Origin: Clostridia bacterium
GTDB lineage: Bacteria > Bacillota > Clostridia > Oscillospirales > CAG-272
Direction: 5' to 3'
Assembly: GCA_017453285.1 (NCBI GenBank)
Contig: JAFTKL010000043.1
Span: forward strand, 1 to 41,495
Length of the DNA: 41,495 bases
In this document: piece by piece, positions 1-41,495 of the stretch
Position numbering within the stretch: position 1 is the first letter of the stretch
Layout of the letters: each line of letters opens with the position of its first letter
Translations under genes and position numbers: made by a program
Notes under the pieces: model-generated
Databases searched by the model: none
The model's input: only the letters and a program-made list of their open reading frames with translations
What the model was told of the DNA's origin: nothing

Positions 1-17
1 AACTGAACTACCGGGCC
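1..17 (-). tRNA. 5' end of a tRNA, probably tRNA-Asp (truncated by the window edge)
   Basis: Reverse complement reads GGCCCGGTAGTTCAGTT, a typical Firmicute tRNA-Asp acceptor/D-arm start. It lies just downstream of tRNA-Val. The anticodon is outside the window. Confidence 0.7.
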
Positions 18-63
18 ATATGGGCATCTTTCAGATGCCCTCATTGGAAACGGCAACTTGCCG

Positions 64-139
64 TGGTGGGAACAATAGGGCTCGAACCTATGACCCTCTG
101 CTTGTAAGGCAGATGCTCTCCCAGCTGAGCTATGCTCCC
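64..139 (-). tRNA. tRNA-Val (TAC)
   Basis: Reverse complement GGGAGCATAGCTCAGCTGGGAGAGCATCTGCCTTACAAGCAGAGGGTCATAGGTTCGAGCCCTATTGTTCCCACCA: 76 nt cloverleaf, anticodon TAC, GGTTCGA T-loop, encoded CCA. Confidence 0.97.
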
Positions 140-167
140 ATTTGCTCGTCTTTTCGACAGCTCCACT

Positions 168-196
168 ATTATATCACACCAGATTTAGAATGTCAA
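168..196 (-). promoter_or_regulatory. sigma-A promoter of the tRNA-Val/Asp operon
   Basis: Minus strand TTGACA-17 bp-TATAAT with TG extension. Confidence 0.85.
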
Positions 197-249
197 TACC
201 TTTTTTTAATTTTTTTAAAAAATTTTTGAGTCTTTATTTTGCCGCGCTA

Positions 250-278
250 TTGCTTTTTTTATCGCTTGGTGCTATAAT
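250..278 (+). promoter_or_regulatory. sigma-A promoter of the NUDIX operon
   Basis: TTGCTT-17 bp-TATAAT with extended -10 (TGcTATAAT). Confidence 0.7.
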
Positions 279-315
279 ATAAAGTGATGTATTTTTTGCT
301 TTTGTGAGGTTATAT

Positions 316-903
316 ATGGAAAAGCTTGATATAAAATTCGATCTTCCCCTTGAAGCGCTTGAGGAGAAGCAACTCTCATCAACTCCTATATTCGACGGAA
401 AGGTATTGCACGTAAGGCTCGACGAGGTCACGCTCCCGAACGGTGTGCTCTCCACTCGCGAATACTGCCACCACAACGGCGCGGTATGCGTAATTCCACT
501 GACCGACGAGGGTGAAGTCATCTGCGTTCGTCAGTACCGCTACCCATTCCACGAGGATCTGCTTGAGATCCCTGCGGGCAAACTCGACTCTCCCGAAGAA
601 GATCCGAACGATGCAGTTCGTCGCGAGCTTCGTGAGGAAACGGGTGCTGTGGCAAATAAGATAATATATCTCGGCAAGTACTACCCATCCCCTGCCATTC
701 TCGACGAGTGCATTTATATGTATCTCGCGACCGGACTTGACTTCGGCGACACCGAATTTGACGACGACGAATTTATCGAGAGCGTGCGTGTGCCTCTCTC
801 GAAGCTCGTTGAATTGACGCTTGACGGCAAGATCCGAGACGGCAAGACGCAGATCGCGGTTCTGCACGCTCAGATGATGATAGACAGAGGTCTGCTCGAC
901 TGA
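316..903 (+). CDS. nudF: NUDIX hydrolase, ADP-ribose pyrophosphatase (NudF-like)
   Basis: Nudix box GKLDSPEEDPNDAVRRELREETG; VRQYRYP...LEIPAG; DGKT. ATG at 316 follows GAGGT. Confidence 0.85.
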   Translation: MEKLDIKFDLPLEALEEKQLSSTPIFDGKVLHVRLDEVTLPNGVLSTREYCHHNGAVCVIPLTDEGEVICVRQYRYPFHEDLLEIPAGKLDSPEEDPNDAVRRELREETGAVANKIIYLGKYYPSPAILDECIYMYLATGLDFGDTEFDDDEFIESVRVPLSKLVELTLDGKIRDGKTQIAVLHAQMMIDRGLLD

Positions 904-1676
904 TGCTGATATTTACTATGATCGTGCTGTCGATCAGCCTTATCGCAGTGACCTACGTATTTCTCGTTATGCCGCGAGCGGCAGACGGTGCGGATATGGA
1001 TCTGCAGAGCAGCGACTACGCAGACGGCGGAATTTTCGGCAAAGAGCACAAAAGAGGCTCGATAGGAGCTATACGCGAGGCGCGCGACCTCGGCTTCGGA
1101 GTCGCTCTCGACGTTGGAATTTCCAAGGATCGTGAGATATTTGTTCTTCCCTCGATAAACGCCGATCTGACCTTATGTGACGGTGCGGCTATCTCGGGCG
1201 GAATACATAAGCTTGCCACCCTGCGCGAAGTTCTCTCTCTTCTCGACGGACAAGTTCCTCTGCTTATCCGAGTTGAAGCCGAGGACGAACGCGAGCGGCA
1301 CACTCTCTGCAAACAGCTCTGCCTTGAGCTTGATGCATACGCCGGCGCATTTGCAGTCCGCTCGTCTGACGCGAAGGTACTGACATTTTTTAAAAAATAC
1401 CGCCCGCGTTACGCGCGAGGTGTGATAGTTTCAAAAAACGACAAGCGCGGCTCGGCGATGGCGAGATTTTTGCGCAGACATATGTTCACCAATATCCTCA
1501 CCCGCCCCGATTTTATCACCATCGACGGCAGGATGATGCGCGAGCCTGCGTTTTTGCTTGCAACTAAGGTCTTTCACAGACGCGGATTTGCTTTTACGGT
1601 CAGAAGTCAGAAGCAATACGAGCTTTGCAAGCAACGCGGAATTTATGCAATATTTGAAAACGTAATACCACAGTAA
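903..1676 (+). CDS. Membrane-anchored glycerophosphodiester phosphodiesterase-like protein with degenerate active site
   Basis: N-terminal hydrophobic helix. GDPD-like segments AIREARDLGFGVALDVGISKD, TLREVL, PLLIRVE, AFTVRS, IFEN. The canonical HRG, ExD and HD motifs are substituted. Confidence 0.65.
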   Translation: MLIFTMIVLSISLIAVTYVFLVMPRAADGADMDLQSSDYADGGIFGKEHKRGSIGAIREARDLGFGVALDVGISKDREIFVLPSINADLTLCDGAAISGGIHKLATLREVLSLLDGQVPLLIRVEAEDERERHTLCKQLCLELDAYAGAFAVRSSDAKVLTFFKKYRPRYARGVIVSKNDKRGSAMARFLRRHMFTNILTRPDFITIDGRMMREPAFLLATKVFHRRGFAFTVRSQKQYELCKQRGIYAIFENVIPQ

Positions 1677-1689
1677 AGGAATTAATAAT

Positions 1690-2949
1690 ATGAAAAAGGC
1701 TTATTTTAGTGCAGATATCCTTCTGCCCGATTTCAATAAAACAGATGCAAAAAAGTGGGCTGTTATTGCCTGCGATCAGTTCACAAGCGAGCCTCACTAT
1801 TGGGAGAGCGCAAAAAAGTTCATCGACGGTGCACCCTCGACGCTCGATCTCATTCTGCCCGAGGTGTATCTATGTGAGACCGAGGTGAGAATTCCCACGA
1901 TCAACGCGAATATGGAGAAGTATCTGCGCGATCTGCTCGTCTGCCATCCCGACTCGATGATCTACGTTGAGCGCGAGCAGTCGGACGGAAGCGTCCGCCG
2001 CGGCATCGTTATGGCGGTAGATCTTGAGTGCTACGACTTCAAACGTGGTGCTGACTCGCTCATACGCGCGACAGAGGCGACGGTAATCGAGAGAATACCC
2101 CCAAGAGTTGCCATAAGACGCGACGCGAGCATCGAGCTTCCGCACGTTATGCTCCTCATCGACGACCCCGATAGAACTGTGATCGAGCCGCTCTCTACGG
2201 AGTCCTGCCCCGAGATCGCGTACGACACCGATCTTATGCTTGGCGGCGGTCACGTATGCGGAAGATATCTGGGCGAGGCGGCAAAGCAGCAGGTATCAGA
2301 TGCACTTGACTCGCTTATCACACCTGCGGCTATGGAGAAGAGATACGGCGCCGCGACTCTCGCTCCCCTGCTCTTCGCGGTTGGCGACGGAAACCACTCG
2401 CTCGCGACGGCAAAGACCATTTACGAGGAAATAAAGTCCACACTCGGCGCGGATGCAGCGGCAGATCACCCTGCGCGCTACGCGCTCGTCGAGATCGTAA
2501 ACATCCACGACGACGCGCTCAAGTTCGAGCCTATCTACCGCGTTGTGTTCAACGCAGAACCCGAGCATCTGCTCTCTTCGCTGAGAGCTTATCTCGGCGC
2601 GCTCTCGGGCACGGCTGAGGCGCAGACAATCGAGTATATCACTTCTGACGAGAGCGGCAGACTTGATGTCGCTCACCCTGAAAAGCAGCTCACGGTCGGT
2701 ACTCTGCAGGATTTCCTTGACGTCTACGTAAAAGAAAACGCAGGCGTAGAGATCGACTACATCCACGGAGTTGACTCGGTTAAGAGCCTTATCAACAAAA
2801 ACACCGTCGGCTTTATCTTTGACGGAATGAGCAAGTCCGAGCTTTTCAAAACTGTCATCTACGACGGTGCGCTCCCACGCAAGACCTTCTCGATGGGACA
2901 CGCTGAGGACAAGAGATATTATCTTGAGTGCAGAAAAATAACTAAGTGA
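1690..2949 (+). CDS. DUF1015 family protein
   Basis: WAVIACDQFTS, IRATEAT, ELPHVMLL, VGDGNHSLA, LPRKTFSMG motifs; AAGGA RBS. Confidence 0.85.
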   Translation: MKKAYFSADILLPDFNKTDAKKWAVIACDQFTSEPHYWESAKKFIDGAPSTLDLILPEVYLCETEVRIPTINANMEKYLRDLLVCHPDSMIYVEREQSDGSVRRGIVMAVDLECYDFKRGADSLIRATEATVIERIPPRVAIRRDASIELPHVMLLIDDPDRTVIEPLSTESCPEIAYDTDLMLGGGHVCGRYLGEAAKQQVSDALDSLITPAAMEKRYGAATLAPLLFAVGDGNHSLATAKTIYEEIKSTLGADAAADHPARYALVEIVNIHDDALKFEPIYRVVFNAEPEHLLSSLRAYLGALSGTAEAQTIEYITSDESGRLDVAHPEKQLTVGTLQDFLDVYVKENAGVEIDYIHGVDSVKSLINKNTVGFIFDGMSKSELFKTVIYDGALPRKTFSMGHAEDKRYYLECRKITK

Positions 2950-2967
2950 TTTTGATTGGAGTATATT

Positions 2968-3525
2968 ATGAGTGATTCTTGGGAAATACTTCGCAGTGAG
3001 TGCGAGAGCTGCAAAGCCTGCGAGCTTCACACGACGCGCACAAATTGCGTTTTCGGAACGGGAAATATCAATGCAGATCTCCTTTTCGTAGGCGAAGCAC
3101 CGGGCGACAACGAGGACAAGACGGGTATTCCGTTCGTAGGTCGTGCAGGTCAGCTTCTTGACCAATATCTCTATGCGGTAGATATTCCGCGTGAGAGCGT
3201 TTATATTGCAAATATCCTCAAGTGCCGTCCGCCAAAGAACAGAGATCCTCTGCCCGCAGAGGAGGACGCGTGTATGGACTTTCTGCGCAGACAAGTAAAG
3301 CTTATCCGCCCGAAGATCATCTTGTGTCTTGGCAGAATAGCCGCTATGCGACTCATCCGCCCCGACTACAAGATCACAAAAGAGCACGGTGAGTGGGTGC
3401 AGAAGGGCAATTTCCTCATAACTGCCGTTTACCACCCTGCACTTCTTTTGCGCGATCCACGCAGAAAAGAAGAGATGCTCGTGGATATGAAAAAGATCAA
3501 GGAAAAGCTTGATCAGATAGACTGA
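2968..3525 (+). CDS. Uracil-DNA glycosylase, family 4 (Fe-S)
   Basis: CxxC at N terminus, [25 protein letters not shown]. Confidence 0.93.
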
Positions 3526-3541
3526 GAAAGGACAACCCCCA

Positions 3542-4513
3542 ATGATAGATTTTACTTCCTTTCTGAACACGGTCATCACGATGTTCGTAATACTCGTCGT
3601 GGGATACGTGCTCGGAAAGACAAACGTAATTGACGGAGTAGCATCGAAAAAGCTCTCGAAACTGATAGTTGCCGTGGCACAGCCCGCGCTTATCATAAGT
3701 TCTATAATCAGCAAGCAGTATTCCCCCGAGAACCTCAAGCTCTCGCTGATCAGCCTTACATTCGGATTCGTGATGCACTTCATTATGTCACTCATCGCGT
3801 TCGTCGCGTGTCTGAAGATAAAGGACATCAACGAGCGCAAGGTCACCGAGTTCGCTATGGTATTCGGAAACATCGGATTTCTCGGAATTCCCGTGCTTGG
3901 CTCGCTCTTCCCCGAGAACGGCGAGTACGTCGCGTCCTTCTTCGTAGTAAGCTTCAATATTCTTCTCTGGGTGATCGGTCTTGGCATCATCGCACGCAAG
4001 CGCGACGACATCAAGCTGACCGCAAAGAAGATTTTCATCAACAAGGGCACAGTTCCCACGCTTATCGGCTATCTCGTTTTCCTTATCCCCGCGCTTCTGC
4101 CCGAGTTCACGCTCCCCGTCGTAGTCACGAAAAGCGTTGACTACATCGCGTCGCTCTGCACTCCGATATCTATGCTTATCATAGGTGCGCTTCTCTCGAA
4201 CAGATCTCTCAAGCAGATCTTCGGATCGGGCAAGGTCTACTACCTCTGCCTTTTCAAGCTGATAGTAATTCCGCTCTTCTTCTGCTTTACGCTCAAGATC
4301 CTCGGATTTTCTGACTTCTGGGTGCTCTTCATCACCGCAGTTTCGGGTATGCCCTCGGCAAGCTCGACGAGTATGTTCGCAGAGCTTTACGACACCGCTC
4401 CCGGCTTCTCAGCTCAGGGCGTAGGAACGTCCACTCTGCTCTCTCTTGCCACGATGCCCGCAGTTATACTGCTCGCAACCGAAGTTGTGAAGTGGAATAT
4501 CGCTTTATTTTAA
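3542..4513 (+). CDS. AEC (auxin efflux carrier) family transporter
   Basis: About 10 hydrophobic segments; QPALI, FGNIGFLGIPV and GMPSA motifs. Confidence 0.88.
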   Translation: MIDFTSFLNTVITMFVILVVGYVLGKTNVIDGVASKKLSKLIVAVAQPALIISSIISKQYSPENLKLSLISLTFGFVMHFIMSLIAFVACLKIKDINERKVTEFAMVFGNIGFLGIPVLGSLFPENGEYVASFFVVSFNILLWVIGLGIIARKRDDIKLTAKKIFINKGTVPTLIGYLVFLIPALLPEFTLPVVVTKSVDYIASLCTPISMLIIGALLSNRSLKQIFGSGKVYYLCLFKLIVIPLFFCFTLKILGFSDFWVLFITAVSGMPSASSTSMFAELYDTAPGFSAQGVGTSTLLSLATMPAVILLATEVVKWNIALF

Positions 4514-4542
4514 AATTTTTTTGATTTTTTGCAGCAAAGCTA

Positions 4543-4571
4543 TTGACAAAAACGCTTTACCGTGCTAAAAT
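4543..4571 (+). promoter_or_regulatory. sigma-A promoter of the aro operon leader
   Basis: TTGACA (4543-4548)-17 bp-TAAAAT (4566-4571) with TG extension. Confidence 0.85.
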
Positions 4572-4601
4572 GATTGCATCAAGTTAAAGGAGACAGTAAA
4601 A

Positions 4602-4667
4602 ATGAACCGTTTCTTCGCTAACAATTACTTTTACCTTTATTTTTATTACTTTTGCGGTAATAATTGA
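4602..4667 (+). CDS. Phe/Tyr-rich attenuator leader peptide, MNRFFANNYFYLYFYYFCGNN (21 aa; absent from the ORF track)
   Basis: AAAGGAG RBS, ATG at 4602, TGA at 4665-4667. Contains 5 Phe and 5 Tyr codons, 8 of them within 9 consecutive codons. Lies between the promoter and a terminator upstream of DAHP synthase. Confidence 0.88.
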   Translation: MNRFFANNYFYLYFYYFCGNN

Positions 4668-4751
4668 TAAGGGTGTTTTGTTGCGGGACTCGGAATTTTT
4701 TCTGACTTAAAGGTTTATCAGATATTTTTAAGCCTCTCGATGCTAAGCACC
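4632..4751 (+). promoter_or_regulatory. Attenuator protector (1:2) and antiterminator (2:3) helices
   Basis: TACCTTTAT (4632-4640) pairs with ATAAGGGTG (4667-4675), with inner stem TTATTACT/GGTAATAA. GGTGTTTTGTTGCGGGA (4672-4688) pairs 14/17 (3 G-U) with TCTCGATGCTAAGCACC (4735-4751). Paired by hand. Confidence 0.72.
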
Positions 4752-4766
4752 GAGAGGCTTTTTATT
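4730..4766 (+). terminator. Intrinsic terminator (attenuator 3:4 helix) upstream of aroF
   Basis: AAGCCTCTCG / CGAGAGGCTT 10-bp stem, inner TGC-TAA-GCA, ending in TTTTTATT. Confidence 0.88.
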
Positions 4767-4836
4767 CTTAGTACCGTCTCGGTGTTCGCATTCGGCACTT
4801 GTAATTTTTTCAGATAGTTCAAAGGAGAAAACAAAA

Positions 4837-5844
4837 ATGATCGCAGTACTTAAAAGCGGAACAAGTCAAAAACAGCTCGATAATCTCACGTCCTGGCTCA
4901 AGGCACAAGGACTCGACGTGCATATCTCTGTCGGAAACGAACACACGGTAGTAGGACTTATCGGCGACACGAGCAGGATCGACGAGGAGCTGCTCGGCAG
5001 CCTTGATATAGTTGACAGCGTAAAGCGCATCAGCGAGCCCTTCAAGAGCGCGAACAGAAAATTCCACCCCGACGACAGTATCATAAAGGTCGGCAACACC
5101 TCGGTCGGCGGCGACACCTTTGCTATCATCGCAGGCCCCTGCTCTGTTGAGAGCGAGGAGCAGGTGATGCAGATCGCAAGATCGGTCAAGGCATCGGGAG
5201 CGACTATGCTCCGCGGCGGCGCGTTCAAGCCGAGAACCTCGCCCTACGATTTTCAGGGGCTGAAGGCTGACGGCATCGAGATACTTCTTGAAGCAAAGAA
5301 GGAGACCGGACTGCCGATCGTCACCGAGATAATGAACGCAAACCATCTGCCTCTCTTCGAGGACGTCGACGTAATTCAGGTCGGAGCGCGCAATATGCAG
5401 AACTTCGAGCTTCTCAAGGAGCTCGGAAAGACTAACAAGACCATTCTTCTCAAGAGAGGTCTTGCAAACACCCTCAAGGAATTCCTTATGTCCGCCGAGT
5501 ACATTATGGCTGGCGGAAACGAAAATATCATTCTCTGCGAGCGAGGCATCCGCACATTTGAGACCTACACTCGCAACACGCTCGACCTCTCGGCTGTTCC
5601 TATGCTCAAAGAGCTGACGCATCTTCCCATCATTATCGACCCCTCGCACGCGACCGGTGTTGCCAGACTTGTCAAGCCCATGGCTATGGCGGCGGCTACC
5701 TGCGGTGCTGACGGACTTATGATAGAGGTACACAACGATCCCAAGAATGCGCTCTGCGACGGTGCGCAGTCGCTCACGCCCGAGGCGTTTGACGACGTAG
5801 CACGCGCGGTATCCCGCATACTTGCTGCGATAAAGGAGCTTTGA
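4837..5844 (+). CDS. aroF: 3-deoxy-7-phosphoheptulonate (DAHP) synthase, type I-beta with N-terminal regulatory domain
   Basis: IAGPCSVES, RGGAFKPRTSPY, GARNMQNF, DPSH, CDGAQSL. Confidence 0.96.
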   Translation: MIAVLKSGTSQKQLDNLTSWLKAQGLDVHISVGNEHTVVGLIGDTSRIDEELLGSLDIVDSVKRISEPFKSANRKFHPDDSIIKVGNTSVGGDTFAIIAGPCSVESEEQVMQIARSVKASGATMLRGGAFKPRTSPYDFQGLKADGIEILLEAKKETGLPIVTEIMNANHLPLFEDVDVIQVGARNMQNFELLKELGKTNKTILLKRGLANTLKEFLMSAEYIMAGGNENIILCERGIRTFETYTRNTLDLSAVPMLKELTHLPIIIDPSHATGVARLVKPMAMAAATCGADGLMIEVHNDPKNALCDGAQSLTPEAFDDVARAVSRILAAIKEL

Positions 5845-5845
5845 G

Positions 5846-6676
5846 ATGACTGTTGGAATTTGCGGCCTCGGACTTATCGGAGGCTCGATGGCAAAGGCAT
5901 ACAAAGCGTCGGGACACAGAGTCCTCGGCTTTGATATAGATCAGGCAACGCTCGGCTACTGCGAACTTGCGGGAATAACCGACGGTGTACTGGACGAGAG
6001 CACGATCGGCGAGTGCGAGCTTTTATTCGTAGCTCTCTACCCCACCGCCTCTGCGCGCTATCTTGAGAGCGTGGCGCATCTTATCTCTAAGGATGCGACC
6101 GTGATAGATCTGTGCGGAACAAAGGTGAAAATATGCGAGTGCGGCTTCGCGCTTGCAGATAAGTACGGCTTCAGCTTTATCGGCGGTCACCCGATGGCAG
6201 GAACGCAGTACTCGGGTATCAAGCACGCACGCGCAACCCTTTTCAAGAATGCGCCTATGGTGCTCGTTCCACCCGTGTTCGACGATATCGCTCTGCTTGA
6301 CAAGATCAAGCAGCTGCTTGCCCCCGCAGGCTTCGGTCGCTTCTCTGTCACGACGGCAGAGCGACACGACGAGATGATCGCCTTCACCTCTCAGCTTGCG
6401 CACGTGGTATCGAACGCATACGTAAAAACACCTACCGCGCAGAACCACAAGGGATTTTCCGCGGGAAGCTACAAGGATATGACGAGAGTTGCGTGGCTCA
6501 ACGAGAATATGTGGACCGAGCTATTCCTTGAGAACCGCGAGCCGCTTCTCTTTGAGCTCAATTCGATAATAAATTCTCTCTCGGAATACAGAGATGCAAT
6601 TGAAAAATGCGACGCAGACAGACTTCGCGGACTTCTCAGGGACGGCCGCGAGGCTAAGGAACGCGTCGACGGATAA
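5846..6676 (+). CDS. tyrA: Prephenate dehydrogenase
   Basis: GLGLIGGS Rossmann motif, GGHPMAG, HD..IAFTSQLAH, DMTRVA. Confidence 0.93.
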   Translation: MTVGICGLGLIGGSMAKAYKASGHRVLGFDIDQATLGYCELAGITDGVLDESTIGECELLFVALYPTASARYLESVAHLISKDATVIDLCGTKVKICECGFALADKYGFSFIGGHPMAGTQYSGIKHARATLFKNAPMVLVPPVFDDIALLDKIKQLLAPAGFGRFSVTTAERHDEMIAFTSQLAHVVSNAYVKTPTAQNHKGFSAGSYKDMTRVAWLNENMWTELFLENREPLLFELNSIINSLSEYRDAIEKCDADRLRGLLRDGREAKERVDG

Positions 6677-6697
6677 TTCTAATTTCAGGAGATCGTA

Positions 6698-7747
6698 ATG
6701 AAAAAGGTCAGAGTCAATGCGTCGTCAGCTTACGACGTGATAATAGGAAAAGGACTTCTCTCAAGCCTTGCTGAATACGTGCTTGAGGCTGTCGGTAAGG
6801 CAAAGCTTTGCATCGTCACCGACGACAACGTAGACGCGCTCTACTCGGCGGCGGCTGTAAAGTCGCTGAAGGCGGCAGGCTTCGAGGTCGAAAAATTCGT
6901 CATCGCACACGGCGAGGCATCAAAGAACACGGCAAATCTCATCTCTCTGCTCGAGTTTTTGGCAGAGCGACGCTTCACGCGCTCTGACGTGATGATCGCG
7001 CTCGGCGGAGGCGTGGTCGGAGATCTGTGCGGCTTTGCGGCAGGAGTATATCTGCGAGGCATAAGATTTATCCAAGTCCCCACCACTCTTTTGGCGGCGG
7101 TCGACTCGTCGGTTGGCGGAAAGACGGCGGTAGATCTCGCCGCAGGCAAGAACCTTGCGGGAGTTTTCCATCAGCCCTCGCTCGTTCTCTGCGACATCAA
7201 GACTCTTGACACGCTTGAGGACTCTGTCTTTGCCGACGGCTGTGCCGAGGTAATAAAATACGCTATTATCAACGACCGCGAGATGTTCGGCAGATTGCAA
7301 GGCGGAATTCGAGAGAACGTCGAGGACGTCATCGCCGATTGCGTGAAGCACAAGGCAGACATCGTCGCGCTTGACGAGTTTGACCGCGGCACGCGCCAGC
7401 TTCTTAATCTCGGTCACACGGTCGGTCACGCGATCGAGGCACTCTCAAATTTTGATATCTCGCACGGAAGCGCGGTCGCGATCGGCACGGTCATAGTCAC
7501 GAAGATCGCCGTGTCGATGGGCATATGCAACACTGAGGATCAGGTGGCGATCACTTCTCTTCTTCACAGTGTCGGACTTCCCACCGACTGCCCCTACTCC
7601 GCTCCCGAGCTCATACGTATCGCGACGGCGGACAAGAAGCGCGAGGGCGACTCGATAACGCTCATTCTCCCGAACGGCATCGGCAACTGCAGACCGCAAA
7701 AAATTGCGGTATCCGAGCTTGAGGGATACATCAGCAAAGGACTCTGA
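6698..7747 (+). CDS. aroB: 3-dehydroquinate synthase
   Basis: GGGVVGD, PTTLLAAVDSSVGGKT, KNLAG, LNLGHTVGHAIE, HGSAV. Confidence 0.97.
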   Translation: MKKVRVNASSAYDVIIGKGLLSSLAEYVLEAVGKAKLCIVTDDNVDALYSAAAVKSLKAAGFEVEKFVIAHGEASKNTANLISLLEFLAERRFTRSDVMIALGGGVVGDLCGFAAGVYLRGIRFIQVPTTLLAAVDSSVGGKTAVDLAAGKNLAGVFHQPSLVLCDIKTLDTLEDSVFADGCAEVIKYAIINDREMFGRLQGGIRENVEDVIADCVKHKADIVALDEFDRGTRQLLNLGHTVGHAIEALSNFDISHGSAVAIGTVIVTKIAVSMGICNTEDQVAITSLLHSVGLPTDCPYSAPELIRIATADKKREGDSITLILPNGIGNCRPQKIAVSELEGYISKGL

Positions 7748-7749
7748 AT

Positions 7750-9015
7750 ATGAAAGCTACACTTACTCCATCGATCGCAAACGGCGCTGTGCGTGCGATC
7801 GCGTCAAAATCAATGGCTCACCGCCTTTTGATCTGCGCGGCGTTCGCGGATGCTCCCACGACCGTGATCTGCACCGAGACGAATAACGACATTGAGGCGA
7901 CAGCCGCGTGTCTCTCGGCTCTCGGCGCGAATATAAAAAGAACGGGCGACGGCTATACGGTCGAGCCTATCGAGCGCGAGCGCATTCCCGATTCTCCCCT
8001 GCTGGAGTGCGGCGAGAGCGGCTCGACTCTGCGCTTTATGCTACCCATAGTGGCGGCACTCGGCAAGGGCGGTAGATTTGCGCTTCACGGCAGACTGCCC
8101 GAGCGTCCGCTCTCTCCTCTTCGCGAGGAACTTGAAGCACACGGAATAACGCTCCACGGCAAAGAGCTGCTGACACTTAGCGGCAAACTCAACGGCGACA
8201 GCTTCTCTATCGACGGCGGAGTTTCCTCGCAGTTCGTCAGCGGACTTCTCTTTGCGCTCTCTCTGCTCGGGCATCCGTCAACGCTGCGTATCACGGGCAA
8301 GCTCGAGTCTGCGCCCTACGTTGATATGACCTGCAACTCGCTCGCGCTCTTCGGTGCTGCACCGATAAAGACCGAGAGCGGATTTGAGATAAACGCAGGC
8401 GGCAAGCTCTCCACGCCGACGCACATCGCGGTCGAGGGTGACTGGTCGAACGCGGCTTTCCCGCTCGCGCTCGGTGTACTTTCGGGCGAGGTCGAACTAC
8501 TTGGTCTTGACCAGAATTCCGCTCAGGGCGACTCAAAGATCGTAGAGCTTCTGCGCGAATTTGGCGCGGATATAACATATATCCCCGAGCGCCGCTCGTA
8601 TATCGCCAAAAAGAGCGAGCTACACTCTATTCGCATCGACGCGTCGCAGATCCCCGACCTCGTACCGATACTCGCGACCGTCGCATCCGTGGCAAAGGGA
8701 CGCACGGAGATATACGGTGCGGCGAGACTGAGACTGAAAGAGAGCGACCGACTTGAGTCGACCGCGCAGATACTGAACGCGCTCGGCGCGTCTGTAACTG
8801 TCAGCGACGACGGACTTATGATCGACGGTGTTGACTCTCTTCGCGGCGGATACGTAGACTCCTGGGGAGACCATCGTATTGCCATGAGCGCGGCGGTCGC
8901 GTCTGCGGTGGCAAGCGCGCAGGTCACGATAGAGCGCGCAGAGGCGGTACAGAAATCCTACCCGCGCTTCTGGGATGATATGATGTCCTTGGGAATCAGG
9001 ACATCTATAATATAA
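7750..9015 (+). CDS. aroA: 3-phosphoshikimate 1-carboxyvinyltransferase (EPSP synthase)
   Basis: SKSMAHR, CGESGSTLRF, SSQFVSG, LRLKESDR, DHRIAM, KSYPRFW. Confidence 0.97.
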   Translation: MKATLTPSIANGAVRAIASKSMAHRLLICAAFADAPTTVICTETNNDIEATAACLSALGANIKRTGDGYTVEPIERERIPDSPLLECGESGSTLRFMLPIVAALGKGGRFALHGRLPERPLSPLREELEAHGITLHGKELLTLSGKLNGDSFSIDGGVSSQFVSGLLFALSLLGHPSTLRITGKLESAPYVDMTCNSLALFGAAPIKTESGFEINAGGKLSTPTHIAVEGDWSNAAFPLALGVLSGEVELLGLDQNSAQGDSKIVELLREFGADITYIPERRSYIAKKSELHSIRIDASQIPDLVPILATVASVAKGRTEIYGAARLRLKESDRLESTAQILNALGASVTVSDDGLMIDGVDSLRGGYVDSWGDHRIAMSAAVASAVASAQVTIERAEAVQKSYPRFWDDMMSLGIRTSII

Positions 9016-9018
9016 CAC

Positions 9019-9047
9019 TTGAAATATCTCAATATCTGTGATATAAT
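9019..9047 (+). promoter_or_regulatory. Internal sigma-A promoter within the aro operon
   Basis: TTGAAA (9019-9024)-17 bp-TATAAT (9042-9047) with TG extension, in the 71-bp gap after aroA. No terminator hairpin is visible in the gap. Confidence 0.75.
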
Positions 9048-9086
9048 ATATTGTTGGATATCACAGATGAAAGGAAACGAAATATA

Positions 9087-10478
9087 ATGAAAAAATACGA
9101 CGTTGTAATAATCGGCGCAGGTCCTGCGGGAATATTCACAGCACTTGAGATGTTAAAGCTCGGAAGTGACAAAAAAATACTCGTAGTTGAGAAAGGCAGA
9201 GCGATCGAAAACCGCAGTTGCCCTAAATCAAAGACCAAAAAATGCGTTTCCTGCAAACCTTATTGCCATATAACCACGGGCTTTTCGGGTGCGGGCGCGT
9301 TCTCGGACGGGAAGCTTTCGCTCTCGTACGAGGTCGGAGGCGACCTTCCCACGCTTATCGGCGAGAGCTTCGCGCAGGAAATGATAGATTACACCGACTC
9401 TATATATCTTGACTTCGGTGCCGATCCTCACGTTGAGGGCATCGGCAACAACGAAGAGGTCAAGGAGATACGCAAAAGAGCCATCAAGGCGGGACTGAAG
9501 CTGGTCGACTGCCCTATCCGCCACCTCGGCACAGAGAAAGCGCAGGAGATCTACTACGCTATCGAGCAGTATCTGCTTCGCGGCGGCGTTGAGATCAAAT
9601 TCGGATGCGAATGTGCCGACGTTATCATCAAGGACGGCGAGTGCAAGGGCGTTATTCTGCGCGAGGGCGGCAAGGAACTCGAGTGCTTTGCCGATCACAC
9701 GGTCATAGCTACCGGTCGTCGCGGCGCGGATTGGCTTGAGGAGCTTTGCGCGAAGCACAGCATCGCTCACCTGCCCGGCACGGTCGATATCGGAGTGCGC
9801 GTTGAGATACGCAACGAGATCATGGAGAGCGTGAACAACGTACTCTACGAATCGAAGCTCATCGGCTATCCTCAGCCCTTCAAGAACAAGGTGCGCACCT
9901 TCTGTCAGAACCCCGGCGGATTTGTAAGCCAGGAGAACTACGACAACGATCTCGCGGTGGTGAACGGACACTCCTACAAGGATCTCAAGTCGCCCAATAC
10001 CAACCTTGCGATCCTCTGCTCGCACAACTTTGCAGAACCCTTCAATCAGCCTATCGCGTACGCGAAAAAGGTTGGTGAGCTTACGAATATGCTTGGCGAC
10101 GGTCACATTATGGTACAGCGCTTCGGCGATATTCTTGACGGCAAGCGCACCTGGGAGGAGGAGCTTTCACGCTCCAACGTGCGCCCCACGCTTCCCGATG
10201 CGGTCGCAGGCGACATCACATCGGCTATGCCCTATCGCGCTATGACGAACATCATAAACTTCATCCAGGCTGTAGACTACGTAGTACCCGGCTTTGCATC
10301 GACCGAGACTCTTCTCTACTCGCCCGAGCTGAAGTTCTACTCCAACAGAGTCAAGATGGACTCGGATTTCAACACAAACATTTCAGGACTCCACTGCCTC
10401 GGTGACTCGAGCGGCTGGACGCGCGGACTTATGATGGCGTCTGTAATGGGCGTTCTGATGGGCAGAAAGCTGGTATAA
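9087..10478 (+). CDS. Uncharacterised FAD/NAD(P)-dependent oxidoreductase (COG2509-like) with Cys cluster
   Basis: GAGPAG FAD motif, CP-x6-CxxC-x3-C, GAGAFSDGKL, VRTFCQNPGG, VNGHS, GDSSGWTRG. AAGGA RBS precedes ATG 9087. Confidence 0.85.
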   Translation: MKKYDVVIIGAGPAGIFTALEMLKLGSDKKILVVEKGRAIENRSCPKSKTKKCVSCKPYCHITTGFSGAGAFSDGKLSLSYEVGGDLPTLIGESFAQEMIDYTDSIYLDFGADPHVEGIGNNEEVKEIRKRAIKAGLKLVDCPIRHLGTEKAQEIYYAIEQYLLRGGVEIKFGCECADVIIKDGECKGVILREGGKELECFADHTVIATGRRGADWLEELCAKHSIAHLPGTVDIGVRVEIRNEIMESVNNVLYESKLIGYPQPFKNKVRTFCQNPGGFVSQENYDNDLAVVNGHSYKDLKSPNTNLAILCSHNFAEPFNQPIAYAKKVGELTNMLGDGHIMVQRFGDILDGKRTWEEELSRSNVRPTLPDAVAGDITSAMPYRAMTNIINFIQAVDYVVPGFASTETLLYSPELKFYSNRVKMDSDFNTNISGLHCLGDSSGWTRGLMMASVMGVLMGRKLV

Positions 10479-10483
10479 TAAAA

Positions 10484-11578
10484 ATGGCTACCACTTACGG
10501 AAAAAATCTCAAATTATCAATATACGGCGGCTCGCACGACGAGTGCATCGGAGTGACGGTATCGGGACTTCCGAGTGGCATTACGGTCGACCGCGCAGAG
10601 CTTCTTCGCTTTATGGAGCGCCGCGCACCCGGACGGAGCCTGATGTCGACTCAGCGCAAAGAGCCCGATAGACCCGAATTTCTCAGCGGTGCTGTCGACG
10701 ACGGCGAGAAGATCACACTTGACGGCGGCGAGCTTCACGCGATAATCCGTAACACCTCGCAGAGATCGGCGGACTATTCAAATCTTGAATTTATCCCCCG
10801 TCCCTCGCACGCAGACTTTGCCGCAAGAATGAAGTACGGTGAGAACGTCGACCTTCGCGGCGGCGGACATTTCTCGGGCAGACTCACAGCTCCCATGTGC
10901 ATCGTGGGCGGAATTTGCCTGCAATATCTGCGCTCGCGCGGAATTGAGATAGCGGCGCACTTCTACTCGATCGGCGGCATCAAGGACAAGCCTTTTGATC
11001 TTGCCAAGGTGTCGACGGCAGATTTTGAAATATTGCGCTCACGCTCGGACTTCCCCGTTCTTAGCGAGGATGCAGGAAAACTTATGCGCGAGAAGATAGA
11101 AGAGGCACGCACCTCCCTCGACTCTGTCGGCGGCGTGGTCGAGTGTGCTATCCTCGGTGTTCCCGCGGGACTTGGCGAGCATATGTTCGACGGTGTTGAA
11201 AATCGCATCTCTGGCATAGTTTTCGGCATCCCTGCAGTCAAGGGCATCGAATTCGGCAACGGCTTTGAATGCTCGACTCTCCACGGCTCGCAGAACAACG
11301 ACCCATTTGTGACCGACGGCGAGAAAATATTCACCTCAACCAACAACGCGGGCGGCATTCTCGGAGGTATGTCGAGCGGAATGCCGATAGTCTTCCGCGC
11401 GGCGATGAAGCCGACTCCCTCTATATATCTTGAACAGGACAGCGTTGATATGGTGAGTATGAAGCCTGTCAAGCTCTCTATCAAGGGCAGACACGATCCC
11501 TGTGTGGTCGTACGCGCGCTCCCCGTCTTCGAGGCGGCAGCGGCGATCGCCTTGACCGATCTTCTGCTTGATAATTAA
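10484..11578 (+). CDS. aroC: Chorismate synthase
   Basis: GGSH, RPSHAD, GGGHFSGRLT, IPAVKGIEFG, KPTPSI, GRHDPC. Confidence 0.97.
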   Translation: MATTYGKNLKLSIYGGSHDECIGVTVSGLPSGITVDRAELLRFMERRAPGRSLMSTQRKEPDRPEFLSGAVDDGEKITLDGGELHAIIRNTSQRSADYSNLEFIPRPSHADFAARMKYGENVDLRGGGHFSGRLTAPMCIVGGICLQYLRSRGIEIAAHFYSIGGIKDKPFDLAKVSTADFEILRSRSDFPVLSEDAGKLMREKIEEARTSLDSVGGVVECAILGVPAGLGEHMFDGVENRISGIVFGIPAVKGIEFGNGFECSTLHGSQNNDPFVTDGEKIFTSTNNAGGILGGMSSGMPIVFRAAMKPTPSIYLEQDSVDMVSMKPVKLSIKGRHDPCVVVRALPVFEAAAAIALTDLLLDN

Positions 11579-11599
11579 CCCCAAAACGAAGGTAATCTT

Positions 11600-12745
11600 A
11601 TGGAACTCAACGAATTAAGACAACAGATCGATGAAATAGACCGCGAGCTCGTCTCGCTCTTCATCCGCCGTATGAATTGCTCGGCAGGCGTTGCCGAATA
11701 TAAGCGCGAGCACGATATGCCCGTGCTCGACGCATCGAGAGAGCGTGCGCTTCTCTCCAAGATCTCCGAGCTCTCGGGCGAGGAATTCGAGGAATACTCG
11801 AGAACTCTCTACTCCACCATCCTCTCGCTCTCTCGCTCCTATCAACACAAGCAGCTCGGCGAGACGACAGAGCTTTATAACGAGATCGTAAAGGCGATCG
11901 ACGAGACTCCCCGTATGTTCCCCGAGCGCGCGAACGTTGCGTGTCAGGGCGTTGAGGGAGCTTATTCGCAGATCGCGGCTGAGCGTCTCTTCTCTGCCCC
12001 AGACATCACCTTCTTCTCAAATTGGGAGGGCGTTTTCTCGGCGATCGAGGCGGGAATGTGCCGCTACGGCGTTATCCCGATAGAAAACAGCACGGCAGGC
12101 TCTGTCAAGAAGGTCTACGATCTGATGATCAGCAAGAATTTCAAGATCGTGCGCACGGTGCGCATCAAGATTGACCACTGTTTACTTGCAAAAAAAGGCA
12201 CGAAGCTCTCAGAGATCAAGGAGATCTTCTCGCACGAGCAGGCTATCAGCCAGTGCGCGTCATTTCTCGCTTCTCTTGGCAAGGACGTGAAGATCACGCG
12301 TGTTGAGAATACCGCAAAGGCGGCGCAGATGGTCGCAGACTCGGACAGAGACGACGTTGCTTCGCTCTCCTCTCGCTCTTGTGCGACTCAGTACGGACTT
12401 GACGTGATCGCAAGCGCAGTCCAGGACAACGGCAACAACCACACTCGCTTTATCTGCATTACTAACAAGCTTGAGATATACCCCGGTGCCGACCGCACCT
12501 CGCTTATGCTCGTCACACCTCACCGTCCGGGTGCGCTCTTCCGCATACTCTCGCGCTTCAACGCACTCGGGATCAACCTCATCAAGCTCGAGTCGAGACC
12601 TATTCCCGACCGCGACTTTGAGTTTATGTTCTACTTTGACCTTGAGTCCTCGGTATATTCTCCCAAGCTCGCAAGTCTCCTTTCCGAGCTCGAGCAGGAA
12701 TGCGAGGAATTTACCTATCTTGGCTCTTACTCTGAGGTGATATGA
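11600..12745 (+). CDS. pheA: Bifunctional chorismate mutase / prephenate dehydratase
   Basis: N-terminal LRQQIDEIDRELV chorismate mutase domain; PIENS, SHEQAISQC, NHTRF, KLESRP (PDT + ACT). Confidence 0.95.
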   Translation: MELNELRQQIDEIDRELVSLFIRRMNCSAGVAEYKREHDMPVLDASRERALLSKISELSGEEFEEYSRTLYSTILSLSRSYQHKQLGETTELYNEIVKAIDETPRMFPERANVACQGVEGAYSQIAAERLFSAPDITFFSNWEGVFSAIEAGMCRYGVIPIENSTAGSVKKVYDLMISKNFKIVRTVRIKIDHCLLAKKGTKLSEIKEIFSHEQAISQCASFLASLGKDVKITRVENTAKAAQMVADSDRDDVASLSSRSCATQYGLDVIASAVQDNGNNHTRFICITNKLEIYPGADRTSLMLVTPHRPGALFRILSRFNALGINLIKLESRPIPDRDFEFMFYFDLESSVYSPKLASLLSELEQECEEFTYLGSYSEVI

Positions 12746-14007
12746 TGAAATACGGATACAAGCATCTTAAATGCGGACTTATAGGCAAGAAGCTCGGACA
12801 CAGCTTCTCAAAGCCGATACATAACGCGATAGCGGATTACCCGTTCGAGCTTTACGAGCTTGCGCCCGAAGAGGTTGGAAGCTTTGTGACTGACGGTGAT
12901 CTTGACGCTTTCTGCGTTACAATTCCCTACAAAAAGGACGTTATGCCTTTTCTTGACGAGATCTCCAAAGAGGCGCTCGACATTGGCGCCGTCAACGTGG
13001 TCGTCCGACGAGATGGCAGACTTTACGGATATAACACCGATTATTTCGGATTTGACTATATGGTCAAGCGCTCGGGCGTTGAGGTCGAGGGCAAAAAGGC
13101 GATCGTTTTCGGCAACGGCGGCGCATCTGCGACTATTTGCACGCTTCTTCGCGACAAGCACGTGCGTGAGCTCGTCATCATAGGCATTGAGGACAACACT
13201 CCCGAGAATATCGCAAAGCACTCGGACGCGCAGATCGTGGTCAACGCGACTCCCGTAGGTATGTACCCGAATAACAACGTCGCGCCTACCTCTCTTTCCT
13301 GCTTTCCCGCTTGCGAGGCGGTGTTCGACGTGATCTACAATCCGTCAAAGACCGCGCTTATGCTTGAGGCAGAAAAGCTCGGCATCGCTACCGTCGGCGG
13401 TCTTTCGATGCTCGTCGCTCAGGCAGCAAGAGCATTTGAGCACTTCACGGGCGACGGTTACGAAGAAGGAATTATTGAGCAGGTCGTCTCAAAGATCACG
13501 GCACAGACGGCAAATCTTATTCTTATCGGTATGCCCGGATGCGGCAAGAGCTCGGTCGGAAAGATCATCGCCGAGAAGCTCGGACGCGAGTTCCTCGACT
13601 CTGACGAGGAATTCGAGAAGATGCACGGCATCACTCCCGCTGAAGCTATAAACACACTTGGCGAGGAGAAATTCAGACTTATGGAAACCGAGACGCTCTC
13701 CGAGATCGCAAAGCAGAGCGGCAAGGTCATCGCGACAGGTGGCGGTGTCGTAACGCAGGAGCGCAACTATCCTCTGCTCCATCAGAACGGAGTTATAGTT
13801 TTCCTTGAACGCGAGCTTCAAAATCTCGCGACCGACGGTCGTCCACTCTCGCAGAGAGGCTCGCTTGAAGCTCTCTACGCAAAGCGCATCGATCTCTACC
13901 GCGCGTTTGCCGACGTCACGCAGAAGAGCACCGAGGGCAAAGAACTGACCGCGGATGCGATAATTGAAGGATTTAAGAATTTTATCGGAGCAAAGGAGCA
14001 GATATGA
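12742..14007 (+). CDS. aroE: Fused shikimate dehydrogenase / shikimate kinase (AroE-AroK)
   Basis: GHSFS, VTIPYK, GAVN, NTDYFG, NATPVGM (AroE), then LIGMPGCGKS, DSD, FRLME, ATGGG, RPL (AroK). Confidence 0.93.
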   Translation: MMKYGYKHLKCGLIGKKLGHSFSKPIHNAIADYPFELYELAPEEVGSFVTDGDLDAFCVTIPYKKDVMPFLDEISKEALDIGAVNVVVRRDGRLYGYNTDYFGFDYMVKRSGVEVEGKKAIVFGNGGASATICTLLRDKHVRELVIIGIEDNTPENIAKHSDAQIVVNATPVGMYPNNNVAPTSLSCFPACEAVFDVIYNPSKTALMLEAEKLGIATVGGLSMLVAQAARAFEHFTGDGYEEGIIEQVVSKITAQTANLILIGMPGCGKSSVGKIIAEKLGREFLDSDEEFEKMHGITPAEAINTLGEEKFRLMETETLSEIAKQSGKVIATGGGVVTQERNYPLLHQNGVIVFLERELQNLATDGRPLSQRGSLEALYAKRIDLYRAFADVTQKSTEGKELTADAIIEGFKNFIGAKEQI

Positions 14008-14423
14008 AAATTCTCGTCATAAACGGACCTAATCTCAATATGCTCGGCATCCGCGAGCCCGATATCTACGGCAAGCAGGATTTCGACGCTTTACAGAAAT
14101 ATATACGAGAGTGCGCAGACGCGCTCTCGCTCAAGGTCACGCTCTTTCAGTCGAACCACGAGGGCGAGATCGTTGATGTGATCCAAGCGGCTTACGGCGT
14201 GTACGACGGGATCGTTATAAACCCCGCCGCTTACACCCACACGAGCGTGGCTATACTCGACGCGCTCAAGGCAGTAGGTATCCCCACCGTCGAGGTGCAT
14301 CTGTCCGACGTCAACTCGCGCGAGGAGTTCAGAAGACATTCCTTCGTCTCGCTCGTTGCTAAGAAGACTATCGCAGGTCTCGGATTTGAAGGCTATCGGC
14401 AAGCGCTTGAGTATTTTGCCTGA
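14004..14423 (+). CDS. aroQ: Type II 3-dehydroquinate dehydratase
   Basis: INGPNLNMLGIREPDIYG, QSNHEG, INPAAYTHTS, EVHLS. Confidence 0.97.
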   Translation: MKILVINGPNLNMLGIREPDIYGKQDFDALQKYIRECADALSLKVTLFQSNHEGEIVDVIQAAYGVYDGIVINPAAYTHTSVAILDALKAVGIPTVEVHLSDVNSREEFRRHSFVSLVAKKTIAGLGFEGYRQALEYFA

Positions 14424-14424
14424 T

Positions 14425-14697
14425 ATGCAGGAGAGATTTCTTGTAATCGACAAGGACGGCATCCGGCTGCTCGGATATCCTCTCCGTCTGACTCCGACAG
14501 AGACAAAGCTCCTCACGCTTATCACCGAGAGAGGTGAGGCAAGCGCACAGCTTCTCTGCTCTCTGCTGAACGAGGGTGTCGGCCGTCAGAACGTGGCGGT
14601 GCATATAAGCTCGATCAACCGCAAGGCTCAGAGCATCAGCGGAAGAAAGCTTGTTTGCTTCAAAAATAATCTTTACGGAATAAATCCGTGTATGTGA
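14425..14697 (+). CDS. Stand-alone OmpR/PhoB-type winged-helix DNA-binding protein (90 aa)
   Basis: LRLTPTETKLL...NVAVHISSINRK resembles the response-regulator C-terminal effector domain. No receiver domain. ATG lies 1 nt after the aroQ stop. Confidence 0.65.
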   Translation: MQERFLVIDKDGIRLLGYPLRLTPTETKLLTLITERGEASAQLLCSLLNEGVGRQNVAVHISSINRKAQSISGRKLVCFKNNLYGINPCM

Positions 14698-14701
14698 GTG
14701 T

Positions 14702-15340
14702 ATGAATAAGATAAATTACAGCCTTTTGCTTGAGGAAGAGATAGCGAAAATAAAAAAGAGCGGTCAGCGCAAAAGCCTTTTGCTTCACGCGTGCTGTGCG
14801 CCCTGCTCGAGCTCTGTGCTTGAGTATCTTTCAAGCTTTTTCGATATAACTCTCTATTTTTACAATCCTAATATTTCCCCCGCAGAAGAGTTCAAGTTCC
14901 GGGAGGATGAGCTGCGCAGATTGATAGGCGAGATGCCCCTGCCGAGCGAGGTAAAGCTCTTTACAGCCTACTATGACCCGAGCGAGTTTGAGGAGATCTC
15001 ACGCGGCAGAGAGGAGCTTGACGAGGGCGGCGCGCGCTGCTACGATTGCTACAAGCTCCGCCTGCGCAGTACGGCGGATATAGCAAAGCACGGCGGATTT
15101 GACTATTTTTGCACTACTCTCTCGATAAGTCCATATAAGAATGCCGAGTGGCTCAATTCTATTGGCAAGGAGCTCTCCGAAGAGTACGGCGTTGCGTATC
15201 TCTACTCTGATTTCAAGAAAAAGAACGGATATAAGCGTTCCTGTGAGCTCTCCGAGATCTATTCGCTCTACCGACAGGACTATTGCGGCTGCGAGTTTTC
15301 CAAAAAAGCGGCTGAGAGAAGAAAAAGTGAAAAAAAGTAA
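14702..15340 (+). CDS. queH: Epoxyqueuosine reductase QueH (DUF208)
   Basis: LLLHACCAPCS, FYNPNI, EGGARCYDC, TTLSISPYK, YRQDYCGC. Confidence 0.93.
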   Translation: MNKINYSLLLEEEIAKIKKSGQRKSLLLHACCAPCSSSVLEYLSSFFDITLYFYNPNISPAEEFKFREDELRRLIGEMPLPSEVKLFTAYYDPSEFEEISRGREELDEGGARCYDCYKLRLRSTADIAKHGGFDYFCTTLSISPYKNAEWLNSIGKELSEEYGVAYLYSDFKKKNGYKRSCELSEIYSLYRQDYCGCEFSKKAAERRKSEKK

Positions 15341-15391
15341 GGTGACATTCCAGATATATACGAATATTTTAAACTTTTTTCAAAAAAGGTA

Positions 15392-15420
15392 TTGACATTT
15401 GCAAACTTTTGTAGTATAAT
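15392..15420 (+). promoter_or_regulatory. sigma-A promoter of tRNA-Leu
   Basis: Perfect TTGACA-17 bp-TATAAT with upstream A/T tracts. Confidence 0.87.
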
Positions 15421-15498
15421 ACCAATGTTGCGAAAAGCAATACCCTCTATAGAGAACCTTGGAGAGTTTACTCCAAGTAAAACATTAAAACTGTATAT

Positions 15499-15583
15499 GC
15501 GAGAGTGGCGGAACTGGCAGACGCGCACGTTTGAGGGGCGTGTAGTTCACACTGTACGGGTTCAAGTCCCGTTTCTCGCACCA
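15499..15583 (+). tRNA. tRNA-Leu (GAG)
   Basis: GCGAGAGTGGCGGAACTGGCAGACGCG...; anticodon arm CACGT-TTGAGGG-GCGTG; long variable arm; GGTTCAAGTCC; encoded CCA; 85 nt. Confidence 0.95.
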
Positions 15584-15611
15584 AAAAGGACACCAAACGG
15601 TGTCCTTTTTT
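15583..15611 (+). terminator. Intrinsic terminator after tRNA-Leu
   Basis: AAAAAGGACACC-AAAC-GGTGTCCTTTTTT. Confidence 0.88.
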
Positions 15612-15623
15612 CATTCATACATA

Positions 15624-15652
15624 TTGAAAATTTTTCTAAAATGTTGTATAAT
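15624..15652 (+). promoter_or_regulatory. sigma-A promoter of the PPTase-fumC-malic enzyme operon
   Basis: TTGAAA-17 bp-TATAAT. The predicted start site falls at the left end of the MITE-like element. Confidence 0.7.
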
Positions 15653-15657
15653 ATTGG

Positions 15658-15938
15658 TATAGCCGAAGAGAGTCGAACTAATACGCCCTGCGGCGAGCAA
15701 TTTTCGCGTCTTTCGCCAGATCTCGTCTTGCAAGATCGGCATCTTGCTTCAACTCGCTTTGACAAAATCCATCAAAAATTGCAACGCCGGAGGGTGCTTC
15801 GCAGTTTTGAGTGAACAAATATTTTGCAAATGCAAAGAGAAAATGCGCAGTAATATAAGATATTGCAAGCATTTTATCTGCCGCAGATGTGAATATTTGT
15901 CACACAAAACCGTATGAGTTCGGCTCTCTTCGGCTATA
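15658..15938. mobile_element. MITE-like non-autonomous element, ~280 bp, with 28-bp terminal inverted repeats including flanking TA
   Basis: TATAGCCGAAGAGAGTCGAACTAATACG (15658-15685) vs CGTATGAGTTCGGCTCTCTTCGGCTATA (15911-15938): 26/28 complementary. Internal hairpins are present and there is no credible ORF. Confidence 0.75.
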
Positions 15939-15956
15939 TAAAATCGAGGTGAGGAA

Positions 15957-16628
15957 ATGAGCTCTGAAAATTGCATCTGTCTGCTGACTTTTATGCGTGC
16001 GGGCGAGATATCCGGCGACGTTGATACGCTCATATCCTCTCTTCCGTTCGGCGAGAGCGAGCGCGAGCGGCTTCGTTCTATAAAAAATCCTGCCGCGCAG
16101 AAAAACTCGCTTTCTGCCCTGCTCTGCCTTGATCGACTTATCAAGCGCACAGATCTTGGTAGTGAGGATCTCACCGTCATCCGCGAGAAGAACGGCAAGC
16201 CGCGTTTTGCCTCTCTGCCGTATCACTTCAGCATCACGCACTCGCGCGATCTTTGTGCCGTCGCGCTATGCAAAGAGAACGTGGGGCTTGATCTCGAGTT
16301 TGTCGACGAATCGCGCAACACAGAGGCTCTCTCGAAGCGTTTTTTCAGCCCCGAAGAGCATTCACAGATCTTTGAGGGCAAGAGTGCCGCCCGGGATTTC
16401 TTCGCGCTCTGGGTAAAAAAAGAGGCTCTTGCAAAGCTTTCGGGTGAGGGGCTCGCATCGATCTGCCGCGGACAGATAATTGACCGCTCTGCGCATTCCT
16501 TCAAGGAATACAGGCTCACGGTCGACGGTGCGGATGCATGCCTTGCGCTCTGCTTTGAGAAAGCTGCGCCGAACATAGCTATTAACGACACCTACGAGGA
16601 GATAAAAATATATGAAATACAGAATTGA
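15957..16628 (+). CDS. 4'-phosphopantetheinyl transferase, Sfp-type
   Basis: NGKP, FSITHS, VGLDLE, FFALWVKKEALAK motifs. Confidence 0.88.
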   Translation: MSSENCICLLTFMRAGEISGDVDTLISSLPFGESERERLRSIKNPAAQKNSLSALLCLDRLIKRTDLGSEDLTVIREKNGKPRFASLPYHFSITHSRDLCAVALCKENVGLDLEFVDESRNTEALSKRFFSPEEHSQIFEGKSAARDFFALWVKKEALAKLSGEGLASICRGQIIDRSAHSFKEYRLTVDGADACLALCFEKAAPNIAINDTYEEIKIYEIQN

Positions 16629-17988
16629 ACATGATTCGATGGGCGAGATCGAGGTCGAGGAAAGTCGCCTTTGGGGCGCGCAGACCCAGCGAAGCCTTGA
16701 GAATTTCCGCATCGGCGTGGGACTCGAGACTATGCCCTCCGAGATAATACACGCCTTCGGCATTCTCAAGCTTGCCGCCGCGCGAGCAAACGCGGAGCTC
16801 TGCCCCGAGAGAATGACCGAGCAAAAGCTCTCTCTCATCACATCCGCCGCCGAGAAGATCATCTCGGGCGAGCTTGACGAGCATTTCCCGCTCGTCGTAT
16901 GGCAGACAGGTTCGGGTACGCAGACAAATATGAACGCAAACGAGGTGATCGCAAACTACGGCAATCTTCTCGCGCAAGAAAAGATACTTCACCCCAACGA
17001 CGACGTAAATATGTCGCAGTCCTCGAACGACACCTTCCCCACCGCGATGCACATAGCCGCACTTCGCTCGATCAGAGAGCTTCTGCTCCCCGCGCTCGAT
17101 CTGATGATCGACGAGCTCTGCCGTCTTGAGCGCGAGAACGAAGGAGTTATCAAGAGCGGAAGAACACATCTTCAGGATGCAACGCCGATCAGCTTCTCGG
17201 GAGAGATCTCGGGTTGGAGATCCTCGCTTGAGAAGGATAGAAAAATGATAAAGCTCGCATCTGCCGAGCTTTGCAGTCTCGCGCTCGGCGGCACGGCAGT
17301 CGGGACAGGGCTCAATGCTCCCGACGGATTTGACACACTCGTGGCTCGCAAGGTCGCGGAGATAACCTCGATTCCCTTTATCACCGAGGACAACAAATAC
17401 CACGCGCTCACCTCGAAGGATGAGCTCGTATTCGCGCACGGCGCGCTCAAAGCGCTCGCGTCTGACCTATGGAAGATTGCAAACGACGTGCGCTGGCTCG
17501 CATCGGGCCCGCGTTGCGGTCTTGGCGAGATAAAGATACCCGAAAACGAGCCGGGCTCGTCTATTATGCCGGGAAAAGTCAACCCAACTCAGTGCGAGGC
17601 TATGACTATGGTGGCTCTGCAGGTCATCGCCAATGACACGGCAGTCGGAATGGCGGCATCTCAAGGCAATTTTGAGCTCAACGTATTTATGCCTGTCTGC
17701 GCGTACAACTTCTTGCAGTCGGTAAGACTGCTCGCGGATGCGATAGAGTCATTCAGAGCAAACTGCGTATGCGGAATCGTGGCAAACCGCGAGAGGATGC
17801 AGGAATACCTCAACAACTCGCTGATGCTCGTCACTGCTCTCAGCCCCTACGTTGGCTACGAAAACGCGGCGAAGATCGCGAAGCTCGCGTATTCGCAAAA
17901 TATCACACTTAAAGAAGCAACTCTCAAGCTCGGTCTTATGGACGAGTCGAGATTTGACGAAATATTTCACCCTGAACAAATGGTTTAA
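16612..17988 (+). CDS. fumC: Fumarate hydratase class II
   Basis: WGAQTQRS, WQTGSGTQTNMN, SSNDTFPT, GRTHLQDA, GSSIMPGKVNPTQCE. Confidence 0.97.
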   Translation: MKYRIEHDSMGEIEVEESRLWGAQTQRSLENFRIGVGLETMPSEIIHAFGILKLAAARANAELCPERMTEQKLSLITSAAEKIISGELDEHFPLVVWQTGSGTQTNMNANEVIANYGNLLAQEKILHPNDDVNMSQSSNDTFPTAMHIAALRSIRELLLPALDLMIDELCRLERENEGVIKSGRTHLQDATPISFSGEISGWRSSLEKDRKMIKLASAELCSLALGGTAVGTGLNAPDGFDTLVARKVAEITSIPFITEDNKYHALTSKDELVFAHGALKALASDLWKIANDVRWLASGPRCGLGEIKIPENEPGSSIMPGKVNPTQCEAMTMVALQVIANDTAVGMAASQGNFELNVFMPVCAYNFLQSVRLLADAIESFRANCVCGIVANRERMQEYLNNSLMLVTALSPYVGYENAAKIAKLAYSQNITLKEATLKLGLMDESRFDEIFHPEQMV

Positions 17989-18003
17989 CAAGAGGAAAAA
18001 GTT

Positions 18004-19176
18004 ATGGACGTAAGAAAAGAATCACTCAGAAAGCATTATGAATGGAACGGTAAAATAGAGGTAGTTACACGCTGCCCGATCGAGAACAGAGAGGATCTCT
18101 CGCTTGCATACACACCAGGCGTGGCAGAGCCCTGCCTTGAGATACAGAAGGATATCAACAAGTCCTACGAGCTCACCCGCTGCAACAATCTCGTTGCGGT
18201 TATCACAGACGGCACGGCAGTGCTCGGTCTTGGCGACATCGGTCCCGAGGCAGGAATGCCCGTAATGGAGGGCAAGTGCGCGCTCTTCAAGGCGTTTGCC
18301 GACGTTGACGCATTCCCGCTCTGCGTGCGCTCCAAGGACGTTGACGAGATCGTGCGCACGGTATATCTCATCTCGGGAAGCTTTGGCGGCATCAATCTCG
18401 AGGACATCGCCGCTCCGCGATGCTTTGAGATCGAGCAGAAGCTCAAAGAGATCTGCGACATTCCCGTATTCCACGACGATCAGCACGGAACTGCCATTGT
18501 AGTTGCCGCGGCGCTTCTCAACGCGCTCAAGATCGTAAAGAAGGACATCGGCTCGGTCAAGGTCGTTATCAACGGCGCAGGCGCGGCAGGATGCGCGATA
18601 GGCAGACATCTGCTTAATATGGGTGTTAAAAATCTTACTATGGTCGACCGCTTCGGTATCATCAGCCGCGACGACGAAACACTTAATGATGCTCACAAGG
18701 CGATTGCAGAACTTACCAACCACTCGCTCGCGCGCGGAAATCTCGCAGACGCGATGCGCGGCGCTGACGTATTCATCGGCGTTTCCGCTCCCGGAATAGT
18801 AAGCGAAGAAATGGTCGCATCTATGGCTACCGACGCGATCGTTTTCCCGATGGCAAATCCCACCCCTGAGATCATGCCCGACCTTGCCAAGAAGGCAGGC
18901 GCACGCATTGTCGGCACGGGACGCTCGGACTTCCCTAACCAGATCAACAACGTTCTCGCCTTCCCCGGAATTTTCCGCGGCGCGCTTGATTGCAGAGCAT
19001 CCTGCATCAACGAGGAAATGAAGGTCGCAACCTCGTATGCGCTCGCTTCTCTCATTTCCGACGAGGAGCTGAACGAAGAGAACATAATCGCCCCCGCGCT
19101 CGATAAGAGAGTTTCCGAGGTGGTCGCAAAGGCTGTCATCGAGGCGGCGCACAAGACGGGCGTTGCGAGAATATAA
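18004..19176 (+). CDS. NAD(P)-dependent malic enzyme
   Basis: AYTPGVA, DGTAVLGLGDIG, INLEDI, FHDDQHGT, NGAGAAG, NQINNVLAFPG. Confidence 0.95.
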   Translation: MDVRKESLRKHYEWNGKIEVVTRCPIENREDLSLAYTPGVAEPCLEIQKDINKSYELTRCNNLVAVITDGTAVLGLGDIGPEAGMPVMEGKCALFKAFADVDAFPLCVRSKDVDEIVRTVYLISGSFGGINLEDIAAPRCFEIEQKLKEICDIPVFHDDQHGTAIVVAAALLNALKIVKKDIGSVKVVINGAGAAGCAIGRHLLNMGVKNLTMVDRFGIISRDDETLNDAHKAIAELTNHSLARGNLADAMRGADVFIGVSAPGIVSEEMVASMATDAIVFPMANPTPEIMPDLAKKAGARIVGTGRSDFPNQINNVLAFPGIFRGALDCRASCINEEMKVATSYALASLISDEELNEENIIAPALDKRVSEVVAKAVIEAAHKTGVARI

Positions 19177-19185
19177 GGAGATAAA

Positions 19186-19881
19186 ATGAATTTTTCTGAT
19201 ATTCTGCAGGACTACCCCTACACCACCGAACTCCACGCGCACAGCTTTCCCGTGAGCGCGTGCGGTGATTTCCCTGCTGAAGAGGTGGTAAAGAAATATA
19301 TCGACGCGGGCGTGCGCTCGCTTGTGCTGACGAACCACCTCACGCCGAACAACTGTGGCGAGGGAGTTGAATACTACCTTGAGGACTACCGCAAGGCACG
19401 AGAGGCGGCGGGTGAAGCTCTTAATGTCATTCTCGGCGTTGAGATAAGATTTGAGGGCAACATCAACGACTACCTCGTTTACGGTGTATCCGAGGAGGAT
19501 ATTCCGCTCTTTATCGAGCTTATACCGCACGGAATTGAGAATTTCTATAAGCAAGTCAAGAACGATCGCAACGTGATAATCCAAGCGCATCCGTTCAGAA
19601 AAGGCATCACGCTCGCGCCCGAAGGATCTATCGACGGAATTGAGTCATTCAATCTGCACCCCGGACACAACTCGCGCGTCGGCATCGGCGCAAGATACGC
19701 AAAGCTCAAGAGTCTACTCGCGACGGTCGGCACGGATTTCCACCACGAAGGACACGAGGCTCTCGCGCTTATGAGAACGCGCAACGAGCTCAAAACGTCT
19801 TTTGACGTAGCCGAGGCGATAAAGTCGCGCGACGTACTTTTTGATTGCTCGGGACATATCATCATACCATATATTTACTGA
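19186..19881 (+). CDS. PHP-domain metal-dependent phosphoesterase
   Basis: ELHAHS, LTNH, GVEI, QAHPFR, GTDFH motifs. Confidence 0.85.
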   Translation: MNFSDILQDYPYTTELHAHSFPVSACGDFPAEEVVKKYIDAGVRSLVLTNHLTPNNCGEGVEYYLEDYRKAREAAGEALNVILGVEIRFEGNINDYLVYGVSEEDIPLFIELIPHGIENFYKQVKNDRNVIIQAHPFRKGITLAPEGSIDGIESFNLHPGHNSRVGIGARYAKLKSLLATVGTDFHHEGHEALALMRTRNELKTSFDVAEAIKSRDVLFDCSGHIIIPYIY

Positions 19882-19891
19882 GGAGGCTAGT

Positions 19892-20179
19892 ATGGCAAAG
19901 AAGATAAATTGGGAATACAGCGAGCCTGAGCTCGATCTTGAGACAGGCGAGGAAACGGGAAACACTCTGACGCACACTATCTCGCTCTGCTACTCCTACG
20001 TGAGCGGCAAGGCGATCGTGACCATCGACGGTACGGAGTTTGACATCAGCGTTCGCCCCTTCTCGCTCAAAGGCACAGAGCAGGTCTTCCGCCTTGGCGA
20101 GTCTGCGGCACTTCTCCGCTTCGGCAAACCCACACCGACGGTTACGGTGGATAACGAGGAGCTGAAGATTATCAAATAA
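19892..20179 (+). CDS. Hypothetical protein (95 aa)
   Basis: GAGGAGG RBS before ATG 19892; host-like codon usage; ends before a terminator. Confidence 0.75.
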   Translation: MAKKINWEYSEPELDLETGEETGNTLTHTISLCYSYVSGKAIVTIDGTEFDISVRPFSLKGTEQVFRLGESAALLRFGKPTPTVTVDNEELKIIK

Positions 20180-20186
20180 TACAAAC

Positions 20187-20218
20187 ATCCCCGACAGAGA
20201 CTCTGTCGGGGATATTTT
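20187..20218. terminator. Intrinsic terminator between convergent operons
   Basis: ATCCCCGACAGAG-A-CTCTGTCGGGGAT inverted repeat followed by ATTTT. Confidence 0.85.
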
Positions 20219-20233
20219 CGTTATTTAAGGTCC

Positions 20234-21262
20234 TCAGCTCTCAAGTGGTATCGCGACTACCCAGGTATCCGTGCAATCCATAAATCCACCGTTAAAGCTT
20301 CCGTTCGACGTTGAGAAATACGCGCAGATCGGTCTTCCGTCTTCAAACAGGATGCACGGTCTCTCCATATTTCCCATATTGCGTATCTCGCCGTTTTCAT
20401 ACAAAAGCTTTCTCTCAAAGAAAGGCTCTTTATCAATTTCCCAAGCTTCTCCATCTTTCGAGAAGGCATGTACGCCGCCAAATTTCAAGCCGCATATCGC
20501 GCCGTTCATATCCTTTGCAATCAAATGATAGCCCTCATTGTACCAGATAAAAGGGTCTTCCATCTCGCCTTCGAGGTTCGAAAACAGCAGATTGTCGTCA
20601 CTTCTTGAGAGCGAGAAAGCATCCTTGCCTTTTGCACACAAAAGCTTCATCTGACCGAAGCGATAAGGATTTTTCTGCGTATCCACGTATCCTCTTCCCT
20701 TGTATGCCATAAAAATACTGCCGTCTTTATCAAGACACGCAACAGGGTTGGAGGTAAGATAGCTATCCGCATATCCGGGTCGGGTATCAAGCAAAGGTCT
20801 ATCGCTTCTGATCCAAGGACCGTACAAGCTTTTGCTATATGCGATGCCCACTCTCTTTTGTGACCGCGCCATAATGACGCTGGGATGGTCGAGAGTGACC
20901 TCCTCATCCTTGCAATCCCAAATATATCTGCTTCCCGTATAATAGATCACGTAGATGTCGCCGATCTTGATAACTTGCGGATTATGTGTGATACGTCCAT
21001 CCCAATACTCAGGACCTCTTGCAGAAAAAACCACATCGGAAAATTTAAATTCTCCGTACGGTGTATCACATACCGCATGAACTATTTCGGATTTTATGAG
21101 CCATCCGGGATGCATTGGAAGGGTTTTCGGCCACCGCGACGCGAACATATGATATTTCCCATCGTCTCCCTTTATAACGCTTCCGTCCCACGTCCAATAG
21201 CCTTCCATTCTAAATCCGCTGTTTAGTGGAACAGGCCTCATCATTTCACTTAACTTTTTCAT
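20234..21262 (-). CDS. Glycoside hydrolase, five-bladed beta-propeller (GH43-like superfamily)
   Basis: WDGSVIKGDDGKYHMFASRWP, HNPQV, SNP, EDPFIW, ERP blade motifs. No signal peptide. Confidence 0.75.
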   Translation of the reverse strand: MKKLSEMMRPVPLNSGFRMEGYWTWDGSVIKGDDGKYHMFASRWPKTLPMHPGWLIKSEIVHAVCDTPYGEFKFSDVVFSARGPEYWDGRITHNPQVIKIGDIYVIYYTGSRYIWDCKDEEVTLDHPSVIMARSQKRVGIAYSKSLYGPWIRSDRPLLDTRPGYADSYLTSNPVACLDKDGSIFMAYKGRGYVDTQKNPYRFGQMKLLCAKGKDAFSLSRSDDNLLFSNLEGEMEDPFIWYNEGYHLIAKDMNGAICGLKFGGVHAFSKDGEAWEIDKEPFFERKLLYENGEIRNMGNMERPCILFEDGRPICAYFSTSNGSFNGGFMDCTDTWVVAIPLES

Positions 21263-21274
21263 CTCTCACCTCAT

Positions 21275-21303
21275 TTTAACACATCTCGTCGCCACGAATG
21301 ACG
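21275..21303. repeat. 29-bp direct repeat, copy 1 (duplicate of the methyltransferase 3' end)
   Basis: TTTAACACATCTCGTCGCCACGAATGACG; 27/29 identical to 21834-21862. Confidence 0.9.
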
Positions 21304-21382
21304 TACTACTTTACTCAAAGCGATACCTCCGTCCGCTCGCCGTAGCGAGCCGCCTTGTTTTATCTTATTTGAAAAGTTACGT

Positions 21383-21805
21383 CTATGATTGAGTAGAAGT
21401 TGTCATAGGGGTGAGTATTTCAAACAATGCGTCCATTTCCTCATCCGTGCAATCTACCGTAAAGACGTTGAGTCCCTTTATATTGTGACCCATCGGATAC
21501 GTAATACTTATACCGTGAGTATGCAATCCAATATTGTATTTATCAATACGGATATTGTAGAGTGCCTCACAGTTGCACATATCCTCAACTGCGGCTTTGC
21601 CGTCAATTGCCGATATCAGCGCATCGAAGAAGGCTTCATCCTCAATTACCGTTTCGGACTCTCCGCTAAGGACGATCTGCGGCTTTGACTGCGGACAGTC
21701 GAAGAATGCCACACCGTCTTTAACGCCAATATCCAACTTATCTGAGTCACATCCTATAAATGAAAGCAGTGTCAGGGTTAGCAAAAGCAAAACAATTTTT
21801 TTCAT
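21383..21805 (-). CDS. Putative lipoprotein (140 aa), unknown function
   Basis: MKKIVLLLLTLTLLSFIG-C lipobox-type signal. AAGGGGG RBS precedes the ATG at 21805. The longer ORF-track start overlaps the neighbouring gene. Confidence 0.78.
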   Translation of the reverse strand: MKKIVLLLLTLTLLSFIGCDSDKLDIGVKDGVAFFDCPQSKPQIVLSGESETVIEDEAFFDALISAIDGKAAVEDMCNCEALYNIRIDKYNIGLHTHGISITYPMGHNIKGLNVFTVDCTDEEMDALFEILTPMTTSTQS

Positions 21806-21827
21806 ACAATGATCCCCCTTGAAAATT

Positions 21828-22577
21828 TTAAAATTTAACACTCCTCGTCGCCACGAATGACGGGATATTATGCTCGTGCAGGTTTCCCGCGCCGTTGGTG
21901 TCCTCGTATATATCCGTAAGGCAAAATCCCGCGCGGAGCTGTCCGCCGAGTTGCTCTTCGATCGTATGCGAGAACTGTATACCCGAGTCTGTTCTGATAC
22001 ATTCCTCGTATAGCTTCTCATCACTCAAGGGATCAAACGGCAAGGAATAAAGCACCCTTTCCTCATTCTCGTCGAAGATGTAGTTGATGCCAATGTCGTA
22101 GCCGCCGAGAAATGCACCGTCCTTTTTCAAGACTCGGTAACACTCGCGAAATATCGGCTCGACCTCTCGCACGTAGCAGTTCGACACGGGGTGAAAGATC
22201 AGATCAAAGCTTTCGTCCCCAAACGGCAGAGGCTTTGTCATATCCGCGCGAATTATCTCGACCTCGTACCCCTCGCGTTCTGCGACTATTTTGTCGCTCT
22301 CGCACTGCTGCTCTGAGTAGTCAAGCAGAGTGCATTTTGCGCCGAGTGCGGAAAATATCGGTATCTGCTGACCACCGCCGCTCGCAAGTCCGAGCACGCG
22401 CTTGCCTCGAAGGTCGCCAAACCATTCGTGCGGCACGCGCTTGGTCGGCGTGAGGTAAACGTCCCACTCGCCGCGCAGAGCTTTCTCAAACTCCTCGTGG
22501 CTTATCGGTCTTCCCCACTCCCAGCCGTCCTTGCACCAATCATCAATTGTTTTTGCGTTTATATCCTGATATTCCAT
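21828..22577 (-). CDS. Class I SAM-dependent methyltransferase
   Basis: VLGLASGGGQQ motif I, LDYS, ADM, FDLIFHP, YRVLKKDG. GAGGTGG RBS precedes ATG 22577. Confidence 0.9.
   Translation of the reverse strand: MEYQDINAKTIDDWCKDGWEWGRPISHEEFEKALRGEWDVYLTPTKRVPHEWFGDLRGKRVLGLASGGGQQIPIFSALGAKCTLLDYSEQQCESDKIVAEREGYEVEIIRADMTKPLPFGDESFDLIFHPVSNCYVREVEPIFRECYRVLKKDGAFLGGYDIGINYIFDENEERVLYSLPFDPLSDEKLYEECIRTDSGIQFSHTIEEQLGGQLRAGFCLTDIYEDTNGAGNLHEHNIPSFVATRSVKF
21834..21862. repeat. 29-bp direct repeat, copy 2 (inside the methyltransferase 3' end)
   Basis: TTTAACACTCCTCGTCGCCACGAATGACG; encodes SFVATRSVK on the minus strand. Confidence 0.9.
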
Positions 22578-22584
22578 AACCACC

Positions 22585-23118
22585 TCAAAGCGTTACCACC
22601 GTCGGCTCGTGAGCGAGCGCGGGGATTATCTTATCGCACAGATCTGCTGTTCTGAGTCTCAGGCTCGAGGTATTGATGCAGGGGTGGCATCCGACGTATT
22701 CCTCACTCAGTACGTCAGCATCGATCAGAAGTCTGACCCGCCTGTTCCTGTCGTTCATCAGCCCCATAACGCTGACAGAACCGGGGGTTATGTCAAGAAA
22801 CTGCTCCATAAACTCCGCATTTGCAAACGAGAGGCGCGACGAGCCTATCTGCGCCGAGAGATCCTTGGTCTTAAATGGCTTGTCGGCAGGCATCATAAGC
22901 AGATAGAAATCTGTCTGCTGACGGTTGCACAGAAACAAATTTTTACATATCAGCGCGCCGAGCGATGCGTCTATCTGCTCGCAGATCTCCATCGTCATCG
23001 CAGGCTCGTGGTCAATTCTTTCATACTCGACCCCGAGAGAGTCGAGAAGGTCGTAGACTCGCATTTCTTTGTCGAGTCTGCCTTCTGCGCTCTCGGGGCG
23101 TCCTTTTATTCTTTCCAT
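22585..23118 (-). CDS. YbaK/ProX (PrdX-like) aminoacyl-tRNA deacylase, prolyl-tRNA editing
   Basis: CKNLFL, RLSFA, PGSVSVMGL, HPCINTSS. Confidence 0.88.
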   Translation of the reverse strand: MERIKGRPESAEGRLDKEMRVYDLLDSLGVEYERIDHEPAMTMEICEQIDASLGALICKNLFLCNRQQTDFYLLMMPADKPFKTKDLSAQIGSSRLSFANAEFMEQFLDITPGSVSVMGLMNDRNRRVRLLIDADVLSEEYVGCHPCINTSSLRLRTADLCDKIIPALAHEPTVVTL

Positions 23119-23126
23119 AGTTTTCC

Positions 23127-25871
23127 TTAAATGTCGTATTTAGCAAGTATTTCGGCAGGTGTCTTGCGCACAAGGCTTCTTATCGGGATCTGACCGCAGA
23201 CGGCAGTGACCGCGAAGATAAGCACAAATGCCGCGAGAGCGATCCACCACGGATAGTAAACTATCATCATCGCTCCTGTTCCCATCGCGCTCAATGCCGA
23301 CATTACCCAGCTTGTAAGCAGGTATCCGACGAATATAGTAAGCGTGAAGAGCACCATAGTCTCGATAAAATATCTGTAGCAGAGATTTCTGCGACTGACA
23401 CCGATAGCACGGCTGATGCCGACCTCCTTGATGTCGCCGAGAAGTGCTGAGCGCATAATAAAGTAGAGACAGAGCGAGAGCACCGCGCAAACGATCACGA
23501 GCATTATTGCAAGCATCACGAAGGTGCCGTAATACTCGCTTCTGAGCGTCTGTCTTGCCATTTTCGGAGTTATCACCTTACCCTCTTCGTACTTTGCGGC
23601 AAGCTCCTCGCCGAGAGTGCCAGCATCGTTGCTGTAGAATACGTAGTATCCGCCCGAATAAATATACGATGAGAGTCCGTCGAGCTTGCCCGCCGAGTAA
23701 GTGATCGAGATATCCTCCATATCCTCACGCGTCATAATTATTGAGGGAAGCGTGAAGAAGTTTGAGGATGCGCAATCGTTGCGAACCGAGACAACAAAGG
23801 AATTGTACTCCTTTTCCTTGGATGCGAGGAAGTCCTTATAGTCTGCCTCTGCCTGATCGGGCTTATCATCGTAATATCCCGGCTTCTGCTGATAAAGCCA
23901 ATCTTGATATCCATATATGCCGTACATATATCCGATATAGCTCTCGAGCGACTCGGCTATGTTCATACCGTAATAGCGCAGCATATAATTTTCAAACATC
24001 TCGTCGCTGACCTCGACCTTGATGTGTCCTGCGATCTTGTAGCTCTTGCCTGCGATCACGAACTTCTCGCCCTCAATGCCCTCTCGAACGTAGATGCTTC
24101 CCTGCTCGAGCGCGGGAAGATCAACTCCCGAATGCTCAAGGTCAGAGACGTAGGTGGTCTGCACGCCGTAAAGCAGGGATATCTGCTTTTGCAGATAGGT
24201 GTAATCGTGATAAAACGCCTCTTCGTCCTCGCCCTCCACTATATCGACCACGCGGTAGCCCTGAGTGTTTCTACCGTAAGGATCGTATCCCATATCTATA
24301 TTGCCGTATCCGCCGCCGTAGTAGTGATAGCCGCTGCTTGCGCTTGCATAGAGCAGGTCGCGGTAGTCCGAAAGGCTTGTGGTCGCCGCAGTCTCGATGA
24401 GCTTATCGGCAAGCTGACGTGTGATGATTATCTCATCCTCACTCTTGATCTCGCCCACTCCCTCAACTACCTCTCTGCCCTCAAGCAGACGCGCGGGGAG
24501 CGGATGGACGTTGGAGTTGTAAACGCTGTTATTGTATGCGTAGAGTGATGTCTCAAAGTCACCGAACGAGAAGTTGAGATTTTCATGGACGCTCGGGTGA
24601 TACAGCGAATACATATTGGTGATCGTGTAGTGATCCGCCTTGCCATCGGCAACTATCTCGCGTGCCTCCTCCTCGCTCATCTCGTTAGCGTTGACCGCAA
24701 CCGTGTGCGAGTTGAAGAGCTGCTCGACCTGCAAATATTCGTAAACTGCCGTGCCGAAGAAAGCAAAGACGAACACGATTATCGCCGAGAAGCAGAGCAT
24801 TCCCGCGACGAGAAATCCTTTTCTCTTCTTGCCCTTGCGGAAGTTTGCCTGATATCCGCTCTTGATCGCACCCTTGAGCGTGTACATTCTGCCAAGCTTT
24901 CCGTTTGATTCCAAAGGCGCGCGAAGCTCCTCGGGAAGCTCCTTTTCGGGTGTTTTGGGCTTTTCTACGTACTTACCCTCGTGAACGATAAGCTCGGAGG
25001 ATGCATCGGCAAGTCTGAGCTTTGCGCCCTCGTCTGCCGAGATATAAAGCGTTCCGCCCGACTCGATTATTCTTATCTTGGTAGGCTTATTCTCCTTCGA
25101 GCCGTAATACTCAAAGCAGAATTCGCCGTCCGACAGCTCCTCACGCTCCATATCGCCAAGATAGACCTCATTTGTCTTCTGCGCGTGATAGCCCTCGGTT
25201 ATCTCGTTGTCCCTCTCCTCGACTATTCTTCCGTCGGCGATGCCGATGACCTTGTCGCAGTAGCTGTCGACGAGATGCGCTTCGTGCGTTACGATAAGCA
25301 CGAGTCTTTCGCGCGAGATCGCCTTTAGCAGATCCATGACCATAACGGTATTCTGCTCGTCAAGGTTGCCCGTAGGCTCGTCGGCGAGTATGAGCGTGGG
25401 ATTTTTAACTATAGCTCTCGCGATAGCGACTCTCTGCTGCTGACCGCCCGAGAGTGCCGTCGGGATACGCTTGCGGTATTTTGCCATATCAACGCTCTCG
25501 AGTGCCGCCATAACTCTCTTTTCGATCTCGTCCTCATCAGTCACTCCGCAGAGTCTGAGCGAGAGAGCTACGTTATCGTACACACTCATACGGTCAGAGA
25601 GGTTGTAGTTCTGGAATATATATCCGACGTTGAGATTTCTCGCCTCGTCGGCATTGGGTGACATACGCTTGTGATCAAAGGTAACGCTGCCCGAGCTTGC
25701 CTCGTCAAGTCCGCCTATCATATTGAGAAGCGTAGTCTTTCCGCAGCCCGATTTACCGAAGAACGCGATCATTCCCTTCTCGGGAAGTGCCATATCTATA
25801 TTGTTGACCGCGTGAACCTCGTTGGGTCTGCCCTTATTATAAAACTTATTGAGTGAATTGAGTCTGATCAT
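23127..25871 (-). CDS. MacB-like ABC transporter, fused ATPase and FtsX-type permease
   Basis: GKSGCGKT, LSGGQQQR, ADEPTGNLD, VTHE; one TM, a large extracellular region, then three C-terminal TMs with KEVGISRAIG. Confidence 0.92.
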   Translation of the reverse strand: MIRLNSLNKFYNKGRPNEVHAVNNIDMALPEKGMIAFFGKSGCGKTTLLNMIGGLDEASSGSVTFDHKRMSPNADEARNLNVGYIFQNYNLSDRMSVYDNVALSLRLCGVTDEDEIEKRVMAALESVDMAKYRKRIPTALSGGQQQRVAIARAIVKNPTLILADEPTGNLDEQNTVMVMDLLKAISRERLVLIVTHEAHLVDSYCDKVIGIADGRIVEERDNEITEGYHAQKTNEVYLGDMEREELSDGEFCFEYYGSKENKPTKIRIIESGGTLYISADEGAKLRLADASSELIVHEGKYVEKPKTPEKELPEELRAPLESNGKLGRMYTLKGAIKSGYQANFRKGKKRKGFLVAGMLCFSAIIVFVFAFFGTAVYEYLQVEQLFNSHTVAVNANEMSEEEAREIVADGKADHYTITNMYSLYHPSVHENLNFSFGDFETSLYAYNNSVYNSNVHPLPARLLEGREVVEGVGEIKSEDEIIITRQLADKLIETAATTSLSDYRDLLYASASSGYHYYGGGYGNIDMGYDPYGRNTQGYRVVDIVEGEDEEAFYHDYTYLQKQISLLYGVQTTYVSDLEHSGVDLPALEQGSIYVREGIEGEKFVIAGKSYKIAGHIKVEVSDEMFENYMLRYYGMNIAESLESYIGYMYGIYGYQDWLYQQKPGYYDDKPDQAEADYKDFLASKEKEYNSFVVSVRNDCASSNFFTLPSIIMTREDMEDISITYSAGKLDGLSSYIYSGGYYVFYSNDAGTLGEELAAKYEEGKVITPKMARQTLRSEYYGTFVMLAIMLVIVCAVLSLCLYFIMRSALLGDIKEVGISRAIGVSRRNLCYRYFIETMVLFTLTIFVGYLLTSWVMSALSAMGTGAMMIVYYPWWIALAAFVLIFAVTAVCGQIPIRSLVRKTPAEILAKYDI

Positions 25872-28168
25872 TCCTTAGCACCTCCGCGTAAAGTCTTGCG
25901 CACACTCTCTTTGAACATCTTCTTGTTATACTTTCTCGAGATGTAGAGATTGATTATCATCATACCGAGAACTATCATCGCGTACTGCCAAGCGTGCATA
26001 AACGGGAAAAGCGGATTGAGCGAGGGAGAGGTGTAGATAAATACTGCCACGATCGCAAGAAGCAGGAATGACGGGATCATCGCAAGCGCGGTCTGCGCGT
26101 ACATCGAGATCTTGATTATCCTGTTCTCTATTCCCATCGAGCGAAGTATCGCAATATCTCCTCTCTTGGCTACGATCGCGCGTGCCGAGCAGATATAGAG
26201 GAAGAGTGCGAGGAACAGAAGTGTGATCAGCCATCCGAATACGGTAAAGATATTTGAAAATACCGCAAGCATCTTATCAGCCTGCGACGTGAATGTGTTA
26301 TCCGAAAGAACTGCGTAATATCCTTCGTCGCGAAGCTCGTCGATCTTTCTCTGCGCTGCGCTGTCATTCTTAAAGAAGAGCGAAGACTGACGGTAGTTGG
26401 GGTTTCTCAGTCCGCCGAGCACTTCGTCCGCAAGCTCGGGTGAAATATAGATCGACGCGGAGTTGCCCATAGGCTTGACCTGTACGTCCTCCATATAGAC
26501 GTTGCCGAACATATCCTCGTAGTAGCCGCCGTCATAGTACGGAGTCACAGAGGATACCTTGCACTTCTCTGCCACAAAGGTCGCGCTGTCGGGAACGAAG
26601 CTATAGGTCGCGCCCATCATATCGTAAGATATCTTCTCCCACCTAAACGCTATGTCAACGTCCCCCTTGTACTGCTTGATCTGATCGACGAGCTTGTGAT
26701 TGGTGCAGGAGATATAGAACTCGTCACCCGTGAGCGTGTCGTCGATATATATTCCGTCAAAGCCCGAAGGAAGATCGAGCAGCTTTGTGTCGCACGCCGC
26801 CTTGACCGAGCCAAAGCTGTACGCCGAGATGAAGCAATTCTTGGTGCAATCCGCAAATCCTTCCTCGGTAAATACTGCGTAAGGCGTTTTTGTATTGTCG
26901 TAGAAATAATCTATTCCGCAGATGGTGTAATCCTTGCCGCAGAGCTTGACTGTGGGAGTCGAGCTGCGGGACTCGTAGTCGCCGTAGATCTGCTTCCACT
27001 CGATCGGGAGAACGAGCATTACCTCGTCCTTGCTTGCAGGCTCGCTGCCGACGTCAGCGGAGTATTTTCCGTCGTCTATATACGCAAAGAGCTCGGACCA
27101 GATGCGGTAGTTGCGTCCGTTTTTCTCGTAGAGTCCGTTGATCGACATCTGCACGTCGTAAAGATAATCGTAGCGCGCGTGATCCTCAGCTCCCATTTTG
27201 GTAGCGAGCTCGGATATCTCGTCCTCGGTCGGAACCTTGCCGTCCTGCCGCGTGATTATAACTCTTCCGTCGCGCGGAACGAACACGTCGTAGTCCACGT
27301 TCATATCGTAGGTCATCGTAATGGTCGCAAAGAATGTTCCCATTATCGCCAGCACCATCAGCATACACATAAACGCAGAAAGCTTGGGCATCGCACGAAA
27401 TCTGTGAACTCCGAGCTCTGCGCCGCGCCTGAAGATATGCGACTTGGCATCAGCATCCTTGATCTCAACGCTCTCGCGCTTCTCGGTAGGGCGAAGCTCA
27501 GTGTCGCGCTCGATAGCTCCGTCGAAAATTCTTATCTCGCGCGTCGCATAAGCCTCAAGCTCCTGCGCCGAGTGCGTGACTACCACAACGAGCTTATCCT
27601 TCGAGATCTCGGCAAGAAGCGCAATTATCTCCTCGGACGATTTTGCGTCAAGGTTTCCCGTCGGCTCGTCGGCGAGAATTATCGGGCTGTCCTTCGCGAG
27701 TGCGCGCGCGATGACCGTCCTTTGCTTCTGTCCGCCCGAGAGCTTCGAGCCCTTGTGGTTCTTAAACCGAGTGAGTCCGACACGCTCGATAAGCTCAAGC
27801 GCGCGTTCCCTTCTCTCCTTTGGAGAGTCGATATAAGAAAGCGCGAGCTCTACGTTCTGGAGCACCGTAAAGCTATCAATAATGTTATAGTCCTGGAAGA
27901 TGAACGAGATGTATTTCTTTCTGTAGCTCTCCCAGTCGCTCTGCTCATGGTGAGATGTCGGCTCGCCCTCGATATAAAGCTCGCCCTCCTCATAGGTATC
28001 CATACCGCTCAGCATATTGAGCAGCGTGGTCTTTCCGCTTCCGGATTTACCCGTAACGGCAACGAATTCACCGATATCGAGATCAAGATCGACTCCGCGA
28101 AGTCCGACGGCTACCGAGCCCTCGGAAACGTAGATCTTGCCGATACCGCGCAGTGACAGTAAAGACAT
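25868..28168 (-). CDS. MacB-like ABC transporter, fused ATPase and FtsX-type permease
   Basis: GKSGSGKT, LSGGQKQR, ADEPTGNLD; C-terminal DIAILRSMG; ATGA overlap with the next gene. Confidence 0.92.
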   Translation of the reverse strand: MSLLSLRGIGKIYVSEGSVAVGLRGVDLDLDIGEFVAVTGKSGSGKTTLLNMLSGMDTYEEGELYIEGEPTSHHEQSDWESYRKKYISFIFQDYNIIDSFTVLQNVELALSYIDSPKERRERALELIERVGLTRFKNHKGSKLSGGQKQRTVIARALAKDSPIILADEPTGNLDAKSSEEIIALLAEISKDKLVVVVTHSAQELEAYATREIRIFDGAIERDTELRPTEKRESVEIKDADAKSHIFRRGAELGVHRFRAMPKLSAFMCMLMVLAIMGTFFATITMTYDMNVDYDVFVPRDGRVIITRQDGKVPTEDEISELATKMGAEDHARYDYLYDVQMSINGLYEKNGRNYRIWSELFAYIDDGKYSADVGSEPASKDEVMLVLPIEWKQIYGDYESRSSTPTVKLCGKDYTICGIDYFYDNTKTPYAVFTEEGFADCTKNCFISAYSFGSVKAACDTKLLDLPSGFDGIYIDDTLTGDEFYISCTNHKLVDQIKQYKGDVDIAFRWEKISYDMMGATYSFVPDSATFVAEKCKVSSVTPYYDGGYYEDMFGNVYMEDVQVKPMGNSASIYISPELADEVLGGLRNPNYRQSSLFFKNDSAAQRKIDELRDEGYYAVLSDNTFTSQADKMLAVFSNIFTVFGWLITLLFLALFLYICSARAIVAKRGDIAILRSMGIENRIIKISMYAQTALAMIPSFLLLAIVAVFIYTSPSLNPLFPFMHAWQYAMIVLGMMIINLYISRKYNKKMFKESVRKTLRGGAKE

Positions 28169-28266
28169 TGTTTCTCCTTTCTACTGACGGGTGCTTTGCA
28201 CCTCTGCTATATATGTCGCCAAAATCTTAAAAAGGTTACAAAAATATATAAATATTTTTCAAAAAT

Positions 28267-28295
28267 ATTATACCATTCTAAAAAATCTATGTCAA
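28267..28295 (-). promoter_or_regulatory. sigma-A promoter of the ABC transporter operon
   Basis: Minus strand TTGACA-17 bp-TATAAT with TG extension. Confidence 0.85.
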
Positions 28296-28375
28296 TACGG
28301 TGGGGGAAAGTTTTTGATAGAAGCTGATTTTATATATAAAGTGGGGCAAATCTCCCATATCGCAAAAATATATGC

Positions 28376-28404
28376 TTGAAAAGAAGAAAATAATATGCTA
28401 TAAT
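28376..28404 (+). promoter_or_regulatory. sigma-A promoter of glpK
   Basis: TTGAAA-17 bp-TATAAT with TG extension. Confidence 0.78.
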
Positions 28405-28437
28405 GTAATCAGAGAAGCTCTTTTTATGGGAGGACTT

Positions 28438-29937
28438 ATGAAAAAATACATTCTTGCACTTGATGAAGGAACGACGAGCGCACGCGCTATACTTTTTGAC
28501 AAAAAGGTACGCGCCGTCGCTATGTCTCAGCACGAAATTCCGCAGATATACCCCCATCCCGGCTGGGTCGAGCAGGACCCGATGGATATCTATGCAAATC
28601 AATACTCCGCGCTGACCGAGTGTATCGCGAAGAGCGGCATTGACCCCGACGAGATTGCCGCGCTCGGAATTACAAATCAGCGCGAGACGACGATCGTTTG
28701 GGAAAAGTCGACCGGGCGACCGATCTACAACGCGATCGTCTGGCAATGTCGCCGCACGGCGAGTCTGTGCGAGGAGCTTGAGCGCGAGGGACATGGCGAG
28801 TACATCCGCAAGGTCACGGGACTGCGACTTGACCCGTATTTCAGCGGCACCAAGCTCAAATGGATACTTGACAATATCGAAGGCGCACGCGAGAGAGCCG
28901 AGGCGGGTGAGCTGCTTTTCGGCACGGTCGACACCTGGCTTGTCTGGAAGCTGACCGACGGCAAGGTTTTCGTCACCGACCGCACGAACGCATCGAGAAC
29001 TATGCTGTGCAACATTCACACGGGTGAGTGGGACGACGGAATGCTATCTCTTTTAGGAGTTCCCCGTTCTATGCTCCCCGAGATCAAGAGCAGCAGTGAG
29101 ATATACGGATATTTTGAATGTATGGGTGCGACGGTCGCGATCTCGGGCATCGCGGGCGACCAGCAGGCTGCACTCTTCGGTCAGTGTTGTTTTGAGAGAG
29201 GAAGCGCGAAGAACACCTACGGCACGGGTTGCTTCTTACTGACAAACACGGGCACTGAGGCGGTCGAGAGCAGCCACGGACTTCTGACTACCATCATCGC
29301 GACCGAGAAGGACAGACCTATCGAATACGCGCTTGAGGGCAGCGTTTTCGTTGGCGGCGCGGTAGTTCAATGGCTTCGCGACGAGCTTCACCTCATAAAC
29401 GACTCGCGCGACAGCGAGTATTTTGCGCGCAAAGCAAAAGACAGCGGCGGAGTTTACGTAGTGCCCGCATTTGCAGGTCTTGGCACTCCCTATTGGGATA
29501 TGCACGCGCGCGGCTCTATCTTCGGTCTTACGCGCGGAACGGGCGCGAACCATATAATCCGCGCCTCTCTTGAGTCGATCGCTTATCAGACCAACGACGT
29601 ACTGAGTGCTATGCAGGCTGATATGGGCACACGCGCGGTGAGCAGACTCAAGGTCGACGGCGGCGCGTCGGCAAACGATCTTCTTATGCAGATGCAGGCA
29701 GATTTCTCGGATATCACCGTTCTGCGCTCCTCGAACGCAGAGGCGACCGCCACCGGCGCAGCGTATCTTGCAGGTCTTGCGACGGGATTTTGGGCAGATC
29801 GCGACGAGCTTATCTCGCTCGCGGCGGGCGTGCGTGAATTCACACCCGAGATAGACAAAGACAAGCGCGCTTCTCTGCTCGACGGCTGGAGACGCGCGGT
29901 ATGCGCTTGCAGAGAATTTTCGAAAACGGAGGAATGA
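28438..29937 (+). CDS. glpK: Glycerol kinase
   Basis: [58 protein letters not shown] precedes ATG 28438. Confidence 0.96.
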
Positions 29938-29938
29938 T

Positions 29939-30868
29939 ATGAGCTACACACTAAAGGTTATCAAAGCTCCGTCGAGCGACGGAAAGCACACGCTCGTCGG
30001 AAGAGCATATATTCCCGAGGGCGAGGCGCGTGGATTTTTTCAGGTAGTTCACGGAATGGCTGAACACATCGCTCGCTACGACGGATTTATGCGCAAAATG
30101 GCTGAGGAGGGCTGGGTCTGCTTCGGTCACGACCACCTCGGACACGGAATGACGGCTGAGAGTGACGACGAGCTTGGATTTATTGCAAGCAAGGGCGGCG
30201 ACGCTCTGCTCGTGGACGACGTAAAGGCTTATTACGATGCGGTAGCGGCTGAGCTTTCTAAAACTCCCGAACAGCCGTACGTTCTTATGGGACACAGCAT
30301 GGGTTCTTTCGTGGTGCGTCTCGCGGCGGCTAAATACGGCGAGCCCGACAAACTCATAATTATGGGCACGGGCGGCAAAAATCCGCTTGCGGCGGCAGGT
30401 CTTGCGCTTATTGCAATCATCAAGAAATTCTACGGTGAGAAGCATATCTCAAAGCTCGTTGACAGTATGGCTTTCGGCGCATACAATAAGCGTTTCGGCG
30501 GCGGTAGCGAGGACGATCCTGCACCGTGGCTGACGACCGACGAGAGTATTCGTCGCACGTACTACGAGGATAAATTCTGCGGCTTCAAGTTCACCGTAAG
30601 TGCTATGGGCGACCTTATCAGAATGATCAAGAACTGCAACAAGAGCGCGTGGTACGGCTCGTTGCGCGCGGACATGAAGATCCTGCTCGTCTCGGGCGGA
30701 GAGGACCCCGTGGGCAATTACTCAAAGGGCGTTCTTGAGGTCAAAAAGAAGCTTGAGAAGCTCGGCGCTGACGTCAAGTGCGTGATCTACGAGAACGCGC
30801 GCCACGAGATCCTCAACGATTTCTCACGCGAGAACGTAATAAAGGATATAATTGAATTTGTAAAATAA
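29939..30868 (+). CDS. Alpha/beta hydrolase, lysophospholipase/monoacylglycerol lipase-like
   Basis: VHGMAEH, DHLGHG, GHSMG nucleophile, EDPV, RHEILN. Confidence 0.88.
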   Translation: MSYTLKVIKAPSSDGKHTLVGRAYIPEGEARGFFQVVHGMAEHIARYDGFMRKMAEEGWVCFGHDHLGHGMTAESDDELGFIASKGGDALLVDDVKAYYDAVAAELSKTPEQPYVLMGHSMGSFVVRLAAAKYGEPDKLIIMGTGGKNPLAAAGLALIAIIKKFYGEKHISKLVDSMAFGAYNKRFGGGSEDDPAPWLTTDESIRRTYYEDKFCGFKFTVSAMGDLIRMIKNCNKSAWYGSLRADMKILLVSGGEDPVGNYSKGVLEVKKKLEKLGADVKCVIYENARHEILNDFSRENVIKDIIEFVK

Positions 30869-30870
30869 CA

Positions 30871-30906
30871 AAAAAAGCTTTGAGTCTTTCGACTCAAAGC
30901 TTTTTT
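30871..30906. terminator. Bidirectional intrinsic terminator
   Basis: AAAAAAGCTTTGAGTC-TTTC-GACTCAAAGCTTTTTT between convergent genes. Confidence 0.92.
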
Positions 30907-31522
30907 AGTTTAATTGCTTATTCACTCTCGTGATTATCATATCGAGTGCCGCGGGGTTTGATCCGCCGCCGGGGACGATGATATCAGCGTAACGCTTGTA
31001 CGGCTCGACGAATGCGTCGTGCATCGGTTTTACGGTTGTGAGGTACTGATCTATTACCGAGTCGAGACTTCTGCCCCTCTCCTTGGTATCCCGCGATATT
31101 CTGCGCAGAATTCGTTCGTCCGCGTCGGTGTCGACGAAGATCTTCAGATCCATCTTCTCTCTCAGACGCTCGTCACAGAAAATGAGAATTCCCTCGAGTA
31201 TCACGACCGCGCGTGGCTCGACTCGCTCGGTGCGCGACGAACGGTTATGCACGGTGTAATCATAGACCGGAACGTCGACCGACTCGCCACGTGTGAGCGC
31301 TTCAAGATGCTCGCAAAGCAAGTCTGTCTCAAAGGCATCGGGGTGATCGTAGTTCTGCTTACATCTCTCCTCGTAGCTCATATCGTTCTGAGCGCGGTAG
31401 TAGCTGTCGTGCGTGATGACCGCCACGCGATCTCCAAACGCGCGTGCGATATTCTCGGCAAGCGTGGTCTTTCCGCTTCCCGTACCGCCCGCAACACCGA
31501 TTATCATAACGCGCTCGCTCAT
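30905..31522 (-). CDS. udk: Uridine kinase
   Basis: IGVAGGTGSGKTT, DSYY, NYDHPDAF, PVYDY, EGIL, RD..ERGR. Start overlaps the tdk stop. Confidence 0.95.
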   Translation of the reverse strand: MSERVMIIGVAGGTGSGKTTLAENIARAFGDRVAVITHDSYYRAQNDMSYEERCKQNYDHPDAFETDLLCEHLEALTRGESVDVPVYDYTVHNRSSRTERVEPRAVVILEGILIFCDERLREKMDLKIFVDTDADERILRRISRDTKERGRSLDSVIDQYLTTVKPMHDAFVEPYKRYADIIVPGGGSNPAALDMIITRVNKQLN

Positions 31523-32112
31523 ATCTCTTTTTCCTCTTTTGCCTGCTCGCTGATAGCCTTTTTCCAACAGGAATGGCACATAGCGACGTAAGAATCGTTA
31601 CCGCCGAGAAGTATCTGTCCGCCTCGCGTCAGCACTCTGCCATCAGCGTCGATACGCGCATTGACTATCGCCTTCTTGCCGCAAGTGCAGATAGTCTTTA
31701 TCTCGGTGATCGAGTCAGCCACCTCGAAAAGTCTGTGGCTTCCCTCGAAGGTGTGTGTAAGGAAGTCGGTGCGAAGTCCGAAGCAAAGCACGGGGACGTC
31801 GAGCTCGTCGACTATGCGGCGCAGGTCGTCTATCTGCCCTGCCGTAAGGAATTGGCACTCGTCCGCGATGATAACGTCGCAGTCAGAGTGAAGCTTGAAC
31901 TCGGAAAAGATATCCTTTTCGGGCGTGATGACCTCAGCCTCTGCCATAAGTCCTATACGCGACTGCACGACGGCGGCTCCGTCACGCGTATCGGTCGAGG
32001 GCTTGATGAGCCAGACCTTCATTCCTCGCTCTTCGTAATTGAATTTTGTGATCAGCGCGTTAGCCGTCTTAGACGAGCCCATCGCGCCATATTTGAAATA
32101 CAGCTTTGCCAT
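31519..32112 (-). CDS. tdk: Thymidine kinase
   Basis: YGAMGSSKT, SRIG, DECQFL, GLRTDF, Zn-binding Cys pairs. Confidence 0.96.
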   Translation of the reverse strand: MAKLYFKYGAMGSSKTANALITKFNYEERGMKVWLIKPSTDTRDGAAVVQSRIGLMAEAEVITPEKDIFSEFKLHSDCDVIIADECQFLTAGQIDDLRRIVDELDVPVLCFGLRTDFLTHTFEGSHRLFEVADSITEIKTICTCGKKAIVNARIDADGRVLTRGGQILLGGNDSYVAMCHSCWKKAISEQAKEEKEI

Positions 32113-32113
32113 A

Positions 32114-32851
32114 TCAGTCCTCTTTTTTGTTTCTCTTCTCTAAATATTTGTTAAATCTGTAAGCCGCGTAGAACACCGCCACTAAAAAAACCGCGCAAGC
32201 GCCGATAAAGCCTATCCAATGCCACGGAGTCGTAAACTTATCGTAGGGTATTGTACCGAGTCCGAAGACTATCGTGACGACACCAATACCTCTGCCGAAT
32301 ACTATCGACGGGATGAACCATTTGAGCGACATTCGCAGAGTTCCCGCAACCATAACGAGCGCGTCGTCGGGAAACATAGGAAACATCATCATAAGCGGAA
32401 AAAATACCGCACCTTTGTTATTGAGAAGCTCAGATGCGCGCTCGCAATCCTTGTCTCCAAGTATTCGTTTGCAGAGTCTGTAGCCGCCAAATCTGCCCGT
32501 GAGGTACATAATAAGGCTCGAAAGCATAACTCCCGTAAAGGCTATGAGGAACGCCTGCCAAACCGACGCGTAGAGCGCCTGAACGAGCATTATGAAAGCC
32601 ATTGAAAATCCCGGCACAAAGCAAAGCAGTGTTGTCAGCACGACCTGCGCGCCGAGAATTATAAGATTTCCGTACCACGAGCTGCGAAAACGCTCGAACA
32701 TCTCGATATTGATCTGTATTCCGTCGTCAAGATAGACCACGTCGAAAGCCCACAGTATCAGCAACGAGACTAATGATATGAGCAAAAATATCATAAGAAG
32801 AATGATCGCGTTGAGTATCAGCTTCTTATTTTTCAAGAGAAAATTTCTCAC
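32114..32851 (-). CDS. DedA/VTT-domain membrane protein
   Basis: Hydrophobic; FVPG, YLTGRFGG, FPMFPDDAL..AG..RM motifs. Confidence 0.82.
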   Translation of the reverse strand: MRNFLLKNKKLILNAIILLMIFLLISLVSLLILWAFDVVYLDDGIQINIEMFERFRSSWYGNLIILGAQVVLTTLLCFVPGFSMAFIMLVQALYASVWQAFLIAFTGVMLSSLIMYLTGRFGGYRLCKRILGDKDCERASELLNNKGAVFFPLMMMFPMFPDDALVMVAGTLRMSLKWFIPSIVFGRGIGVVTIVFGLGTIPYDKFTTPWHWIGFIGACAVFLVAVFYAAYRFNKYLEKRNKKED

Positions 32852-32870
32852 TCTGTATCTCCAATATAAA

Positions 32871-33947
32871 TTATTTAAGCTTGAATACCATACGCACGGG
32901 CGCGTGGTCGGAGTATTCGAAATCTGTGTCGATATTCTCGACCTCGACGCACTCCACGTTATCCGAAACTATAAATCCGTCGACGATGAGCGCAAAATTA
33001 CCCTCTTTATACGGAATATCGCAGTTACGGCAGGTCGGCACGAGCTCGCCGTCCTTGTAGTTTATACACCTCGAAAATCCTTTTGGAATATACTCCTCGG
33101 GAAAAGGCTGTGCCCATCCGTGCTCCTCCTCGTAACCGTTGAGATCAAGCACCGAGCTACCCGTGAAATCGTGATTGAAGTCGCCGCCGCAGACGATATA
33201 GTTTCCCTTCTTATACTCGCTCTCCATATCCTCAAGCAGCATAGTCATCTGCGCGTGTCTTATCTCGTCGTTTCCGCCGTACGCAGAAGAATGCATATTA
33301 TAAAGCAGAAGCTCCTTGCCGCCCTCTACCTCAATTCTGCTCACGCTGTAGCATCTGTCAAGATCGAGGAACTTTGAAAACGAGGTTGATATCGGCAGAC
33401 TGCGGCGCATCGAGGACGTAATATTGATATTGCTAAATGTCGCAAGCGAGCTCTTGGACGCGCCGTGAGGCTCGAAGATGGGGTACATAAGGTACGCAGA
33501 GTCGTAGTTCTGCGCATAGGTCGAGCAGTATGCACCGAATCGCTCTCGAAGCAACGCGTACTGATCGGTGTGGAAGCTTCTGGTAGAGTCAAGATCTACC
33601 TCTTGGAAAAGCACGAAATCGGGCGAGAGCGACTCTATTCTGTCCCCCGCCTTTCCGATGCAGTCAAGAACGCTCTCAAGGCTCTCGGCTCTCGACTCCT
33701 CTCCGCCGTCCATAAAGAATGTAAACTCAGGTGTATACGCGCCAAAACCGATGTTCTGCGTGACGATAGTGTATTCCTTACCAAGCTCTGCACGCTCTCC
33801 GCACTCGGCACGGTCGATGTTGCAATCAAGCTTATCGGGAAGCCGTTCGTAGCTGCATATAACGTAAAGCAGATACGCAAGCACGACGACAAAAAGAACG
33901 GCGATCACGGCTGCCAGAATTTTAAGTGTTAAAAAGAGCTTTTTCAT
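32871..33947 (-). CDS. Membrane-anchored endonuclease/exonuclease/phosphatase family protein
   Basis: N-terminal TM; TQNIG, FQEVD, NMH, GGDFN, DGF, SDHAPV. Confidence 0.9.
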   Translation of the reverse strand: MKKLFLTLKILAAVIAVLFVVVLAYLLYVICSYERLPDKLDCNIDRAECGERAELGKEYTIVTQNIGFGAYTPEFTFFMDGGEESRAESLESVLDCIGKAGDRIESLSPDFVLFQEVDLDSTRSFHTDQYALLRERFGAYCSTYAQNYDSAYLMYPIFEPHGASKSSLATFSNINITSSMRRSLPISTSFSKFLDLDRCYSVSRIEVEGGKELLLYNMHSSAYGGNDEIRHAQMTMLLEDMESEYKKGNYIVCGGDFNHDFTGSSVLDLNGYEEEHGWAQPFPEEYIPKGFSRCINYKDGELVPTCRNCDIPYKEGNFALIVDGFIVSDNVECVEVENIDTDFEYSDHAPVRMVFKLK

Positions 33948-33990
33948 GTACCCCTACCTCCGTTCAAAGAATAAATTTTACTCAACTATA

Positions 33991-34019
33991 ATTATACAGC
34001 AAAAAATTTCTTTTGTCAA
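33991..34019 (-). promoter_or_regulatory. sigma-A promoter of the EEP-DedA-tdk-udk operon
   Basis: Minus strand TTGACA-17 bp-TATAAT. Confidence 0.83.
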
Positions 34020-34060
34020 TTACCGAAAGCGCCCTTTTGCAACTTTTTGTGACAAAGCCG

Positions 34061-34089
34061 TTGAAATTTTCGCGCGGCGGTGATATAAT
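34061..34089 (+). promoter_or_regulatory. sigma-A promoter of the SGNH hydrolase operon
   Basis: TTGAAA-17 bp-TATAAT with TG extension. Confidence 0.78.
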
Positions 34090-34125
34090 GTAAACGTAGA
34101 AAAATTTAGGAGAGGAATATTACAT

Positions 34126-35217
34126 ATGAGCAACGATATTTCAAAAATAGATAAGAATCTTTCGGTCGAAACAACGCTCGTCAAGGACGGCATATACTTT
34201 TATGACGTGCGCCGCGAGCCCTTCCGTGTCTACGGTCTGTACGACTACAAAAATCAGCCTCATTTCCGCCGTCTTCCCGCAGAGGTAGCGGCGGCGACAA
34301 GCGACGGAGTTGCCGCGCTCTCAAAGCACACTGCAGGCGCCAGAGTGCGCTTTTGCACCGACTCGCCTTTTGTATGCATCAAAACTAAAATGAACTCGAT
34401 CTCGCTCTTTTCTCATATGCCCGCGAGCGGTGCGGCAGGCTTCGACCTTTTCATCGACTCGCCAGACGGAGCTGAGAGCAGATACGTGCGCACCTTTATG
34501 CCCCCGTGGCACACGACCGATGCGGGCTACGAGTCAAAGATCGACTTGGGCAGCAAAAAGCTCCGTTATTTTACCATAAACTTCCCTTCCTACAGCGGAG
34601 TTGATGAGCTTTTAGTAGGAATTAGCGAGGACGCGACGCTCGGCGAGGGACTTCGCTACCGCGATGCCGCTCCAATCCTCTACTACGGTAGCTCGATAAC
34701 TCAGGGCGGATGCGCCTCGCGATCGGGCAATATCTATCAGAACGTGGTCTGCCGCAGGACTAACTTCGACTACATCAATCTCGGATTTTCGGGCAACGGT
34801 CGAGGGGAGGACGTGATTGTCGACTATATGGCATCTCTCAACATCTCGGCGTTCGTCTGCGACTACGACCACAATTCACCGAGCCGCGCGCATCTGAGCG
34901 CAACTCACTACAAGATGTACGAAAAGATCCGTGCCGCGCACCCTGATATTCCTTATATTATGCTCTCAAAGTGCGACCTTGACAACGACTACAACTCAAA
35001 TCTCTCTCGCCGAGAGGTAGTCTACGATAGCTTCTGCCGCGCGCGTGCAAACGGAGACAAGAACGTGTATTACATCGACGGCGCGTCGATATTCCGCGGT
35101 CCTTACCAAAATATGTGCACGGTCGACTCCTGCCACCCGAACGATCTCGGCTTTGCGCTTATGGCTGATGCTATCACGGCAGAGCTTGAGCGCGCGATGA
35201 CGCAAAATCTCTTTTAA
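34126..35217 (+). CDS. SGNH/GDSL hydrolase with N-terminal accessory domain
   Basis: YGSSITQG, NLGFSGNG, DYDHN, DSCHPNDLG blocks. Confidence 0.88.
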   Translation: MSNDISKIDKNLSVETTLVKDGIYFYDVRREPFRVYGLYDYKNQPHFRRLPAEVAAATSDGVAALSKHTAGARVRFCTDSPFVCIKTKMNSISLFSHMPASGAAGFDLFIDSPDGAESRYVRTFMPPWHTTDAGYESKIDLGSKKLRYFTINFPSYSGVDELLVGISEDATLGEGLRYRDAAPILYYGSSITQGGCASRSGNIYQNVVCRRTNFDYINLGFSGNGRGEDVIVDYMASLNISAFVCDYDHNSPSRAHLSATHYKMYEKIRAAHPDIPYIMLSKCDLDNDYNSNLSRREVVYDSFCRARANGDKNVYYIDGASIFRGPYQNMCTVDSCHPNDLGFALMADAITAELERAMTQNLF

Positions 35218-35219
35218 AA

Positions 35220-36371
35220 ATGAAAAAGGTACTGATAATCGGCTGTCCCGGCGGCGGAAAGAGCAGCTTTGCGCGCGAGCTCCATCGGCGCACCTCTCTG
35301 CCGCTCTGTCACCTCGATATGCTCTTTTGGAACGCTGACAAAACCACCGTCTCGCGTGAAATTCTCTGCGAGAGAGTGCGCGAGGTGCTCGGGGGCGACG
35401 AGTGGATAATCGACGGCAACTACAGCGCGACTCTGCCGATGCGGCTTGAGGCTTGCGACAGCGTGTTCTTTCTCGATATGCCGACCGAGCTATGCCTTGA
35501 GGGCGTACGGCGCAGAAGAGGTCAGGTGCGCCCTGATATGCCGTGGATAGAAACCGAAGAGGATCCCGAGTTCACCGAGTACATAAAGAACTTCAACGAA
35601 ACCGCGCGCCCGCGCCTGCTTGAGCTTCTTGATGCTCACAAGGATAAGTTGCTGACCGTCTTTCTCTCGCACGAGGAGATCGGTGCGTATCTGACGCGGC
35701 TTGACATTCAAAACGAGCTTATCTCGATGGGTGAGGAAAAATACCGCCTCTTCTCTGCCTCGCTGACTCCCACAAAGAGCCCCGAGCAGATCATAGGAGT
35801 GCGCGTGCCCATCCTGCGCAAATACGCAAAGGCCCTCACGCGTGACGGCAGAGCCAAGGATTTTTTGCTTGAATGCCGCCACGAATATCTCGAAGAGCAA
35901 CATCTGCACGCGTTTCTTATCGAGCAGATATCCGACATTGACACCTGCCTTTACGAGCTCGACCGTTTTCTGCCGCATATCGACAATTGGGCGAGCTGTG
36001 ACTCGCTCAGACCAAAGGTGCTGACAAAGGACAAAACGCGCCTGCTTGGGCACATCAAGAGATGGCTCACGTCTCCCCACGAATACACCGTCCGCTTCGC
36101 GATAGAGTGCCTTATGCTCTACTACCTCGGTGACAGTCTCACCCCCGATATACACGAGCTCGTGGCAGACGTCAAGCGCGAGGAATACTATATAAAGATG
36201 ATGGTCGCGTGGTATTTTGCAACCGCGCTCGCAAAAGATTGGGAGGCTACTCTTCCGTACGTCGCAGAGCGCCGACTTGATGTTTGGACGCACGCAAAGA
36301 CGATACAGAAGGCGTGCGAGAGCTACAGACTTACACCCGAGCAGAAAAACATTCTGCGCGGATACAAATAA
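35220..36371 (+). CDS. Fusion: FlaR/adenylate-kinase-like P-loop domain + AlkD-like DNA alkylation repair domain
   Basis: N-terminal IIGCPGGGKS, HLDMLFW, WIIDGNY. C-terminal IGVRVPILRK, IDNWASCD, EYTVRF, YYIKMMVAWYFATAL, KACESYR. Confidence 0.85.
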   Translation: MKKVLIIGCPGGGKSSFARELHRRTSLPLCHLDMLFWNADKTTVSREILCERVREVLGGDEWIIDGNYSATLPMRLEACDSVFFLDMPTELCLEGVRRRRGQVRPDMPWIETEEDPEFTEYIKNFNETARPRLLELLDAHKDKLLTVFLSHEEIGAYLTRLDIQNELISMGEEKYRLFSASLTPTKSPEQIIGVRVPILRKYAKALTRDGRAKDFLLECRHEYLEEQHLHAFLIEQISDIDTCLYELDRFLPHIDNWASCDSLRPKVLTKDKTRLLGHIKRWLTSPHEYTVRFAIECLMLYYLGDSLTPDIHELVADVKREEYYIKMMVAWYFATALAKDWEATLPYVAERRLDVWTHAKTIQKACESYRLTPEQKNILRGYK

Positions 36372-36391
36372 AACAAAAAAAGGAGACAGCT

Positions 36392-37615
36392 ATGACCTTC
36401 AAAGTTATACTTATCATCTGCGTGCTGATCAAGAGCATATATTCGATCTTGCTCAACGCAGTACGCTACAGATCGGCAAGCAACCCCACACCCGCAAATC
36501 TCGCGGACGTATACGATGCAGAGACCTATCAGAAATGGAAGAAATACAGCGCGGAGCACAACCGCCTGAGCATGATCTCCGAGGTCATTTCCTGCATCGC
36601 TATGCTCGCGCTTCTCATCACAAACGCATACTCCGCGTTCGCGTCGATATTCCCCGAGGGCGGCGGTATGTACGCGGTAGTCATTCTCACAGTCGCAGTA
36701 GATACTATCATAGAGATCCCGATAAAATACGTTTCGACTATGGTCATCGAGCAGAAGTACGGCTTCAACCGCTCGAGCGTCAAGACATTTGTTATAGACT
36801 GTATCCGCTCTTTGCTGCTTGAGTTCGTGCTAACGCTCGCGCTCTGCGGACTTATGGCGCTTCTTCACGGCTGGGTAGGAGATTGGATCATGCTTCTCTT
36901 TGCGCTCGTCGTTTTTGCGATTACTATGCTTATCTCCTTCCTCTATCCTATCTTCAGCAGACTCGGCAACAAGTTCACTCCACTTGAGGACGGCGAGCTG
37001 AAGGATAAGCTTCTCGCGCTTCTCGAGAAGTACGGCTACAAAGTAAAGGCAATCGAGGTAATGGATGCGTCGCGCAGAACTACCAAGCTCAATGCGTATT
37101 TCACAGGCTTTGGCAAGATGAAAACCATCGTGCTCTACGACAATCTGCTGAACGTTATGACCGAGGACGAGATCTGCGCTATCTTCGCGCACGAAATGGG
37201 ACATGGACTCCACAAGGACGTGCTCAAGGGACAGATACTCAACATCGGCAATCTGCTCCTTATGGGCGTGCTCGTTTGGCTGACGCTCAGAGAGCCTACC
37301 TTCTACACCTCCTTCGGATTTTCCGAGATAAACTATGGTTTTGCCTATATTATCATCGGCGTGTGGCTCGGACTTTCTCAGCCGCTCACCTCGCTGCTCA
37401 CAAACGCGAGAAGCCGTGCCGCTGAGTTCCGTGCCGACAGACAGTCGGTAGAAGAGGGCTACGGCGAGGCTATGATAGTCGCGCTCAAAAAGCTCGCGAA
37501 GGACAACTTCGCGCACCTCTCTCCCTCTAAGATAAACGTCGCGCTTGAGTACAGCCATCCTCCGCTCAGCAGAAGAGTCGAAGAGGTCGAAAAGGCACTC
37601 AGATCCACAAAATAA
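36392..37615 (+). CDS. M48 family (Ste24/CAAX-like) membrane zinc metallopeptidase
   Basis: IEQKYGFN, NAYFTG, AHEMGH, EFRAD, YSHPP. AAGGAG RBS precedes ATG 36392. Confidence 0.92.
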   Translation: MTFKVILIICVLIKSIYSILLNAVRYRSASNPTPANLADVYDAETYQKWKKYSAEHNRLSMISEVISCIAMLALLITNAYSAFASIFPEGGGMYAVVILTVAVDTIIEIPIKYVSTMVIEQKYGFNRSSVKTFVIDCIRSLLLEFVLTLALCGLMALLHGWVGDWIMLLFALVVFAITMLISFLYPIFSRLGNKFTPLEDGELKDKLLALLEKYGYKVKAIEVMDASRRTTKLNAYFTGFGKMKTIVLYDNLLNVMTEDEICAIFAHEMGHGLHKDVLKGQILNIGNLLLMGVLVWLTLREPTFYTSFGFSEINYGFAYIIIGVWLGLSQPLTSLLTNARSRAAEFRADRQSVEEGYGEAMIVALKKLAKDNFAHLSPSKINVALEYSHPPLSRRVEEVEKALRSTK

Positions 37616-37629
37616 GGTCAAAATCACCT

Positions 37630-37719
37630 CGGTTGCCACGATTTTTTGCAAAAGCAACCGCTATTTGACAAATTGCAAGCTGTCGGTTGGTGGATTTTCG
37701 CGTGCAAAGATGCTATAAT
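37630..37719 (+). promoter_or_regulatory. Promoter region with candidate operator repeats of the XRE regulator
   Basis: CGGTTGC (37630-37636)/GCAACCG (37654-37660) inverted repeat, a further CGGTTG near 37684, and extended -10 TGcTATAAT (37711-37719). Confidence 0.5.
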
Positions 37720-37765
37720 AGCCTTGCGGTTAGAACCGACGACAAACAAGGAAAGGTATTAAAAA

Positions 37766-38740
37766 ATGATTTTAGCAGACAAGATAATACAGCAAAGAAA
37801 GAAGAATGGATGGTCACAAGAAGAGCTTGCCGAGAAGATGAACGTCTCGCGTCAGGCGGTCTCCAAATGGGAGAGCGCGCAGACCGTGCCCGATCTGCAG
37901 AAGATACTTCAGCTCGCGACTCTCTTCGGTGTCACGACAGACTATCTTCTTAAAGACGAGATCGAGGATGCAGAATACACCCCCGACGAGCCGAGTAGTT
38001 CTAACAAGGTATCCTTGACAATGGCGCAGAACTACCTTGCTCTCCGCAAGAGCGCGGCAAAGTGCATCGCGCTTGCGACGGTTCTTTGTATTCTCTCGGT
38101 AGTTCCGCTCATACTTCTCGGCGCGCTGTCGGATCTTCAGATAATTAGTATGTCGGACACGGTTGCAGGCGTGCTTGGACTTTGCGTGATGTTCGTATTC
38201 GTCGGCATCGCGGTGGCTATTTATATTGCAACCGGCTCCAAGAGCGCGGAATATTCCTTCCTCACAAAAGGCGATTTCGAACGCGAATACGGCGTTGACG
38301 GACTTCTTCGCGAAAAGCAGAAGGCATTCAGACCGATCTACGTTCGCTCAAATCTCATCGGCACTATGCTGATGATCTTCTCTCCCCTGCCGATCATCAT
38401 ATCGGCGCTCGCAAACAACGAGCTCTTATCCGTGCTCGCGCTCTGCTTTTTGTTCTTCGCCGTAGCCGTCGGAGTTTATTTCTATATAAACGTAGGCGTT
38501 CAGTGGGCGAGCATCCGCAGACTTCAGGACGATCCCGAATATATTGAGCGTACTCCCGACCGCTCCACTCTCTCGGGAGTTGGTAACTCGGTCTATTGGG
38601 CTATCGTCACTGCAATATATTTCTTTTGGAGCTTCGCGGGCGGCGCATGGCATATTTCCTGGATCGTTTGGGTGATCGCGGGCGTTCTCGACAGCGCGGT
38701 TATGGGTGTGCTTTATTATATCGAGAATAAGAAAAGGTAA
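37766..38740 (+). CDS. XRE-family HTH regulator with C-terminal multi-pass membrane domain
   Basis: SQEELAEKMNVSRQAVSKWE..QTVPD...LFGVTTDYLL followed by about 6 hydrophobic segments. Confidence 0.9.
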   Translation: MILADKIIQQRKKNGWSQEELAEKMNVSRQAVSKWESAQTVPDLQKILQLATLFGVTTDYLLKDEIEDAEYTPDEPSSSNKVSLTMAQNYLALRKSAAKCIALATVLCILSVVPLILLGALSDLQIISMSDTVAGVLGLCVMFVFVGIAVAIYIATGSKSAEYSFLTKGDFEREYGVDGLLREKQKAFRPIYVRSNLIGTMLMIFSPLPIIISALANNELLSVLALCFLFFAVAVGVYFYINVGVQWASIRRLQDDPEYIERTPDRSTLSGVGNSVYWAIVTAIYFFWSFAGGAWHISWIVWVIAGVLDSAVMGVLYYIENKKR

Positions 38741-38743
38741 AAA

Positions 38744-39222
38744 ATGTTCAGAGAACTACAGAGAAAAAATAAACAGATACCGCACGAGGAATGCATCGAG
38801 CTACTCACAAACGAGACGCGCGGCATCCTCTCAGTACTTGGCCACGACGGATACCCTTATGGAATGCCGATGAATCACTATTACTCGACAGAGGACGGAT
38901 GCGTGTACTTCCACTGCGGAAGAAAAGGTCACCGTCTCGATGCGCTCAGACGGTGCGATAAAGTCTCATTTTGCGTCACCGAGCGCGGAACACGCGAGAA
39001 AGACAGCGAGTGGCGCTCACGGTCAGAAGTGTGATCGTTTTCGGGAAGATCGATATCATCGACGATATCGACAAAACGAGTAAGATCGCAACAAAGCTCT
39101 CGCACAAGTTCACGCAGGACGAGAACTACATAGCGCACGAGATCGAGCACTTCGCCAAAGCTACGCTTCTTCTCAGACTCACACCCGAGCATATCTGCGG
39201 TAAACGCGTGGTAGAGTCGTGA
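38744..39222 (+). pseudogene. Pyridoxamine 5'-phosphate oxidase-like / NimA-like flavin-binding protein, split by a 1-nt frameshift near 39012
   Basis: First frame: GILS..GYPYGMPMNH..VYFHC..GHRLD..KVSFCV. A second frame continues ALTVRSVIVFG...PEHICGK. Adding one G (TGGCG to TGGGCG) restores EWALTVRSV. Confidence 0.8.
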
Positions 39223-39236
39223 TGCACAAGTAAAAT

Positions 39237-39263
39237 AAAAAGAGGACACTGCGTCCTCTTTTT
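39237..39263 (+). terminator. Intrinsic terminator
   Basis: AAAAAGAGGAC-ACTGC-GTCCTCTTTTT. Confidence 0.85.
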
Positions 39264-39309
39264 GTCATTATGCACAGTACTGACGACAATATTTTTGCTG
39301 TTTTACGAA

Positions 39310-39338
39310 TTGAAATTCCTATATTTTTATGATATAAT
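39310..39338 (+). promoter_or_regulatory. sigma-A promoter of the lipoprotein gene
   Basis: TTGAAA-17 bp-TATAAT with TG extension. Confidence 0.78.
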
Positions 39339-39378
39339 ATAACCACAATTTATTTATCCGTCAAAGGAGATATTAACT

Positions 39379-41052
39379 ATGAAAAAAATCATAGCTTTAT
39401 TGTTGACAGTATTTATGCTCTTGCCCCTTTGTCTGACCGCGTGCGGTGACGTCGACGAACCTGTGGGAACAGATCCTGAGCAGTCAACAAACTCGACCGA
39501 AAAACCTACCGAAAAAGTTCCGAACGACACCCAAAAGCCTGACGAACCGGATGAGCCCGACGAACCCGATGAACCGGACGAACCCGACGAGCCCGACGAG
39601 CCGATAGTCCTCGAACGCGAGGTCTCCTATCTTCCCGAGACTGTTTTGACTAAGATGACCGAGCTCTTTGAAGGAAAATCAGGCGGCGGTACTGCATATT
39701 GGATGGAAGGTGCTCCCTATGCCCTCAGAGACAGAGAGAGCTTCAAGGGTAAGACTCTTGCATCCATCACACTTGCCGTTTACGGAACAAAGACTGCGGT
39801 CGACGGAAACTTTATCTTCACCTTGCAGATCTTCAAGAACACACCCGAGGCAATAGAAAATTCAAGTCCTTTGAGAACCTACAACATAAAGATATCTGCC
39901 GAGGAATACGGACTTTCCGAAAACGCTTCGGGTGTATATAAGCTTATCACGGTCGACCTTGCCGAGTATGGCATCACGATCGCCGATGACGAGATAATGG
40001 CGTTTTGCGATAAAGACGATACGCTTATCCCCGCGTATGCGGAAGGTAACAATCCCGTATATAAGCTCTTCGAAAGAGATTTCCCCGATATGAGAGGATT
40101 TTCTCTCAAGGTCGGTAAGTCGGCGTGGGCTCCTTCCACAACAAATTCGCTTATATATAACTTTACCTTCGCAGAAAAGTATGACAGCGAAGAGGAATAT
40201 GTCAAAAATGCTACTTTTGAAGAGATGCTCGAGGTAGTCAAGGACGTTTACGGCGGCGCTGACCTCTCTGTATTCGGAGACAGTATCTCTACTCTTTACG
40301 GCGTTTCCAATAATGCAAGCTACAACTCCACAATAGGTTCCAATGTTGCTTACTACGCAAATTCTCAGTACACGGGCGGCGCATTAAATTCTCCTATGGA
40401 GATAGAAGACACCTATTGGGGACGGTTCGTAACGCTTGGAGATATGAACCTTTGCGTTAATAATTCCTGGGGCGGCGACTCGCTCTCTGCTGACAGATAT
40501 GTAAACAGAGCGCAGCAGCTCCACAACGCCTCTGGCAAGACCCCCAATTTTATCCTCGTATATTTCGGTATCAACGATGCCAGCAGCGCGTCAAGACCTC
40601 CCGTCGGTGAGCTTAAGGAGCTTCTCGAGAACAGGGGAAATAAGAGCGAGGATAAGGTAATAGAGGCATGGCTTGAAGACACCCTTGCTAATAAGGCAAA
40701 TTACAGATCGTTTGACTTTTCTCAGATGTATGCGTATATGCTTCAGCTTATGCTCGATAACTATCCCGGTGCCAAGATGGCCTGCATCTCGCTCGTAAGC
40801 AATAAGATCGCAGAGAGAAACGGCGCCGACGTAGAGGAATATAATTACGTTATCAAAGCACTTGCCGACTATTTCGGAATTTTCTACGTTGATCAGGGCA
40901 ACGTTATAACAAAGGATAACCGAGAGGTATATATGATTGACGGAGATGTTGTGCATCCCAATGTTGCAGGACATGGACTTATATTCGAAGAGATAGTCCG
41001 CACGCTCTACATAGATATTGTCTCGGATCCCAAATATAAGCCTAATAAATAA
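39379..41052 (+). CDS. Lipoprotein with acidic Pro-rich linker, unrecognised middle domain and C-terminal SGNH hydrolase
   Basis: MKKIIALLL...LTAC lipobox; (PDE)7; FGDSIS, NSWGG, YFGIND, DVVHPN SGNH blocks. Confidence 0.87.
   Translation: MKKIIALLLTVFMLLPLCLTACGDVDEPVGTDPEQSTNSTEKPTEKVPNDTQKPDEPDEPDEPDEPDEPDEPDEPIVLEREVSYLPETVLTKMTELFEGKSGGGTAYWMEGAPYALRDRESFKGKTLASITLAVYGTKTAVDGNFIFTLQIFKNTPEAIENSSPLRTYNIKISAEEYGLSENASGVYKLITVDLAEYGITIADDEIMAFCDKDDTLIPAYAEGNNPVYKLFERDFPDMRGFSLKVGKSAWAPSTTNSLIYNFTFAEKYDSEEEYVKNATFEEMLEVVKDVYGGADLSVFGDSISTLYGVSNNASYNSTIGSNVAYYANSQYTGGALNSPMEIEDTYWGRFVTLGDMNLCVNNSWGGDSLSADRYVNRAQQLHNASGKTPNFILVYFGINDASSASRPPVGELKELLENRGNKSEDKVIEAWLEDTLANKANYRSFDFSQMYAYMLQLMLDNYPGAKMACISLVSNKIAERNGADVEEYNYVIKALADYFGIFYVDQGNVITKDNREVYMIDGDVVHPNVAGHGLIFEEIVRTLYIDIVSDPKYKPNK
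39538..39600 (+). repeat. Seven tandem 9-bp units encoding (Pro-Asp-Glu)7
   Basis: CCN GAY GAR x7 with synonymous variation. Confidence 0.92.
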
Positions 41053-41072
41053 TTTAAGTTTAAATGAGCACA

Positions 41073-41112
41073 AGGATCGGCGCAAAAATGCTGTGCGCCG
41101 ATCCTCATTTTT
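41073..41112 (+). terminator. Intrinsic terminator
   Basis: AGGATCGGCGCA / TGCGCCGATCCT stem followed by CATTTTT. Confidence 0.8.
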
Positions 41113-41216
41113 GCACAATATATAAAGTGAGCTTTAGAAGATAGCAGATATAGGAATTGCCAAAGAAACAAAAAGAAAAAACAAAAAACTTTTTTTAAAA
41201 ATTTCTCAAAAAAGGC

Positions 41217-41245
41217 TTGACTTTTTCCAAAAAGCGTGGTATAAT
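41217..41245 (+). promoter_or_regulatory. sigma-A promoter of tRNA-Pro
   Basis: TTGACT-17 bp-TATAAT with TG extension and upstream A/T tracts. Confidence 0.85.
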
Positions 41246-41262
41246 GTCAAAGTCGTAAAGAT

Positions 41263-41338
41263 CTGGGTGTGGCGCAGTTGGGAGCGCGCTACCTTGGGGT
41301 GGTAGAGGCCGCAAGTTCAAGTCTTGTCACTCAGACCA
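41263..41338 (+). tRNA. tRNA-Pro (GGG)
   Basis: CTGGGTG/CACTCAG acceptor stem; anticodon arm CTACC-TTGGGGT-GGTAG; GTTCAAGTC T-loop; encoded CCA; 76 nt. Confidence 0.95.
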
Positions 41339-41376
41339 AAAATCCGTAGAAATTGCACAATTTCTGCGGATTTTTT
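41338..41376 (+). terminator. Intrinsic terminator after tRNA-Pro
   Basis: AAAATCCGTAGAAATTG-CA-CAATTTCTGCGGATTTTTT. Confidence 0.85.
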
Positions 41377-41495
41377 CTTTTTGTTTTAGTGCCATACTAA
41401 CAGTTTTTGCTTCAAATATTCGATTTTAGGTGTTTTAGTGCATAATTGGTGCATAGGTGGCGATTGGCTTGACCCCATTTCCGACCATAGACGGA

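Follow-up and report, generated by a model that had tools for sequence, protein, structure and literature searches.

In the window, the whole 41,495-nt stretch of clostridial DNA that was analysed, the leader upstream of aroF is, with a probability of about 85%, a transcription attenuator that controls the aromatic amino-acid operon through the ribosome translating a leader peptide. This device most likely opens the aromatic amino-acid pathway only when Phe and Tyr run short. The initial annotation had proposed a classical ribosome-stalling attenuator, and this proposal is supported by an anatomy that is both present and conserved: a short ORF rich in Phe and Tyr codons (F/Y), a hairpin that buries these codons, a terminator, and a sequence that could compete with the latter. 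The parts, their conservation, the covariation of the hairpin between regions 1 and 2 (1:2), the family-wide complementarity between regions 2 and 3 (2:3) and the exclusive linkage to aroF were computed directly (Table 1). The device is real and widely conserved, and its kind is already known.

Table 1. Features of the aroF leader and of the downstream operon (window positions)
Feature	Positions	Strand	Basis
Sigma-70-type promoter	4543-4571	+	11/12 consensus positions; TG present
Leader-ORF ribosome-binding site AAAGGAG	4586-4592	+	sequence inspection
Leader ORF, 21 codons + TGA	4602-4667	+	orthologous F/Y-rich ORFs in 22/22 genus loci
Region 1, 5′ strands of three-part hairpin: UUCGC 4614-4618, AACAA 4620-4624, UACCUUUAUU 4632-4641	4614-4641	+	
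Control codons Y-F-Y-L-Y-F-Y-Y-F	4626-4652	+	core CCTTTATTTTTA identical in 22 genus sequences
Region 2, begins inside stop codon	4666-4688	+	
Proposed antiterminator strand: U-run 4676-4680 + CGGGA 4684-4688	within region 2	+	
Small local hairpin UCGGAA/UUCUGA, between region 2 and terminator	4690-4705	+	fold
Intrinsic terminator, hairpin 4730-4760 + U-tract	4730-4766	+	own script + RNAfold
Region 3, upper 5′ arm + loop of terminator	4735-4748	+	duplex energy; same layout in 34 leaders
Proposed regulated operon aroF-tyrA-aroB-aroA-(FAD-dependent protein)-aroC-pheA(CM-PDT)-aroE/aroK-aroQ	4837-14423	+	gene calls
aroF	4837-5844	+	
tyrA	5846-6676	+	
aroB	6698-7747	+	
aroA	7750-9015	+	
FAD-dependent protein gene	9051-10478	+	
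aroC	10484-11578	+	
Chorismate mutase/prephenate dehydratase gene, pheA (CM-PDT)	11600-12745	+	
aroE-aroK fusion	12742-14007	+	
aroQ	14004-14423	+	

The promoter comprises a -35 box TTGACA (4543-4548), a spacer of 17 nt, a TG dinucleotide (4563-4564) and a -10 box TAAAAT (4566-4571). The promoter scan revealed no second promoter-like site in 4400-4900, a region in which shuffled sequences gave a mean of 0.7 sites, and transcription would start near 4578, about 24 nt 5′ of the leader ATG. In the flanks of the genus leaders, TTGACA and TGnTAAA(C/A)T are visibly kept. The leader ORF, from the ATG at 4602 to the TGA at 4665-4667, encodes the peptide MNRFFANNYFYLYFYYFCGNN, which contains five Phe and five Tyr (10 of its 21 codons) and no Trp. 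A translatable short ORF with its own ribosome-binding site thus separates the promoter from aroF, the first structural gene. The GGAG motif lies at most 16 nt 5′ of the leader ATG in 21 of the 22 genus loci, with loci L016 and L020 scored at an inner ATG; the exception, L021, carries GGGGAA in its place. Folding of the entire leader gave a z-score of -3.4 (200 shuffles).

The terminator hairpin (-19.5 kcal/mol) consists of a lower stem of 9-10 bp, an upper stem of 3 bp and a loop of 3 nt. TTTATT directly follows the stem and, together with the final two T of the latter, forms the run TTTTTATT up to 4766, which leaves 70 nt to the aroF ATG at 4837. A simple terminator scan of 4400-4900 listed no terminator, a miss tentatively attributed to its stem and loop rules; the terminator stem has an A/C mismatch. 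Small hairpins analogous to the one at 4690-4705 were also seen in related leaders. An extra hairpin 3′ of the U-tract, with z at or below -2.6 in 8 of the 22 genus leaders and at +1.3 in the window's leader, is not part of the attenuator model.

The genes of the downstream operon are separated by gaps of at most 35 nt or overlap, and the promoter scan of 4767-4836 found no promoter-like site proper to aroF. No trp genes occur within the operon (4837-14423). A genome-wide search for trpB gave nothing over the curated cut-off (best score 153.6 bits versus 392), but the assembly is incomplete and this result therefore says nothing on Trp synthesis. The elements that the initial annotation had read at this locus, namely the promoter, a strong ribosome-binding site, a 21-codon ORF with five Phe and five Tyr codons and no Trp, an intrinsic terminator about 70 nt before aroF, and an operon with tyrA and pheA and without trp genes, were all recovered, the terminator by both our own script and RNAfold.

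An F/Y-rich upstream ORF was defined by at least six F/Y inside an 8-codon window upstream of aroF. It was found in 22 of 22 same-genus loci, versus 1/22 for the reverse complement and 0/22 for shuffles. Among 79 loci of other species it was present in 55, versus 4/79 for the reverse strand and 0/79 for shuffles. These 79 include 72 loci whose record titles name Clostridia or Bacillota lineages or no phylum (55/72 with the ORF) and seven titled Bacteroidaceae, Alloprevotella, Lentisphaerae, Spirochaetales or Planctomycetaceae (0/7). According to the record titles, the carriers include Oscillospiraceae, Lachnospiraceae, Ruminococcaceae, Acutalibacteraceae and Anaerovoracaceae, with Pseudoflavonifractor sp., Angelakisella massiliensis and Hominicoprocola fusiformis as cultured examples. 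In 81 of 81 leaders the F/Y ORF is followed by a terminator-like hairpin and a T-tract. Among 77 non-identical leaders, 73 contain at least two Phe and at least two Tyr codons, and three contain Trp. Beyond the genus the nucleotides vary, yet the ORF keeps its start codon, its frame and its F/Y coding. The leader peptides range from 16 to about 45 residues with highly variable termini, the F/Y block being their sole conserved part, and a Phe-Ala-(Asn/Ala) motif 5′ of this block recurs in many leaders from different families.

Of the 72 genus genomes, 64 gave exactly one match each to a covariance model of the ORF and the downstream hairpin (R1); of the eight without a match, three also gave no aroF in a separate search for this gene. 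A second model (R2), run with strict filters on 150 other genomes of the order, matched ten of them, in every case on the aroF strand and 100-200 nt 5′ of this gene. In other genera of the same family R2 found no match (0/8). These two results suggest that the sequence family is patchy there, or has diverged past the model.

Known families did not account for the leader. At gathering scores Rfam returned nothing in it, and the search with Rfam 15 yielded nothing matching the uORFC-13-1 motif discussed below. The T-box (RF00230), which the initial annotation had named as the family that could explain the terminator, gave no match in the leader at the gathering score or at E-values up to 10; elsewhere in the same genome seven T-box matches were obtained, three of them above the cut-off. 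The Phe_leader family (RF01859) scored 22.7 bits (E 0.13) against a cut-off of 55, with an alignment lying mostly on the terminator, and the leader is therefore not assigned to it. A T-box or another known RNA family was thus ruled out as the identity of the leader. A known leader-peptide protein family was rejected as well, as NCBIfam gave no family at E-values up to 10.

Region 2 is complementary to the coding part of the leader: GAUAAGGGUG (4666-4675) pairs with the control codons, UUGUU (4678-4682) with AACAA, and GCGGG (4683-4687) with UUCGC. The hairpin hence includes the control codons, as in an attenuator. Its 5′ strand also contains the Phe-Ala codons, which make up one side of a helix with covariation (pairs 4-8 with 98-102). 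Within the genus (22 sequences), the 1:2 hairpin is paired in 92.6% of cells, versus 43-51% when the partners were slid by 1-3 columns, and the 36-row alignment including other families gave 92.2% versus 41-56%. Analysis of this alignment, which was fitted to the model, revealed changes on both sides in 13 of 20 pairs (for example UA 19/CG 16, CG 19/UA 14 and CG 23/UA 9) and a covariation score of 0.379 versus 0.229 ± 0.012, a value reached in none of 500 shuffles. Some of these changes are synonymous swaps of Tyr or Phe codons, matched at the partner base. Within the genus, no two-sided change was found in the 1:2 helices of the 22 sequences. A coarser energy test on 77 leaders gave -26.6 for cognate versus -18.8 for non-cognate pairs of regions 1 and 2.

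The antiterminator in the window's own sequence is, together with true dual sensing of Phe and Tyr, the weakest point of the attenuator model. UCUCG (4735-4739) is complementary to CGGGA (4684-4688), and the corresponding 2:3 duplex is weak (-7.5 to -8.2 kcal/mol). Constrained folds of the window's leader gave no single clear antiterminator; they also indicated that the CGGG:CUCG pairing could form even while the stop codon is occupied by a ribosome, in which case discrimination between a stalled and a released ribosome would rest on kinetics. For the genus, region 2 and the terminator arm gave -11.2 kcal/mol, versus -9.8 with a shuffled region 2, values so close that they are not counted as support for the antiterminator. 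The proposed antiterminator, the structure of which was derived from one aligned sequence, is paired in only 76.2% of the cells of the genus alignment.

The family as a whole gave a more consistent pattern. The sequence immediately 3′ of the 1:2 hairpin is complementary, in 34 leaders, to the loop and the upper 5′ arm of the leader's own terminator, and the terminator loops track region 2 (GAAAAA/UUUUU, GGAAUCG/CGAUUU, GUGAAAC/GUUUCAC and others). The mean duplex energy of these 34 leaders was -9.49 kcal/mol for cognate versus -7.54 kcal/mol for non-cognate combinations (p = 0.0012 row-wise and 1.3e-5 column-wise, with related leaders not independent), and the coarser test on 77 leaders gave -9.11 versus -8.03. 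In another candidate antiterminator, GGUG (4672-4675) and the U-run would pair with the terminator loop and 3′ arm (CACC); the GGUG:CACC part pairs in 22 of 22 genus sequences. This candidate was rejected because the lower stem beside the U-tract stays free to form, and because the family-wide pattern involves the 5′ arm and the loop.

Based on these elements, the following mechanism can be proposed. Region 1, which includes control codons along with the Phe-Ala and Asn codons before them, would pair with region 2. As long as region 2 is held by region 1, or covered by a ribosome on the stop codon, the hairpin at 4730-4760 would form and RNA polymerase would terminate at the U-tract, before aroF. 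When charged tRNA-Phe or tRNA-Tyr is scarce, the ribosome is expected to stall within the nine-codon block and to mask region 1, which would free region 2. The distal half of the latter (the U-run and GCGGGA) could then base-pair with the terminator at its loop and upper 5′ arm; unable to close, the terminator would allow read-through into aroF, tyrA, pheA and the shared shikimate genes. The codon content suggests that the charging of both tRNA-Phe and tRNA-Tyr would be sensed. Stalling of the ribosome, a response to either amino acid and a suitable timing of ribosome and polymerase are what the arrangement of the parts would predict.

Other explanations of the leader were weighed against this mechanism. 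A protein or a small ligand might bind the conserved RNA after the stop codon (ATAAGGGTG..TTTTG..GCGG), as PyrR, TRAP or a riboswitch ligand does, the F/Y frame being a by-product of a U/A-rich structured RNA. The nucleotide invariance of the 22 genus sequences, which reaches synonymous sites, and a match to the PyrR site (22.9 bits, below its cut-off of 54) point in this direction. However, outside the genus it is the nucleotides that drift and the F/Y coding, start and frame that are retained. In addition, such frames are not produced by the reverse strand or by shuffles, GGAG precedes the ATG at all genus loci but one, the pairing partners already account for the conserved stretch, and no Rfam riboswitch matched. 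We thus regard regulation by such a ligand or protein as very unlikely. The same holds, slightly more strongly, for the nascent peptide as the sensor. TnaC is an arrest peptide that stalls the ribosome with tryptophan bound in the exit tunnel, and a comparable peptide could respond to free Phe or Tyr, with read-through at high amino acid levels or a logic otherwise inverted. The Phe-Ala-(Asn/Ala) motif preceding the F/Y block, which recurs across families, could be taken for an arrest motif, but its Phe-Ala codons are explained as a strand of the covarying helix. The variation of peptide length and termini also argues against an arrest peptide, and induction of a biosynthetic operon by its end product would make no physiological sense; we give this explanation hardly any credence.

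The ORF could also encode a functional small hydrophobic protein, the hairpin then being the ordinary terminator of this small gene or of the upstream permease gene. The peptide is indeed hydrophobic and a terminator does follow the ORF. Against this, the motif is restricted to the region upstream of aroF (one per genome in the genus genomes with a match, and adjoining aroF in every match of the order), peptide conservation is confined to the F/Y block, NCBIfam offers no family, and aroF shows no promoter-like site of its own in the scan of 4767-4836. A small-protein gene is accordingly extremely improbable, and ribosome-mediated attenuation remains the preferred reading.

Contigs from RNA libraries overlap the leader: a 599-nt contig (X1) corresponds to 4480-5048 and a 198-nt contig (X4) to 4592-4789, while an X2 contig follows 4626-4685 and then runs on as the leader of a relative. 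Such contigs give neither ends, strand nor level and may originate from DNA, and each of the 12 RNA runs was represented by a small share only (at most 0.23). A crude search of the assembly (1.67 Mb, 67% complete) for further leader peptides selected ATG ORFs of 9-45 codons with a ribosome-binding-like site, a terminator within 160 nt and either at least four of one residue in seven or at least six F/Y. Among its 43 candidates the aroF leader alone satisfied the F/Y rule, the others being mostly rich in S, R, L or K; this result does not speak against further attenuators in the genome.

Leader-peptide attenuation is usually taught as a proteobacterial and actinobacterial habit. The attenuator described here would place it at the entry to aromatic amino-acid synthesis in many uncultured Clostridia of the gut and rumen, in a genome that also makes use of T-boxes. 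The finding leaves the known principles of attenuation as they are. A seed alignment and a structure model are now on hand to annotate the leader of about 190 nt and its ORF of 16-45 codons, which gene callers miss. The leader also provides a natural system in which to examine how one attenuator could read two amino acids through interleaved codons, and a concrete hypothesis for the premature-termination signal measured at aroF in Clostridioides difficile. A joint reading of these points, which we find possible though on balance doubtful, is that a large RNA family outside Rfam 15, with the window's leader as a clear member, extends across gut and rumen Clostridia, that it is a true two-input attenuator whose antiterminator acts on the loop and upper arm of the terminator and not on its base, and that the same family underlies the termination in C. 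difficile. If the attenuator does have two inputs, lack of Phe alone or of Tyr alone would open the whole pathway.

The pheL/pheA and pheST leaders of Escherichia coli (Rfam Phe_leader, RF01859) combine control codons, 1:2, 2:3 and 3:4 structures and an intrinsic terminator. The window's leader follows the same attenuation logic, but the E. coli leaders are proteobacterial and use Phe only. The suspicion of novelty voiced in the initial annotation stands in part. The literature search found no printed description of this clostridial F/Y-rich aroF leader family, with the supplements of three studies (PMC6429828, PMC8632094 and Dataset S5 of PMC8237595) as places that could hold one; devices of the same kind, however, are on record before aroF or shikimate genes in Corynebacterium, in Acholeplasma and as candidate uORFs.

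In Corynebacterium glutamicum, the leader peptide aroR precedes aroF, encoding DAHP synthase, and Phe limitation causes ribosome stalling and more read-through, with Tyr availability having no effect (Neshat et al. 2014, as summarized in the review PMC11802643). Like aroR, the window's leader encodes a peptide with control codons for both Phe and Tyr ahead of a DAHP synthase gene; by the review's description, aroR is actinobacterial and has a Phe-Tyr-Phe motif only, whereas here eight codons of a nine-codon block are F/Y (PMC11802643). Unlike aroR, the leader studied here precedes the whole shikimate pathway together with tyrA and pheA in one downstream operon. The Corynebacterium attenuators of that study reportedly lie on leaderless transcripts, while the window's leader has a 5′ UTR with a ribosome-binding site.

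The uORFC-13-1 motif is described as lying exclusively upstream of aroF, and ribosome-speed-dependent attenuation was proposed for it; its parts are a promoter, a ribosome-binding site, a start codon and a Phe-coding U-run, with an intrinsic terminator next to them and one further base-paired element (Brewer et al. 2021, PMC8632094). Judged by this description, the window's leader is similar in context (aroF, a Phe-containing uORF and a terminator) and differs in taxon, the motif being reported, in that account, only from Acholeplasma and environmental sequences (24 representatives; PMC8632094). The same account states 'at least one' Phe and makes no mention of Tyr, whereas the window's leader has five codons for each (PMC8632094). 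Two candidate uORFs with F and Y before shikimate metabolism genes appear in the legend of Fig. 6b of a survey that took in a Clostridium genome (Stav et al. 2019, PMC6429828). They are confined to this legend, the main text giving no mechanism, distribution or structure test (PMC6429828), and they may or may not belong to the same family as the window's leader. Finally, premature transcription termination was demonstrated experimentally in the aroF 5′ UTR of C. difficile, in a leader described there as without likeness to known riboregulators and for which neither a mechanism nor a uORF was proposed (Fuchs et al. 2021, PMC8237595). In that study a member of the Clostridia has a terminating aroF leader (PMC8237595), as is predicted for the aroF of the window.

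Reading of positions 4300-5000 showed that the promoter, ribosome-binding sequence, Phe/Tyr-rich open reading frame (ORF) and terminator named in the initial annotation are each present. The promoter carries a TG two bases ahead of its -10 element and is the single promoter-like site in 4400-4900, where shuffled sequences average 0.7. The leader ORF contains five Phe, five Tyr and no Trp codons. A simple terminator scan of 4400-4900 did not list the hairpin at 4730-4760, a miss tentatively attributed to a mismatch in the stem. The whole leader folds better than its own shuffles (z = -3.4). Its minimum-energy fold pairs the ribosome-binding sequence and start region of the leader ORF (4586-4610) with 4690-4708, 3′ of region 2, and matching changes (CAG/CUG, GGU/ACC) were noticed by eye in related leaders. 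Such a pairing could restrict the leader to one round of translation; in trpL, leader translation is restricted to one round.

Features of the leader and of the operon that follows it
Feature	Position	Strand	Detail or basis
Promoter	4543-4548 (-35), 4566-4571 (-10)		TTGACA, 17-nt spacer, TAAAAT; 11/12 consensus positions
Ribosome-binding sequence	4586-4592		AAAGGAG
Leader ORF	4602-4667		21 codons, ATG 4602 to TGA 4665-4667
Hairpin domain over control codons (1:2)	4611-4689		-22.1 kcal/mol
Region 1	4614-4641		5′ strands of the 1:2 hairpin
Region 2	4666-4688		
Region 3	4735-4748		terminator upper 5′ arm and loop
Proposed antiterminator pairing (2:3)	4684-4688 with 4735-4739		CGGGA with UCUCG plus flanking pairs; -7.5 to -8.2 kcal/mol
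Terminator hairpin (3:4)	4730-4760		-19.5 kcal/mol, continuing into TTTTTATT, end 4766
DAHP synthase (aroF)	4837-5844	+	NCBIfam
Prephenate dehydrogenase	5846-6676	+	NCBIfam
Dehydroquinate synthase	6698-7747	+	NCBIfam
EPSP synthase	7750-9015	+	NCBIfam
FAD-dependent protein, 475 aa, between aroA and aroC	9051-10478	+	Pfam FAD_binding_2, FAD-depend_C, Pyr_redox_2; no equivalog-level name
Chorismate synthase	10484-11578	+	NCBIfam
Chorismate mutase/prephenate dehydratase	11600-12745	+	NCBIfam
Shikimate dehydrogenase-kinase fusion	12742-14007	+	NCBIfam
Type II dehydroquinase	14004-14423	+	NCBIfam

The operon genes all lie on the + strand and are separated by short gaps or overlap. This gene set covers the shared part of the pathway together with the branches to Phe and to Tyr; NCBIfam naming bears out the earlier claim that tyrA and pheA are present and trp genes absent. 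Directly upstream of the leader promoter, 3542-4513 (+) encodes a membrane transporter belonging to the auxin-efflux-carrier family (Pfam Mem_trans), and similar C-terminal peptides show that several genus loci have this gene ahead of the leader; it may have some connection with aromatic compounds.

The initial annotation had proposed conservation of the Phe/Tyr-rich frame before aroF as a check, and such a frame was found in 22/22 same-genus loci and 55/79 further loci. aroF was detected in 33 of 41 related genomes. All genus loci carry the core Y-L-Y-F-Y-(Y/F) in a short ORF 110-200 nt upstream of aroF, with GGAG ahead of the leader ATG in 21. The further sample comprised 80 loci, collected by AroF similarity from named public records, whose titles indicate MAGs of Clostridia, Oscillospiraceae, Lachnospiraceae, Ruminococcaceae, Acutalibacteraceae and Anaerovoracaceae, a few isolates and seven records with other phylum labels; one locus (L102) with <200 nt upstream of aroF was left out. 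At a threshold of at least six Phe/Tyr per 8-codon window, the forward-strand count compares with 4/79 on the reverse complement and 0/79 after shuffling, and the seven loci with non-Bacillota titles all fell below it. At least two Phe and at least two Tyr codons occur in 73 of 77 non-identical leaders; four leaders are Tyr-only, none is Phe-only, and Trp occurs in three. TTT makes up 236/275 Phe codons in leaders versus 49/122 in the operon genes of the window, a bias compatible with a structural requirement or with a preference for the rarer codon. In the alignment of 22 genus leaders, nucleotides are invariant, synonymous sites included, in CCTTTATTTTTA, as well as in the stretch from the stop codon onward (ATAA[G/A]GGTG, TTTTG, GCG).

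Many relatives have a longer leader ORF ending in (L/F)-C-C-(K/N/R) (aroF-upstream loci L038, L043-L045, L048, L055, L073, L075, L085, L098, L099 and L107), so the family has short-ORF and long-ORF forms. In the latter, region 2 consists of the UGCUGCAA-like end codons themselves, which can pair with the Phe-Ala-Ala codons that precede the control block as well as with a CUGCAG-like terminator arm.

A hairpin with a T-rich tail follows the ORF in 81/81 leaders with at least six Phe/Tyr, four of which have a gap >200 nt and are perhaps wrong ORF picks (L005, L024, the distant copy of L088, and L101). Leaders with a gap >130 nt were left out of later tests, giving n = 77 in the broad pairing test. 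In genus leaders L007, L012, L014-L016 and L018-L021, a second hairpin starts within or directly after the U-tract, with stems varying by species (CUGUG/CACAG, CGUG/CACG, CACGGC/GCCGUG). Of the 22 genus leaders, 8 reach a z-score of -2.6 or lower for it, and it is absent from the window segment 4767-4822 (z +1.3). Its role may be to shape the mRNA made on read-through.

RNAalifold and a column scan of the genus alignment revealed three coaxial helices in the leader domain, pairing UUCGC (Phe-Ala codons) with GCGG[A/G], AACAA with UUGUU, and UACCUUUAUU (control codons) with [A/G]AUAAGGGUG. Within the genus, 92.6% of alignment cells are paired versus 43-51% with slid partners, and variation in the three helices is on one side only. 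R1, a covariance model of the ORF and downstream hairpin, matched 37/88 other loci at E up to 1, all upstream of aroF and reaching other families. The resulting 36-row alignment, fitted to R1 and including one partial antisense match, has 92.2% of cells paired versus 41-56% slid, changes on both sides in 13/20 pairs, and a covariation score of 0.379 versus 0.229 ± 0.012, attained by 0/500 shuffles. In a typical case, a Tyr codon changes silently from TAT to TAC and the partner base changes from A to G.

When the RNA that a stalled ribosome would leave unoccupied was folded as far as the terminator loop, most genus members behaved alike: the U-run and GCGGA immediately 3′ of the hairpin (also GUUUCAU in one clade) pair with the terminator loop, upper arm and base. 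Within the genus this predicted antiterminator is only modestly supported, with 76.2% of cells paired versus 40-59% slid and a duplex energy of -11.2 kcal/mol versus -9.8 with shuffled region 2. Comparison across families gives a much clearer signal for a putative antiterminator: immediately 3′ of the 1:2 hairpin, 34 leaders carry a stretch that can pair with the loop and the upper 5′ arm of the terminator in the same leader, and loop sequence varies together with that stretch. Cognate duplexes average -9.49 versus -7.54 kcal/mol for non-cognate ones, with p-values overstated because relatives share ancestry. A cruder test on the 77 leaders agrees.

In many relatives the ORF runs through region 2 to the edge of the terminator, and region 2 would thus be covered by any ribosome that does not stall; in the window's genus, the ORF ends at the start of region 2. 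Constrained folds of the window leader did not single out the CGGGA/UCUCG pairing and also permitted it when a ribosome occupied the stop codon. The choice of fate would then rest on timing: once the ribosome has left, the -22 kcal/mol hairpin would have to re-form before region 3 is transcribed. The antiterminator in the window's own sequence is the weakest link of the attenuator reading.

A T-box, which the initial annotation wanted weighed as an explanation of the terminator, found no match in the leader with Rfam at E up to 10. The 12 sub-threshold leader matches at that setting include Phe_leader (22.7 bits, cut-off 55), PyrR (22.9, cut-off 54) and His_leader (17.8, cut-off 49), all three largely terminator-based; at gathering scores, the whole window yielded three tRNAs only. 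Elsewhere in the window's genome, seven T-box matches, three over the cut-off, lie on contigs C94, C6, C64, C34 and C43. One (C64:13634-13874, -) is directly upstream of a TrpB-like ORF (C64:12297-13343, -; 153.6 bits, below the trpB cut-off). A crude leader-peptide scan of this genome also returned two identical 32-codon ORFs (C74:85505-85603, -; C88:37-135, +), encoding a hydrophobic, Ile-rich peptide with Cys/Gly repeats at its end and followed by strong terminators (-26.5 and -30.0 kcal/mol).

R1 has exactly one match per genome in 64/72 genus genomes; of the eight without, most are incomplete and three also yielded no aroF. The broader model R2 matched 10/150 other genomes sampled across the order, each time on the strand of an aroF homologue that begins 100-200 nt further downstream, and 0/8 in other genera of the same family. 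In its modelled form the family thus has a patchy distribution inside its own order, yet it accompanies this AroF type across many Clostridia lineages. Twelve RNA runs, all represented as contigs, contain small fractions of the window; contigs from three studies cover the leader, one bridging 4480-5048. This evidence is compatible at most, because contigs hide ends and strand and may derive from DNA.

The Phe/Tyr leader is real and far beyond chance. Its best reading, to which we give a probability of roughly 0.85, is a leader-peptide transcription attenuator of the classical type, with Phe and Tyr codons as its sensor and the entire aromatic pathway under its control.

Excerpts of published work offer precedents. 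According to a review, the aroR leader peptide (Phe-Tyr-Phe) of Corynebacterium glutamicum lies upstream of aroF, and read-through rises under Phe limitation, Tyr being without effect (PMC11802643). The uORFC-13-1 motif of Brewer et al., with 24 representatives from Acholeplasma and environmental DNA, occurs exclusively upstream of aroF and combines a Phe-coding U-run with a terminator (PMC8632094). A figure legend of Stav et al., whose survey included Clostridium novyi, mentions "two candidate uORFs" that encode F and Y and are linked to shikimate metabolism genes, the source genome being named in the supplements only (PMC6429828). Fuchs et al. count C. difficile aroF among the genes whose transcription ends prematurely in the 5′ UTR and for which no riboregulator is known (PMC8237595), and for hisS/hisZ in Firmicutes Naville and Gautheret report "regular" leader peptides (PMC2965389). 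Full-text searches turned up no description of this clostridial leader family as such, although supplements of related papers could contain one. The aroF leader is a well-resolved new case of established attenuation, whose principle is not new; its value lies in annotation and in a possible two-input (Phe and Tyr) case.

Follow-up and report, generated by a model that had tools for sequence, protein, structure and literature searches.

The window, that is the whole 41,495 nucleotide stretch analysed here, carries an operon of nine genes at 4837..14423, on the plus strand like all of the features described below. Based on NCBIfam and Pfam matches, these genes are a DAHP synthase (aroF, starting at 4837), a prephenate dehydrogenase (tyrA, 5846), aroB (6698), aroA (7750), an FAD-dependent protein (9051), aroC (10484), a chorismate mutase/prephenate dehydratase (pheA, 11600), an aroE-aroK fusion (12742) and aroQ (14004). 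Their tight spacing on one strand suggests that all nine are co-transcribed. The operon holds the prephenate dehydratase of the Phe branch and the prephenate dehydrogenase of the Tyr branch in addition to genes of the common pathway. A 90 amino acid ORF at 14425-14697 gave no match in a Pfam search.

The region 5' of aroF contains a predicted σ70-type promoter at 4543..4571 (TTGACA, 17 nt, TG-n-TAAAAT), in which the hexamers match the consensus at 11 of 12 positions and the extended -10 TG is present. This is the single site found by a consensus scan of 4300-5000, where shuffled sequences average 0.6. It is followed by a Shine-Dalgarno sequence, AAAGGAGA (4586..4593), the GGAG of which (4589-4592) sits 9 nt 5' of the ATG of a leader ORF. 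This ORF of 21 codons, MNRFFANNYFYLYFYYFCGNN, occupies 4602..4667 and ends with TGA at 4665-4667, as the first-pass annotation had noted. Phe and Tyr, five of each, account for 10 of the 21 codons and Trp for none, with the regulatory run made up of codons 9 to 17 (4626-4652). This composition agrees with the Phe, Tyr and common-pathway gene content of the operon. As is typical of an attenuator, the first structural gene is preceded by a short ORF that has a ribosome-binding site and is rich in codons for the amino acids that the operon produces. Such ORFs are rare in the genome itself: 7 of its 48,913 small ORFs are F/Y-rich with a Shine-Dalgarno-like motif, and the aro leader is the sole one of these with an ATG start and 10 F+Y residues. 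A scan of the same genome for further leader peptides gave 15 candidates, none of them convincing, and also overlooked the aro leader itself.

The leader ORF is separated from aroF by an intrinsic terminator (4730..4766), again as expected of an attenuator. The stem, formed by 4730-4739 and 4751-4760, has an 11-nt loop with a 3-bp inner stem. The hairpin proposed at 4730-4760 does fold, at -19.5 kcal/mol, and is followed by TTTTTATT, the U-tract extending to 4766. A consensus terminator scan of 4300-5000 listed none, probably because its 3–8 nt loop limit would bar a loop of 11 nt. Part of the terminator, 4735-4751, doubles as the 3' strand of a long-range antiterminator.

The first-pass annotation described a protector helix between the Tyr/Leu/Tyr codons, TACCTTTAT (4632-4640), and ATAAGGGTG (4667-4675), around an inner stem. 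Read from the sequence, these strands pair at 9/9 positions, two of them G-U, and the inner stem, TTATTACT (4643-4650) with GGTAATAA (4656-4663), pairs at 8/8. The helix stands, but its extent was understated, since in the minimum-energy folds the Phe-Ala-Asn codons are paired as well: TTCGC (4614-4618) with GCGGG (4683-4687), and AACAA (4620-4624) with TTGTT (4678-4682). The protector can be divided into an outer 5' strand, P1 (TTCGC-T-AACAA, 4614..4624), pairing with 4678-4687 in these folds, a middle 5' strand, P2 (4632..4641), which is the protector originally described and pairs with 4666-4675, and the inner hairpin, P3 (4643..4663), with the loop TTTGC, which was seen by reading and in the fold and lies over the end of the ORF. 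The sequence of P3 differs between relatives in the alignment, and it might serve as a pause hairpin.

The switch strand, GATAAGGGTGTTTTGTTGCGGGA (4666..4688), was delimited from truncated folds, and no other non-coding part of the alignments is as well conserved. It pairs alternatively with the leader codons, giving the protector, or with the terminator, giving the antiterminator. The antiterminator pairing of 4672-4688 with 4735-4751 at 14 of 17 positions was recovered as proposed (RNAduplex, -16.0 kcal/mol). Taken alone, this duplex is modestly unusual in the single sequence, weakly above chance, being equalled by 5% of 2000 shuffled versions of its 5' strand and by 2.2% of 5925 22-mers from the window. 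In the truncated fold, the antiterminator is predicted to form a three-way junction that has one helix more than had been described, in which AGGTTTA (4711..4717) pairs with TAAGCCT (4729-4735) at the foot of the terminator 5' arm. Because this helix forms at every ribosome position, it is not itself ribosome-controlled. Within the junction, fold and alignment place a small hairpin, TCGGAA/TTCTGA (4690..4705), pairing 4690-4695 with 4700-4705. The small hairpin suggested earlier, TCTGA (4701-4705) with TCAGA (4718-4722), has to be set aside: the letters exist, but the pairing is absent from every minimum-energy fold and is not kept in relatives.

The leader as a whole (4575-4775) folds at -56.8 kcal/mol, compared with -37.9 ± 3.7 for shuffled sequences (z -5.05, 0/200 as good). 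Folds were compared for different ribosome positions in the window and in 47 orthologues. Without a ribosome, the GGTG at 4672-4675 is paired to leader codons in 47/47 orthologues, completely in 42. A ribosome at the stop codon had been expected to hide the start of the antiterminator strand, and does so, covering GGTG fully in 36/47 and partly in 11/47; the distance from the first base of the stop codon to the start of GGTG is 4–12 nt in all 47. The stalled state was folded as nascent RNA ending at the terminator loop, with the ribosome masking the F/Y codons. The antiterminator strand is then freed, as predicted, and GGTG pairs with the terminator loop or 3' arm in 47/47 orthologues. For the window, the minimum-energy structure of this fold contains 13 of the 17 antiterminator pairs proposed. 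The mean fraction of the terminator 5' arm paired upstream is 0.54 without a ribosome, 0.62 with one at the stop codon and 0.70 with one stalled. In these models, clear control by the ribosome is confined to the GGTG-to-loop pairing.

The first-pass annotation had also expected constrained folding to favour the antiterminator. Read literally, that expectation fails, as 0/17 of its pairs appear in the full-length leader under all 22 ribosome masks. Full-length equilibrium folding is an unfair test of a kinetic switch and was replaced by truncated folds, which correspond to co-transcriptional folding and do favour the antiterminator, while the terminator wins at equilibrium. The terminator conformer of the window has -30.2 to -30.5 kcal/mol versus -25.2 kcal/mol for the antiterminator, and across the 47 orthologues the terminator is ahead by a mean of 6.9 kcal/mol (range 0.9–13.6). 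Because the terminator always prevails at equilibrium, the switch would have to be kinetic, through kinetic trapping. The antiterminator excludes the terminator, and the protector over the regulatory codons excludes the antiterminator, with the antiterminator favoured only on truncated transcripts. The logic of mutually exclusive helices holds both in the window and in its relatives.

An F/Y leader ORF is present in 22/22 loci of the same genus, reached via the DAHP synthase protein. A pattern scan brought the total to 47 distinct leaders from 47 distinct species, of which 25 came from a pattern that included both protector strands. Five further families of the order have detectable relatives in front of the DAHP synthase gene, and 7/8 of the other-family loci have an F/Y-rich short ORF and a terminator in this location. 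A covariance model of the element matches 9 of 151 genomes of the order, its own genome counted, and 7/8 of the foreign matches are F/Y leaders before DAHP synthase. Of the 114 pattern-scan matches, L055, L082, L113 and L125 were discarded as chance matches, L039 as lacking a terminator, and L060 and L144 as lying at contig ends. The Tenericutes-like matches L037, L056, L061, L076 and L143 proved to be coding sequence of Lon protease rather than leaders. The covariance-model matches L153 and L154 are a plain terminator, and a tightened E-value removed five antisense matches and one weak match.

Covariation had been proposed as a check on the two conformations, and across 54 sequences both keep their pairing with compensatory changes. 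The MAFFT alignment used was A2, since A1 put the switch strand of one subgroup in the wrong place. On this alignment 92.1% of cells in the terminated state are paired, compared with 43.6–50.8% in slid controls, and 10/36 pairs are changed on both sides, equalled by 0/500 shuffles; in the 54-sequence alignment 92.7% are paired, with both-side changes in 21/35 pairs. The terminator stem has both-side changes in 12/15 pairs (54 sequences). In P1, 99.1% of cells are paired in one helix and 86.3% in the other (MAFFT), with both-side changes in 3/5 pairs of each (54-sequence alignment). P2 is paired in 98% of cells in both alignments, 25 of the 47 sequences having been found by the pattern containing both of its strands.

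For the antiterminator, 87.4% of cells are paired on the MAFFT alignment (slid controls 44.5–53.9%), but the 5 pairs changed on both sides are equalled by 63/500 shuffles and the +3 slid control outscores it in covariation (0.113 vs 0.103). When the alignment is instead fitted to the rival structure, the terminated one, 83.2% are paired (slid controls 43.6–57.3%) and 11/19 pairs are changed on both sides, equalled by 0/500 shuffles. Other families preserve the antiterminator in different letters in 7/7 cases, for example AGTGATTTCTG with CAGTAAATCACT. Relatives also carry an equivalent of the extra helix 4711-4717/4729-4735, with 87% and 81% of cells paired and both-side changes in 2/4 and 4/4 pairs in the MAFFT and structure-fitted alignments respectively. 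The small hairpin of the junction recurs with changed letters, as TTGGTA/TACCAA (L003), TCGGT/ACCGA (L006) and CGGTA/TACCG (L089). When the upstream stretch is shuffled, its pairing to the terminator 5' arm is equalled in 2–31% of shuffles per genus locus; the same test at the other-family loci L026, L028 and L029 found no excess pairing (41–100%).

It is very likely that the element is a ribosome-mediated (leader-peptide) transcription attenuator sensing charged tRNA-Phe and tRNA-Tyr. The basis for this is its anatomy, its conservation and the compensatory changes in both conformations. The stalling of the ribosome, the kinetic competition and the physiological response are deduced from these features. 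Transcription would begin at the 4543-4571 promoter, with the leader translated as RNA polymerase advances. With ample Phe and Tyr, the ribosome would reach the TGA and cover GGTG. On its release the switch strand would re-pair with the Phe-Ala-Asn and Tyr-Leu-Tyr codons, leaving the terminator loop free, so that the 4730-4760 hairpin could nucleate and transcription would end at the U-tract. When either amino acid is scarce, the ribosome would stall in codons 9 to 17 and hold the 5' strands of the protector. The freed switch strand (4672-4688) could then pair with the terminator 5' arm, loop and first 3'-arm base (4735-4751), while the second helix, 4711-4717 with 4729-4735, would occupy the foot of the 5' arm. 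The terminator would fail to nucleate and the polymerase would read into aroF, tyrA, pheA and the shikimate genes. An arrest peptide of the TnaC type, responding to free amino acid, was rejected on logic, as it would induce biosynthesis in plenty.

The attenuator could be real and yet use a different antiterminator, made of the local helices only (4684-4687/4736-4739 and 4711-4717/4729-4735) or of some other pairing. These local helices do appear in truncated folds at every ribosome position, and the long-range duplex is both modest in covariation on the MAFFT alignment and of a strength that 2–5% of single-sequence controls reach. However, helices present in every state are unable to carry a signal. 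Only the GGTG-to-loop pairing switches with ribosome position (47/47), it is preserved with changed letters in the other families (7/7), and the both-side changes in 11/19 long-range pairs were found on an alignment fitted to the competing structure. A working antiterminator other than the long-range helix is considered unlikely.

A ribosome might also not be involved, the short ORF being incidental and the switch strand being read by a tRNA (T-box-like), an RNA-binding protein (TRAP- or PyrR-like) or a Phe/Tyr riboswitch. The strand is unusually conserved, but its two alternative partners account for that. The Rfam search reached the gathering threshold at the leader with no family, T-box included. 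Below threshold, the search recorded weak similarity to PyrR (22.9 bits at E 0.5, for a gathering score of 54) and to leader families, among them Phe_leader RF01859, at 22.7 bits and E 0.14 against a gathering score of 55, of which the element is not a member. T-boxes are used elsewhere in this genome, where the model finds 7 sites, 3 above cut-off, but a search of 4480-4860 with T-box RF00230 found nothing, even with E values up to 10 allowed. F/Y-rich ORFs with a Shine-Dalgarno sequence recur before DAHP synthase in lineages with differing RNA sequences and are rare in the genome at large (7/48,913), and the stop codon-to-GGTG spacing is held at 4–12 nt. Taken together, this makes a sensor other than the ribosome very improbable. 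Still less probable is that the ORF makes a functional hydrophobic micropeptide, that the terminator belongs to this small gene and that the aro genes receive no regulated read-through, a reading for which the strong conservation of the peptide core F-A-N-x-F/Y-Y-L-Y-F-Y-Y-F within the genus might speak. Synonymous positions are frozen as well, with CCTTTATTTTTA in 22/22 protein-anchored loci, which indicates constraint at the RNA level, and other families retain the F/Y richness but not the peptide sequence. The promoter scan of 4300-5000 found only 4543-4571 and none between the terminator and the aroF start, and the location before DAHP synthase recurs in 7/8 other-family loci.

Just past the U-tract, a conserved fifth strand, TCTCGGTGT (4777..4785), is complementary to the terminator 3' arm (4747-4755), with a duplex energy of -17.6 kcal/mol. 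The pairing is better than at least 95% of shuffles in 18/22 genus loci, and the strand varies in step with the terminator type. A possible, though doubtful, reading is that of a five-strand attenuator, in which this strand captures the terminator 3' arm in the read-through RNA; together with the spread of F/Y leaders across several families, this reading would imply a dependence on ribosome-polymerase coupling in these gut Clostridia. Bacillus subtilis reportedly lacks such coupling. On the five-strand reading, the fifth strand would block re-formation of the more stable terminator hairpin, and induced transcripts would gain a 5' structure of their own, for example for stability or processing. 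A role in linking attenuation to access to the aroF Shine-Dalgarno sequence was discarded, the latter being more open in 1/22 loci and less open in 8/22.

The element is real and well supported, with what is most likely a textbook mechanism, in a version that is uncatalogued in this gut Clostridia lineage. It adds a well-resolved, covariation-backed case of ribosome-sensed attenuation in the Clostridia, where amino-acid operons are usually ascribed to T-boxes or protein regulators. In this uncultured lineage of the ruminant gut, one mixed Phe/Tyr leader appears to control the entire shikimate, Phe and Tyr pathway. Rfam 15 lacks the family at threshold, and a curated model would better annotate many gut metagenome genomes. 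With two supported conformations, an antiterminator that takes the terminator loop and a fifth strand, the element is a good subject for the study of kinetic competition and transcription-translation coupling.

The four-strand logic, with regulatory codons in strand 1 and mutually exclusive protector, antiterminator and terminator, is shared with enterobacterial pheL-pheA and the trpL/hisL class. In trpL the terminator is more stable than the antiterminator, likewise in the element here. Unlike pheL-pheA (the Rfam Phe_leader RF01859), the element mixes Phe with Tyr codons and has a fifth strand downstream, and its antiterminator, a predicted three-way junction, extends into the terminator loop.

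Among the published accounts consulted, the closest analogues are Corynebacterium glutamicum aroR-aroF and Acholeplasma uORFC-13-1. The C. glutamicum aroR leader peptide lies upstream of aroF (Neshat et al. 2014, as summarised in PMC11802643 and PMC4046766). It likewise has a short mixed Phe/Tyr leader ORF (Phe-Tyr-Phe) before a DAHP synthase gene, and according to these summaries transcription is raised by ribosome stalling, as proposed here, in response to Phe and not Tyr. That leader belongs to another phylum, the Actinobacteria, and has three aromatic codons where this one has ten, and as far as the descriptions allow comparison it serves a smaller unit than the nine-gene operon with pheA and tyrA. 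Brewer et al. 2021 (PMC8632094) describe the uORFC-13-1 motif, which precedes aroF in Acholeplasma and in environmental sequences. It is a predicted uORF with promoter, ribosome-binding site and Phe codons directly before an intrinsic terminator and aroF, as here, and has a further base-paired element. Its 24 representatives, as described, come from Acholeplasma or unknown organisms and have "at least one" Phe, whereas here an F/Y run is found in Oscillospiraceae-labelled genomes; no family of that name was among the Rfam matches of the leader. For other Firmicutes, excerpts of the literature report His leader-peptide attenuators in the Bacillus cereus group, Peptostreptococcaceae and Erysipelotrichales (PMC2965389, PMC9413887) and an ilv-leu leader in Staphylococcus aureus (PMC5794164). 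These cases show that Firmicutes have ribosome-mediated attenuation as well as T-boxes, but the amino acids and operons differ and, in the excerpts, none is aromatic.

Assembled metatranscriptome contigs, which may be DNA and from which strand, starts, ends and levels are not readable, cover the leader, mostly at 90–95% likeness. Contig X5 (record 22) covers 4592-4789 and contig X1 (record 2) covers 4441-5048.

All elements of the first-pass annotation were recovered in place ahead of the aro operon. The 21-codon ORF beginning at 4602 (MNRFFANNYFYLYFYYFCGNN) contains five Phe, five Tyr and no Trp codons and is closed by the TGA stop codon at 4665–4667. In the annotated protector helix, TACCTTTAT (4632–4640) pairs with ATAAGGGTG (4667–4675) at 9 of 9 positions, including two G-U, and an inner stem of TTATTACT (4643–4650) and GGTAATAA (4656–4663) is paired at 8 of 8. 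The antiterminator, GGTGTTTTGTTGCGGGA (4672–4688) with 4735–4751, has 14 of its 17 positions paired (RNAduplex −16.0 kcal/mol), and the terminator hairpin at 4730–4760 (−19.5 kcal/mol) is followed by TTTTTATT. The terminator was not listed by the consensus scan, which we attribute to its 11 nt loop, the scan being limited to loops of 3–8 nt. A strong promoter-like site on the + strand at 4543–4571 was listed (TTGACA, 17 nt, TG-n-TAAAAT; 11 of 12 matches). The sequence from 4575 to 4775 folds at −56.8 kcal/mol against −37.9 ± 3.7 for shuffles (z −5.05; 0 of 200 as good). The antiterminator duplex alone is only mildly unusual: when its 5' strand was shuffled 2000 times, 5% of the shuffles matched it, as did 2.2% of 5925 22-mers from the window.

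In minimum-energy folding, the free transcript forms a long protector together with the terminator. The protector as annotated is present, but is too short, since 4614–4624 also pairs with 4678–4687. Its outer helix joins TTCGC (4614–4618) to GCGGG (4683–4687), the next joins AACAA (4620–4624) to TTGTT (4678–4682) and the middle helix joins 4632–4641 to 4666–4675; with the inner hairpin these amount to −22.1 kcal/mol. When the full transcript was folded with a ribosome mask at each of 22 codons, none of the 17 antiterminator pairs appeared under any mask and the terminator kept 7–9 of its 9 pairs. Taken literally, this is the outcome that the first-pass annotation had named as contrary to its reading. 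Attenuators decide during emergence of the 3' arm, therefore nascent transcripts were also folded. With the ribosome front at codons 10–17 and the 3' end at 4751 or 4755, 13 of the 17 pairs are present in the minimum-energy fold, which also gains a helix of AGGTTTA (4711–4717) with TAAGCCT (4729–4735) and a small hairpin at 4690–4705. The antiterminator is therefore a three-way junction that takes up the terminator loop together with the 5' arm and the base at which the 3' arm begins. Once the transcript extends to 4760 or further, it is the terminator conformer that wins (−30.2 to −30.5 versus −25.2 kcal/mol). With the ribosome at the stop codon (front 4678), only six antiterminator pairs are left and the terminator starts forming once its 3' arm emerges. 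In these models, the outer antiterminator helix would act by taking away the nucleation site of the terminator hairpin.

Queried with the DAHP synthase protein, 33 of 41 related genomes proved to carry the gene. The leader ORF is present in all 22 same-genus loci, with a core of F-A-N-x-(F/Y)-(F/Y)-Y-L-Y-F-Y-Y-F and a length of 18–22 codons. A pattern run against a single genome of each species produced 114 matches, 53 of them with an F/Y leader of the genus type; without duplicates and four chance matches, 47 distinct leaders remained, all from metagenome genomes titled Oscillospiraceae, Clostridia or Eubacteriales. The pattern that retrieved 25 of these 47 includes both strands of the middle protector, so its invariance in those 25 is not independent; this helix is likewise present in all 22 protein-anchored loci. 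Of eight loci from other families of the order, seven have both a terminator and a short ORF rich in F/Y ahead of DAHP synthase. The one locus lacking the F/Y leader (L025, in genome G029) has a promoter-like TTGACA/TATAAT near the DAHP synthase gene and a short 5' UTR. Run against 151 genomes of the order, a covariance model of the element matched nine, the genome of the window among them, and it matched none of seven other genera of the same family. Seven of the eight foreign matches are F/Y leaders that precede a DAHP synthase gene, and the eighth is a plain terminator.

In the folds, the switch follows ribosome position throughout the 47 orthologues. Without a ribosome, the GGTG of the switch strand is paired to leader codons in every one (all four bases in 42), and with a stalled ribosome and the nascent 3' end at the loop it pairs with the terminator, again in all 47. 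The proposal that a ribosome at the stop codon would cover the start of the antiterminator strand also holds, with coverage of GGTG complete in 36 and partial in 11. In each of the 47, GGTG begins 4–12 nt after the stop codon's first base. The seven leaders from other families follow the same behaviour. The inner antiterminator helices form without a stalled ribosome too, which complicates the simple picture: the fraction of the terminator 5' arm paired upstream is 0.70 when stalled versus 0.54 and 0.62 otherwise. In the folding models, it is the annotated outer helix alone that carries the ribosome signal. The terminator conformer is the more stable in all 47, by 0.9–13.6 kcal/mol.

Both structures are conserved, although the proportions of paired cells are inflated relative to the slid controls because the structures were taken from one member, and the shuffle counts are not probabilities because the sequences are related by descent. 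In the MAFFT alignment of the 47 leaders, 92.1% of cells are paired for the terminated state (slid controls 43.6–50.8%), with 10 of 36 pairs changed on both sides (0 of 500 shuffles). The antiterminator has 87.4% (44.5–53.9%) and 5 of 19 pairs (63 of 500); its 16 cells with both sides changed were reached by 0 of 500 shuffles, and one slid control scores higher in covariation (0.113 versus 0.103). An alignment of 54 sequences fitted to the terminated state, and therefore unbiased towards the antiterminator, gave 92.7% (43.2–46.9%) and 21 of 35 pairs for the terminated state, and 83.2% (43.6–57.3%) and 11 of 19 pairs for the antiterminator (0 of 500 shuffles each), the latter with 30 changed cells versus at most 25 in slid controls. 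The most telling evidence is qualitative: at the sequence level, loop and switch strand stay complementary while both change. A terminator loop is ordinarily free to drift. Most of the genus has GGTG(C)TTTTT in the switch strand and AAAAACACC in the terminator loop and 3' arm, the window has GGTGTTTTGT and GCTAAGCACC, the same-genus locus L018 has GGTGCTT and AAGCACC, another family has AGTGATTTCTG and CAGTAAATCACT, and the leader loci L151 and L146 have GGCGAT with ATCGCT and GCAATT with AATTGC. With this complementarity, and with the inner helices that form regardless of stalling, it is unlikely that a different antiterminator is at work.

Sensing by a tRNA, protein or ligand in place of the ribosome is likewise improbable. 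The genome does carry T-boxes elsewhere, with seven matches (C94 at three sites, C6, C64, C34 and C43), three above the family cut-off, so this organism has T-box sensing alongside that by leader peptide. At the leader there was no T-box match even with E up to 10, nor was a T-box found before DAHP synthase in the eight loci from other families. No Rfam family reached its gathering threshold there; at E up to 10, Phe_leader (22.7 bits versus 55), PyrR (22.9 versus 54) and His_leader (17.8 versus 49) fell below it. Among 48,913 small ORFs of the genome, only 83 are comparably F/Y-rich and seven of these have an SD-like motif; within the seven, the aro leader alone combines an ATG start with 10 F+Y. 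A free-standing micropeptide is an unlikely explanation of the short ORF. The element is genuine and strongly conserved, its mechanism is ordinary, and it is very probably a leader-peptide transcription attenuator answering Phe and Tyr supply. The attenuation reading of the first-pass annotation is supported, with corrections for the longer protector, the junction antiterminator and its folding in nascent transcripts only. We infer that the aro leader responds to starvation through ribosome stalling and a kinetic trap.

The aro leader shares the working principle of trpL, pheL and hisL, but falls outside Rfam Phe_leader. Published accounts describe an aroR leader with Phe-Tyr-Phe ahead of aroF in Corynebacterium glutamicum (PMC11802643, PMC4046766), the uORFC-13-1 motif, which precedes aroF in Acholeplasma and in organisms of unknown identity (PMC8632094), and histidine leader peptides in Firmicutes (PMC2965389, PMC9413887). 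As described there, aroR and uORFC-13-1 are the closest printed analogues, and the membership of uORFC-13-1 might overlap the aro-leader family of Oscillospiraceae-type genomes. Full-text literature searches, which reached few subscription journals, turned up no account of an aromatic leader from Oscillospiraceae or other Clostridia.

Downstream of the leader are nine closely packed genes on its own (+) strand: DAHP synthase (NF006421, 489.8 bits), prephenate dehydrogenase, aroB, aroA, an FAD-dependent protein (9051–10478; PF21688, PF00890, PF07992; no NCBIfam match above cut-off), aroC, chorismate mutase/prephenate dehydratase, an aroE-aroK fusion and aroQ. With these genes, the unit makes chorismate as well as Phe and Tyr. 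A fifth strand (4777–4785) lies 11 nt beyond the U-tract and shows complementarity to the terminator 3' arm at 4747–4755 (−17.6 kcal/mol). This complementarity beats at least 95% of shuffles in 18 of the 22 genus loci, where the strand covaries with terminator type. It cannot influence termination, and control of access to the aroF Shine-Dalgarno was ruled out across loci.

Between aroQ and queH lies a 90-aa ORF (14425–14697; …LTPTETKLL…). Pfam gave nothing for it at E up to 0.01; by eye, its sequence appears to resemble an OmpR-type winged-helix DNA-binding domain. The epoxyqueuosine reductase gene queH (14702–15340; PF02677, E 3e-67) is directly 3' of the operon; queuosine modifies tRNAs with GUN anticodons, including tRNA-Tyr. 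Just past queH is a tRNA-Leu(GAG) gene (15499–15583), with its own promoter-like TTGACA/TATAAT at about 15391–15420 by eye. This tRNA decodes CUU/CUC, and CTT is the sole invariant non-aromatic codon within the F/Y run of the leader, a correspondence that is probably coincidence.
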